Shown piece by piece: positions 1-63,873 of a stretch of DNA of 63,873 nt. Position numbers and translations under genes: made by a program. The stretch's first letter is position 1. Every line of letters begins with the position of its first letter. Source of the stretch: Ruditapes philippinarum. Its lineage: Eukaryota. Below the pieces are notes generated by a model. That model saw nothing but the letters and a program-made list of their open reading frames with translations. It had not been told where the DNA came from and did no database searches. Location of the stretch: the NCBI RefSeq assembly GCF_026571515.1, contig NW_026854820.1, positions 1 through 63,873 of the forward strand, in the 5' to 3' direction.

Positions 1-122
1 TTATTTATGAAAAGGCCATGATTTACAAAGTTAATTAATAAAAAGTTAAATAATTTTAATTTAAGTAATTAAATAATAAGTTAAATAATTTTATATATCA
101 AAATCTTATACATTTGTTATAG

Positions 123-310
123 AGCTGCACTGAGATGGTTATGCCAATATGTGCAGATGGCAGCAAGATATGTTTGAGCCAAGTCCGTGGAACTTTACAC
201 AGTTTAGTGAGCAATGTCATAAAAGATGGAAAAACATATCCCAGAGAAAACTGGATAGTTTCTGAGTACTGGGGTAAAAGTTTAGAAACGGCCAGTAATA
301 TTATATTTAG
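123..310 (+). CDS. PRCP: PRCP (lysosomal Pro-X carboxypeptidase, S28) penultimate exon, copy 1; compensated -1/+1 frameshift
   Basis: AG acceptor at 121-122, GT donor at 311. SCTEMVMPICADG...PRENWIVSEYWGK...SNIIFS resembles PRCP ACTEVVMPFC...PRPSWITTMYGGK...TNIVFS. Relative to paralogs, one A is missing at ~171 and one extra A is present at ~231. Confidence 0.85.
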
Positions 311-640
311 GTATGTTTATTTTATTTCTTACCAAGTTTCAAATTTGAGAACATGCAACTATTACAGGTCTTGTTTGTGTTAAGAATCATTTAAAAGGCA
401 TTTCCTGTAGGTTCTTTATTTTTACAGAGGCAAAGAAGGAAATTTGAACAAGTGAACAGAATAACATAAAAAATTGCATAAAAAAGTGAATTATGATGTG
501 AACATATTTATGAAATGAAATGGGGAACACCATCCTTCTATTTAGTTATCTGCCCATGAAAATGAGTTTTCGCTTGTTTTCAAGAGCAAATCACTCAAAA
601 CCAAGCATGCTGATGTCTTATTACAAATTATTCTTTGATA

Positions 641-1695
641 TTTTTTTTTTGTTGTCGGCGTCGGTGTCGGCGTCCGTGTCGGCGTCGTTGTCGGCGTCCC
701 CTAAAGCTTGTCCGGAGCATAACTCAGTCACTTTAAGTCTGATTGTCTTCAAACTTGGTATGCAAGCTTCTTTCATTAACCCGAAGTGCAGTGCACAAGG
801 ACTGGTACTCTGCACTTCTTAATTTTTGAGTTATTGCCCTTTGTTAATTTTCATACTTAATTTTGTCCGGGCCATTTCTCTTCAACTATGAGCTATGGAC
901 TTGAAACTTTATAGGATGATAGATCTTATTAAGGAGAAGTGCAGTGCACAAGAACCGGTACTCTGCATTTCTTAGTTTCTCAGTTATTGCCCTTTGTTAA
1001 TTTTCATACTTGTTTTTTGTCCGGGCCATCTCTCCTAAAGTATAAAAGCTATGGACTTGAAACTTCATAGGATGATAGATCTCATAAAAAGAAGTGCATT
1101 GCACAAGAACTTGTACTCTGCATTTCTTATTTTTGAGTTATTGCCCTTTGTTAATTTTCATACTTTATTTTTTTCCGGGCCATTTCTCCGAAAGTATAAA
1201 AGCTATGGACTTGAAACTTCATAGGATGATAGATCTCATTAAGAAGAAGTGCAGTGCACAAGAACCAGTACTCTGCATTTCTTATTTTTTGAGTTATTGC
1301 CCTTTGTTTATTTTCATATTTTGTCCTGGTCATTTCTCCTCAAGTATGAAAGCTATGGACATGAAACTTCATAGGATGATAGATCTCATTAAGAAAAAGT
1401 GCAGTGTACAAGAACCGGTACTCTGCACTTCTTATTTGTGAGTTTTTACCCTTTATCAATTTTCATACTTTATTTTTGTCCAGGCTATTTCTCATAACTT
1501 ATAAAAGATATGGACTTGAAACTTCATAGAATGGTAGATCTTATTGATAAGATAAGAAGTGCAGTACATAGAAACTGTTGCTCTGCACTTTTTTATATTT
1601 TGAGTTATTGACCTTTGTTAGTTTTCATATTTCATTTTTTTCCTGGCCATTTCTCCTAAACTATATTGTTCACAAGGCGACACATCTAGTTCTAG
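641..1695 (+). mobile_element. HINE/Helentron-like non-autonomous element with (GTCGGC)n microsatellite and ~6 internal ~154-bp tandem repeats
   Basis: gagttattgccc recurs at ~828, 981, 1136, 1291, 1440, 1602; ends ...ggcgacacatctagttctagtt; absent from the paralogous intron (18181-18230). Confidence 0.75.
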
Positions 1696-2819
1696 TTTTC
1701 TGTAGAGGTTGCTCTAACTTGTTATCAAAGAAAATATAATTATTTTGAACTTGATAGATAATGTCATAACGTCAAATGTTAATGCTGTGGATCATTTTAA
1801 TTTATTTACTGATGTAACAAATGTTATTTCATAAAGCATAAAAATCATGGATCTTATCTTTCATTTTATTATTAAAATATTTTGAGTTTAAACTGACCAT
1901 GGTCACATTTGACTCTCAGGCAGTGTAAAGAGACATGTAACTCATTAGCTCTTTCAAGTATGTTTTAGCTATTAACCTGCATTAACAGAAAGTGATTAGC
2001 CGTTGCCACCAGTACAGAGCTAGACCAGCCTGCACATATGTGCAGTGTGATCAGGCTCTATACCGTTGGCAGCACTATTTTTGCATTTTACAATAACCCA
2101 TTACAATAATAGGCTCTATACAGTTTGTAGTTAAATTAAAATCCATCCCAAAATCATTAAATGAGCAGTTCCAAATTCAAAACAGGATAAGTCTATTACT
2201 TAAATTCAGCAGAAGAAACGGTAAGGCAGGTAAAATATTAGGAAAAATGTCATACAAATTAATATAAAACATATATAATGTAATCAGCTGTGTAATATCA
2301 AAAGAGGCAGCTGTAGTTAAGTTTAAACATATTTTATTTCAAACATTTTCACACAAACAAATTATTACATACAATCATTAGTTACATAATAAACAATGCT
2401 GAAAAAGGATTAGATCCGAAAGCATACAATGCTTATAGAGGTCTTTTCCTAACATATAATTCATTACTGTAAATTCGGCGGTAAATTACATGTTCGAAAT
2501 AGTATATCATGAAACATTTTATTGATGATGAATGAAGAAAGACGAGGACGGCAAAAGTGTCTATTCAGAGCTAAAAGTAAAAAAAATAAATAGTTGAAAT
2601 AAGTTAGATAGGAAATCATGCTATAATATGTTTTAAAATCAACATGAAATGCTAATACTGTGACCTAGTGGAATGACGCACAAAAACATATTGAGATTGA
2701 TGGTCAGAAAAAGATGAGATTGATTCAGTAAAAATGGTGCAAATACATTATGTTAAGGAAAAGATATTATTATAGAATCTATTCGGTATGTCAACGGAGT
2801 GAGCAGAGTTTGCAAAGGA

Positions 2820-3541
2820 CTATGGAAAACGTTTGCTATCTCGGATATATATTTGAACTGCCTGGAATATACTGGTGTTTATGACGTCACTTAAGTTGTT
2901 ATCACCTCTCAGTAATATGGGGAGAGTAACATAACAATAAGCCGATAAAGTGTGAAAGAGGATATTTCGGATATTATTGTAATTGTTGACATTCAAAGAA
3001 AAAGTGGTGATTTGTTTCTAGAAGACCACATTGACACAGTGGTTAATTTGTTATATTTTTCTGAATAAGTGATAGTTGAGAGGACTACACTCAGTTCGTA
3101 GGCGTGCATGGTATATTTGCCATTTTCTGATACCTGTATAAAAATATTTTGGACATTTTGATAGGTCACTATTCAGAAGACTCTTAAAGGATGATAGTGA
3201 AGGTGCATTTTGTAATTCAGCAGGGAGGTCGTTCCAGTCTCTTAGAGCAGAAGGAAGAAAAGCATTATAATACAGAGAAGTTCTTGTTCGTATACCGTTA
3301 AAATCGTTTGAGTTGCGAAGATTGTATCTTGATGTCTCACCTACTGAAGGGGGAACAAGAGATGAAAGGTAGTTTGGGGAAAGTCCATTTTTCATTTTGT
3401 AAAGAAGTATGAGTTTGTGTTTCCTTCGTCTAGACTCTAAAGATTCCCAAGGAACTTCTCGTTTGAGCTCATGCAAAGAAACAAGTTTACTGGCACCAGA
3501 GACAATTCGAGAAGCTTCGTATTGGATTTTATCAAGTTCTT
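2820..3541 (-). pseudogene. LINE ORF2 C-terminal remnant (post-RT region and CCHC-like CxCG..ET..HFFFEC motif), frameshifted
   Basis: LDKIQYEASRIVSG...WESLESRRRKHKL...YHARLRTECSPLN; continues after a frameshift to DSKRFP*; no endonuclease or RT core present. Confidence 0.85.
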
Positions 3542-4129
3542 ATATGTAAGGAAAATGAGTATGTTTGAAACATGTTAGATGCAATGTATAGGAGAGATAG
3601 CATGTTTAATAAAAGTGTGAATTTCCATGGACATGTGTAGGAGATCATGATAGTAGTACATGATAACTTGTTCATTATGTGATTGATGCTATGAGCAACA
3701 AGAAGCTAACTATCACAATCACACCTACACAAGTCGTGTCTTTTATCGGCCAATGCGTTCCGTTGAACATAATCCGAATAGATGTTAATATAGAGTAAGA
3801 ATGAACATAAGAAGAAAAGGTGTATATGTAAAAGACAAATAGATGAAAAAACATTGTGTTAGAAATAAGATTTAAATAGAAGCTAAATGTGATTTGAATT
3901 TAATGCTGCCAATAATTAGACAATGATGAATACACTTATCTAGAAAATGAATATTGTGAAGAATAGTCGTTTATGTTAAAACTTTCTTGAGTTAAAATAT
4001 TTCAGATGTTAATGCTCAGGCCGTGTGTGTATAATGATCACAATATGATTACATAATTTTCACATAAAGATGATACAGTGGTGAACAAAGTCGTACTGAT
4101 TTTAGACAAATACAAAGAAAATAAGATAA

Positions 4130-4297
4130 ACTTACTATTATATACCTATTAACTTACAGTAACTGTTATCGCATCAATAAACAAAATATATATATTTCAA
4201 TGTCTCCCGGAATATATACATAAATATATACATCTATTGAGTACAATACTTACTGTTATATACCTATTAACTTACTGTTATCGCATCAATAAACAAA

Positions 4298-4331
<34 letters not shown>

Positions 4332-4675
4332 TGTCTCCCAGAATATATACATAAATATATACATCCATTGAGTACAATACTTACTAATATACCTATTAAC
4401 TTACTGTTAACGCATCAATAAACAAAAATTTATATATTATGATGTCTCCCAGAATATATACATAAATATATTTATCGCATCAATAAACAAAAACATATAT
4501 ATATATATATTAGTGTCTCCCAGAATATATACATAAATATATACATCCATTGAGTACAATACTTACTAATATACCTATTAACTTACTGTTAACGCATCAA
4601 TAAACAAAAATTTATATATTATGATGTCTCCCAGAATATATACATAAATATATACACCTATTGAGAACAATACTT
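4130..4675. repeat. ~120-bp minisatellite (4-5 copies) with (TA)n inside the LINE spacer
   Basis: Repeated tacctattaacttactgttatcgcatcaataaacaaaa...gtctcccagaatatatacataaat. Confidence 0.85.
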
Positions 4676-5721
4676 GTCATATTGACCCTTAACAGGCATA
4701 CAGTATTAACAGTGTTAGCTATTGCAAGCATTTATAACACCAGTCACTAGGTCCAGGCACTATACAATAAACAAATTCTCTGCTACAAAAATAATGATAG
4801 TGCAAGTGCTTTGACGTTATAAAATAAGCAAATGACGTCTATACAGATTGTATAGAATAAATAAACCGCACAATTATATATTAAAAGAAATTCAAACTAA
4901 CAAACACGCAGCAAAACCAATATTTTATAAGTTAATATGAAAATTATTCATAAAACTATTCGATTTATTTGGACAGTAGCGCTGTAATGTATGGGACCAG
5001 GTCAAGGGTATTTTTATCTATACTAACTGATATTGAATTGTTATTTCAAAATATTATCAAGAACTAGTGATCATTAGGACACTTATTATGCATTAATTTT
5101 ATAGTTACTTTCTTTTAAAATGAATTTGAGGACCACATTCAATTTATTTACATGGTAATTATGGTCCCAAATTAATGTAGAATAGATCTTATATTTGATC
5201 AGAAAAAAACATATTTTATACACAGACAAAAAAGTTACAACTTCAGGGGCAAGACAAAATAAGTTACTTGTTTACAGTCTAAATACTCATAAGTTGTTCA
5301 TAAAATTAGACCAAGAGGCTCCTTAGTTAATGTGCAAATGAAAATAATGACAGACTATTTCAAGTGAACATTTCATCAAATCCAGCATAATTTTGATATA
5401 CATTTGTCAAAGTAAAAAATTAATAATAATAATAATAATAAAATAATGGTCAATATGTATTTTTTGTTTGAACACTTTTTCATAGGGAACACTTTTTCAT
5501 AGGCTGTCAAACGAGCACTATTTCATAAACTAGACCAAACTTAACAGTTCACTTGTACTCAAAACACATCAACTATTCGTCATGTCTAGACTGTTAATAC
5601 ATGTATATATAACCTGTGAGATAACGTGGACATCCATGTCACGTGATCATTATTTGTAGCGTGTGTAAATAGTATACTTCACACCGAAAGTTTTGCATAC
5701 CCAGAGTAATGGCGCGGAAAA

Positions 5722-6360
5722 TTACTTGTGTTTAGGTTTATCGTTATCGGCAGGAATGGGATTATCAGATTTTACAGACATTAAGTCATGTACATTGTTT
5801 ATTCGATGTATCTTACGATTGGCATCCTTGACGATCACTGCCCCGTCGAATGTCCAGGCACTTAGTATGAAGTTATTCTTGACCAATTGTCTTGCCTGAT
5901 AAAATAGCTTGGAACGTGTCCTAGTCAGGTCTTCATTGACAAAGATTCCGGAAAATCCATGTGATTTAAGACCGATTTTCGACCTGTAGAATAAGTTCCT
6001 TGCCCGATAAGATGTGAATTTAACGATTATATCCCTGGGTTTGTCAGAGTTTTTCATACCAATTCGATGAGACCGGTCAATATCTGTCAAAGATATGTTA
6101 ATGCCAAGCGAAGTTGCAAGGTCAATAATTTTGGAATCCGTACTGTCTGTACTTGCCATGGGAGATACTGAAACATTTTCTCCAGAGTCATATGACTCAT
6201 CTTCGGTACAGGAAGTGCTTTTGTGTTTAGCTTCATCGGACACGTGCATACCATCAGGAAACGCATGCCAGCCTTCTTCAGGCACTCCACTGACGCGGAG
6301 GCTGATGCGCCGACTGTATTGTTGCCCATTTTCAGCTTCACTTTCCAAGTGTGAAATTCA
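5722..6360 (-). pseudogene. LINE ORF1 (Transposase_22/L1-ORF1-like RRM-CTD), 5'-truncated
   Basis: QQYSRRISLRVSGVPE, IDRSHRIG, PRDIIVKF, IFVNEDLT and AWTFDGAVIVK motifs typical of CR1/L2 ORF1. Confidence 0.85.
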
Positions 6361-6437
6361 AGTGTGTAGATACAATGATATTACAGATTAGAATTGTCAC
6401 AGTATACAAACTATTACATGATATTATGTCATTTCAG

Positions 6438-6699
6438 TAACGGAGCTCTTGACCCCTGGTCATCTGGTGGCGTAACCACAAGTCCATCTTCTTCCATCGT
6501 GCCATTGTTGAAAGAGTCTGGTGCGCACCATCTAGATTTACGAGCAGCCAATCCTCTTGACCCACCCTCTGTTTTAGATGCCCGACAGTCGGAAAAAAAT
6601 CTGCTAAAGATGTGGTTAGGTCAAGTGCAAGATGATAAGTCTCGACAAGGGGGTGGTGTACATAATGTATTTGCTTCTGAGAAATACACGATTCCATAA
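6438..6699 (+). CDS. PRCP: PRCP last exon, copy 1 (catalytic Asp and His)
   Basis: tttcag acceptor; (S)NGALDPWSSGG...SGAHHLDLR matches PRCP SNGELDPWSGGG...GAHHLDLR; phase compatible with the exon ending at 310; intact to TAA. Confidence 0.92.
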
Positions 6700-8184
6700 A
6701 CAGTTTCTACTATAGTATCTCCACAAAACATCACTATAGGTGTTCTACTCGTAGTTATATGTTTCTGTTCTTATTATCGTTTATTACTTCATATAATGCT
6801 GTTATTCTACCTGAAATGCATTGAATAATTAACTTTATTTCCAACTTCATATGTAATTAATAATTAGTTAGGTATTTTCTATATTTTGAAAATTAAGAGC
6901 TGGAGGTAAAATATAAGAATTTATATTCTCTAATAATTGCCCCTAACCCCTACCCTTTAAGAGATAGGAAAAGAAAACCGTTCAATAGCAGTATATTAAA
7001 AAGATCAAGGAAATCAACATCATACGAGCACTGTATATAACCCAGTGGTAAACAACACAAAAACAACAGATTCTTTTAATTTTGACCCTTTTTGTACTTT
7101 AATTATAGCCCAATTTTTGGAAAATGTAATACCCCTGAGGGTATTTATTAGAGTATACATGTATAGTAAGACAACAATTTATAAGACCGGTGATGTTTAG
7201 TAAGAAAAATCAGTACATATACATAACATGTATTTATTTGGCATTATTTAATTGATTTTACTTTATTTACAATGTTTTACCTTCTGGTGTCAAATTATAT
7301 GATTTGGATTGATGTTACTTTTATTAGAAAAAATTCAACATTGTCAAATTTTGTTGTTGCATATTCCACCCAGCAGTGCTTAACGTTTAACAGGATTTTT
7401 TTTTATTATAATATAAATACTATAAATTATATCTTTTCCATTTTAAGCAGATATCACTACAGATTTGTTTTTCTCTTTCTTATTATGAAGAAATGTGTAA
7501 ATAAAATATTATATTCTTTTATAGTATTTGTAAATGAGATGCAATATGCAATTTTATATAAGTTTCTTTTTATTTCAACTTAAGGTATATACTTCATTAT
7601 ATATTCCAGGTGCTAATTTACTAAATCTAGTTCCTCTAAATAAGGTATTGTTATATTGTTTTTGTAAAGGCGTCTTGAATTTGAATGCCAGCAAAACAGA
7701 TGTTGCAGTTCTCATTATGCCCCATGAACAGACTCCCTCCTATGAATAGACTCAACACAAAAACCGAGTCTGAGATTTTCTACTACATTTGTATTATTTT
7801 TTTGTTTTGATTGTTCTTTATCGAAGGGTCACCTGTTTTCAAAATTATGATATCAATATTTATGTCCTGACCTCTGTTAAGATTTATATGTTTTAAATGG
7901 TATTTTATAAGGTTAACAGTTATTTGATAAAAATCAAAGGGAAGTAAGCAAGCTTAGAGCAGTATTTTTTATGATTATTCCCCCTGGTGTATTTTGATAA
8001 AATGTGCTGCAAATGAAGAGCAAAAGTTTTTTTTTTCTTTTATCAAGGGTATTTGGCTATTGATTTACCCAGTATACCGTAGTTACCCTTTGATCATTAA
8101 ATACGCGATACATGTTAAATAATAAGCCACTTTATTCGTCAGTACATTTGTAATTATGCCTGATATATTGTGTATAGTACTGGG

Positions 8185-9485
8185 TTTAAAACCCCGCACA
8201 ACGAAGTTGTAAGGGGGGGGTATACTGGAATAAGCTTGTCCGTCCGGACGTCCGTCTGTCCGGCCGTCCGGACATCTGGCCGTTCGTCGGTTATTCCTTG
8301 TCCGCCCAATAACTTAAGATTCCTTTGACCCACAGTCTTCATATTTGGCATGGTGGTTAGTCATGACTAGTAGATGACCCCTATTGAACTTTTTAGGTCA
8401 CTGGGTCAAAGGTCAAGGTCACAGGGGCCTTGACTAAAAAAGCTTGTCCGCCCAATAACTTAAGAAAACTTTGACCCACAGTCTTTATATTTAGCCTGAA
8501 GGTTAGTCATGATTAGTAGATGACTCCTTTTGATTTTGAGATCACTGGGTCAAAGGTCAAGGTCACAGGGGCATTGATTATAAAAAGCTTGTCTTCCCAA
8601 TAACTTAAGATTCCTTTGACTCACAGTCTTCATATTTGGCATGAAGGTTAGTCATATTTAGTAGGTGACCCCTTTTGATTTTGAAGTCACTGGGTCAAAG
8701 GTCAAGGTCACAGGGATTTTGACTTCAAAAAGTTTGTCCGCCCAATAACTGACTTTTGACCCACAGTCTTCATATTTTGGATGGAGGTTGATCTTAACCA
8801 TTAGGTGACCCCTATTGATTTTGAGGTCACTGGGTCAAAGGTCAAGATCATAGGGGCCTTGACTAAAAAAGAGATATTCCGCCCAATAACTTAGACTTAG
8901 ACCCTAAGTCTTCATATTTGGCATGGAGGTTAGTCATAATTAGTAGATTACCCCTTTTGATTTCGTGGTCACTGGGTCAAAGGTCAAGGTCACAGGGACT
9001 TTGACTTCAAAAAGTTTGCCCACCCAATAACTTGAGAAACCTTTGATCTACAGTATTCATATTTGGCATGGAGATTGATCATGACCATTAGGTGACCCCT
9101 ATTGATTTTGAGGTCATTGGTCAAAGGTCAAGGTCACAGGGACCTTTACTAGAAAAAGCTTTTCGTCTCAATTGCTAAAGAATGCTTTATATTTGTATCA
9201 ACAGTCTTCATATTTGGTATTGAGGTTGTTTATGACTAGTGACAAGGTCACAGGGATTTTACTATAATGAGTTTGTCTGCTCAAATGCTTAAGAATGCCC
9301 GTCCGCAGTTTATTGATATTGACATTTTCACGTTTGAAGCATGTAGAATACATAACTTAGCAATGCACTGGCTTAGTAACCTCAGATTTGGCAGGGAGGT
9401 TGTTTTTGAGCTCTAAATGCCCACTGTTGTTTCTGACTAAGTGGTATGCGAGGGTATCCACGCCATGACAGTGGCAGTTCTAGTT
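8185..9485 (+). mobile_element. HINE/DINE-1-like element with subTIRs, GTCC microsatellite, ~6 x 145-bp repeats and a 3' hairpin
   Basis: accccgca...tgcgagggtat subterminal IR; gccatgacagtggc hairpin then ctagtt end; cccaataact at ~8305, 8451, 8596, 8740, 8882, 9023; empty sites in paralogs (~20345, ~42027). Confidence 0.85.
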
Positions 9486-12143
9486 ATATTTATATGTATA
9501 CGAGTTAAAAACTGCTAATTATGTATTTCAGCCGACTCAGGGATGATTTCTTCATGAATAATTGAAATTTTAGGAATTGTTTACTTTTGCTTTGAAAATA
9601 AATATATATATTTAAAACAATGAATTTTAGATGCACGTTTTATTATTTACTTTAATTTATGGGAAAAAACAATTTATGGAATTACATACGGGTTAATCTT
9701 AAAACATGGATGAAATAAACTATTAACTGATTTTATTTGTTTTTGTTTTTTATTTTATTTTCTCAGGAACATTTATGAGAACATTTTTCAAAAAAGATGA
9801 ATATTTTGTTTTGTAAGAAATTGGAAAGTTTTGTTTGGGGTACGTTGGTTTTGATACAAATAAAATTTAAGATATACTTCATATTAAACAGGTAGAAAAG
9901 CCCAGTGTCCCGGTGTCCTGGTATTCTTGTTATTTCAGACTTGAATGATTACACATCTTTTAGTATATTTTTCAACAATAAGGCATTTCCGTAGTAGTTG
10001 CAGATTGTTTATCCATCTTTCTATTAAAAATTAGTTTCTATATCCATGTAATACCGATATGTGAGGGTTTAAGTAATTATTTCCATTTAACAAGTATATA
10101 GTTCATATTAATCACGGCATATATCCATAATGCATGCATGTGAGAATAACGCAGAAATTTGTGCAAAAAGAAACACAGAATTGTGCACTTCGGTGTTGCG
10201 AAATGAGAAACACTACTTTCATTCTATTATTATTATTTCATTAATCATTATGAACGGAAATGATTTAATATATAGGGCTGCTAAGATATTGAATTGTAAC
10301 TCCTTTACAATTATTTCCCTCTCAACAACATTCGTGAGCCAGCGTATTGAAAGCAATTTTATATACACTGTACTCGTACTCCCTAGTAACTGATTAGTAA
10401 CTGGGAAAAATAACGCATACAATTTATATTCTGATAAAACTGAAATAAAGTAGATTACACATATAACTGAGGTACTTTTTATGCGGTAATGTCGATTTCT
10501 GATGAATATCGAGTTAACGCCATTTACCTGACGTCATTCTCGTGGTCTTTTAATTGAAAATCGGCGCAGGGAATTCTTGGAGTTTAGTTAAATATATGCA
10601 CCATGTTCGCCTTATGATAACTGGAGAAACTGAACGAACATTTCTCTTATATTGATTCATTATTTTTTTCCTTATTTTAGAAAACTTTATGTCAATTTTT
10701 CCGCGTTTTAAAATTCCCCAGAATGCGTCTGTTCATGTTTCATTTTTCAATTTTCCAAAAAAGATGTCTCCTGACTCCAACTGGCGTCACCCTCCCACAC
10801 TTTCATCAGTACGCAAGCACAGACACTTTGTGTGTGGTTCACAAAATGCAGTTCAAATCCAAATAAAATGTATATTTGTCAATACCAGCATATGTGCTTA
10901 TCATATATATCTTTAAAACATAAGTTGTTTTGAAAAAAAACATTTACACCATGTACAAAAAATCCCGCACACCTACCCTCAAATCACCTCGTATTTTATT
11001 CCATATCCAATATTTTCACATAATCTTTTCTTCCATCGACACAGTAGATATTATTATCCACGGTGATGGTCAATTTTAAACTTCTACATCAATATTAACA
11101 ACGCAACAGGTGAAAAACATGAAAATTATCGCCGTTTTACTCTATTTACAAAACCTTTCGACATATTCAAATTGGCCCCCAACTTTGCCGTATTTAAATG
11201 CGCCGCGCTTTGAATAATAGAACCAACATATTACCGAAGGGCTCCGACTATAGCCAGACTGGTTCTCGCGCAGCGCATTTGAATACATTTCAAAAGCCTG
11301 GTACATTGATTTAGTCATTCTTGCTATTTTGACGCAAAAACAAAACCGTGATCGCTTATCGGCCCTTCAAACTTCAGATAAGGACACCCTTTTTTGCATT
11401 GTGTACACCGGTCTTACTGACGATATTTGAGAGACCGGTGTGTATACAATGACCTTTTTTTGCTCTTTCCGTCAGTCTTTCGGATGATTATGAATAATCG
11501 TCTAGGTATTTAAAGTCTTTATACTTGAGGACCGAAAGGTTACATGAGTCACGAATACAATATTTCTTCCTGTTTTTTGAAACGATTTTATATCTTGTTT
11601 TTCAAAGTTCGCAAAATTTTACTGACATCTGAATAGATTGTAAGTTTAAATTCAATGGAATGTGCATGTAACCATACGTTACGATACTCTCCCATAAATT
11701 ATGGCATTATACTGTAGGAAAGGATGACTTATGAAATATATTATCTATATGCAAAATAATCAAACATGAAATCAAGGTATAAACATGACATCAGGTTTCT
11801 TTCGTGTGACAAGAAAGTATATTTTCCATTGTATGTACATGTATATTTCACAATAAATCAGAGTTAATTTTAGATTATTTCCATTCCAGGTCTAGTTTGA
11901 TTCAATAATTATGATAAGTTCAGAATAAATGTGCATGCTTTATGTCATTTTGAAAGTAAATATTTTAATCTCACTTTTATTCATTTATTAATGCTTCATT
12001 GTATTATAATTTTTTATTATGTCTATTTTGAATTTTTTTATCAAAAACCAATAAAAGCAGTAGTTATATACATGTATTTATAACAAAAAGTCTTGTAATG
12101 TTAATCTATATCTATGTCTTATTGATATTAATCATAAGTTTTA

Positions 12144-13793
12144 TTATGCGAAAATAAAAACGCATCCAAATGACTTGTCCCAACATTGTGCATTCTTGGA
12201 AAGTAAAAATCCAAATCCATCATCTATTTTACATTCACCAGTAGTTAAATCTATGGATGCCCTGCTTGCTTTTTCAAAGTCTGAAACATTGATGGTATTG
12301 TTTGCTTTCATAATTGTAAGTGGCATTTTCCAATCTTCATTTCTGAATACATTTCGCACTTTCCCATCAGTTGCCATAGTTACAATGCAGCTTGCCTTTC
12401 TGTCAGAGGCACAGATCAGTTGCTTTTCAGTATCGAAATATATATAAGCTGGTTGTCGGAACAACTGCTCACCTGCTTGATCTTTTATATAACATTGGAT
12501 TATTGTTCCTGTTGTATTCAGAATTAAAACTTGTGCGGGTTTACTGCATGCAACATACAGTTTGTCCCCTGCATAATGTATACCCTCACATCTAGCATCA
12601 ACATTTATTTCGTCTCCAACTGTTATGTTTTTATCTTCAACAGACATGATTTTGATTTTATTTTCATTTGGCAATGTTAATGCAAACTTGTTTACCTCAA
12701 TAGATGTAATATCCCATGGACATGATGTTAATTCTTTCTCTGTTACCAGTGTATGTTCATCTACTGCATACAGCCTTACACGATTGTAAATTGTATCTAG
12801 TATAATTACATTTTCATTTGATATTGGGCATCCTCTTGGCATTCCATATTCAGGATAGTTTCCATAGAAACTCTTCAGATCCTCCTCTGATTCTTCTTCC
12901 TTTTGTACACACAGTTCCCCAAGAGCATCAACATTTTTCAGCGCACTGGTCAGAAACTTATTTGGAATAAAACAATATTTGTTCACTTTGTTTTCTTTTT
13001 GTATATCTGCCACTTTTTGTTCAAGAAAGTTCAGTTTTTCTTGATTTTTCTTTAATGCAATGAATAGCTGTTTGCTTTGTTTTGTTTCCTCTAGTATTTG
13101 AAAATCTTCTTTCAGGTTATTTATAACATTTTTTGAATCATTGGCTGAATCTTCGACTTGTTTCAGTTTTCTAGCTTCATTGTTCTCTTTTTCCTCAGCT
13201 TCTTTTGCAAGTTCCTGCTTCTGCAACTCAAACTGGATGTTTATTTTCTGCTGTAATTGATTAATTTCAGTTAGAGCCGTTTCTCTGCAAGATCTACATA
13301 TTGCTATGTTTTCTCTTGCAGTTTTAATCTGATCCTCTAGGTTGGTTTTTGTTGTCTCCATTCTTGTACAAAAATCTTTATATGCAGGTGATAGTTCCAC
13401 ATCCTTAGCTATGTCTGTGAGGGTGCAGATTTCAAGGCATGGTTTGTGGTGTATGATCATACAAGAGTTGCAGCCAACTGTCCCGTGTGTTTTACAGTAA
13501 TATTTAATCATCTCTCCCTCATGATGTGAACAGGTTTCAGAGAGACTTTCATCAACCTTTCTCTTTGGCATTTCTGACTTCCCTAGTAATTTGTGATGTT
13601 TCATCGGTATAGGAAGGCAATGGTACTTGAAGCATTGATCACAAAGATAATGCTGACATTCCACACAGAATCCCTCTGCTTCCTTGTTGTCTCCATCTTG
13701 GTAACAAGGATCACAAAATAAAAAGGCACTTGTTACTTCCTTGTTTAGTTGATTTGTTAAGTCTGTAAGTTTCCCAGGTACACTGTCAGCCAT
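12144..13793 (-). CDS. RING-less TRIM-like protein (B-box1, B-box2, coiled coil, degenerate NHL/beta-propeller), 549 aa, single-exon CDS
   Basis: CDPC..A.GFCVECQHYLCDQC..YH...MKHH (B-box1), CSHH..IKYYCKTH..GC.SC...HH..C (B-box2), heptad-rich middle, PWDIT/CEGI/P.YI propeller repeats. Confidence 0.9.
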   Translation of the reverse strand: MADSVPGKLTDLTNQLNKEVTSAFLFCDPCYQDGDNKEAEGFCVECQHYLCDQCFKYHCLPIPMKHHKLLGKSEMPKRKVDESLSETCSHHEGEMIKYYCKTHGTVGCNSCMIIHHKPCLEICTLTDIAKDVELSPAYKDFCTRMETTKTNLEDQIKTARENIAICRSCRETALTEINQLQQKINIQFELQKQELAKEAEEKENNEARKLKQVEDSANDSKNVINNLKEDFQILEETKQSKQLFIALKKNQEKLNFLEQKVADIQKENKVNKYCFIPNKFLTSALKNVDALGELCVQKEEESEEDLKSFYGNYPEYGMPRGCPISNENVIILDTIYNRVRLYAVDEHTLVTEKELTSCPWDITSIEVNKFALTLPNENKIKIMSVEDKNITVGDEINVDARCEGIHYAGDKLYVACSKPAQVLILNTTGTIIQCYIKDQAGEQLFRQPAYIYFDTEKQLICASDRKASCIVTMATDGKVRNVFRNEDWKMPLTIMKANNTINVSDFEKASRASIDLTTGECKIDDGFGFLLSKNAQCWDKSFGCVFIFA

Positions 13794-14169
13794 ATTGTGT
13801 CTTAAATATGTTTAAAGTTTTTTTTTCCATTTAAACTTCACTTTTATTTGAAGCAGAATCTGTCACATTTTATTATCCACTTTTATTTTCTGTTTCCTGA
13901 GCTGACTATATTGAAATCATAAACGTGTATGTTGGCTGTTGTAGGAAAAATACTTTACAAATATATCGTATTTGCATAAGATAACCATCAAGAGTTTATA
14001 GGAAATCAATAAAGCAGAATATACTTCTTTACAAACTGTAGGGGCACTTCTTCTTAGCTAATGAGATAATGCACAACGTTATACACATGTAACTCTGACA
14101 GCTGTATTTCAACTTATATAAAGCAACCCCCCAACAGGATCAAATTTGCCCTGCACTCAAAGTGATATT

Positions 14170-15320
14170 AAAACATGCCCCTTAGATAAAAGATACTCTG
14201 CGCATTTGTTCACCTGTTGCAAAGACTTTACATTGTCTAGAGAAACACAATATGATCTTCTCGTTGTAACTAAATGAATCATTGTGTACACCGGAGACCG
14301 GTGCGTATACAATGCTAAATGAATTTTATAGATTTTTAGAATTTGACATTCATAGCCAACTTTTAAAATCTTTAGCTTATATCTATGTTTGGACAGCTTG
14401 TACGAGAGAGTGCAATTAGACCTTAGTTTATTCATATCATTGAATGTGACCTACTTTTGCGTTGAAGAAATGTCTACCTTTTCTAACATTGGGTCTCGAA
14501 TTCAGATCAATCTAAAAGATCTTGTTAATAAAATTGCACACCTTTACATTGGTGGGATGTGTATAATTTTGCACAAAGTATTATCTAGTTACAAAATATG
14601 AAATGTTTACAAGTCTTAAATTGCATTAAAGATCATGCAAGATATTTTGGCTATATTGATTATCCTTTACAAATTTTAAGGTATGATCAGTAAAAGGTAT
14701 TTGCTAAGTGCATTATTAATCATAAAAACTTTACAAAATTGGCATATACTGTAGGCAACTACAAAAATGTATTATGCAAGGCATTTATTGACTTTATAGG
14801 ATACTAACTTCTCAGAAACTAGAATGCCCAGTGCTAAGGTATTTTGTATGTAGTATATCATTGTTGATCACCTACAAAAGTGATACAAAACATGCCCCTT
14901 TGTCAAAATATACCTCTGTTCTCCTGGTCACCTATTTTGCAAAGACTTTACATTGTGTAAAGAAATGAAATGTGATTTTCTTGTTGTAACTGCATGAAAA
15001 ACCTTTTAAAAAACCCTTCAGTTTCAATCTAAGTTTCGACAACTGGTATGAGAGAATGAAATTAGACCTTAATTAAACTTGAATGTGACCTACTTCTGCA
15101 TAGAGGAAATGTCTTCCTTTTCTGGCATTGGATGACACATGTCAGAACAATCAAAAAGCTCTTGTCTATAATATTGCACACCTTAACATTAGTGGGATGT
15201 GTATAATTGTGCACAATGTATTATCTAGTAATAAAATATATTATGTTGACAAAGCAGAAAATTGCATACAAGATAATGCAAGATTTATGAGGTAGTATTG
15301 ATTATACGTTTTTACGTATG
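14170..15320. repeat. Old ~720-bp tandem duplication (2 diverged copies), also present in unit 2
   Basis: aaacatgcccct, gcaaagactttacattgt, gaatgtgacctactt and gggatgtgtataatt each occur twice ~600-720 bp apart. Confidence 0.7.
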
Positions 15321-16346
15321 ATCAGTTTAGTACATGAATTATCGTACTTGTTTGTTAGCAGGGAACATTTCAGTCAGGAGTAAGATAGTACAAGTAAGGC
15401 AAATTTATACAATTATACATTAATCCACTTAATGCAGTACAAACAGTACAAATGACATATCTAACATTAGTGCAATAACTGGTTTAGTCCTATTAAATTT
15501 AGAATGATTTAACCCATTCCCATTAATGCACTAAGATGAAAATATAGGCAAATACAAAAATTTACTATGCAAGGCATGTAAATACATGTATGTGTATAAA
15601 CAAGATTTTAAGAAATGATTTCTTACCAACATAAAGTCTTCTATAAGTGGTCAAATGTGTCATAAAGTAAAATATTTTCTAATTCGCTTTGCTTAAATGA
15701 AAAAAAAACTCATAAAGTCATAATTACCTAACAAGAATTATGACACATGTAGTCTAGGACAGAATAAATAGCACTAAAAAGATTGAAGGCTTTCGCATTG
15801 TTTTAGTTATGTTTAATACACATCATTACAAAATATAATAACACTTTATGTCTGCGAAGGCTGAACCTTTGTACTAGTAATCTTGAAAACTCACAGCCTT
15901 TAAAATAAACTATTATCTTGATTATCGACATGTCGATATCTACGGATAGCAATACCCAGAAGTTTTACTGACAATTATGAGAAAAAACTTGCTTTTCCAA
16001 ATTCACTGAAAACCTGAAAACAGTTACTAGTATTTTTTAGCATTTGCGTATTTTATATTAAATAAATTAATGGCTATTATAAGACAGTAGAAATTGTCTA
16101 AAATATGATAAACAAGATCAACAAGGAAATGTGACGTTCAATTAACGCAACCCGCACACGACCCAGCAACAAGAACCAGTGGCAAGGAGCCCAGGCGGAT
16201 CCCAAACAGAAACAGGACTAACAATAGTTTAAGGGTTGGGTGAGTGGGCAATTTAATCTGTACAATACAATGTGAAGTCCTCGGGTGGCGTATCTATCGG
16301 CCTTTCAATTACATACACAGTTGACATATACACTTCACGGAATTGT

Positions 16347-16590
16347 AGGGATGTCCGTGGCCAAGTGGTTAATGTTTTTGACTTCAAACCACTTGCACCT
16401 CACCACTTTGGATGTGAAACCCGACAGGGACCTTGGAGTCTTTCATGTGATGAAGTAATCCAGATAGCTTATGAAACGTCGGTGGTTCTACTCAGGTGCC
16501 TATGTGTGCATGAAATAATGCACGGAAGGGCACCTGAGGTATTTCTCCATCAGTAAAGCTGGAACTTCGCCATATGACATATACCACCCA
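16347..16590 (+). mobile_element. tRNA-derived SINE, decayed
   Basis: ccgtggccaagtggttaa A-box-like head; body gtcggtggttctactcaggtgcc...gcacggaagggcacctgagg...aaagctggaa..cgccatatga. Confidence 0.75.
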
Positions 16591-17661
16591 ATCAAGCAAC
16601 CAATCACAGAAATGTTCGTGCAAAACTAATTTAACCGTACAACTATAACACTTTCATTGCAATAAATACATTTAAAAAAAATTGCATACCGTATGTTGAC
16701 TTAATGTAAGAAGGCAAAAAGACTTATTAATATTCTGTAATAGGGCAAAGGAACTCAAAATCTCAAAAACTCAGGGTTCAACATTGTTTTGTTCAGTGGA
16801 TGAAAACACTGTAAGTTCTAATTATTTCTTAAAACTTTGACACAAACAAAATATTGTTTCTTCAAGGATAAAAGTCACATACACTGAGGAAAATTACAGT
16901 TTTCATTCAATGCTTCTGCAAAATGAAATTTAATAGCAATTTATATATTGAATTCACTGGAAATAAATAATATTGGGCATTCTACATGATAATGTTTAAA
17001 TCAAGAATCTGTAGTACTTGACCCATAGGGAATGATTTATGTAACATATGTATAGGACCACCATGTGAAGCCTACTGCTAAACATTTAAGTTCTCGACCT
17101 TGTTCAGTAGATTTTATGCCTCGGATTGAAAACTTTGGAGGATACTGTGATGGGATAGTATGTCTGTACTTCAAATATATCTTATAACATCCTGTTATTT
17201 GTCATATCAATAATTAAATGAATAAGATGAACATGAAAACTGTACTGTAACAGGATCAAAAATTCGGGATCAAAATATTATACTGCTATTTTAAATAGGA
17301 TTTTAACTGTTTAGCAATGATTTTGTGCATTGTCCATTCGCTGATAAGGAAATATACCAACATATTTTTTTCATACGGCTATTTTGAAACTTTTCTTTTG
17401 TAAAATTTCTAACAACACTTGTAAACTGCAGGCAGTAGATTGTAACTTTAAACATTTTAAAACCCTTGTTAATTCTGTCACACCTCAATTTTCTTCTTTT
17501 TTAAGTGTCGATGGCATTTCTTTGTGGATTGCTCAGACTTATTTATGAAAAGGCCATGATTTACAAAGTTATTTAATAATAAGTTAAATAATTTTAAGTT
17601 AAGTAATTAAATAATTAGTTAGATAATTATATATATCAAAATCTTCTACATGAATGTTTAG

Positions 17662-17858
17662 AGCTGCACTGAGATGGTTATGCCAATATGTGCAGATGGC
17701 AAGCAAGATATGTTTGAGCCAAGTCCCTGGAACTTTACACAGTATATTGAGCAATGTCATAAAAGATGGAAAACATATCTCAGAGAAAACTGGATAGTTT
17801 CTGAGTACTGGGGTAAAAGTTTAGAAACAGCCAGTAATACATGTAATATTATATTTAG
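17662..17858 (+). pseudogene. PRCP: PRCP penultimate exon, copy 2 (9-nt in-frame insertion)
   Basis: AG/GT boundaries; MVMPICADGKQDMFEPSPWN...ASNTCNIIF. Confidence 0.85.
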
Positions 17859-18907
17859 GTATGTTTATTTTATTTCTTACCGAGTTTCAAATTTTAGAAC
17901 ATGCAACTATTACAGGTCTTGTTTGTGTTAAGAATCATCTAAAGGCATTTCCTGTAGGTTCTTTATTTTTACAGAGGCAAAGAAGGAAAATTTAACTAGT
18001 GAACAGAATTTCATAAAAAATTGCATAAAAATTGAATTATGATGTGAACATATTTATGAAATAAAATGGAGATCACCGTCCTTCTATTGAGTTATCTGCC
18101 CCTGAAAATGAGGTTTTGCTTGTTTTCAAGAGCAGATCACTCAAACCCAAGCATGCTGATGTCTTAGTACAAATTATTCTTTGATATTTTATTTTCAGTG
18201 ATTAAAGTTCTATATATGATATTTTTTTCTGTAGAGGCTGCTCTAACTTGTTATCAAAGAAAATATAATTATTTTGAACTTGATGGATTGATGTCGTAAG
18301 GTCACACAAAGATTAATGCTGTTGATCACTGATGTAACAAATTTTATTTCATAAAGCATAAATATCATGGATCTTATCTTTCATTTCATTATTAAAATAT
18401 TTTGAGATCAAACTGACCATGGTCACATCTATTTGACTCTCAGGCAGTGTAAAGAGACAGGAACTGATTAGCTCTTTCAAGTATGTTATAGCTATTTACC
18501 TGCATTAACAGAAAGTGATTAGCCGTTGCCACCAGTACAGAGCTAGACCAGCCTGCACATCTGTGCAGTTTAATCAGGCTCTATACTGTTAGCAGCTCAA
18601 TTTTTGCATTTTATAATAATCCATTACAATAATGGGCTCTATACAGTTTGTAGTTAAATTAAAATCCATCCCAAAATCATTAAATGAACAGTTCCAAATT
18701 CAAAACAGGATAAGTCTATTACTTAAATTTAGCAGAAGAAAAGGTAAGGCAGGTAACATATGAGGAAAAATGTCATACAAATTAATATAAAACATATATA
18801 ATGTAATCAGCTGTTTAATATCAAAAGAGGCAGCTGTAGATACAATGATATTACAGATTAAAACTGCCACAGTATACAAACTATATCATGATATTATGTC
18901 ATTTCAG

Positions 18908-19124
18908 TAACGGAGCTCTTGACACCTGGTCATCTGGTGGCGTAACCACAAGTCCATCTTCTTCCATTGTGCCATTGTTGATAGAGTCTGGTGCGCACCA
19001 TCTAGATTTACGAGCAGCCAATCCTCTTGACCCACCCTCTGTTTTAGATGCTCGACAGTCAGAAAAAATCTGCTAAAGATGTGGTTAGGTCAAGTGCAAG
19101 ATGATAAGTCTGGACAATGGGGTG
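18908..19124 (+). pseudogene. PRCP: PRCP last exon, copy 2 (frameshift, ~300-bp deletion)
   Basis: NGALDTWSSGG...AHHLDLR; one A missing gives a stop at 19076; the counterpart of ~6655-6958 is absent. Confidence 0.85.
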
Positions 19125-21410
19125 AGATATTTAGAGATAGGAAAAGAAAACCGTTCAATGGCAGTATATTATAAAGATCAGGAAAATCAACACAAAGTTT
19201 AATACTGCATCTTTGCATTATATATAACCCAGTGGTAAACAACACAAAACAGTAGATTCTTTTTATTTTGACCCTTTTTGTACTTTTATTATAGCCCACG
19301 TTTTGGAAAATGTAATGTCCCTGAGGGTATTTATTAGAGTATACATGTACAGTAAAAGACAACAATTTATAAGACTGGTGATTTTTAGTAAGAAAAATCA
19401 GTACATATACATGACATGTATTTAATTGGCATTATTTGATTGATTTTACTTTATGTACAATGTTTTACCTTCTGGTGTCAAATTATATGATTTGTATTGA
19501 TGTTACTATTATTAGGAAAAATGCAACATTGGCAAACTTTGTTGTAGCATATTCCACCCAGCAGTGCTAAAAGTTTAACAGGATTTTTTTTAAATATAAA
19601 TACCATAAATTATATCTTTTCCATTTTAAGCAGATATCACTAGAGATTTGTTTTTCTCTTTCTTATTATAAAGAAATATGTAAATAAAATCTTATATTCT
19701 TTTATAGTATTTGTAAATGAGATGCAATATGCAATTTTATATAAGTTTCTTTTTATTTTAACTAAAGGTATGTGCTTTATTATATATTCCAAGTGCTAAT
19801 TTACTAAATCTTGTTCCTCTAAATAAGGTATTGTTATATTGTTTTTGTAAATACGTCTAATGTTTGAATTTGAATACCAGCAACACAGATATTGCTGTTC
19901 TCATTATGTCCCATGCACAGACTCCCTCCCATGAATAGACTCAACACAAAAACCGAGACTAGATTTGCATTTTTGTTTTTGTTTCGATTGTTCTTTATCG
20001 AAGGCTCACCTGTTTTCAAAATTATAATATCAATATTTATGTCCTGACCTCTGTTAAGATTTATATGTTTTAAATGGTATTTTATAAGGTTAACAGTTAT
20101 TTGATAAGAATCAAAGGGAAGTACGCCAGCTATGAGCAGTATTTGTTATGATTATTGCCCCTGGTTTATTTTGATAAAATGTGCTGCAAACTTAGAGCAA
20201 AAGTCATTTTTTTACCAAGGGTATTTGGCTATTGATTTACCAAATATACCATAGTTACTCTTTGATCATGAAAAATGTGATATATGTTTAGTAATAAGCC
20301 ACTTCATTCGTCAGTTATTATGCCTTATATTTTATGTACAGTACTGTTTTGATATTAATTTGTATATGAGAAAACTGCTTATTATTTCAGCCAACTCAGG
20401 GATGATTTCTTCATGAATAATTGAACTTTTGGGAAGTTTTTACGTTCGCTTTGAAAATAAAGATATATTTGATATAATGATTTTTAGATACTTTTTTATT
20501 ATTAACTTTAATTTATGGGGAAAAACAATGTATGGAATTACATACTGTTTAATCCTAAAACATGGATGAAATAAACTATTAACTGATTTTATTTTTTGTT
20601 ATTTTTATTTTCCCAGGAACATTTATGAGAACATTTTTCAAAAATAAATGAATATTTTGTTTTGTAAGAAATTAGAAAGTTTTGTTTAAGGTACGTTGGT
20701 TTTGATACAAACCAAATTTAAGATATACTTCATATTAAAACCCCAGTGTCCCGGCGTCCTGATATTGGTTATTTCAGACTTGAATGATTACAAATCTTTT
20801 AGTATATTTTTCAACAATAAAGGCATTTCCATAGTAGCCGCAAAATATTTATCTATCATTTTATTAATTAATACCTAAATTCATGTAATACAGAAGTGTG
20901 ATGTCTAAGTATTTATTTCTATTTATCAAAGACGTAGTTCATGTTAGTTACGGCATATATCCACAATGCATACGTGTGAAGAAAACGCAGAAGTTTGTGC
21001 AAAAAGAAACACAGAATTGTACGCATCGGTGTTGCGAAATGAGAAACACTACTTTTATTCTATTTTTATTTCATTAATCACAATGAATGGAAATGGCTAA
21101 GTATATACGGCTGCTAAGATATTGAATTTTAACTCCTTTACAAATATTTATTTTTCAAACATTCGTGATCCAGAGTATTGAAAGCAATTTTGATACTCGT
21201 ACACCCTAGTAACCTCGAAAAAATAACGCATACAATATATATTCTGATAAAACTGAAATGAAGTAGATCACAAATATGACTGAGGTACTTTTTATGCCGT
21301 TATTTCGATTTCTGATGAATATCGAGTTAACGCCATTTATTTGACGTCATTCTCGTGGTCTTCTAATTGAAAATCGGCGCAGGGAATTCTTTGAGTTTAG
21401 TTAAATATAT

Positions 21411-21442
21411 CAGAGACATAGATAATGTTATATATGTCTCTG
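21411..21442. mobile_element. 32-bp hairpin mini-element with 10-bp TIRs and 7-bp TSD
   Basis: cagagacata...tatgtctctg flanked by aatatat (21404-21410, 21443-21449); empty site at ~10591 and ~43101. Confidence 0.8.
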
Positions 21443-24400
21443 AATATATGCATCATGTTCGCCTTATGATAACTGGAGAAACTGAACGAACATTTCTCTT
21501 ATATTGATTCATTATTTTTTTCTTTATTATAGAAAACTTTATGCCAATTTTCCCGCGTATTAAAATTCCCCAGAATGCGTCTATTCATGTTTTATTTTTC
21601 AATTTTCCGAAAAAGATGTGTCCTGACTCCTACCGGCGTCACCCTCCCACACTTTCATCAGTACGCAAGCACAGACACTTGGGGTGTGGTTCACAAAACG
21701 CAGTTCAAATCCAAATAAAATATATATTTGTCAATTCCAGCACATGTGCTTATCATATATATCATTAAAACATAAGTTGTTTTGAAAAAAACATATACAA
21801 GATGAAAATGTTCGCTGGAAAAATCATTTTATTCCATATCCAATATTTTCACATAATCCTTTCTTCCATCGACACAGTAGATATTATTATCCACGGTGAT
21901 GGTCAATTTTAAACTTCAGCATCAATATTTACAACGCAACAGGTGAAAAAACATGAAAATTATCGCCGTTTTACTCTATTTACAAAATCTTTCGACATAT
22001 TCAAATTGGCTCCTAACTTTGCCGTATTTAAATGCGCCGCGCTTTGAAAAATAGAACCAACATATTACCGAAGGGCTCCGACTACAGCCAGACTGGTTCT
22101 CGCGCAGCGCATTTGAATACATTTCAAAAGCCTGGTACATTGATTTAGTCATCCCTTGCTATTTTGATGCAAAACCAAAACCGTGCAGCATCTTCGCCAA
22201 TCGCTAATCGGCCCTTTAAACTTCGGATAAGGACACCTTTTTTGCTTTGTGTACACCGGTCTTACCGACGATATTTGAGAGACCTGTGTGTATACACTCT
22301 CGGATGATTATGAATAATCGTCTAGGTATTTAGAGTCTTTATACTTGAGGACCGAAAGGTTACATGAGTCACGAATACAATATTTCTTCTTTTTTTAAGA
22401 AACGATTTAATCTTGTTTTCCAAAGACCGGTGCGCATACAATGCTAAATGAATTGTATAGATTTTTAGAATATGACATTCATGGCCAACTTTTAAAATCA
22501 TCAGCTTATATCTATGTTGGGCAGCTTGTACGAGAGAGTGAAATTAGACCTTTGTTTATTCATAACATTGAATGTGACCTACTTTTGCGTTGAGGACATG
22601 TCTGCCTTTTCTAACATTGGATCTCCGAATTCAAATCAATCTAAAAGATCTTGTTTCTAGAGAAACACAATATGATCTGCTCGTTGTAACTAAATGAATT
22701 GTATAGATTTTAAGAATGTCACATTCATGGCCAAATTTTAAAATCTTCAGTTTATACATTTTTGTATCTATGTTTGAACAGCTTGTACCAAAGAGTGAAA
22801 TTAGACCTTAATTAATTCATACTATTGAATGTGAAGTGAACTACTTTTGCATTGAGGAAATGTCTACCTTTTCTAACATTGGGTCTCGAATTCAGATCAA
22901 TCCAAAAGGTCTTGTTTATAAAATTGCACACCTTTAGATTGGTGGGATGTGTATAATTTTGCACAAAGTATTATCTAGTACAAAATATGAAATGTTAACA
23001 AGTATTAAATTGCATTAGAGATAACGCAAGATATTGTGGCTATATTGATTATTCTTTACAAATTTTAAGGTAAGATCAGTAAAAGGTAGTTGCTAAGTGT
23101 ATTATTAATCATAAAAACTTTACAAAATTGGTATATACTGTAGGCAACTACAAAAATATATTATGCAAGGCATTTATTGACTTTATAGGATACTAACTTC
23201 TCAGAAACTAGAATGCCCAGTGCTAAGGTATTTTGTATGTAGTATATCATTGTCAATCACCTACAAATGTGATACAAAACATGCCCCTTTGTCAAAATAT
23301 ACCTCTGTTCTCCTGGTCACCTATTTTGCAAAGACTTTACATTGTGTAAAGAAATACCATGTGATCTTCTTGTTGGAACTGCATGAAAAACCTTTTAAAA
23401 ACCTTCAGCTTCAATCTAAGTTTCGACAACTTGTATCAGAGAATGAAATTAGAACTTAATTAAAGTGGAATGTGACCTACTTCTGCATAAAGCAAATGCC
23501 GTCCTTTTCTGTCATCGGATGACACATGTCAGAACAAGCCAAAAGTTTTTGTCTATAATATTGCACGCCTTAACATTGGTGGGATGTGTATAATTGTGCA
23601 CAATGTATTACATGTATCTAGTAATAAAATATATTATGTTGACAAAGCATAAAAATGCATACAAGATAATGCAAGATTTATGAGGTAGTATTGATTATAC
23701 TTTATATGTTTTTACGTATGATCAGTTAAGTACATAATCTATCGTACTTGTTTATTAGCAGGGAACATTTCAGTCAGGGGTAAGATAGTATCAGTGAGGC
23801 AAATTTATACATTTATACATTAATTCGCTTAATGCTGTACAAACTGTACAAATGACATATCATCACATTAGTGCAATAACTGGTTTAGTCCTATTAAATT
23901 TATGGGATTCATACCATTCCCATTAATCCACTTAGATGACAATATAGGCAGATATAAAAATTTACTATGCAAGGCATGTTAATACATGTATGTGAATATA
24001 CAAGATTTTAAGCAATGATTTCTTACCAACATAAAGTCTTCTATAAGTGGTCAAATGTGTCATAAAGTCAACTATTTTCTAATTTGCTTTGCTTAAATGA
24101 AAAAAGCACATAGTCATAATTACCTAACAAGAATTATTACACCTGTAGTCTAGGACAGAATAAACAACACTAAAATACGGTGAATGCTTTCGCTTTGTTT
24201 TAGTAATGTTTAATACACATCAGTACAAAATATTGTAACACTTTATTTCTGTGAAGGCTGAACCTCTGTACTAGTAATCTGGAAAGCTCACAGCCTATAA
24301 AACAAACAATTATCTTGATTATAGACATGTCGATATCTACGGATAGCAATACCCAGAAGTTTTACTGACAATTATGACAAAAACTTGCTTTTCCAAATTC

Positions 24401-24741
24401 AATGAAAACCTGAAAACAGTTACTAGTATTTCTTAGCATTTGTTTATCTTATAGTGAATGAATTAATGGCTATTATAAGATAGTAAACATTGTCTAAAAT
24501 ATGATAAACAAGAACAACAAGGAAAGGTGGTGTTGAATGAACGCAACCCGCACACGACCCAGCAACAAGAACTAGTAGCATAGAGCCCAGGCGGATCCCA
24601 AACAAAACAGGACTAACAATAGTTTAAGGGTTGGGTGAGTGGGCAATTTGATCTGTACAATACAATGTGAAGTCCTCGGATGGTGTATCTATCGGCCTTT
24701 TAATTACATATACATTTGACATATACACTTCACGGAATTTT

Positions 24742-24985
24742 AGGGGTGTCCGTGGCCGAGTGGTTAATATTACTGACTTCAAACCACTTGCACCTCACCA
24801 CTTTGGATGTGAAATCCGACAGGGTGTTTGGAGTCTTTCATGTGATAAAGTAATCCAGATAGCTTATGAAACGTTGGTGTTTCTACTCCGGTGCCTGTTT
24901 GTGCATGAAATAATGCACGGAAGGGCACCTGAGGTCTTCCTCCATCAGTAAAGCTGGAACATTGCCATATGAACTATACTACCCA
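24742..24985 (+). mobile_element. tRNA-derived SINE (duplicate of 16347)
   Basis: ccgtggccgagtggttaa A-box; same body as 16347. Confidence 0.75.
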
Positions 24986-26094
24986 ATCAAGCAAACCATA
25001 ACAGAAATGTTCGTGCAAAAATAATTTAACCGCACAACTATAACTCTTTCATTGCAATAAATTCATTTAAAGGAGGAAAATTGCATACCGTATGTTGACT
25101 TAATGTAAAAAGGCAAAAGGACTTATTAATATCCTGTAAGAGGACAAAGGAACTCAAAATTTCAACAACAAAAAAACACACAAGCAAAATATTGTTACTT
25201 CAAGGATAAAAGTCACATACACTGAAGAAAATTACAGTTTTCATTCAATGCTACTGAAAATGAAATTCAATAGCAATTTATATATTGAATTCACTGGAAA
25301 TAAATAATATTGGGCATTCTACATGATAATGTTTAAATCAAGAATCTGTAGTTCTTGACCCATAGTGAATGATTTATGTAACATATGTACAGGACCACCA
25401 TGTGATGCGACCTGCTTAACATTTAAGTTCTTGGCCTTGTTCAGCAGATTTTATGCCTCAGATTGAAAACTGTTGAGATGTTGTGATGAGGTAGTATGTC
25501 TGTACTTCAAATACGTCTCATAACATCCTGTTATATGTCCCATCAATAATTAAATGAATAAGATGTTGATTATATAACTTGGTATGTAGACAGCCAATGG
25601 GCAGTATATGAATTTTGATGATATTTAGGTTATAAGGTCAAGGGTCAAGACAACCAAACCGTTTTGTGCAAAAATCCTTTCCTTATCAATATATTGTGAA
25701 GGAATTAGCCATGGTTAATGTTGCTTGGTAGAGAAACTACTCATTGCATGTAGATGTCAGATGATCCCTTCTGATGTTGAGTTTATTTGGTCAATGTTAC
25801 AGTGATACATTTTGGAAATAATTTCTGCGTTTTTCTGCATTATGATTGCAATACTTGTCCGATCAGTAACTTGAGAAGGAATTAGCCTTAGTTTGATAAA
25901 CTGGGCAGACCATACATGCCATATTTTCAGTCTCCCAGATAGGGGATTTGTCTTAAACAGGAGATTTGGCAATCAGGCAACACATGATTACTGATCTCTC
26001 CTGTCCTATTCATTTCCTTCAATGCTTTTCAATGTTATGGAGCCTTCACAGATAAGTGCAAAAAGGTGCAGATATATTTCATTTTCCATTTATC

Positions 26095-26275
26095 GTTGAG
26101 GTTGCATATTCGGCCAGGGACTTAAATTGTTGATTATTTATTGTGAGGAAGATGTCCAGCCAGCTAACGAAATGTTGATGGTTCTTCTGAGGTTTTTCTC
26201 CACCAAAGAAGCTGGAAAGTAATGGTGTGATCTGTACAGCATTGGTGTGACTTAAAAGCCAACAATATAAACAAA
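26095..26275 (+). mobile_element. Degraded SINE of the same family (partial paralog at ~52600-52690)
   Basis: tgtgaggaagatgtccagccagct...ggttct...ctccaccaaagaagctggaaagt...ggtgtgacttaaaagccaacaa. Confidence 0.55.
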
Positions 26276-27056
26276 CATACCTGTAAAAAGTTGTCTTTTT
26301 ATTTGACCAGAAACATTTTTTCTGATGTCTGTTAACATGTCATTAAAGTTACTCCCTTTTCCACCTATACAAGCCATCTTTTATCAAGGAATTTGGTTGG
26401 GATATGAGTTTAATAATATAATTAGACATCATTGTACTTTAATCCCTTTCTTACTTGAATTAAGATTAGCAGAAAGACTGTCCTGTATGTTGAAGAATGA
26501 ATTGAATTGAGTTATCTCTGTATCTTTTGTACTTTTGTCAAAAATATTAAGTTTTAAATGATTTTTGTAATGAGTTGCCGCTTTTATGATTGCAATTAAA
26601 AGTATTAAGAGATGTAAAGAGCTATGTGTAATGGAAAGAGTTGTAACATATAATGTTTCTATTATATGACAGAAAACTGTACTGTAATAGAATCATATGT
26701 TCGGGAACAAAATATTATACTGATATCTTAAATATTAACTTATATTAGATTTTAACTGTTTAGCAATGATTTTTTGCATGCTCCATTCACTGATAAGGAA
26801 AAATACCAACATATTTCTTTCTTAAGGGTATTTTGAAACTTTTCTTTTTCAAAATTCTTACAACACTGCAGGCAGTATATATAGCTTTAAAACCCTAGTC
26901 GATTCTGCCGCACCTTAATTTCTCTTCTTTTTTAAGTGTCAATGTTATTTCAGTGTGGATTGTTCAGACTTTTATATAAAAATGTCATGATTTACAAAGT
27001 TATTTAAGAATTAGTTGAATAATTTTATATATCAAAACCTTCTATATTTGTTTTAG

Positions 27057-27244
27057 AGCTGCACTGAGATGGTTATGCCAATATGTGCAGATGGTAAAAA
27101 AGATATGTTTGAGCCAAGTCCGTGGAACTTTACACAGTTTAGTGAGCAATGTCATAAAAGATGGAAAACATATCCCAGAGAAAACTGGATAGTTTCTGAG
27201 TACTGGGTTAAAAGTTTAGAAACGGCCATTAATATTATATTTAG
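27057..27244 (+). pseudogene. PRCP: PRCP penultimate exon, copy 3 (splice donor damaged)
   Basis: Best-preserved reading frame (DMFEPSPWNFTQFSEQCHKRW), but donor ag/gtatgt has become ag/tatatt. Confidence 0.85.
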
Positions 27245-27791
27245 TATATTTTATTTCTTACCAAGTTTCAAATTTGAGAACATTCAACTACAAAAGGTTT
27301 TGCTTATGTTAAAAATCACTTGAAGGTGTTTCCTATTAGTTTTTCGTTTTTTCATGGAGCTAATCTGTTATTTTTACAGTGGTAGGGAATGAAAATTTAA
27401 CCTAGTGAATAGAATTTCATAAAAAAAAAATGCATAAAAATGTGAATTATCATGGGAACAAATTTATGAAATAAAACAGGGATCACCATGCTCCTATTGA
27501 GTTATCTGCCCTGAAAATGAGTTTTTGCTTGTTTTCAAGAGCAAATAACTCAAAAACCAAGCATATTGATGTCTTATTACAAATTATTCTTTGATATTTT
27601 ATTTTCAATCATTAAAATTTTACAGCTCATTTTTTCTGTAGAGGTTGCTCTAACTTGTTATTAAACAAAATATAATTATTTTGAACTTGATAGATAAATG
27701 TCATAACGTCAAAGGTTAATGCTGTGGATATTTTTAATTTACTTACTGGTGTAACACAATAATCTTATCTTTCATTTAATGTTAAAAATAT

Positions 27792-29082
27792 TGTGAGGTT
27801 AGGTAATTTTTTTAAATTACATAAGCTTCTTACTTAGTTAACATAATGATAATGGTAATTAAGTATTACTAGCACCATGGATAATTGCCATAATTATTGT
27901 TCCATTTTTACTTACATTTATTGAGGTCAATATCACATGTGTACATGTATAATTTAGGAAATCATAACACGAGAGATGATATTTACATAAATACTTATTG
28001 TCATGTCTTAATACTTCACAAATTGTTAGAAAAATACCTGTTTCTACTAAGCTCATCGTTAATTTTATTCATCTTCACTTCTTTGTTATGAAATACGAGT
28101 TTATGTTATAAAATTTCTCAATTTCCTAGTCCATGTCCGCCATTTTGTCATACTTCCGGTTTCCGGTTTAGTTCTATTTATAATCTCAACTCGAGGTCAG
28201 ATTCATGTAAATGATTTCGGAGGCAAAGTTGATAAATAGATTAAATGTTATGTATTATTTATTGATTTAAATTGTATATTTGTTCTTATAATGAAATATT
28301 ATGACATATTTATTTCTATTGTAACCTCGAACCACCTAATTTGCATACCAAAATATGTTGGTACTCATTTGCATACCCAAAGCTGATACCAGCGTTCGAA
28401 TACCAAAAAATCACTTTGCCTCTGTCCTTACAGTAGAGTAGACGTACAAATTTTGTCTCATCCAAATCTTTCGTAAATTCTGATAAAAGTTTCATTCATT
28501 ACTAAATTTTATCTTGAAAAGGTATCTTGTAATAGATTATTTTAAACTTGTTGCCGGAAGTTCAGTATCGGTAACGATTTTGTTTACAAACTGTCAAAAT
28601 TCTGACTTAGTCTTTTTGGGCACATATTTCGGTATTTCGTACATTTGACGGCGCTTTTAGTTATAGATAATCGATCTGACCTCGAGCTATTATAGTTTTT
28701 CACATTTATGCCATTTATTTATGCTGAAATCGTTACAGTATTTATTGATTCATGCATTTGGTCTGAATCCCAGCCACGGTTATTGTTAAGGCCCATTACA
28801 AAAAGAAATCATAATTTAAACCGAAAGGAATGGCTTTGTCCTGAATTTAGTTAGTTTTCCATGTGTTATTTTTAATTGGCCGCTACCAGGCTTGTTGTTT
28901 ACGCTACTACTGATAAACTTTAGCAATTTATTTGAATAATTGCTGATGTAGTACCCTTGCACTTTGAAGTAAAAAGTACCCATTTACACAGCCTGACTAT
29001 AAAATCTGAGAAAACTTGGTTAAGAGAGTAAAACAGGTGATAGTCGAGAGAAAAGTCATACACACGATACAGGGGCGCTACA
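27792..29082 (+). repeat. 5' LTR (1291 bp)
   Basis: tgtgaggttagg...ggggcgctaca; near-identical to 38217-39544. Confidence 0.96.
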
Positions 29083-29087
29083 TAAAA

Positions 29088-29101
29088 TGTTGGCAGCGGT
29101 G
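29088..29101 (+). promoter_or_regulatory. Primer-binding site, probably tRNA-Leu
   Basis: tgttggcagcggtg, 5 nt after the LTR, approximates the complement of the tRNA-Leu(AAG/TAG) 3' end (TGGTGGCAGCGGTGG). Confidence 0.75.
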
Positions 29102-29949
29102 CTGATACCAAGTACCTCCAGGAACTAGTAACCAGTTATTAGCAGTACCTATAACCCAGTAGTCCTACCAGAGATAGACTGTTACCAAGTCTTTGTACAT
29201 TTGCTATTTTTCATGTAATTAAATAATACAGCATTTTAGAATTTTCAGTGCAGTTTGATCATCAAGGCTATTCCAAAGCCTTTGGCAAGTATAAACAAGT
29301 AGTAGTGATAGGTTTTATTTATTCTTTTTAAATTAGTACAAAGCCAATACCACCAGTGTAATAAGCCATTTCCAGACTGGAGTAATAAAAGCCAATTCCA
29401 GGCTTTGGTAATTTTGTGTTTGAAAAATTAACATTTATCTTTGGCACGTTGAGCTTGGTGTATCTTGTTTGGATACATTTCATAGAGCCGTGCCCAGAAC
29501 ACTTTTTATTAAATAAGTTTAGTCTACCAACACTGATTAAAGCCAATACCAGGCTTGGGTAGTAATAGAGTAACAATAACCAGATTACTGTAGTTTCAGC
29601 CATTACCAGGCTTAGGTATATTAAAATATACATACAATATTATAGAAGTTAAGTACAACCATCAAAAAGAAGTCACAGTGATATTGTTACTTCCAGATCA
29701 TTACTTTACCTTTTGAGTGTTTTCTAACTGTTTTCCAAGTTAGACTTTAACTTCAAAGACATTGCCATAATTGTTTTGTTAATATACAAAAAGAGTATAT
29801 ATATATTTTTATCAGTAATAAAATATCACACAATTATATTTGTGTGTGAATTGTAAAATACAGAATTTATATATTTTTATATAATTAAGTAATAATATTA
29901 GAACTTAACATAAATTGAAATATTACTTAAATAAAACCTTAGTTACAGT

Positions 29950-31681
29950 ATGGATTTTTCGCTGGACCCAGCTGACATTCCATGTACAGACAATGACCAG
30001 TCTACCAGTGACCAGCCAATGATACCAATATACATGTCCAGTAGACCAACCTTGATGACCACAACAACAAATACTATCAGTTCTACTATACCTACAGTTG
30101 GGACAGAGGCGAAGTCAAAAACAAAGTCAAAATCTAGGTCTGAAGGTTGCGGTGATATGGCTGGAGTTGACTTAGTGGCAACTGGGACAAATGACCAGTT
30201 GGTACTTGGGACACCTTCCGGTGAAGTGACCTGGCGCAGGCGTCCAGGGGTGGATAACGAAGTTTCAGATGACCAGGGAATTATCAACCCTGGCAGGTAT
30301 TACACCGGACTCAATGGAGAAGCCAGGGCCTCGGGGGTCAGGAATAAAGCCTTGCAAGGTGGAACTGATGGGGTGGGGGTATATAGGGATATTTTTGATA
30401 CTAGACATAATAATTACAGATCAGTTCCAAATAATAATGAGAGGACCTTGACCGATGGTATTATAGACCAGTGTCAGGTACCTAGGGATTTAACCGGCAA
30501 GGGTAGGGAGCCGGAATGGGGGTATATTTACTCTGATTATGCAGAGTCTGGCCCGTTGGGTGTTTCCGGGTATAGGAGGAGGGAACCGTGGGCTTTAGGG
30601 GCAAGCAGATACCGGTATCCTGGGCCCTCCATGCCCGATGAGTGGTGTAGACCTGAAAGATCTGGTATGATTCCAGGGGATTATGGAGATGTTGGAAGAC
30701 AATTAACTGCAGACATACCACTTAGACCAGTACCATCAACAAGACAATTACCATCAAGTTCAACACATCATCAGACATATGAAGCTCCCCGCAATAACCT
30801 AAAACCTCCAACTTATGATGGCACAACCGAACTTAACTCATATATTACACAATTTGAGATGACCAGTGAATTAAATGAGTGGTCTTATGAAAAGAAAGCA
30901 CTCCAATTAGCTGTATCCTTAAGAGGTAGAGCTGCCGAAATATTAAATGACATTCCTACTGACAGACGAAGAGACTATAACTTAATGATTGAAAGCCTTG
31001 TGGATAGATTTCAACCACAGAACCAAAGAAAACTTCATGTTGCGAAGTTAAGAGCCCGAATCCGTAGACGTAATGAATCACTTGATGACCTGGCCAATGA
31101 TATCAAAAATATGACCAGATTAGCTTACCGAGATTTAAATATGAAATGCAGAGAAGAAATGGCATTAGAATGCTTTGCTGAAGCCTTAAATGATGACCAG
31201 TTACGAAGAGACTTAATTGTAGGTGGTCCAAAAACTATGTCAGAAGCACTGAGGTTAGCCACTGAAGCAGAACTGAGTTATTCTAGAAGAAACCATTATT
31301 ATTCTAGAATGATTCAAAATGAACCAAATGGTGTCCTATTAAGAAGAATAGAAGAATTAGAAAGAAGTGCTGAAAACCAAGCATTTCACAGAATTGCCAT
31401 AATTGAAGATTTTCCTGAAGGGAAACAAAAAATAACCTCCAGTTAGAAACTCCCAGAACAAATCCAAATCAAGACAAACAGGTGTTTGTTACTATTGTAA
31501 TGAACCAGGCCATATCAAAAGAGATTGTCCTTTACTTAAAGAGCCTAAAAATCACCCATATAATAAATATCATAACCCACAGTACAAAGGTACATACCAA
31601 CAAAAAAGTTACAGTATACCAAAAAGTAACAGAAGTTACCACCAAGGTTCCAAAATGGGAAACCAGGGAAACTTTCAGTAG
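29950..31681 (+). pseudogene. gag: gag: long low-complexity N-terminus, capsid (LKPPTYDG), CCHC knuckle; +1 frameshift at ~31435
   Basis: 498-aa ORF; CYYCNEPGHIKRDC (from 31487) lies in the next frame, which is open to TAG at 31679-31681. Confidence 0.9.
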
Positions 31682-31708
31682 CTGATGGTGAGGTCCAACC
31701 TTCAGCTA
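31657..31708 (+). promoter_or_regulatory. -1 programmed ribosomal frameshift signal (gag to pol)
   Basis: Two in-frame G GGA AAC heptamers (31657-31663, 31666-31672) followed 6 nt later by hairpin tagctga...tcagcta; pol is in the -1 frame. Confidence 0.8.
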
Positions 31709-34700
31709 AAATAGAGCATACAATTTTCAAAGGACCTTTAAATTATTATGATTCAAGGGAGACAAATCCAAAATCTCCATATAAACAATTTAATACATAT
31801 TTCTTGCCCTTGACTGTTAAAAATTTACCTTTAGTTGCACTTTTAGATACTGGAAGTGCTGTTAGCATATTGAAATATGAAAACTGGAAAATGATACCTG
31901 ACAATGAAAGACCACCTCTACAAGTGACCAATACAAGATTTAAAGCAGCTGATGGTGGAAATATACAGAATTATGGCTTTGTGACCTTACAAATAGATAT
32001 AAATGGGTTAAAATTTAACCATGAAATTTTAATAGCAGAAATAGATGTTACATGTATACTAGGTTGGGATTTTATGCATTTACATAATTTGACCTTGTCA
32101 ATGGGAACAGGTGAAGTTCAATGCCAGGGACAGATACTTAAATGTTTAAAAGAGTATCAATTACCAATAGTTCATAGAATCCAAGCAACTGAAACCTTTA
32201 AATTGCCTCCTACTAGTGAAACAATTATAATGGGGACCTTTGACATTGAAACTCCTTATTTTAGGACTGGTTTAACAGACAATTATGAAGAAAGATTACT
32301 TTCTGAGGGTGTTATTGTTGTCAAAGCTTTGGTAGATACAAACCAAGATAAGATACCTATAAGACTTATAAATCTAAATGAAAAACCTATAACCATTTAT
32401 GAGCATATGAATATAGCTACATGTACACCTGTAACCCTAGTTGAACAGACACAGAGAGTAAATCACATAACTTTAGAACAAACTGAAAAACCTTCCCTTC
32501 CAGACCATGTGAAACCAGTTATGGATGAATGTAAGAGTAACCTTAGCCTAGATGAACAGAACCAAGTAGAACAGTTATTATTTAAGTATCAACATATCTT
32601 CAGCAAGTCTAAATCTGACTTGGGGAACACAGACCTTATAAAGCATAAAATTAACACTGGACTGGCACCACCTATTAAACAACAATACCGCAGACTTCCT
32701 CAAAAAGTACAAGAAGAAGTTAACAAAGAAGTTGACAGGTTGTATGATGCCGGACGAAAGAAAGTCATCGACCATGGGCAGCACCTATAGTACCTGTACG
32801 CAAGCCCGATAACTCCATCAGATTGGCCATAGATTATCGCAAACTAAATGCAGTTACATTAAAAGACAGTTATCCCTTACCCAGAATTCAAGATTGTCTA
32901 GACTGCCTAAAAGGAGCCAAATTTTACAGTTCTTTAGATTGTTCTTCAGGTTTTCATCATGTTCAAATGGATCCTAATGACATGGAAAAAACCAGTTTTG
33001 TATGCCAAAAAGGACAATACCGCTTCAAAGTTCTCAGTTTTGGACTTACCAATGCTGTAGCTACTTTCCAAAGACTTATGGAATATATTATGTCTGGTCT
33101 ACAATATCAAACAGTACTTATATATGTTGATGACATATTGATATTCACCACTGACTTTGAAACACATTTAACCCAGTTAGAAGAGGTTCTCAGAAGATTA
33201 GAAAAGGCAAATCTTAAAGTAATGCCAAAGAAAGTTCATCTATTTCAAGTTCAATTACGTTTTCTAGGCCATATTGTTAGCCAAAATGGTGTTGTTCCAA
33301 ATGATGAAAAGGTCAAGGTAGTAAAAGATTGGCCTATACCAAAGAACTCAAAGCAATTATCTTCATTTTTGGGTCTTGTTTCCTATTACAGACGTTCAAT
33401 AGAAGGATTTGCTAAAATAGCTCATCCTTTACATCAACTTACACATAAAAATACAAAGTTCATTTGGACTGAAGAATGCCAGACAGCATTCAACAAGTTA
33501 AAACAAAAATTGACAGAAGCACCAATATTAGGTTATCCTAATTCCCATGACTTATACATATTAGATACTGACTGTAGCTCATATTGCCTCGGAAGTGTGC
33601 TACAACAAAAACAAGGTGACACTATACGTGTCATAGCCTATTACAGTCGTACCTTAAACCATCCTGAGAGACAATACTGTGTAACACGTAAAGAACTATT
33701 AGCAATAGTTGAATCAGTGAAGCATTTTCACAATTATTTATATGGGGTTCATTTTTTAATTAGAACCGATCATTCAGCATTATCATGGGCTTTGAAATTT
33801 CAAACCCCTATGGGACAATTGAGTAGATGGATAAATACCCTTAGTTTATATGATTTTGATGTAGAACACAGAAGTGGTGTTCGCCATAGAAATGCAGATG
33901 CATTATCACGTAAACCTTGTGGAGATTGTAAATATTGCAACAAACTTGAAACTAATGACAAAGATGAATCTGAGTCAGATCAATGTATTGGTTTGCGTGT
34001 TGGGTCTGTTACTACATCCATTCCAGAAGTAAATTTGAATGATAAAGAAATGACCAAGAGTGAAGAAAACAGCAAAAGTAATAGCAATGAAGATACAGAC
34101 TTCCTGACAAGGGCCCTGGAAGGTGGTCTGTTAGTAAATGCAATAGAAAGAGAGGGCGAGAATTCCAATAGGACCTCTGACCCCCTGAGGAATTCTGTTA
34201 GTCTACAAGATAACTTGTTAGAAGTGGATTGGAAAGCAACCCAGCAAGCTGACCCTGAAATTGGAAAGATTCAAGATAATTTATCACAAAATAACAGACC
34301 TACAGCCAATGACATTTCACATTTAGGTAGAGAATATAAGGCTTATTGGTCTCAATGGCCAAGTTTAATACTTCATGATGATGTGGTGTACAGAACACAT
34401 ACCAATAAATTGGGGGAGGAGCAATTTCAAATTATTGTGCCAAAAGTTGTTAGAAATACAGTACTTAAATACGTACATGACCATAAAACTGCCGGACACT
34501 TAGGCGAAAAGAAAACATATCAAAGACTTAAACAAAAATTTTACTGGTTAAACAGTAAAGAAGATGTGTCGCAACATTGTAAAAATTATATATAATGTCA
34601 AGGTAGAAAAATGCCCTATAGAGCTGCAAAAGCACCTTTGAAGTCAAATATTACTGGTGTTCCTTTAGAAAAGGTCGGAATTGATCTAATCGGACCTTTA

Positions 34701-35510
34701 CCTATAACTTATAAGAAAAATAAATATATCTTATTTGTTCAATGTTATTTTACAAAATGGGTAGAAATGTATCCATTACCAGATATGAAAGTTGAAACAA
34801 TTGCAACTACCCTAGTAAATGAATTCATATGTAGATATGGCCTTATGACCAAAATAGTCACTGACCAGGGACGCCAGTTCGAATCAAATCTATTTCAAGA
34901 ATTATGTAAAAGGTTAGACATAGTAAAATTACGGTCTACAGCCTTTCACCCACAGACCTGTGGTCTCATTGAAAGAATGAATCGCAGTATTGAAGATATG
35001 TTAAGTAAATACATATCAGACACCCAAAAAGACTGGGATGACTGGATACCAGTACTACTGTTAGCTTACAGATCATCTGTTCATGCCAGTACCGGAAAAT
35101 CACCATACCAGATGATGTTCGGACATAGTCCAAAATTACCTATTGACATATTGTATGGTCAAGGACCTCAAGGAAATTTAGAATTCTCCAGTGAACAATA
35201 TGTTCAGCATTTACAGACATATCTTAGAAAATGCCATGACCAGGCACGAGATCAAATGTTAACTGCAGCAAAACAACAAAAACATGACTATGATACCCGT
35301 TTAAATTTAATTTCTTATAAAGAAAATGACCTTGTATGGGCAAAAGTTTTTGCCAGAAAGAAAGGAATCAGCCCAAAACTTAGTTTTAGATGGGTATGAC
35401 CCTACAGAGTAGTAAAAGTCATATCTACTCTATTATTGACCATAAAGAATATTAAGACTGGTAAAGTCTTAAATGTGCATCATAACAGATTAAAGCCTTA
35501 TAGTGTATGA
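31666..35510 (+). pseudogene. pol: pol: aspartic protease, RT, RNase H, integrase with GPY/F; disrupted
   Basis: LLDTGS, IDYRKLN, YVDD, LDTDCS/RTDH/NADALSR, HHCC, TDQGRQF..ERMNR; frameshift at ~32755, stops at 34593 and 35397 (GPY Gly to TGA). Confidence 0.95.
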
Positions 35511-36065
35511 GGCAAATGTTAGTTCTGACAGAATGTTATATATATAAAAAAAATGCTTTTGACTATTATTATGTAACATATTATGTAACTTATTATGTAA
35601 CTGCATGATGTTATTTATTGTACTTGTATATCATAGTCCTCCTATGAAAAATTGTTTATTGATTATTTTACTTTGTACCTTTCATGAACCTTTTCTCGCT
35701 ACCAGAGATATTACCAATTTTCAGTGCCAAGTGAATTGTTTTACAGATTTTCCAATCTTAGACCAGAATCGACAATTATATGACGTGACAAGAATAGAAG
35801 GCCGTATTTGCTTTAAAGAAGCCGCGACCATATTAACGTGATTTCCGTGCAACCCGTGCGATGCGAAATGTGCCCAAAAGGATATTCATCGAAAAAATAT
35901 ATAATGATATATAAAAGAAGAAAAAATAAATAAATAGATATTTACTGCAATAAACATCATTAGACCGACCGGCGGCATTTGTTAAACCAGTTTTCTTTAT
36001 TTAAATAAATAAAAACATGTCCCAAGTAAAATGGTTATTATGATATGTATATTTGATATTTCAGA

Positions 36066-37217
36066 ATGTCTAAGAGAAAATCAGCAACCACTGCAACCAT
36101 GCCTGCAAAGTACAAATGCAAGCCTTGTAACCTTTGTTATGACAACCAAACCCAGTTAGTAAGGCACAGGGATGGCCCACAGGTTATGTGCTCATTCGAA
36201 CACACACAGGCATTTGTGGTGCCCCATAAGAGGACCGATGTACAAAGGCGACTTCTAGTGAAGGCGCACGGTTTTTCTGAATCAACAGAAGTGTCTAGAG
36301 TAAGACAATTATTCTTGCCTTATTTTGAGGAGTGCGACACTCCGGCTTTGAATGTACCACTCCACTCGGCGGTGGTAGTCCCAAGCTCGACATCCACTTC
36401 ATCCTTACCAGCCGAACAAGCAGCCTTGCATGTGCCTGTCGTTGGTACTGGTTCATCACCAGTTGTATCTTCTGTGCCGATTCCGCCTGGAATTCCTCCA
36501 ACACCATCTCCAGCTACCATACCAAGTACATGTATACCTGTATCCTTGGACACACTTATAGATGAAACTACTGTTCAAGATTCACTTGAAGCTTTTCTTA
36601 ACGAGACCGAAACCACATCCTTGCCACCTCTTAGTTTAGACTGGACCTTTTCAAACCCTACATTATCAGAGCCCATCAGATATAAAACGCCAGAGAAGAA
36701 ACCAACCAACGTAAGCCCTACCTTGAGAACACCAACCCTTCCATTAGATTATGAAAACACAGACTACAACAACAACAAAAGCTCAGATTTAAACACTCCC
36801 ACCATTCCTTTGGACTCCACACAACAAAATATTTCAACGTACTCAATGTTTCCTTCCCCTAGAATTAATGAAGGCGTTTCTATCAACGGCCTTGATGTCA
36901 CACAACAGCCAGTATTTCCGCCAAGAAGACTGAAGGTGCCAGCCAGGAAACCATTAGACCCCAGACTACTCTTCAGGGATGCACCTTCAGAATTCTTGGC
37001 AGGATCCATGGCCAGAATTGCCGCATTCCAGCGAAAAGAAATTATCAACCAGGCAAATGAAGACAACACCAGTATATCCTTTGAGAACCAAAATTTCGCA
37101 ATCACCAGAGTAGAACAAATTCAACTACTGGATGGAAGGACCCTGACGATGAAGACCACCTGTACCATAGATGACGGCCTCAAGATATGCAGAGGAACAC
37201 AGACACAGACAGAATAA
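36066..37217 (+). CDS. Accessory ORF3 of the Gypsy element, 383 aa: basic N-terminus, degenerate C2H2-type fingers, P/S/T-rich region, C-terminal RGTQTQTE
   Basis: Intact GC-richer ORF between pol and PPT; ttgatatttcag acceptor ends 2 nt before the ATG; C-x2-C-x12-H; no signal peptide or TM segment seen. Confidence 0.75.
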   Translation: MSKRKSATTATMPAKYKCKPCNLCYDNQTQLVRHRDGPQVMCSFEHTQAFVVPHKRTDVQRRLLVKAHGFSESTEVSRVRQLFLPYFEECDTPALNVPLHSAVVVPSSTSTSSLPAEQAALHVPVVGTGSSPVVSSVPIPPGIPPTPSPATIPSTCIPVSLDTLIDETTVQDSLEAFLNETETTSLPPLSLDWTFSNPTLSEPIRYKTPEKKPTNVSPTLRTPTLPLDYENTDYNNNKSSDLNTPTIPLDSTQQNISTYSMFPSPRINEGVSINGLDVTQQPVFPPRRLKVPARKPLDPRLLFRDAPSEFLAGSMARIAAFQRKEIINQANEDNTSISFENQNFAITRVEQIQLLDGRTLTMKTTCTIDDGLKICRGTQTQTE

Positions 37218-38202
37218 ATTTGGGTTTTTTTTTAAACAAGATAAACAAACTCAATAAAATATTGTTAAGGTATTAAGTATTTAATGTATCAATTTGTTTT
37301 AGTAAATTATTAGGTCTTCATGGTAGTGTCCTTCCATCTTCATTATCATCTATAAATTTTTGTCTAAGTACCATTTCACATCATAGTAATAAATTAAGTA
37401 TTTGTAAATATTTTTTTAAAACTTCTAGTCAGTCATAGTCATGTCTACATTTGTCTTATATTCAATATACAGGGTTGTGTCCGTCCGAGTAAAATATGTT
37501 ATTCAATGCAATTTAATTCCGTCCAAATACATACATAAAAACAATATCATTAATTGTCATACTATTTGAATTATACTTGAAATTGTTTGTAAATTAAACA
37601 ATTTTTTATGTTAGTATTAATTCTAGTCTATTCTCTAGTCATGTATAGAAGTCAAGTATTTGTTGTGATAAAATTTATTCTTTTTTCATGTAAAGTAGTT
37701 ATCAGTTATTGAATGACCTGGTTGTCTTTCCATTGTATGCGAATAGTGTAAAAAGTAATAAGTCAATTGTTGGATGTCTTTTCAAACTTTTCCTCAAGTT
37801 GTTGTTTTATTTTAAGTCCTAATGTTCTTCCATATTCTTCTTGTCTTTAAAGTAGTTGTAAGTCATTTCAATGACATAAGTAATGCATTACTAGTAAAAG
37901 GAATCACATATTAAATTTTCAGTCTTCATGAACTATTTTTTTTGTACATGTAATCTTCAAAATATCGTTTGTTTATAATATCCATAATAGAAGTATTGTT
38001 AACAAACAAATCAATTAAACAAGAACTTTTATAGATATTAAATTGTTGTTGTATAAATGCTATATGTAAATGGCTTAAAACTAAGAGCATTAAAGTTAAT
38101 ATGTTCAAATTTCAATTACAACAATGTCTCTGGAATGTGATAGCACATTACTAATGTATCGTTAACAAAAATTGTGTTTAAACAAAAGGACGAAATTTGT
38201 TC

Positions 38203-38216
38203 AGGAGAGAGGGTAA
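38203..38216 (+). promoter_or_regulatory. Polypurine tract
   Basis: aggagagagggtaa directly before the 3' LTR. Confidence 0.85.
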
Positions 38217-39544
38217 TGTGAGGTTAGGTAATTTTTTTAAATTACATAAGCTTCTTACTTAGTTAACATAATGATAATGGTAATTAAGTATTACTAGCAC
38301 CATGGATAATTGCCATAATTATTGTTCCATTTTTACTTACATTTATTGAGGTCAATATCACATGTGTACATGTATAATTTAAGAAATCATAACACGAGAG
38401 ATGATATTTACATAAATACTTATTGTCATGCCTTAATACTTCACAAATTGTTAGAAAAAATACCTGTTTCTACTAAGCTCATCGTTAATTTTATTCATCT
38501 TCACTTCTTTGTTATGAAATACGAGTTTATGTTATAAAATTTCTCAATTTCCTAGTCCATGTCCGCCATTTTGTCATACTTCCGGTTTCCGGTTTAGTTC
38601 TATTTATAATCTCAACTCGAGGTCAGATTCATGTAAATGATTTCGGAGGCAAAGTTGATAAATAGATTAAATGTTATGTATTATTTATTGATTTAAATTG
38701 TATATTTGTTCTTATAATGAAATATTATGACATATTTATTTTCTATTGTAACCTCGAACCACCTAATTTGCATACCAAAATATGTTGGTACTCATTTGCA
38801 TACCCAAAGCTGATACCAGCGTTCGAATACCAAAAAAATCACTTTGCCTCTGTCCTTACAGTAGAGTGGACGTACACATTTTTGTCTCATCCAAATCTTT
38901 CATAAATTCTAATAAAAGTTTCATTCATTACTAAATTTCATCTTGAAAAGGTATCTTGTAATAGATTATTTTGAACTTGTAACCGGAAGTTCAGTATCGG
39001 TAACGATTTTGTTTACAAACTGTCAAAATTCTGACTTAGTCTTTTTGGGCACATATTTCGATATTTCGTACATTTGACGGCGCTTTTAGTTATAGATAAT
39101 CGATCTGACCTCGAGCTATTATAGTTTTTCACATTTATGCCATTTATTTATGCTGAAATCGTTACAGTATTTATTGATTCATGCATTTGGTCTGAATCCC
39201 AGCCACGGTTATTGTTAAGGCCCATTACAAAAAGAAATCATAATTTAAACCGAAAGGAATGGCTTTGTCCTGAATTTAGTTAGTTTTCCATGTGTTATTT
39301 TTAATTGGCCGCTACCAGGCTTGTTGTTTACGCTACCAGTAAACTGTTTAATTACTTATTTACGTTAATACTGATAAACTTTAGCAATTTATTTGAATAA
39401 TTGCTGATGAAGTACCCTTGCATTTTGAAGTAAAAAGTACCCATTTACACAACCTGACTATAAAATCTGAGAAAAACTTGGTTAAGAGAGTAAAACAGGT
39501 GATAGTCGAGAGAAAAGTCATACACACGATACAGGGGCGCTACA
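38217..39544 (+). repeat. 3' LTR (1328 bp)
   Basis: Matches the 5' LTR plus a 32-bp segment (39337-39368) and 5 homopolymer indels. Confidence 0.96.
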
Positions 39545-39973
39545 ATATTTTGAGTTCAAACTGACCATGGCCACATCTATTTGACTCTCAGGCAGTGTAA
39601 AGAGACAGGTGAGTCATTACCTCTTGTATGTTTTAACCTTTAACCTGCATTAGCAGAAAGTGATTAACCGTTGCCAGCAGTATAGAGCTAGACCAGCCTG
39701 CACATCTGCGTAGTTTGATCGGGTTCTATACCGTTAGCCATCTCACTTTTTGTAGTTGTATTAAAATCCCATAATTTTTAAATGGGCAGTTCAAAATAAT
39801 AGGATAAGTCTACAACACAAATTCAGCAGAAGAAAGGGTAAGGTGGGTAAAAAAAACATACATATTGATAATAAAATTATCATATATTTATAATGCAATC
39901 AGCTGTGTAATAACGTAAGAGGCTACTGTAGATTACAGTTTACAAACTATTACATGATATTGTGTTATTTTAG

Positions 39974-40235
39974 TAACGGAGCTCTTGACCCCTGGTCATC
40001 GGGTGGCGAAACCACAAGTCCATCTTCTTCCATTGTGCCATTGTTGATAGAGTCTGGTGCGCACCATCTAGATTTACGAGCAGCAAATCCTCTTGACCCA
40101 CCCTCTGTTTTAGATGCTCGGCAGTCGGAAAAAAATCTTCTAAAGATGTGGTTAGGTCAAGTGCAAGAGGATAAGTCACCACAAGGGGGTGGTGTATATA
40201 ATATATTTGCCTCTGAGAAATACACCATTCCATAA
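39974..40235 (+). pseudogene. PRCP: PRCP last exon, copy 3 (open frame, but partner donor damaged)
   Basis: ttttag acceptor; NGALDPWSSGG...AHHLDLR...EKYTIP*. Confidence 0.85.
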
Positions 40236-40599
40236 TCAGTTTCTACTATATTGTCTCCACAAAACATCACTACAGGTGTTCTAGTTATGTGTGTCTGTTA
40301 TTATTATCATTAATTATTTCATGTAATACTGTAATTCTACCTGAAAGACATTGAATATTACACTTTATTTCCTACGTCTTCTATAATTACTAATAAGTGA
40401 AGTATTTTCTATGTTTTAAAACTTAAGATCTGGAAGTAAAATTTAAGTAATGATATTCTCCAATAAAAGCCCCTCTCTCCTATCCTTTTAGACAAAGGCA
40501 AAGAAAACCATTTATAAGTAGTTTTTAAGACATCCAAGGTAATCAACACAAAGTTTAATACTGCATCTTTGCATTATATGTAACATAGTGAACAATAGA

Positions 40600-41493
40600 T
40601 TTTTAGCTCACCTGTCACAAAGTGACATGGTGAGCTTTTGTGATCGCTTTTCGTCCGGCGTCCGTCCGTCCGTAAACTTTTACTTTAAACGACATCTCCT
40701 CATAAACCACTAAGCCAATTCATCTAAACTTCACAAGAATGTTCCTTTGGTAGTCAACTTTAAAAATTGTTCAAAGAATTTTATTCCAAGCAGAACTCTG
40801 GTTGCCATGGCAACTGAAAGAAAAAACTTAAAATATCTTCTTCTAGAAAACCGTAAGATCTAGAGCTTAAATATTTGGCATGAAACATCATCTAGGCAGT
40901 GTCTACCAAGTTTGTTAAAATAAATGCCCTGGGGTCAAAATTGGCCCCGCCTCGGGGGTCATTGATTTTCTTATTAACTTAAAAAAATCTTCTTTTAAAA
41001 ACCCCAAATAGCTAGAGCTTAGCTATTAAGCATGAAACATCTTCTAGTGGGTGTCTACCAAATTTGTTCAAATAAAAGCCCTGGGGTCAAAATTGGCCCC
41101 ACCCCAGGGGATCATTGGTTTTCCCTTTATGTATATAGTAAAAACTATAGTAAAAATCTTCTTTTAAAAAACCTTTAGAGCTAGAGCTAAGATATTTAGC
41201 TTGAAATATCTTCTAATAGGTGTCTACCATTTTTGTTCAAATAAGGGCCCTGGGGTTAAAATTGGCCCCATCCCGGGGATCATTGATTTTCCTTTTGATG
41301 TATATAGTAAAAACTTAAAAACTCTTCTGTAAAAAAAACCCCAAAGAGCTAGAGTTTAGATATTAAGCATGAATTATCTTCTAGTGAGTGTCTACCATGT
41401 TTGTTCAAATAAAAGCCCCTGGGTTAAAATTTGCCCTGCCGCGGGGGCCTATATACAGGTGAGCGATTTGAGGGCCATCATGGCCCTTTTGTT
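40600..41493 (+). mobile_element. HINE/DTC84-like element with ~160-bp internal repeats (BIV160-like)
   Basis: subTIR gctcacctg / caggtgagc; GTCC microsatellite; ccctggggtcaaaattggcccc x4; 3' hairpin agggccatcatggccct; empty site in paralogs (~7070, ~19256). Confidence 0.88.
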
Positions 41494-43489
41494 TTAATTT
41501 TTAACCCTTTTTGTACTTTTATTAACTCCCACTTGATTTGAATACCAGCACAACAGATGTCGCAGTTCCCATTACCCCCCATTAATAGACCTCATGAGCA
41601 GACTCCACAAAACCTGAGTATGAGATTTTCTACTGCATTTGTATTTGTTTTGATTGTTCTTTCCCAAAGGGTCACCTGTTTTTGGAAATTATGATATCAA
41701 TATTTATGTCCTGACCTCTGTTAAGTTTATATGTTTTAAATATAAGTTATATAATGGTATCTTATAAGGTTAATAATCAAAGGGAAGTAAGCAAGCTAGG
41801 AGCAATATTTGTTATTTGTTATGATTATTGCCCCTGGTGTATTTTGATAAAATGTGCTGCAAATGAAGAGCAGAAATCATATTTTTTTTCTTTTATCAAG
41901 GGTATTTGGCTATTGACTCACCCAATATACCCTAGGAACCCTTTGATCATTAAATATGAGATACATGTTTAGTAATAAGCCACTTTATTTGTCAGTAACT
42001 ATGCCTGATTTATTGTGTACAGTACTGTTTTGATATTAATATGTATACGAGTTAAAAACTGCTAATTATTTCAGCCGACTCAGGGATGATTTCTTCATGA
42101 ATAATTGAAATTTTAGGAAGTTTAGTACTTTACTATTGCTTTGATAATAAAGATAAATAAAGATATATTTAATATAATAAATTTTAGATGCACTTTTTAT
42201 TATTTATTTTAATTATGAAAAAGTGATGTATGGAATTACATACTGTTTAATCCTAAAACATGGATGAAATAAACTATTTACTGATTTTATTTGTGTTTTT
42301 TTATTTTCACAGGAACATTTATGAGAACATTTAAAAAAAATGAATATTTTGTTTTGTAAGAAATTAGAAAATTTTGTTTAAGGTATGTTGGTTTTGATAC
42401 AATTAAAATTTAAGATATACTTCATATTAAACAGGTTGAAAAAATCCCAGTGTCCCGGCGTCCTGATATTGGTTATATCAGACTTGAATGATTACAAATC
42501 TTTAAGTATATTTTTCAACAATAAGGGCATTTCCATAGTAGCTGCAAAATGTTTATCCATCTTTTTATTAAAAGTAGTACCTATATCCATGTAAAAACGA
42601 AGTGTGAGTGTTTAGTACTTATTTCCATTTAACAAAGGATATAGTTCGTATTAATCACGGCATATATCCAAAATGCAGGCATGTGAAAAATAACGCAGAA
42701 ATTTGTGCAAAAAGAAATACAGAGTTGTGCATTTCGGTGTTGCGTAATGAGAAACATTACTTTTATTCTATTATTATCGTATATAGGGCTGCTAAAATAT
42801 TAAATTTTAAATTGTTTACATGTATTTCCCTTTCAATAATAACATTCGTGAGCAAGGGTATTGAAAGAAAATCTTTGATACTCGTACTCCCTGGTTACTG
42901 ATTAGTAACTGGGAAAAATAACGCATATAATTTATATTCTGATAAAACTGAAATAAAGTAGATCACATATATGACAGAGGTACTTTTTATGCGGTTATGT
43001 TGATTTCATGAATGAATATCGAATTAATAGTGTTTACATGACGTCATTCTCATTGTCAGCTAAATAAAAATTGGCGCAGGAAATTCTTAGAGTTCAATTA
43101 AATATATGCACGATAACTGGAGAAACTGAATTGAACACTTTTCGTAAAATTGATTCATATTTTTTTTATTGAAAATTTAATGCCAATTTTTCTGCTTTTT
43201 AAAATTCCCCAGAATGCGTCTTTTCATTTTTCATTTTTCAATTCCCCCCAGAAGACGTCTCCCTCCCACAATTGCATCAGTCAGCGCGCAAGCATAGAAA
43301 ATTGGGTTATGGACCTCAAAACGCCTTTAAAATCCATATTAAATGGGTATTTGTCAATCCGAACACATGTACATATCATAGATATATGAACAGAGAATGT
43401 TTTAAAATATACAAAAATCGTGGTGATTATTTCAACAGTGGCTCAGTCAGGTAATTTAATCAAACTTTGGTAAATTGATACTTTAAAAA

Positions 43490-44690
43490 TTACCATAGTA
43501 AGTAAGAAACATTATTTAATGAACTTACCCATTTTGTTTCACGATCATCGACGTGGGTCCTTGCATTAACACACAATGTAACATAATTATAATACAGTCA
43601 ACATTTAAACAACATCAATAAACAATATATCATATCTTGTAATGGGTGAATAGTTTGTTCTGTGGTCCTCATTACAGTGTAATTTATTTTATTTTACCGT
43701 ACAAATCATACCAATATTCAAGACAGACATTTCAAATATAATAACTAAAACCATGCACCAAATTTGCGTTTGATAGCTGTTTGGTAATCACATACACGCG
43801 ATATTTCCAGCCACTCATATAAGGGGAGTTAGCTTTAACAAGCAGGAGATATGGACCAAAAATAAAGGGATATTTAGGGAGACACTACTTCAGATGATGT
43901 GCTTATAGGTAATACGAAGAGTATCATAAAGTTATGTTTTGCTGGTAAAGGTGATGTATAAATTTTTGTCTGTTGGATTTTTGAAAACCACCGGAATTCA
44001 ATCCTATGGTAGGAGATTGGGAGACAAGGCCGAAAATCTGGGAATTTTGTTCCCTGAGGGGTGGGTTCGGGATATGACATGTATGGGTAATGTTGCCATG
44101 TCACATTATAGATTGTTAGCCTCTGATGTCATATAAAGTTTTATTGTAAATAAATCATATAAGGTATAATAAAATGAATTTACAGTGATGTAAACTAAAT
44201 ATATAATGAAAGTAATACTTTATTATTATATTATTTTATTATTTACATGTACATGTATATTAATTATTATATTATACAGGTGAATGTAGTAATTTTCTTA
44301 GCACAACATTCAATATATGTAAACCACTAGCTCTGATGTGGACAATTTTAAAGCCTGGCTGACTAATGCCTGGACTGACCTGTCCATGGTCAACTATCCA
44401 TACCCTGCTAATTTCCTTGAACCTCTTCCAGCATGGCCAGTTAAGGTGAGTAGTTCTATAATAATAGCACTTCATGTATTTAAATGCTCGTTTTGTTTTC
44501 AAACCCACTTAGTGGATATTAAATTACAGTAGGTTTAATACTCAATTTGTTGAAAGTGTTGAATGATATTGTTTTCTTCAATTATGTCAATAAATTTAGT
44601 AATGAATCTACATGAATGCAGTATGAGATTCTATTGTGGACCTTTTTGAACTTAGAAAAATTCTACATCATCCAGACTTTTGTTTCACTC
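43490..44690 (+). repeat. Duplicated block containing an upstream PRCP exon (paralog 54799-55957)
   Basis: accatagtaagtaag...catccagactttt colinear in both copies. Confidence 0.9.
44280..44445 (+). pseudogene. PRCP: PRCP internal exon (LSMVNYPYPANFLEPLPAWPVK), 7-nt deletion
   Basis: cag acceptor, gtgagt donor; matches PRCP LAMVDYPYASNFLQPLPAWPIK; cacacag missing at 44330 relative to 55591. Confidence 0.88.
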
Positions 44691-44739
44691 TCATTGTCAC
44701 ATTATATGTCGTCACAAAAACTTTTGACAGAGATGAGGG

Positions 44740-46560
44740 CATTATAGATATGAATATAGGAGATATGCTCCTGGTCGATATATCTCTAGTAACCCTGACC
44801 TTGCAAATATTAACCTAAATTACACTTGTAGTGATAATAGTTATCATTTGTGTTATAATCCATCAATAAATGATGACTAAATGGTCCCCGTTCACAAACT
44901 TTGGCCTCTCTATGTGACCTTGACTTTGGTAGTTTGGACCTGAATTATGTGCGAGATAAGCCTCACAATGGTGAACATTTGTACCAAGTTACATTAAAAT
45001 CCCGCATTCTAACACGATCCGCATTTTTCCCTATTGAACATAGAATAACCGAAAGTGTGTGTTATTATGCAACAGAGTCACAGTTTGACGTTCTATATTT
45101 AGACATGTGACGTAATCATTATACACGTGACGCAACCACAAAAAAATCCAACGTGCTGAAAATAAGTTCGGAAACAAATCAGGCGCAATTTTGCTTAATA
45201 TCAGGAAAGGCAGCATTTATTTGTTGATGTCGTGTTAGAATCGAAATAATATATCCAAATCGGTGATTTTATCGCTTTATAACATCACTGTTTCTCGTTC
45301 GGATGCGCATCATTATATCACTCGGGCTACGCCCTCGTGATATAATTCCTCGTATCCGAACTCCAAACAGTGATGTTATTGAGCGATAAAATCACTGTTT
45401 GGGATATATTATTTCTTAAATGAATGAAGAAGTTCGGCTCCGAACAAGCATTTTTCAATGAACTTTTAGTGTAACCTAAACTTTAACCCAGAGACCTGGT
45501 TCATGCACTTGACCCTGCTTCTCATAGTGGTGAACATTTCTATGATGTTTCATTAGAATCCGATCATGCATGGAAGAGATATGATCTGGACAAAATGTCA
45601 ATATTTAATCATCTTAAGTGACCTTGACCTTGCATAAATTACATGTTTTACACCAGTAGTTATGATAATGACCATTTGTGTTTCAATCCTTCAATAAATA
45701 ATTACTAAATGGTCTGAATACACATTTTCATATTTTTATCTGAACTTTGACCCTATGTGTGACCTTGACCTTGGCCTCAGAGACCTAAATTTTGCATGTA
45801 ACACTCAGCCTTACAATGGTGAACATATATGCCAAGTTATATTGAAATCCCTTTATATGCATGTTGAAATTTTACTCTTGACAGACCTTTTTCAATGACC
45901 TCTAAGTGTGACCTTGACCTTTGAGCTAGAGACCTAGTTTATGCGCATGATACTGCTTCTTATAGTGATGGACATTTTTTATGAAGTTTCATTAGAATCC
46001 CATCATATGTGTAGGAGATATGCTCTGAACAAAATCTCCATATTTTATCATCTTTAGTGCCCTTGACATTCATATTAGGTGATCTTGATATTGCATTTAT
46101 TAACCTTAATTAAATGCTTCACACCAGTAGTTATGATAATGACCATCTGTATTTCAATTCCTCAATAAATGATTACTGAATTGTCCGAACACACATTTTC
46201 ATATTTTTATATGAAATTTGACCCCTGTGTGTGACCTTGACATTGGCGGCAGAGACCTCAATTTTGCATGTGACACTGCGCCTTACAATGGTGAACATAT
46301 GGGCCAAGTTATATTGAAATCCCTGTATGCATACAGAAGTTTTTCTATAGACAGGCGTTTTTCAATGACCTCTAAGAACGACCTTGATCTAGAGACCTGA
46401 TTCATGCTTATGTCATGGCATGTCATAGCGGTGAACATTTTTATGAAGTTTCATTAAAAGTCCCCCTCTGTGAAGGAGATATGCTCTGGACAAAGATCGG
46501 ACACCGCCTGTCCGCCAGGGTGGAACTATAATACGAACAGTTTTTCAAACAGGCATATGA
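44740..46560 (-). mobile_element. Decayed HINE-like element with GACCTTGACC-rich tandem repeats, containing a nested insertion (~45013-45418)
   Basis: Repeated gtgaccttgac / ggtgaacat / gccaagtt; terminal ataatacgaacagtttttcaaacaggcatatgaaaa. Confidence 0.6.
45243..45415. repeat. ~170-bp near-perfect hairpin with core cgggctacgccc
   Basis: gaaataatatatcc..cggtgattttatcgct..ataacatcactgttt..gttcggatgcg pairs with cgtatccgaac..aaacagtgatgttat..agcgataaaatcactg..ggatatattatttc. Confidence 0.9.
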
Positions 46561-48697
46561 AAAAAAAAACAAACAAAAAAAAACAACATGACATTAAAAT
46601 ACAAAATATCCAAGTTAAATGTAGTTGTATAATCTCACTTCTAGTTTTCGGTTGGAGGAGCGGTGGTGAGGGAAAAAAAGAATATATACAAGTTAAAATG
46701 GTTTCCTTTGGGGAAAATTTGTAATAATTTAAAGATATTTCATTTAATTCTTTTCAAAATTGTTAAAAAAAAACACAAAAAAAACCCCCAGCCAAAAACA
46801 ATTTATTGTTCAGCACGACATTATTGTTGTGCTTGTTGTATTTTTAGTGTCAACTTTTCGGCATTTTCTAGTTGGGTGGTTCCAATATTCCTACTTGAAT
46901 AATGTTGGATCACCCTTAGGATATGTTGCCTGCTTTTTAAATTTGTCTTTTGACGTCTTATTTGTGATACGCAGGCTTCATAACTTCTGATCCCCTTTCA
47001 AAATTCCATTTTATTTAGTTCCGCCCATTGTTTTCTCGTTTAGGGCACACGCTTTTTATCACTTGGGGACCATACGCCGCTTTTCATGGAATGGCACGGA
47101 AGTGTCACATTGAAGGTTCCATGATAACCGCCGTATGAACACATCTGCGGATGTTTCTGAATTCAAAATTTTACTATTTCATGTTTAAATGTTGAATTCT
47201 GCTTAAGCCGGTGCTAGGGGGGGGGGGGTGGACGCTAACTTGCACTTTCCAGTACCGTCCATGAACAGGCTCAATCAAACCGAGCCTGCAACATTTTCAA
47301 TTTTGCCGTGTTGGGTTTTCTTTAGGGATTCTGTATTTATCTATTTTGGGAATATAGTTGCCAAAATAGAAGAAGGTTTTGGGAGACCGATGACCTTTTG
47401 AGACCGGAAAGGACGATTAGTAGGTTGACCGTCTGTATCATTCATCAATTAATAACGATCTGTATGTTTTTGGTATTTTTTGGATTTAAGTGAAATAAAA
47501 CAATTATTTCTTTTTAAGAAAGTGATTTAATACCTTTGTTTGAATAATCCCATGAAAAAAGAATAAAGAATTAAAGAAAGTAAACACAATATATATACAT
47601 GTATATTATTATGGCAGATGCCACTACGAATGTTTTAATTCCATATATTTTCATTATATCAACAATTTATTTTTTGTAAAATTTGAGATTGATATTAAAA
47701 GAACATTGAAAAATTTCAAACACATAAGTTTTTCCACCTCAAACGGTCAAATAATGATAGAAAAATAGAAATAAGACGTTTAGTTATATGTACTTCTAAT
47801 TATGTGTAATTCTCCAGAGCTATATCCGTAACGTACCAGACTACGGCGTTTTGCTTGGTTTTCGAAAAAGTCAATATAGTCTGGTTACTGTCGTACTATA
47901 AAATTTATTACTATTGAACCGAGAGAAAAAGGCAGGTAATCCAGACTAATGTCAATAAACCAATCATTTACGGTTTACAGATCACATGCTCCTCCATATA
48001 CCGAAAAAAGGTCACGTGCTCCTCTATGCCTCTAAAATACCTGGAGCCCGCAGGGAATAAAGGTATTGCAGTGTTTAACTACTAATGTTATTCTAGTTCC
48101 AATGAAAATGATAATGTATAGAAATTGTCAATCGCACATATTTCAATGAACGGAGCGGTTTTGCGCAATTCATTACACCTTAATCAAACCAAGCCAAATG
48201 AAAGTGCACATTTTGCGGCTACAGCTGTTATTTGGCAGTCATTAGAACAAAGAAACGTACAGTTGTAAAGTCGAGACATGTGGAACAGATTAATAAATGT
48301 TGTAATATAAGCTAGAAATACTTATCAAATAGAAATTAGTGATGGTTACTAATAAAACATAAACAAATTTATATCATTATATGCAATATAAATTACCATT
48401 GTATGAGTTATTTCAAGTTTTTTCCCACTAATTATCAGAAAGAAGAAATCAACACAATAATATGTAAACATTATTTGAATATATATACATGCATATTTAA
48501 GAAAAAACATGGTCTTTTGTTATATGAAGTCAGTGTACATGTTTTATTCTTCATCAGTTAATACATGTTTAAGTTAATATTAATGTTCTCTGTATCATCA
48601 TGTACATAAGTCAATGTTTATGTTTTTATTCATCATGTGATAATATCTCAATGTTTATGTTTTTATTCATTATGTAGTAACAGTCAAAGTTGTTGTT

Positions 48698-50368
48698 TTA
48701 TTCATCATCAGAGTCTTCTTCAATGGTGGAAAAGAAACATGTAAATGACTTCGATATTCCTTCAGAATTCTTAGTAAATATAAATGCAAATTTTTCATCA
48801 ATGTCAATTTCACCAGAAGATAAATCAATTATTGATGTCCTTAATTTTTCGAAGTCTGAAGTTGCGATCTTGTCGTTATTTATCCTAACTGTTAGAGGCA
48901 TTTTCCAATCTTCCTTTCTGAAGACATTTTGCACTTTCCCATCAGTTGCCATAGTTACAATGCAGCTTGCTTTTCTGTCAGAAAAACAGATCAGTTGCTT
49001 TTCATCATGGAAGGATATATAAGCTGGTTGTTGGAACAACTGCTCACCTGCTTGATATTTTGTATCACATTTAATTATTGTTCCTGTTGTATTCAGGGTT
49101 AAAACTTGTGCAGGTTTACTGCATGCCACATACAGCTTGTCCTCTGCAAAGTGTATTCCCTCACATCTAGCACCAACGCTGATTTCGTGGTCCTCTATAA
49201 TTTCTTCATCTTCAACAGACATGAATATGATTTTGTTTTCATTTGGCAATGTTAATGCAAACTGGTCTTCATCAATAGCTGTAATATCCCATGGACATGA
49301 TGTTAATTCTTTCTCTGTAACCAATGTTTCTTCATCTACTGCATACAGCCTTATACGATTGTAAATTGTATCTAGCATGATTACATTTTCATCTGATATT
49401 GGGCATCCTCTTGGCATCCCGTATTCAGGATAGTTTCCATAGAAACTCTTCAGATCGTCTTCTGATACTGTTTCCCCTTGTACATACAGTTCACCAAGAG
49501 CATTCACATTTTTCAGCATACTGGTCAGGAACTTGTTTGGAATAAAACAATATTTGTCCACTTTGTTTATTTTTTGTATATCTGCTACTTTTTCTTCGAG
49601 AGTTTTCAGTTTTTCTTGATTTTTCTTCAATGAAATGAATAGCTGTTTGCTTTGTTTTGTTTCCTGTAGTATTTGAAAATCTTCTTTCATATCATCTAGA
49701 ACATTTTTTGTATTATTGGCTGAATCTTCGACTTCTTTCAGTTTTCTAGCTTCATTGTTCTCTTTTTCCTCAGCTTCTTTTTCAAGTTCCTGCTTCTGCA
49801 ACTCAAACTGCATGTTGATTTTCTGCTGTAACTTTTTGATTTCATAAAGAGCTCTTTCTCTGCAAGATCTACTTATTGCTATATTTGCTCTTGCAGTTTT
49901 TATCTGGTCTTCTAGGTTGGTCTTGGTTGTCTCCATTCTTGTACAGAATTCTTTGTATGCAGGTGATAGTTCCACGTCCTTAGCTATATCTGTGAGGGTG
50001 CAGATTTCAAGGCATGGTTTGTGGTGTATGATCATACAAGAGTTGCAGCCAACTGTCTCATGTGTTTTACAGTAATATTTAATCATCTCTCCCTCATGAT
50101 GTGAACAGGTTTGAGAGAGACTTTCATCAACCTTTCTCTTTGGCATTTCTGACTTCCATAGCAATTTGTGATGTTTCATCGGTTTAGGAAGGCAATGATA
50201 CTTGAAGCATTGATCACAAAGGTAATGCTGACATTCCACACAGAATCCTTCTGCTTCCTTTTTATCTCCATCTTGGTAACAAGGGTCACAAAATAAAAAG
50301 GCACTTGTTACTTCCTTGTTTGGTTGATTTGTAAAGTCTGTAAGTTTACCAGGTACACTGTCAGCCAT
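48698..50368 (-). CDS. RING-less TRIM-like protein paralog, 556 aa, single-exon CDS
   Basis: Same B-box1/B-box2/coiled-coil/propeller layout as 12144-13793; N-terminal ~150 aa nearly identical. Confidence 0.9.
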   Translation of the reverse strand: MADSVPGKLTDFTNQPNKEVTSAFLFCDPCYQDGDKKEAEGFCVECQHYLCDQCFKYHCLPKPMKHHKLLWKSEMPKRKVDESLSQTCSHHEGEMIKYYCKTHETVGCNSCMIIHHKPCLEICTLTDIAKDVELSPAYKEFCTRMETTKTNLEDQIKTARANIAISRSCRERALYEIKKLQQKINMQFELQKQELEKEAEEKENNEARKLKEVEDSANNTKNVLDDMKEDFQILQETKQSKQLFISLKKNQEKLKTLEEKVADIQKINKVDKYCFIPNKFLTSMLKNVNALGELYVQGETVSEDDLKSFYGNYPEYGMPRGCPISDENVIMLDTIYNRIRLYAVDEETLVTEKELTSCPWDITAIDEDQFALTLPNENKIIFMSVEDEEIIEDHEISVGARCEGIHFAEDKLYVACSKPAQVLTLNTTGTIIKCDTKYQAGEQLFQQPAYISFHDEKQLICFSDRKASCIVTMATDGKVQNVFRKEDWKMPLTVRINNDKIATSDFEKLRTSIIDLSSGEIDIDEKFAFIFTKNSEGISKSFTCFFSTIEEDSDDE

Positions 50369-51561
50369 CTTGTTTATGTAAACTCTGTCTTAAATATGTT
50401 TTAAGTTTTTTTCCATTTAAACTTCACTTTTATTTGAAATAGAATCTGTCACATTTTATTATCCACTTTTATTTCCTGTTTCCTGAGCTGGCTTGTTGAA
50501 ATCATAATCATGTTGGCTGTTGTAGGAGAAATACTTTACAAATACAAATGCGTCCGATTTACTTGAAATGGACGTATATACATACAAATAATCAGGATAG
50601 AGACAGATTAAATCCGTTTGCAATAATTAAGAAACTTGAAAGAAAACTCGATTATATGTCCTCAATTTACTGTCACAAATGTCGGTCGGATATACACACT
50701 TGATCATTGTAGTCTACTTGATTGTGTTATCAAGAATACTTGACATAATCGAGTAAATATGGGAACCCAGGCATTGCAATAATTAGCGCTTATAAAATTG
50801 TCAGTTTGCTCTTATTTAATTTAAAAAAAGTCTTTGATATAAATGTCGTAAGTACAAATAAACCATAAAATATATGATCGCTAAAACAGATGAATTGTAC
50901 ATTTTTTGTCGTTTTTAAATGATCCTGTTTAAATGAATTTTAATCTGTATTTGTGCGAATGCTATTCCATAAACATTAAAGACGCCACCGACTTTTACTA
51001 GATCCACACATACTCGTGTTATTTACTCAGATTAATTATTTTATATGCATGTAAATTTACACAGTTGCTTTGACGTTCACAGACACTTGGGGTGTGGAGC
51101 TTAAAACGCCTTTAAAATCCAAATAAAATGTATATTTGTCAATCCCAGCACATGTAATGATCATATATATTAAAAAAACTTAATATAAGCCGTTTTGAAA
51201 AAAAATCATATTTCAACGTTCATAATAATACACGTATGAAATTAGACTTTAATTAATTCATAACATTGAATGTGACCCACTAATGTCTACCTTTTCTAAC
51301 ATTGGATCTCCGAATTCAGATCAGTCTAAGAGATGTTGTTTATAACATTGCAAACCTTTACATTGGTGGGATGTGTATAATTTTGCACAAAGTATCATCT
51401 AGTTATAAAATATGATATGTTTACTAGTCTTAAATTGCATTAAAGATCATGCATGATATTGTGGCGATATTGATTATCCTTTACAAATTTTAAGGTATGA
51501 TCAGTAAAAGGTGTTTGCTAAGTGCATTATTAATCATAAAACTTTACAAAATTGGTGTATA

Positions 51562-51696
51562 CGAGGGTTTTCCAAACAATTCGTGCACTGCAGTTATTGT
51601 TGCAAGACTTATTGATAGAAAACATGAATTATATATCACTTGAAGGAGAAATCTGTCTCAAATAAGAAAACAAAAGAAATAGCCGTGCAACCGTGC
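51562..51696 (+). mobile_element. Mariner-like left-end fragment at a TA site
   Basis: TA/CGAGGGTTTTCCAAA start; paralogs continue ta/ctgtagg at this point (~14748, ~23137). Confidence 0.5.
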
Positions 51697-53386
51697 AAAT
51701 ATATCTCATAACATCCCGTTTTTTGTCCCACCAATAATTAAAATAAGATGTTGATTATGTAACTTGGTATGTAGACATCCCATGGGCAGTATATGAATTT
51801 TGATGATATTTGGGTTATAAGGTCAAAGGTCAAAATAACAAAAACTTTTTGTGTAAATCCTTTCTTATCAATATATTGTGAGGGAATTAGCCATGGTTAA
51901 TGTTGCTTGGTAGACACACTACTCATGGCCTGTAGATGGTCCTATCTGATTTTGTGTTGATTAGATCAAATGTCAAAGTCACAGTGACACATTTTTGAAA
52001 AAAAATCTGAATTTTTCACATAATGATCGCAATCCTTGTCCGAAGTAACTTGAGAAAGAATAAGCCTTAGTTAAATAAACTGGGCAAAGACATTTTCCAT
52101 GACCAGTAAATTTCCATTATTGGATTTGAGGTCATGAGCTCTAAGCCTTTTAAGGTCAATGTCACAGTAACATTTTTTTGGAAAAGCGTTTCTGCATAAT
52201 GATGCAATCCATGTCCATCATTGAGAAGTATGTCAACTTAGTTTGATAAACTTGGCAGAGCGTACATGCCACATTTCCAGTCTCCCAGGTAGGGGATTTA
52301 TCTTTAAAAAGCAGTGGATTTTGACCAAAAAGGTTTAATATAGTCCGCTATACGTTGTCTGTATGTCTGCTTATCTGCCGTCCACAAAACTTGACTTCTA
52401 GGAGACAAACTGTCCGATCACCCTACAATACGACTGCTGAATTGGCTATAATCAGGCAACACATGGTCACTGATCTCTCTTGTTTCCTTAATTTTTCCCA
52501 TTCATTTCCCTGACTGCTTTTGTTACACGCAATAAAAAAATATTATCTTTAAATACTATTACAATAACAATGTTATAGAGCCTTCACAGATAAGTAACGA
52601 AAATGTTTGTGGTTCTTCTGAGGTTTTCCTCCACCAAAGAAGCTGGAAAGTAATTATATGATCTTTATAGCATGACTTAAAAGCCAACAATACAAGCAAA
52701 TACATGTATACCTGTAAAACGTTTTCTTTTCATTCGACCAGACTTTTTTTCTGATTGTTGTTTATAAAATATATTACATTAAAGTTAAACCCTTTTCCAC
52801 TTAAACAAGTTATCTTCTATCAGAAAGCCGGTTGGGGTACGAGTTAAATTAGAGATAGTTCTACTCTTATTCCTTGCTTACTTGAATTAAGATTAACAAA
52901 AAAGACTGCCTGAAAAAATTGAAGTCCTGTATGTTGAAGAATGTCAAGAAGTGTCAAAAATATAAATTATTAGATGATTTCTCTAATGAGTTGCTGATTT
53001 TATGATTGCAACTAAAATATTAAGGGGTATGAAGAGCTATGTTTAATGAAGTCATCTTATAAAATGTAAAAATGGTCAAATGGTAAATTTATGTTTTTTT
53101 CATATGTTGTTTCCATATTCTTATGGTTGATTATCCAGAGTTGTATTATAGAATGTTTCTATTATATAACACACATGAACACTGTACTGTAACAGAATAA
53201 TATGTTCGGGAACAAAATATTATACTGCTATCTTAAATAGGATTTTAACTGTGTAGCAATGAGTATCTGAATTATCCATTTGCTGATAAGGAAATATACC
53301 AACATATTTTTTTCATACGGCTATTTTGAAACTTTTCTTTTACAAAATTCTAACAACACTTGAAAACTGCAGGCAGTAGATATATA

Positions 53387-53388
<2 letters not shown>

Positions 53389-53461
<73 letters not shown>
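53389..53461. repeat. (TA)n microsatellite expansion
   Basis: ~36 TA units; absent from the paralogous positions (~17440, ~26880). Confidence 0.95.
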
Positions 53462-53464
<3 letters not shown>

Positions 53465-53632
53465 TTATTAAACATTCTTTATAACCCTTCTGTCACACCT
53501 CAATTTCTCTTCTTTTTTAAGAGTCAATGTTATTTCTGTGTGGATTGTTCAGACTTATTTATGAAAATGTCATGATTTAAAGTTATTAAAGAATTAGTGA
53601 AATAATATCAAAATCTTCTACATTCGTTTTAG

Positions 53633-53830
53633 AGCTGCACTGAGATGGTAATGCCAATATGTGCAGATAGTAAACAAGATATGTTTGAGCCAAGTCCCTG
53701 GAACTTTACACGGTTTAGTGTTAAACCGTGGGCAATATCATAAAAGATGGAAAACATATCCCAGAGAAAACTGGATAGTTTCTGAGTACTGGGGTAAAAG
53801 TTTAGAAACAGCCAGTAATATTATATTTAG
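53633..53830 (+). pseudogene. PRCP: PRCP penultimate exon, copy 4 (10-nt frameshifting insertion)
   Basis: AG/GT intact; ttaaaccgtg inserted at ~53721. Confidence 0.87.
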
Positions 53831-55539
53831 GTATGTTTTTATTTTATTTCTTACCAAGTTTCAAATTTGAGAACATACAACTACAAAAGGTTTTGCTTAT
53901 GTTAAAAATCACTTGAAGGTGTTTCCTATTGCTTTTTCGTTTTTTCATGGAGCTAAATATACATATATATATTGTATATATATATCTGTGATTTTTTTAC
54001 AGAGGTAGAGAATGATATTTTAACCTAGTGAACAGAATTTCATAGAAATTTGCATAAAAAAGAGTATTATGACTGAAACCAATTGAAATAAAACGTGGGT
54101 CACCATTATTATATTGAGTTATCTGTCCCTGAAAGCAAGTTTTTGCTTGTTTTCAAGAGCAGATCACTTAAAACCAAGCATACTGATGTCTCATTAAAAA
54201 TTATTCTTTGATATTTTATTTTCAGTTATTACAGTTCTATATATGATTTTTTTCTGTAGAAGTTGCTCTAACATGTTATCAAACAAAATATTATTATTTT
54301 GAACTTTATGAATAAATGTCGTAAGGTCAAAGATTAATGCTGTTGATCATTTTATTTTACTTACTGATGTAACAAATGTTATTTCATAAACCAAAAAAAT
54401 CATGGATCTTATCTTAAAATATTTTGAGTTCAAACTGACCATGGTCACATCTAAGTGACTCTCAGGCAGTGTAAAAAGACAGGCAACTCATTAGCTTTTT
54501 CAAGTATGTTTTAACCGTTAACCTGCATTAACAGAAAGTGATTAGCCAATGCCACCAGTAAAGAGCTAGACCAGCCAGCACATATGTGCAGTTTGATCGG
54601 GTTCTATACTGTTGTCAGCTCAATTTTTTGCATTTTACAATAATCCATTACAATAATAGGCTCTATACTGTTTATAGTTAAATTAAAATCCCAAAATCAT
54701 CAAATGAACAGTTCCAAATTCAAAACAGGAAAAGTCCATGATTTAAATTCAGCAGAAGAAACGGTAAGGCAGGTAACATATGAGGAAAAATGAATAGCAC
54801 CATAGTAAGTAAGTAACATTATTTAACTTACACATTTGGTTTCACGATCATCGACGTGGATCCTTGCATTAACATACAATGTAACACAAATATAATACAG
54901 TCAACATTTAAACAACATAAATACACAAAATATCATATCTTCTAATGGGTGAATAGTTTGTTCTGTGACCCTTATTACAGTGTAATTCATTTTATTTTAC
55001 CATACAAATCATATCAATGTACAAGGCAGACATTTCAAATATAATAACTAAAACCATGCACCAAATTTGCGTTTGATAGCTGTTTGGTAATCACATACAT
55101 GCGATATTTCCAGCCACCCATATAAGGGGAGTTGGCTTTAACAAGCAGGAGATATGGACCAAAAATAAAGGGATTTCGAGGGAGACACTACTTCAGATGA
55201 TGTGCTTATAGGTAATACGAAGTGTATCATAAAATTATGTTTTGCTGGTCAAGTGATGTATTAAATTGTTTGTCTGTTGGATTTTTGAAAATCAGCGGAA
55301 TTCAATCAAATGGTAGGAGATTGGGAGACAAGGCCGAAAATCAGGAAATTTTCTTCCCAGACATGGGGGTGGGGATATGGCATGTATGGGTGATGTTGCC
55401 ATTTAACATTATAGATTGTTGGCCTCTGATGTTAAATAAGGTTTTATTGTAAATAAATCATGTAAGGTATACAGTGATATAAACAAAATATATAATGAAA
55501 ATTATGCTACATTAATGTATTAATTATTGTATTATACAG

Positions 55540-55712
55540 GAGAAGGTAGAGATTTTATCAGCACAACTTTCTAGTTATGTAAACCACTAGCACACAGCTC
55601 TGATGTGGACAATTTTAAAGCCTGGCTGACTAATGCCTGGACTGACCTGTCCATGGTCAACTATCCATACTCTGCTAATTTCCTTGAACCTCTCCCAGCA
55701 TGGCCAGTTAAT
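55540..55712 (+). pseudogene. PRCP: PRCP internal exon, second copy (in-frame TAG at 55572)
   Basis: EGRDFISTTF*LCKPLAHSSDVDNFKAWLTNAWTDLSMVNYPYSANFLEPLPAWPVN. Confidence 0.88.
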
Positions 55713-57342
55713 GTGAATACTTCTATGATAATAGCACTTCATGTATTTAAATGCTCGTTTTGTTTAAATACACATAGTGGATATTAAATTAAAGAAGGTT
55801 AAATACTCAATTTATTGAAAGTGTTGAATGATAATGTTTTCTTCAATGATGTCAATATATTTAGTAATGAATCTACATGAATACAGTATCAGATTCTATT
55901 GTGGTCTTTTTTGAACTTAGAAAACATCTACATCATCCAGACTTTTGTTTCACTATCAAGCTCTGGGAACAGTTAAGCATGCTGTCCTTCTGACATGATG
56001 GTGTGCCTATAGTGGAACACTAACATTAACACACTTTTGATATGTTTGTATAACTCGAATGATGTCATGTTGCAAAGTTATTAAAGTAATGTATTATATT
56101 TTTTAGTAAATTAGTAAATGGCTGTACTACACTACTGCACTACGGTTTATGTGATAATTTGATTTATGCTTGATTGTGAAACAAGGTCTTGCCACTTACA
56201 TTAATGACAATAAGGTTCTGCAGCCTCTTGATACTAGTGGATGTCTAGGTAACCTGTAAATGTTCACCTGTATGAATATTAGTGTCTATGCCTTCAACTG
56301 AGAAAAGAAATTAAAAAACATAAAATATCTTCTTTTAAAAAACCCAAAAAGGTAGAGCTTAGATATTTGGCATGAACTATCTTCTAATAAGTGTCTATCA
56401 AGTTTGTTCAAATAAAAGCACTGGGGTCAAAATTGACACCGCCCCAGGGGGTCATTGCTTTTCCTCATATTTATATAGAAAAATCTTTAAAAAAAACTTC
56501 TCTTAAAAAACCGAAAGAGCTAAAGCTTAGATATTAAGCATGAAACATCTTCTGGTGATTGTCTACAAAGTTTGTTCAAATAAAAGCCCTAGGATCAAAA
56601 TTGCCCCCGCCCCGGGGGTACTGATTTTCCTTATTTGCTATAGTAAAATCTAAAAAAAATCTTCTTTTTAATAACCCATAGAGCTAGAGCTTATATATTA
56701 AGCATGGAACATCTTCAAGTGAGTATCTACCAAATTTGTTCAAATAAAAGAATGATCTTAAATTTTGCACAAAGATTAGTGGTCTAAACCTTCATCAAAT
56801 GGTACATTTATCTGGAAAATTTATTTTCAGTCCCATCATGTCAAAAAACCTCAGTGGAGTACCTTTAATGGCCAGTGGTATTTTTTTTTCGTACAAATTT
56901 ACAGCATCATGACATTTAGTATACAAATGCAACCCGGCCTTTTCTGTCTTTGACCCATTTTTGCTATTCAACCGATTTAACACCCGCAGACATGTATTTA
57001 CACCATTTCTGCATATTTCATGTCTGAAGTACCCATATTTTGAATTTTACTGTTCTACCATACATTTGGCTATACAACGAACAATGAACAATTGAGATGG
57101 ACGATTTGATCAGATAAAGGTTTTGTTTTTATGGTGAAACCTGTTAATTTTAATTCAACATTGTTGCTATCTTTATAGTAATGATATTTTAAAATGATGA
57201 TAAAAAAAGAGATATTTGATAAAATATGTTTATTAACTTAAGATTCGAATGTGATACCGTTTCAGACATTAATATATTATCGTTGCTTAATTAACAATAA
57301 GATATTAAGCATATATTTTATTTTGTTAATATTTTGCGTTGT

Positions 57343-58155
57343 TATTATACCCATTAAACGAACTTTGGGGGTATATAGGAGTCACTCGGTGGTCGGTCTG
57401 TCGGTTGGTTGGTCGGTCGGTCGGTCCAGTGGTCCGTTGCATTTTCCTTGTCCGGAGCATAACTTGAAGAGTAATGATTTGAATTCAATACAACTTCGCA
57501 CATTGATCAAGCACATTGAGAGGAATTGTGTGCACAAGAATCATAACTCTATCTTGACTAATTAAAGAGTTATTGCCCTTTGTTACTTTTCCTTGTCCGT
57601 AGCATAACTTGAAAACTACTAGTTGGAATTCAAAACAACTTCATACAATGGTCAAGCACAATAAGGGGAAGCGCAGTGCACAAGAACAATAACGCTATCT
57701 AAAGTAATTACAGAGTTATTGCCCTTTGTTACTTTTCCATAGTTTTTTGTCCGGACCATAACTTGGAGACTGATGGTTGGAATTCAATACAACTTCATAC
57801 AATGATCAAGCACATTGAAAAGAAATGCAGTGCACAAGAACCATAACTTCATCTTCAGTACTTGTAGAGTTATTGCCCTTTGTTCTTTTTTCTTGTCCGG
57901 TGCATAACTTAAAAACTAATGTTTAGATTTCAATGCAACTTCATACAATGGTCAAGCGCAATGAGAGGAAGTGGAAGTGCAGTGCTCAAGAAGCGTAACT
58001 CTTTCTGGACTTATTACAGAGTAATTCAATTAAAATTCATCTATGGTCAACCACATCAAAAGGAAATGCAACATACAAGAACTATAACTATCTTTAATTG
58101 CCCACAACCGTAACTCTTTTTCAATTTTTTGCAAGGTATTCTGTTACTAGTATCT
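57343..58155 (+). mobile_element. HINE-like element with (GGTC)n and ~140-155-bp repeats, related to the 641-1695 repeats
   Basis: atacccattaaacgaactttgggggtat head; repeated gtgcacaagaa...gagttattgccctttgtt. Confidence 0.75.
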
Positions 58156-58829
58156 TCCTCATTTCCGAAGCAGTCTTGTGGGGGTATTAATCACATTTAG
58201 TGATAGTTCTAGTTTGAGATTAATAATATCTGTCATATGTTGCGGAATATCTCCAGGTGTCCCATTTATGGACGGGGTCACGAAGGACGGATATTCTGAT
58301 CCGAACCGCAAACATATGTCATTTTTTCTTGCATATTCTACCATAATCCAGCATATTTTTAATTCTTAATCTTAATAAAACTAATTTCCATGGAAATTTA
58401 TGTCATTACAACCGTATATTTTTTCGTACAACAGCGTATGAAATTTCAACTTCATTCATTATACAGCAAAATTACATCATTCTAAGTATGACATTGTATA
58501 GCACCCCCATGACACATGAAATTTCCGGCATGATTAAAATTGATGGAAACACCAGTCTGATATGCAAGAAATTCTCTGTCAAATTGTTATAAATGAAAGT
58601 CTGTATTTCTATTTAGTGATATAAAACCCATATTACTCAGAGAATATCACTCATAGTGTTGTTTACATAGCTTTGCCGATTTTTTTGTGGCCTACGTATT
58701 AATTCATGACTCCTTAAATCAACTTAAAAATGTATTGTGTAGGCATATTTCTTGCTTCAAAGGCAATTACTGCACTAAAGTAATTCTTTTTTCCACCGCA
58801 ATGATGACGTTATTCCGCAGTTAAACTCG

Positions 58830-59287
58830 TTTTTAGCTCGACTTTTCATAGAATAATCAAGCTAATGCAGTCATCCATTTGTTGGCGTCAGCGTCCCTGT
58901 GTTTAAGTTGTTGCGTGTAAGCTGGTTTCTCCATAACTACTGAAGAGAATGGATTGAAACTTCACACACTTGTTCTCTGTGATTAGCTAACATGATTGAC
59001 TTAAGTCCCATGATTTCTTTATTGCATAATTATGCCCCTTTTTCCACTTAGAAATTTATGATTAAGTGTTTGCTTATAAGCTGGTATTTCCATAACTTCT
59101 GAAGGGTTTGTGCCTGTTTTGTGACAATTTTATGCATTCATAATAATCAAGCAGTGATTTACTCGATAAAAAGCCTTTGTACCTTTTCAGACAATTTTAT
59201 GTATTCATATAGGTAAGCATTATTATACTCAATGAACCTTGTGACAACTTTTTCGAATAGCCGAGCATCGCTGTCCTCCGACAGTTT
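58830..59287 (+). mobile_element. Short HINE-like element
   Basis: tttttagctcgac... head; ...tagccgagcatcgctgtcctccgacagtt 3' subTIR and hairpin. Confidence 0.6.
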
Positions 59288-61414
59288 ATATAACAACTGT
59301 GTTATCAACTTGTTCGAGTAACCTTCAACCTCTGACAGACACTCCTTCAATCTTATTTTAAGAAAGAGAATTTCAAGGAAATTTATGAGTTAACAAATCT
59401 AATTTCATCTATTCAAACAACACTTGATATATTGTCCTTGCTACAGGGAACACTTTCAGGGCTTACTTACTTCAAACAATCATCACATTTATTCTTTTGA
59501 TTGTTATTTTATTTCCTGTGTCAAGTTTTTTTCCAAGTATAATCTCTTTATCCATATACATGTATATAGTAACATGTAGGGGCTGATATACATTATATAA
59601 ATCAGAACAAACACTTTAATGCAAGTAGAATAAGGACGATATAACATCACATGGGTATCATTGTTTAAATATAACGGAAATTAAACAATAGGAGTATATA
59701 ATTAAGATAATTGCTCTGTTTAGTGGATGTGTGTGTAAGACACTTCAAGTTGTTGAAATCCTGACCTGCATTATATTAAATTAATGGGGAAAAATAAACC
59801 GAAACTGAAACGCATTGTTTTATAATAATTATTGCGGTTAAACCTATTTAATGAAAAAGCCACTTTTGGTCACAAGTGGCTCTGAGAATATGACATCTTA
59901 ATTTGTTGAAAGTAACGGGAAATGGATGATAATTAAGTAAAACTGAATGAAATTGAGTGATTCTGACTAAATGGGCTGTATTCAGTAAAAGTAAAATTGC
60001 AGCTACGTATTGAATGACACCCATAAAATATAATATTGAGAGAAAGAAATAATTAAATGTAATGTCATGATTTATTTAAAATTTTATCAATAAACATAAT
60101 GTAATGATATCGTTAAAGCAGCATATTTATTTTCATAACAATTTGAAAAATTTATTTAAAAGTAAAATATTGTGAAGTGAACAAAGGAAGTAATTTATCA
60201 TGACATTAAATTGATTTCTGTTTGATAAATTTAGCTTTATCAGATCAATACATATTGAAATAAAATTAAGAGAATGGCTTATTTTTACCACAAACTGGTT
60301 TGAAATTTTGGGACTATTTCTTAAAGATATGATCCTTGGTATATTATTGCGCAGGGCATGAACTCAAAAGGTTCCTAACAGGTTTTTGATTAATTTGACA
60401 TTTAAAGAAACAAGCGCATACTAAAATTGAAAATATGATTAGTAGAATACCAAACAAGAGTATTACATTATAATTTTTTTCAGGCTTTGCATGAAAAAAT
60501 GAAGGACTCAGCAGAGCCCCGCCCTTCTTCTGACCTTTTTATTACCACACCTGTCACAAAGTGTTTTTGTTTGAGAAATGTTGTTAAAAAAAGGGACCAC
60601 TTTTTCGGCGCGGCCCCCCAACCAAAAGATACATCAGGGGGTTGCCAGAAGGGGATGTGCCCCCTTCTGTTTGAGGGGTTTGAAGGGGGCGGAGTCCCCC
60701 TCATCGCCAAGAAAATTTTGGACGTGTGAGAGGCTATAAATGACCCCAGATTGATCATAAGGTAACGTGTAACCAACGCTGAAAAGCATTTGACTCTATC
60801 TCAATCCATTGAGAAGTTGCAGCACTTTGAAATCAATTTTGATGGAAAAAATCAACGCAAAATAGTGATTTTTGGCAATTTTGAGATGTCCCCTCGTTGC
60901 CATGGTAACAGAAAATTTAAGCCTGAGCATGTTGTTTCAAGGGCAATGGTCCAGTCAACATTTGTGCCAAGTTTGATTAGTGTTGAAGCAGTTTTTTATA
61001 GTATTATAGCAATTTGAACTTGTAACGGGAGACTTTTCAATGAAAACAGCCATTTTTCACAAAATGCTCATGAAGTTATGGGTTAAATAACCCAAAGAGC
61101 TAGAGTTTAGATATTAAGCATGAATTATCTTTAAGTGAGTGTCTACCAAGTTTGTTCAAATAAAAGCCCTGGAGACAAAATTTGCCCCGCCCAGAGGTGG
61201 GGGGTCATTGTTTTTCCCTATATGTGTATAGTAAAAACTTAAAAAATCTTCTAAGAGATAGAACTTAGATATTTATCATGAAACCTCTCCAAATGGGTGT
61301 CTACCAAGTTTGTTCAAATAAAAGCCCCTGGGTTAAAATTAGCCCCGCCCCGGGGGCCTATATACAGGTGAGCGATTTAAGGGCCATCATGGCCCTCCTG
61401 TTTTTTTTATTCAG

Positions 61415-61492
61415 GCAGTTTGCAGTAAGTTGACTCTGCCATTTGAAGGTAAGCAGCTATTGTCAGATCTATCAGAAGCTGTAAAGATATAG
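61415..61492 (+). pseudogene. PRCP: Truncated next PRCP exon
   Basis: ttttttttattcag acceptor; AVCSKLTLPFEGKQLLSDLSEAVKI* aligns with PRCP VVCQYLKNPNVSDSLLLQNIFQALNVY; phase 0 fits the donor at 55712; homology ends at the TAG. Confidence 0.6.
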
Positions 61493-62227
61493 AGTTTTGA
61501 CATAATTATCAGGTAAAATTAATATAATCATTTTCTGAAGTAAAGTGGACAACACTTTGTTAAACCTGCAAAATCATTATAGTTCATGGAGCACAAATTA
61601 TTGTGGTTTTCATGGGTAGGTCAATCTATGAATATAAGATCCGACAAAATTTTATCCCAAACAGACTATTTACAATGTCTTTATTCAATATATAACAAAC
61701 ATTTGTTGGCGTTTTTTCCGGCCGATTATTGTGTTATGAAGGTATACAGAAAATCAGGTTTATGAGAGATAAAATCAATAAATTCAAAGTTTAGGTTTGC
61801 AGTATTTAAGACACTTGAAGGAAAAGTCAATTTTAAATGCCTTTAATTTGCCGTCAGAAATGTTGGTCTTATATACATCACAGGGACTACTTGATCGTTA
61901 TCGGCTATTTTATTGAGATTGTCAAAATACTTGACATAATGGAGTAAACATGGGAACCCAGTGCATTAAACTCGCTGGTTAAGAAGTGGCAGGTGTCTTT
62001 TAAATTATGCAATGTTTACATCCGCAAATTACAGGGGTAGTGTGTACATAGTGTCACATACATGTGTTAATAGCAGTCAATTATCAGTAGTAACTGTGTT
62101 ATTTTTGAGTTATGCCCAGAGACCTGGATTAAATTTATTGACAAGCATGTATGTAATTAAAGATCCGTACATGAGGTAAGTATAAAGTGCAGCAATAAAG
62201 TGTGATATTTCATTGCATTAGGTATCT

Positions 62228-62580
62228 ATTTTTGTGCCCTCGAAGGGCAGCATATTGTAATTGCACTGTCCGTCAGTCTGTCTATAATCTTGTCTGCGCT
62301 TCAACACCAAAACCCATGGGGGATTTCGGTGAAACATTACAGGGTTGTTTTTCATCAGGCCTAGTTGTGCATACTCTCTTGATTTTTGGCTTAATTTATT
62401 TTTGCACAGTTATGGTCCCATAATGATCATTTAAAAAAAATAAGCTTGTCCTCGCTTCTTCTCTAAAACCGCTGGGGGGGGGGGGTTCGGTGAAACTTCA
62501 CAGGACTGTTTGTAACCATTCCTAGTTGTGCATACTTTCTTGATATTCTGCAGGAATTTTTGTAGCACAGTTATGGTAGT
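62228..62580 (+). mobile_element. HINE-like 5' fragment with two internal repeats
   Basis: ttttgtgccctcgaagggcagcata hairpin head; gtccgtcagtctgtct; repeated ttcggtgaaac..acagg / ctagttgtgcatact. Confidence 0.55.
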
Positions 62581-63873
62581 GCTGCAAATCAGCCCATTTT
62601 ACTAGCCTATTTAGAGGGGTAACTGGTCTATGTCAGCCAACAGCAAGTTTCATATACCAAAATGTTCGTCTGGATCTGTAGTTTCTGGAATGGATATTCA
62701 TTTGGCCCAACCCCGATGCGAAGCTAAGATATCCAAGATGGCGTCAAAGATGGCCGCAAAATCCCTAAATATTCTAAAATATTTACGTTGGCTTATTTCT
62801 TTTTTCAGTTTTGTAAATCAATTGAAATTTTGCATAAAATTTCTTATTTTAAACTTACTCATGCTATAAATTTTGACTTTATTTTTTTTTTCTAGTTTTC
62901 ATTGCCTAATTTAAACGAAAGAAGAAATAATATGTTGCAAACTGGGTGTGCTTTCTGAATATGTGTACTTTATTAGTTTTATTATTGTTTAAACTGAATA
63001 ACATTCATGATTTCATTTAATACAGCTTTAAAACTATATCTACACATATTTAGAATAAGTTAGAATAAGCGAACTATGCCATAAATGTGTTTTACTGATC
63101 TAAATTAATATACAAAGTGGGTGGGGTATTACGAACGGGGAGTCAATTTTAAATTAAATACTTTTTTGTTTTATATTATAATAGTGGTATTAAAAAGATT
63201 AACAATTTTATTTAATTGGTTAGTGATGAGACATCTTACCTTTCATAGAAAATGCCCTGCATGTGTGTCTAAATGTTGAAATATCTCTTTTATTTGTTTT
63301 ATGCACACAGTAAGGAACTAATTTACTGACCTGCAATTCGGTATTTGCCTTGACCTTGTGCTTGCCTTTTGTTAAGGATTTGTTTGCAAGTTTGTTTCTC
63401 CTTAGCCATAAACATTCATTGTTGTCTTCAAATGTGATTTAGATTATACTTGTAGGTCACTGTTCAAGACCCATAAGCTAAGCATTTAGTAGGAAATAAT
63501 AATATCTATTTATTAACTTACAGATTTTTTCGGACAAGATTAATCTCCACAACCATCATTATTATAGGTTACTTCCCTCTAACAATGTTTTTATTTCAAA
63601 GAGTTATATACTACTTTATGAATAAGAGAATTTCTTTATTATGCAGGCTGTTGATTTTAAATATTCGAGCGTGCTGTCTGACATGCAGCTCTTGTTTTAA
63701 GGCATTGGCTTAACATATGATAATCTACAAATTGAACCATATTTGGAGTTTTGTCATTATTGATGACGGGATATAATATATACATTAAAATGTAAAAATG
63801 TAATTGCCTAGAACATTTAAAATGGGTAAGTTATTCAGTTTACAGTAAGAGACTTTTTCTGCTAGACTGGATC

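Follow-up and report, generated by a model that had tools for sequence, protein, structure and literature searches.

What does the third open reading frame of a Gypsy element encode when it takes the place of env and yet has none of the marks of an envelope gene? The question is raised by the window analysed here, a stretch of 63,873 nt from Ruditapes philippinarum (NW_026854820.1), which holds a Ty3/Gypsy (Metaviridae) LTR retrotransposon of 11.75 kb. An LTR pair, a primer-binding site, a polypurine tract and the domain order protease, RT, RNase H, integrase are all present, and the domain order was confirmed by a Pfam scan. All features given below lie on the forward strand. The 5' LTR (27792..29082) and the 3' LTR (38217..39544), both of the form TG...CA, are identical at 1276 of 1290 alignment columns (98.9%), and ATAT duplications of the target site flank the element at 27788-27791 and 39545-39548. 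Such ATAT-type duplications were seen repeatedly in several of the Gypsy families examined, which suggests a target preference. The primer-binding site (29091..29101) is presumably of the tRNA-Leu type, the leader carries an array of hairpins (29098..29612), and the polypurine tract is found at 38204..38213. The gag gene (29951..31446) is interrupted before its end and pol (31630..35399) is broken over three frames; as gag-pol is split over four frames in all, there must be at least three breaks. Outside the element, at 40831-41464, a 145-nt repeat occurs four times with a spacing of 152-169 nt.

The third frame, ORF3, runs from an ATG at 36066 to a stop at 37217 (36066..37217, 383 aa), 3' of the integrase and inside the LTRs, as the initial annotation had it. 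The splice acceptor claimed just 5' of the ATG was also recovered; it is predicted at 36053..36064, with a single base between it and the ATG, and all seven sister copies that cover the site retain the AG (36063-36064). The gag ATG likewise stands one base after a YAG, preceded by an AT-rich stretch (29940-29953), and gag and ORF3 may both be reached via alternative acceptors. The predicted protein has a basic N-terminus, a C2H2-type zinc-finger pair (aa 16-70, 36111..36275), a linker with 42% P, S and T over aa 91-285, in agreement with the P/S/T-rich region described earlier, and within this disordered linker an acidic-hydrophobic patch (aa 155-197, 36528..36656) which resembles an activation domain and is conserved above its flanks. 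A conserved C-terminal domain (aa 298-367, 36957..37166), predicted as a helix and a three-strand sheet, is followed by the terminal ICRGTQTQTE (37185..37214), a predicted LC8/DYNLL motif that is unstructured in the deep-alignment model. The highest hydropathy over a 19-aa window is 1.13, hence there is no TM segment, as had been stated, and ORF3 has neither the signal peptide nor the C-terminal TM segment of an env class I fusion glycoprotein.

In the window copy each finger has lost one predicted zinc ligand, the first by a gap of 9 nt, in frame, near 36175, the second by a substitution at a ligand position that the relatives keep, and its matches to C2H2 entries in Pfam are all below the cut-offs. 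Sister copies and distant homologues have both fingers complete with four ligands each, so the degenerate second finger that had been taken for a property of the protein is a trait of this copy only. Because both fingers are damaged, the open frame of the window copy is no proof of a working protein, and the open ORF3 next to a broken gag-pol is no sign of selection on this copy; selection is seen in the family.

The own genome has 32 matches, spread over 17 contigs. In the comparison among copies that had been proposed, pairwise dN/dS over ORF3 was 0.15-0.29 against all 10 of 10 sister copies, and when only variants common to at least two copies were counted, the fingers gave 0.06, the C-terminal domain 0.12 and the linker 0.25. 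Singleton variants gave 0.35-0.78, as expected since copies decay after insertion. ORF3 is under purifying selection in the family. A search of the genome with the integrase led to two further families with the same ORF3, at a domain identity of about 20%, and a (K/R)xTQT motif lies just past the conserved domain in all three (RGTQT, RETQT and KSTQT); a fourth family (L054) stops before the TQT position. The domain of a sister family matched 25 loci in the own genome, 20 of which also match element DNA outside ORF3 and 5 of which do not. The loci L028-L030, L048 and L049 were matched only by the last 27 ORF3 codons; L028-L030, which were aligned, have a common deletion from window position 34500 to 37138 that removes the integrase and most of ORF3, which points to a likely non-autonomous subfamily, and the joint of this deletion is also present in run X4. 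In L005 and L012 LTR sequence (window 28093 or 38519) is fused directly to mid-ORF3 (36561).

In the homologue search suggested earlier, a profile of the C-terminal domain run against 1.84 billion representatives gave 62 matches, and after removal of three repeat proteins (P0032, P0033 and P0057) 59 distant clusters were counted; the matches that are full-length begin with a C2H2 pair. Named homologues among the 30 clusters looked up came from Mytilus galloprovincialis, Potamilus streckersoni, Haliotis cracherodii and a Sedimenticola MAG, whose sequence is probably host DNA, and relatives are present in mussels, freshwater clams and abalone. Two of four metagenome contigs were long enough, and both have Gypsy pol, a YAG directly 5' of the ATG, two fingers and an ORF3 ending in a TQT/AQT motif. 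With conservation, purifying selection and linkage to Gypsy pol, here and in these two contigs, ORF3 is borne out as a non-env accessory gene, and no match to a known env or host gene was found. In one Potamilus protein (P0051, KAK3583990.1) the C-terminal domain comes after an RNA 2'-phosphotransferase (Tpt1) domain, and this is either a gene-model chimera or a co-option. A search of viral contigs gave no relative, nothing came from the word-index protein searches (one of them covering proteins of 724-2065 aa only), the ESM Atlas gave no usable match and the PDB sequence searches gave 0 matches.

The C-terminal domain has no match in Pfam or among the PDB sequences. Its deep-alignment model (pLDDT 80.6) consists of a helix, three strands and a free TQT tail; a shallow model, in contrast to it, had put the TQT inside a fourth strand and was rejected. 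The best fold-search scores were Z 4.3 (rmsd 4.0, 57 aligned) for the deep model and Z 6.4 (rmsd 3.0, 69 aligned) for the shallow one, and Foldseek returned nothing at E <= 0.001. It should be noted that the lack of a clear fold match does not show the fold to be new.

The TQT motif claimed for the window protein proved to be conserved. An LC8-type anchor was found in 35 of the 47 homologues that extend far enough, 34 of these at 21-24 aa past a conserved Gly, compared with a background of 24 in 439 windows (5.5%); it is absent from 12 of the 47, and 12 of the 59 clusters end before its position. ORF3 sequence and model together present what is expected of an LC8/DYNLL client, namely a TQT-type anchor, acceptable flanks and a disordered segment. 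Viral proteins use TQT-type LC8 motifs. The peptide VSRGTQTE is described in the motif passages of PMC6607443 as the best phage-display binder of LC8, and the window tail ICRGTQTQ has RGTQT in common with it. In the same passages the general view of LC8 is that of a hub for dimerisation and not of a cargo adaptor, its partners occupying the same grooves as dynein. This weakens the dynein link that had been put forward, and LC8 as a dimeriser is the better reading for ORF3. The own genome has 13 full-length single-exon LC8 loci (L189-L200), clustered on contigs C1882, C9411 and C13971.

Of the 144 integrase matches that were scored, 40 loci were chosen, not at random, among those ranking high, and in 28 of the 40 a zinc-finger frame lies 3' of the integrase. 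Two of these are of the window's type, 12 have a KCTD-type BTB, nine a Trp/Pro-rich domain (WPP type), three are of other types and two are fused to pol; the 12 loci without a frame fall inside ORF3-bearing clades (10) or on a branch of their own (2). The KCTD-type BTB loci (L109, L110, L115-L117, L121, L123, L124, L127-L129 and L136) code for two fingers, a charged linker and the BTB, and Pfam BTB_2 was above cut-off in 6/6 of the BTB-type proteins scanned. The WPP-type loci (L111, L113, L119, L130, L132, L135, L137, L138 and L142) code for a finger pair and a conserved Trp/Pro-rich C-terminal domain without Pfam match. L134 and L139 have no separate ORF; there a zinc-finger and acidic region continues the pol frame at its end. 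When 19 elements were examined over their full length, 16 had the frame enclosed by LTR-like repeats and three gave no LTR pair; in several of the 16 the repeats are 98-99.8% alike and pol is unbroken. A YAG acceptor is found shortly 5' of the fingers in the families inspected; in several BTB families it is in frame with no ATG between acceptor and fingers, so that an upstream exon is required. The TQT motif was seen in no type but that of the window. In the integrase tree each of the three main types has a clade of its own (97/94, 94/96 and 100/99); the C-terminal module of the finger frame follows this tree and is inherited along with the integrase. A large Gypsy group thus has at least three types of this gene with swapped modules, that of the window among them, which the initial annotation had not noted.

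What, then, would such a protein do? Our leading reading, a tentative one, is that ORF3 is a spliced, nuclear regulator which is dimerised by LC8 and acts on the element's own LTR; we infer splicing, nuclear location, LC8 binding, a DNA ligand and activation. Spliced ORF3 RNA would give a protein with a nucleic-acid-binding finger pair, a disordered linker and an oligomerising module, host LC8 would pair this protein through the TQT motif, and the paired fingers would bind the LTR and switch on or protect transcription, as activator or anti-silencer. Two zinc fingers read only a short site, hence pairing would supply avidity. The KCTD-type BTB is an oligomerising domain, and its place in the sister clade is taken in the window clade by the new domain and the LC8 motif; as LC8 dimerises its partners, the shared plan may be read as fingers, linker and an oligomerising module, LC8-assisted or BTB.

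The acidic patch is consistent with activation. By a rule looser than the published predictor, it was found in 9 of 16 type-A proteins (the window's type) against about 2.6 expected from shuffles, and was not enriched in BTB types (2/5) or others (3/8). For the window patch, 4 of 100 shuffles reached the same level, and its conservation exceeds that of its flanks. The published rule for acidic activators, in the passages of PMC10550315 that define it, asks for a 39-aa tile with a charge <= -9 and WFYL >= 7 and according to its authors catches one subclass only; with a charge of -8 and WFYL of 10 the best tile of the window is one charge unit outside. ASCIZ is described, in the corresponding part of PMC5963919, as a transcription factor tuned by LC8 via a disordered C-terminal part. 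The finger spacing in ORF3 is non-canonical, and an LTR motif varying with the fingers was looked for and none was found. RNA and proteins, too, are possible ligands of C2H2 fingers.

ORF3 is likely made from spliced RNA because the splice signals are conserved. Junction reads into 36065, the check proposed in the initial annotation, were sought in RNA contigs and partly read runs and none was seen: contigs of three presumed RNA runs pass the acceptor unspliced, the contigs of run X2 leave most of ORF3 uncovered, and two raw RNA runs, of which about 6% and about 12% were read, had zero depth over ORF3, one of them covering the LTR. The test is weak as the tissues of the runs are unrecorded and the family is largely decayed. 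Two runs labelled RNA-Seq (X21 and X22) were set aside; they have loose ends ending in GATC, 61-64% of the reads run on unlike, and they look like proximity-ligation DNA libraries. A donor scan of the window element gave no convincing splice donor; for three BTB families an in-frame donor candidate lies in early gag.

Behind the LTR regulator we rank a Rev- or CERV-like exporter, which we consider possible but rather unlikely, where the spliced ORF3 protein would multimerise on unspliced element RNA and enable its exit from the nucleus. Such a role has a precedent in CERV, a spliced nuclear Cys-finger protein required for export of genomic RNA in the account given in PMC10309623, and the YAG 5' of the fingers, the ATG-less in-frame acceptors of BTB families and the early-gag donors, comparable to the exon sharing of CERV and gag, point in the same direction. 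The leader hairpins also speak for it. With their 7-nt RNTWCCA-type loop (in the window at 29104, 29181, 29394, 29545 and 29602) they were found 19 times in sense and once in antisense, 1.4 being expected from shuffles, and one loop ending in CCA sits on unrelated stems of 5-10 bp in leader, LTR or early gag. Beside the array of the window (29098-29612), hairpins were found on contigs C13775, C1836, C8807, C7218, C8011 and C4211.

Against the exporter stands the distribution of these hairpins, which among 16 ORF3-type elements are present in several copies in 5, once in 1 and absent from 10. Elements with hairpins span all three ORF3 types, and since the same loop adjoins three very different, unrelated finger types the hairpins do not track ORF3; they are a candidate packaging or host-factor signal. 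Thus of the Rev/Tat-like system suggested earlier the hairpins stand as real, and their Rev/RRE-like pairing with ORF3 is weakened. An Rfam search of the leader and hairpins gave no match, and whole-leader folding gave z = -0.3. Further, no CERV-like match was obtained in the Pfam, PDB and fold searches, CERV itself being compared by its described layout only, and an exporter leaves the acidic patch unexplained.

An adaptor for self-restraint or counter-defence seems unlikely. Here the fingers would locate either the element or a silencing factor of the host, and a repressor or a ubiquitin ligase would be brought in by the C-terminal module. Domains of the KCTD-type BTB kind act by binding Cullin-3 or by repressing transcription factors, which lends the idea some weight in the sister clade, and LC8 reportedly dimerises the PICTS/SFiNX transposon-silencing complex of Drosophila. 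However, the window's type has no BTB, a host target is not known, and PICTS is described in Drosophila. A transport adaptor, tying the element RNP or the pre-integration complex to dynein via LC8, is improbable: the TQT is conserved family-wide and viral proteins use such motifs, but LC8 partners share the grooves of dynein, LC8 being held to be a dimerisation hub (in the passages of PMC6607443 cited above), and as the BTB and WPP types have no TQT, LC8 transport cannot be the shared job. That ORF3 was captured from the host not long ago, or is a passenger with no function, as the damaged fingers of the window copy and the missing transcript junction might suggest, is very hard to believe and largely refuted by strong purifying selection, inheritance with the integrase, pol linkage in other DNA and the element DNA outside ORF3 at 20 of the 25 sister-family loci.

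To return to the LTR regulator, the usual picture of an LTR retrotransposon is gag-pol, env being present or absent, and a zinc-finger regulator that the element encodes itself and passes on with pol in many young mollusc families would, if true, give a testable route to expression or to escape from silencing in animals. ORF3 would add an undescribed domain and, provided that LC8 is indeed bound, a client encoded by a transposon for this hub, which is said to serve the Drosophila silencing complex as well. Some gene models in mollusc annotations named 'C2H2 domain-containing', as is one ORF3 homologue in M. galloprovincialis, or BTB may be transposon genes. We give about even chances to the broader notion that a large env-less animal Gypsy group consists of 'complex' retroelements, with lineage-specific zinc-finger regulators that would control their own transcription or RNA export in the manner of Tas, Tax or Rev, and in which the exchanged oligomerising part would be either an undescribed LC8-recruiting domain, or a KCTD-type BTB that was captured, or else a third domain.

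No account of the gene was found in searches of the literature on Gypsy third ORFs, zinc fingers, BTB, LC8 and activation domains, though Repbase entries or supplements could annotate it. The words 'zinc' and 'BTB' have 0 occurrences in the main text of the errantivirus survey PMC13524379, nor do 'zinc', 'C2H2' or 'BTB' occur in the main text of PMC5408684. A look-up of the terms 'zinc' and 'ORF' in the mollusc survey PMC6238403 gave no such zinc passage, the text of PMC10294476 gave no passage with 'zinc' or 'BTB', zinc is mentioned in the searched text of PMC12440569 for the Gag knuckle only, and that of PMC2774666 has generic accessory genes only.

Complex retroviruses carry regulators between env and the 3' LTR, namely Tas of foamy virus, Tax/Rex of HTLV and Tat/Rev of HIV. 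ORF3 resembles these in its place near the 3' end and, presumably, in spliced expression and self-regulation; no sequence or fold match was found, however, and the element that carries it is an env-less Gypsy. With errantivirus env genes, as described in the main text of PMC13524379, it has the genomic position and the conserved acceptor in common, but it lacks their signal peptide and TM segment. ASCIZ/ATMIN has the same combination of zinc fingers, a long disordered part and LC8 motifs, which in ASCIZ tune its activity (in the relevant part of PMC5963919), yet ASCIZ/ATMIN is a host gene with many LC8 motifs, whereas in ORF3 there are two fingers, an LC8 motif or two and an additional folded domain, with no demonstrated homology. 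Closer in kind are the ORF3s of bdelloid rotifer LTR elements, which in the main text of PMC5408684 are family-specific non-env third ORFs after pol, assumed to be spliced and subject to modular exchange; they code instead for GDSL esterases, DEDDy exonucleases and TM or coiled-coil proteins. CERV of C. elegans Cer1, a spliced nuclear Cys-finger accessory protein with predicted rings and exons common with gag in the description of PMC10309623, is likewise a non-env accessory protein of an LTR retrotransposon, and with ORF3, for which splicing is probable, it shares a basic NLS-like patch, a zinc-binding part, flexible linkers and a predicted multimer. According to the same description CERV has a C4-type loop, H/M/G domains, gag-shared exons and no obvious homology beyond nematodes; in ORF3 a C2H2 pair at the N-terminus is followed instead by a linker rich in P/S/T, a new domain of helix and sheet, and a predicted LC8 motif. 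Non-env third ORFs are thus already known from CERV and the rotifer ORF3s, and beside them the ORF3 family is real and widespread, with the function that we infer for it.
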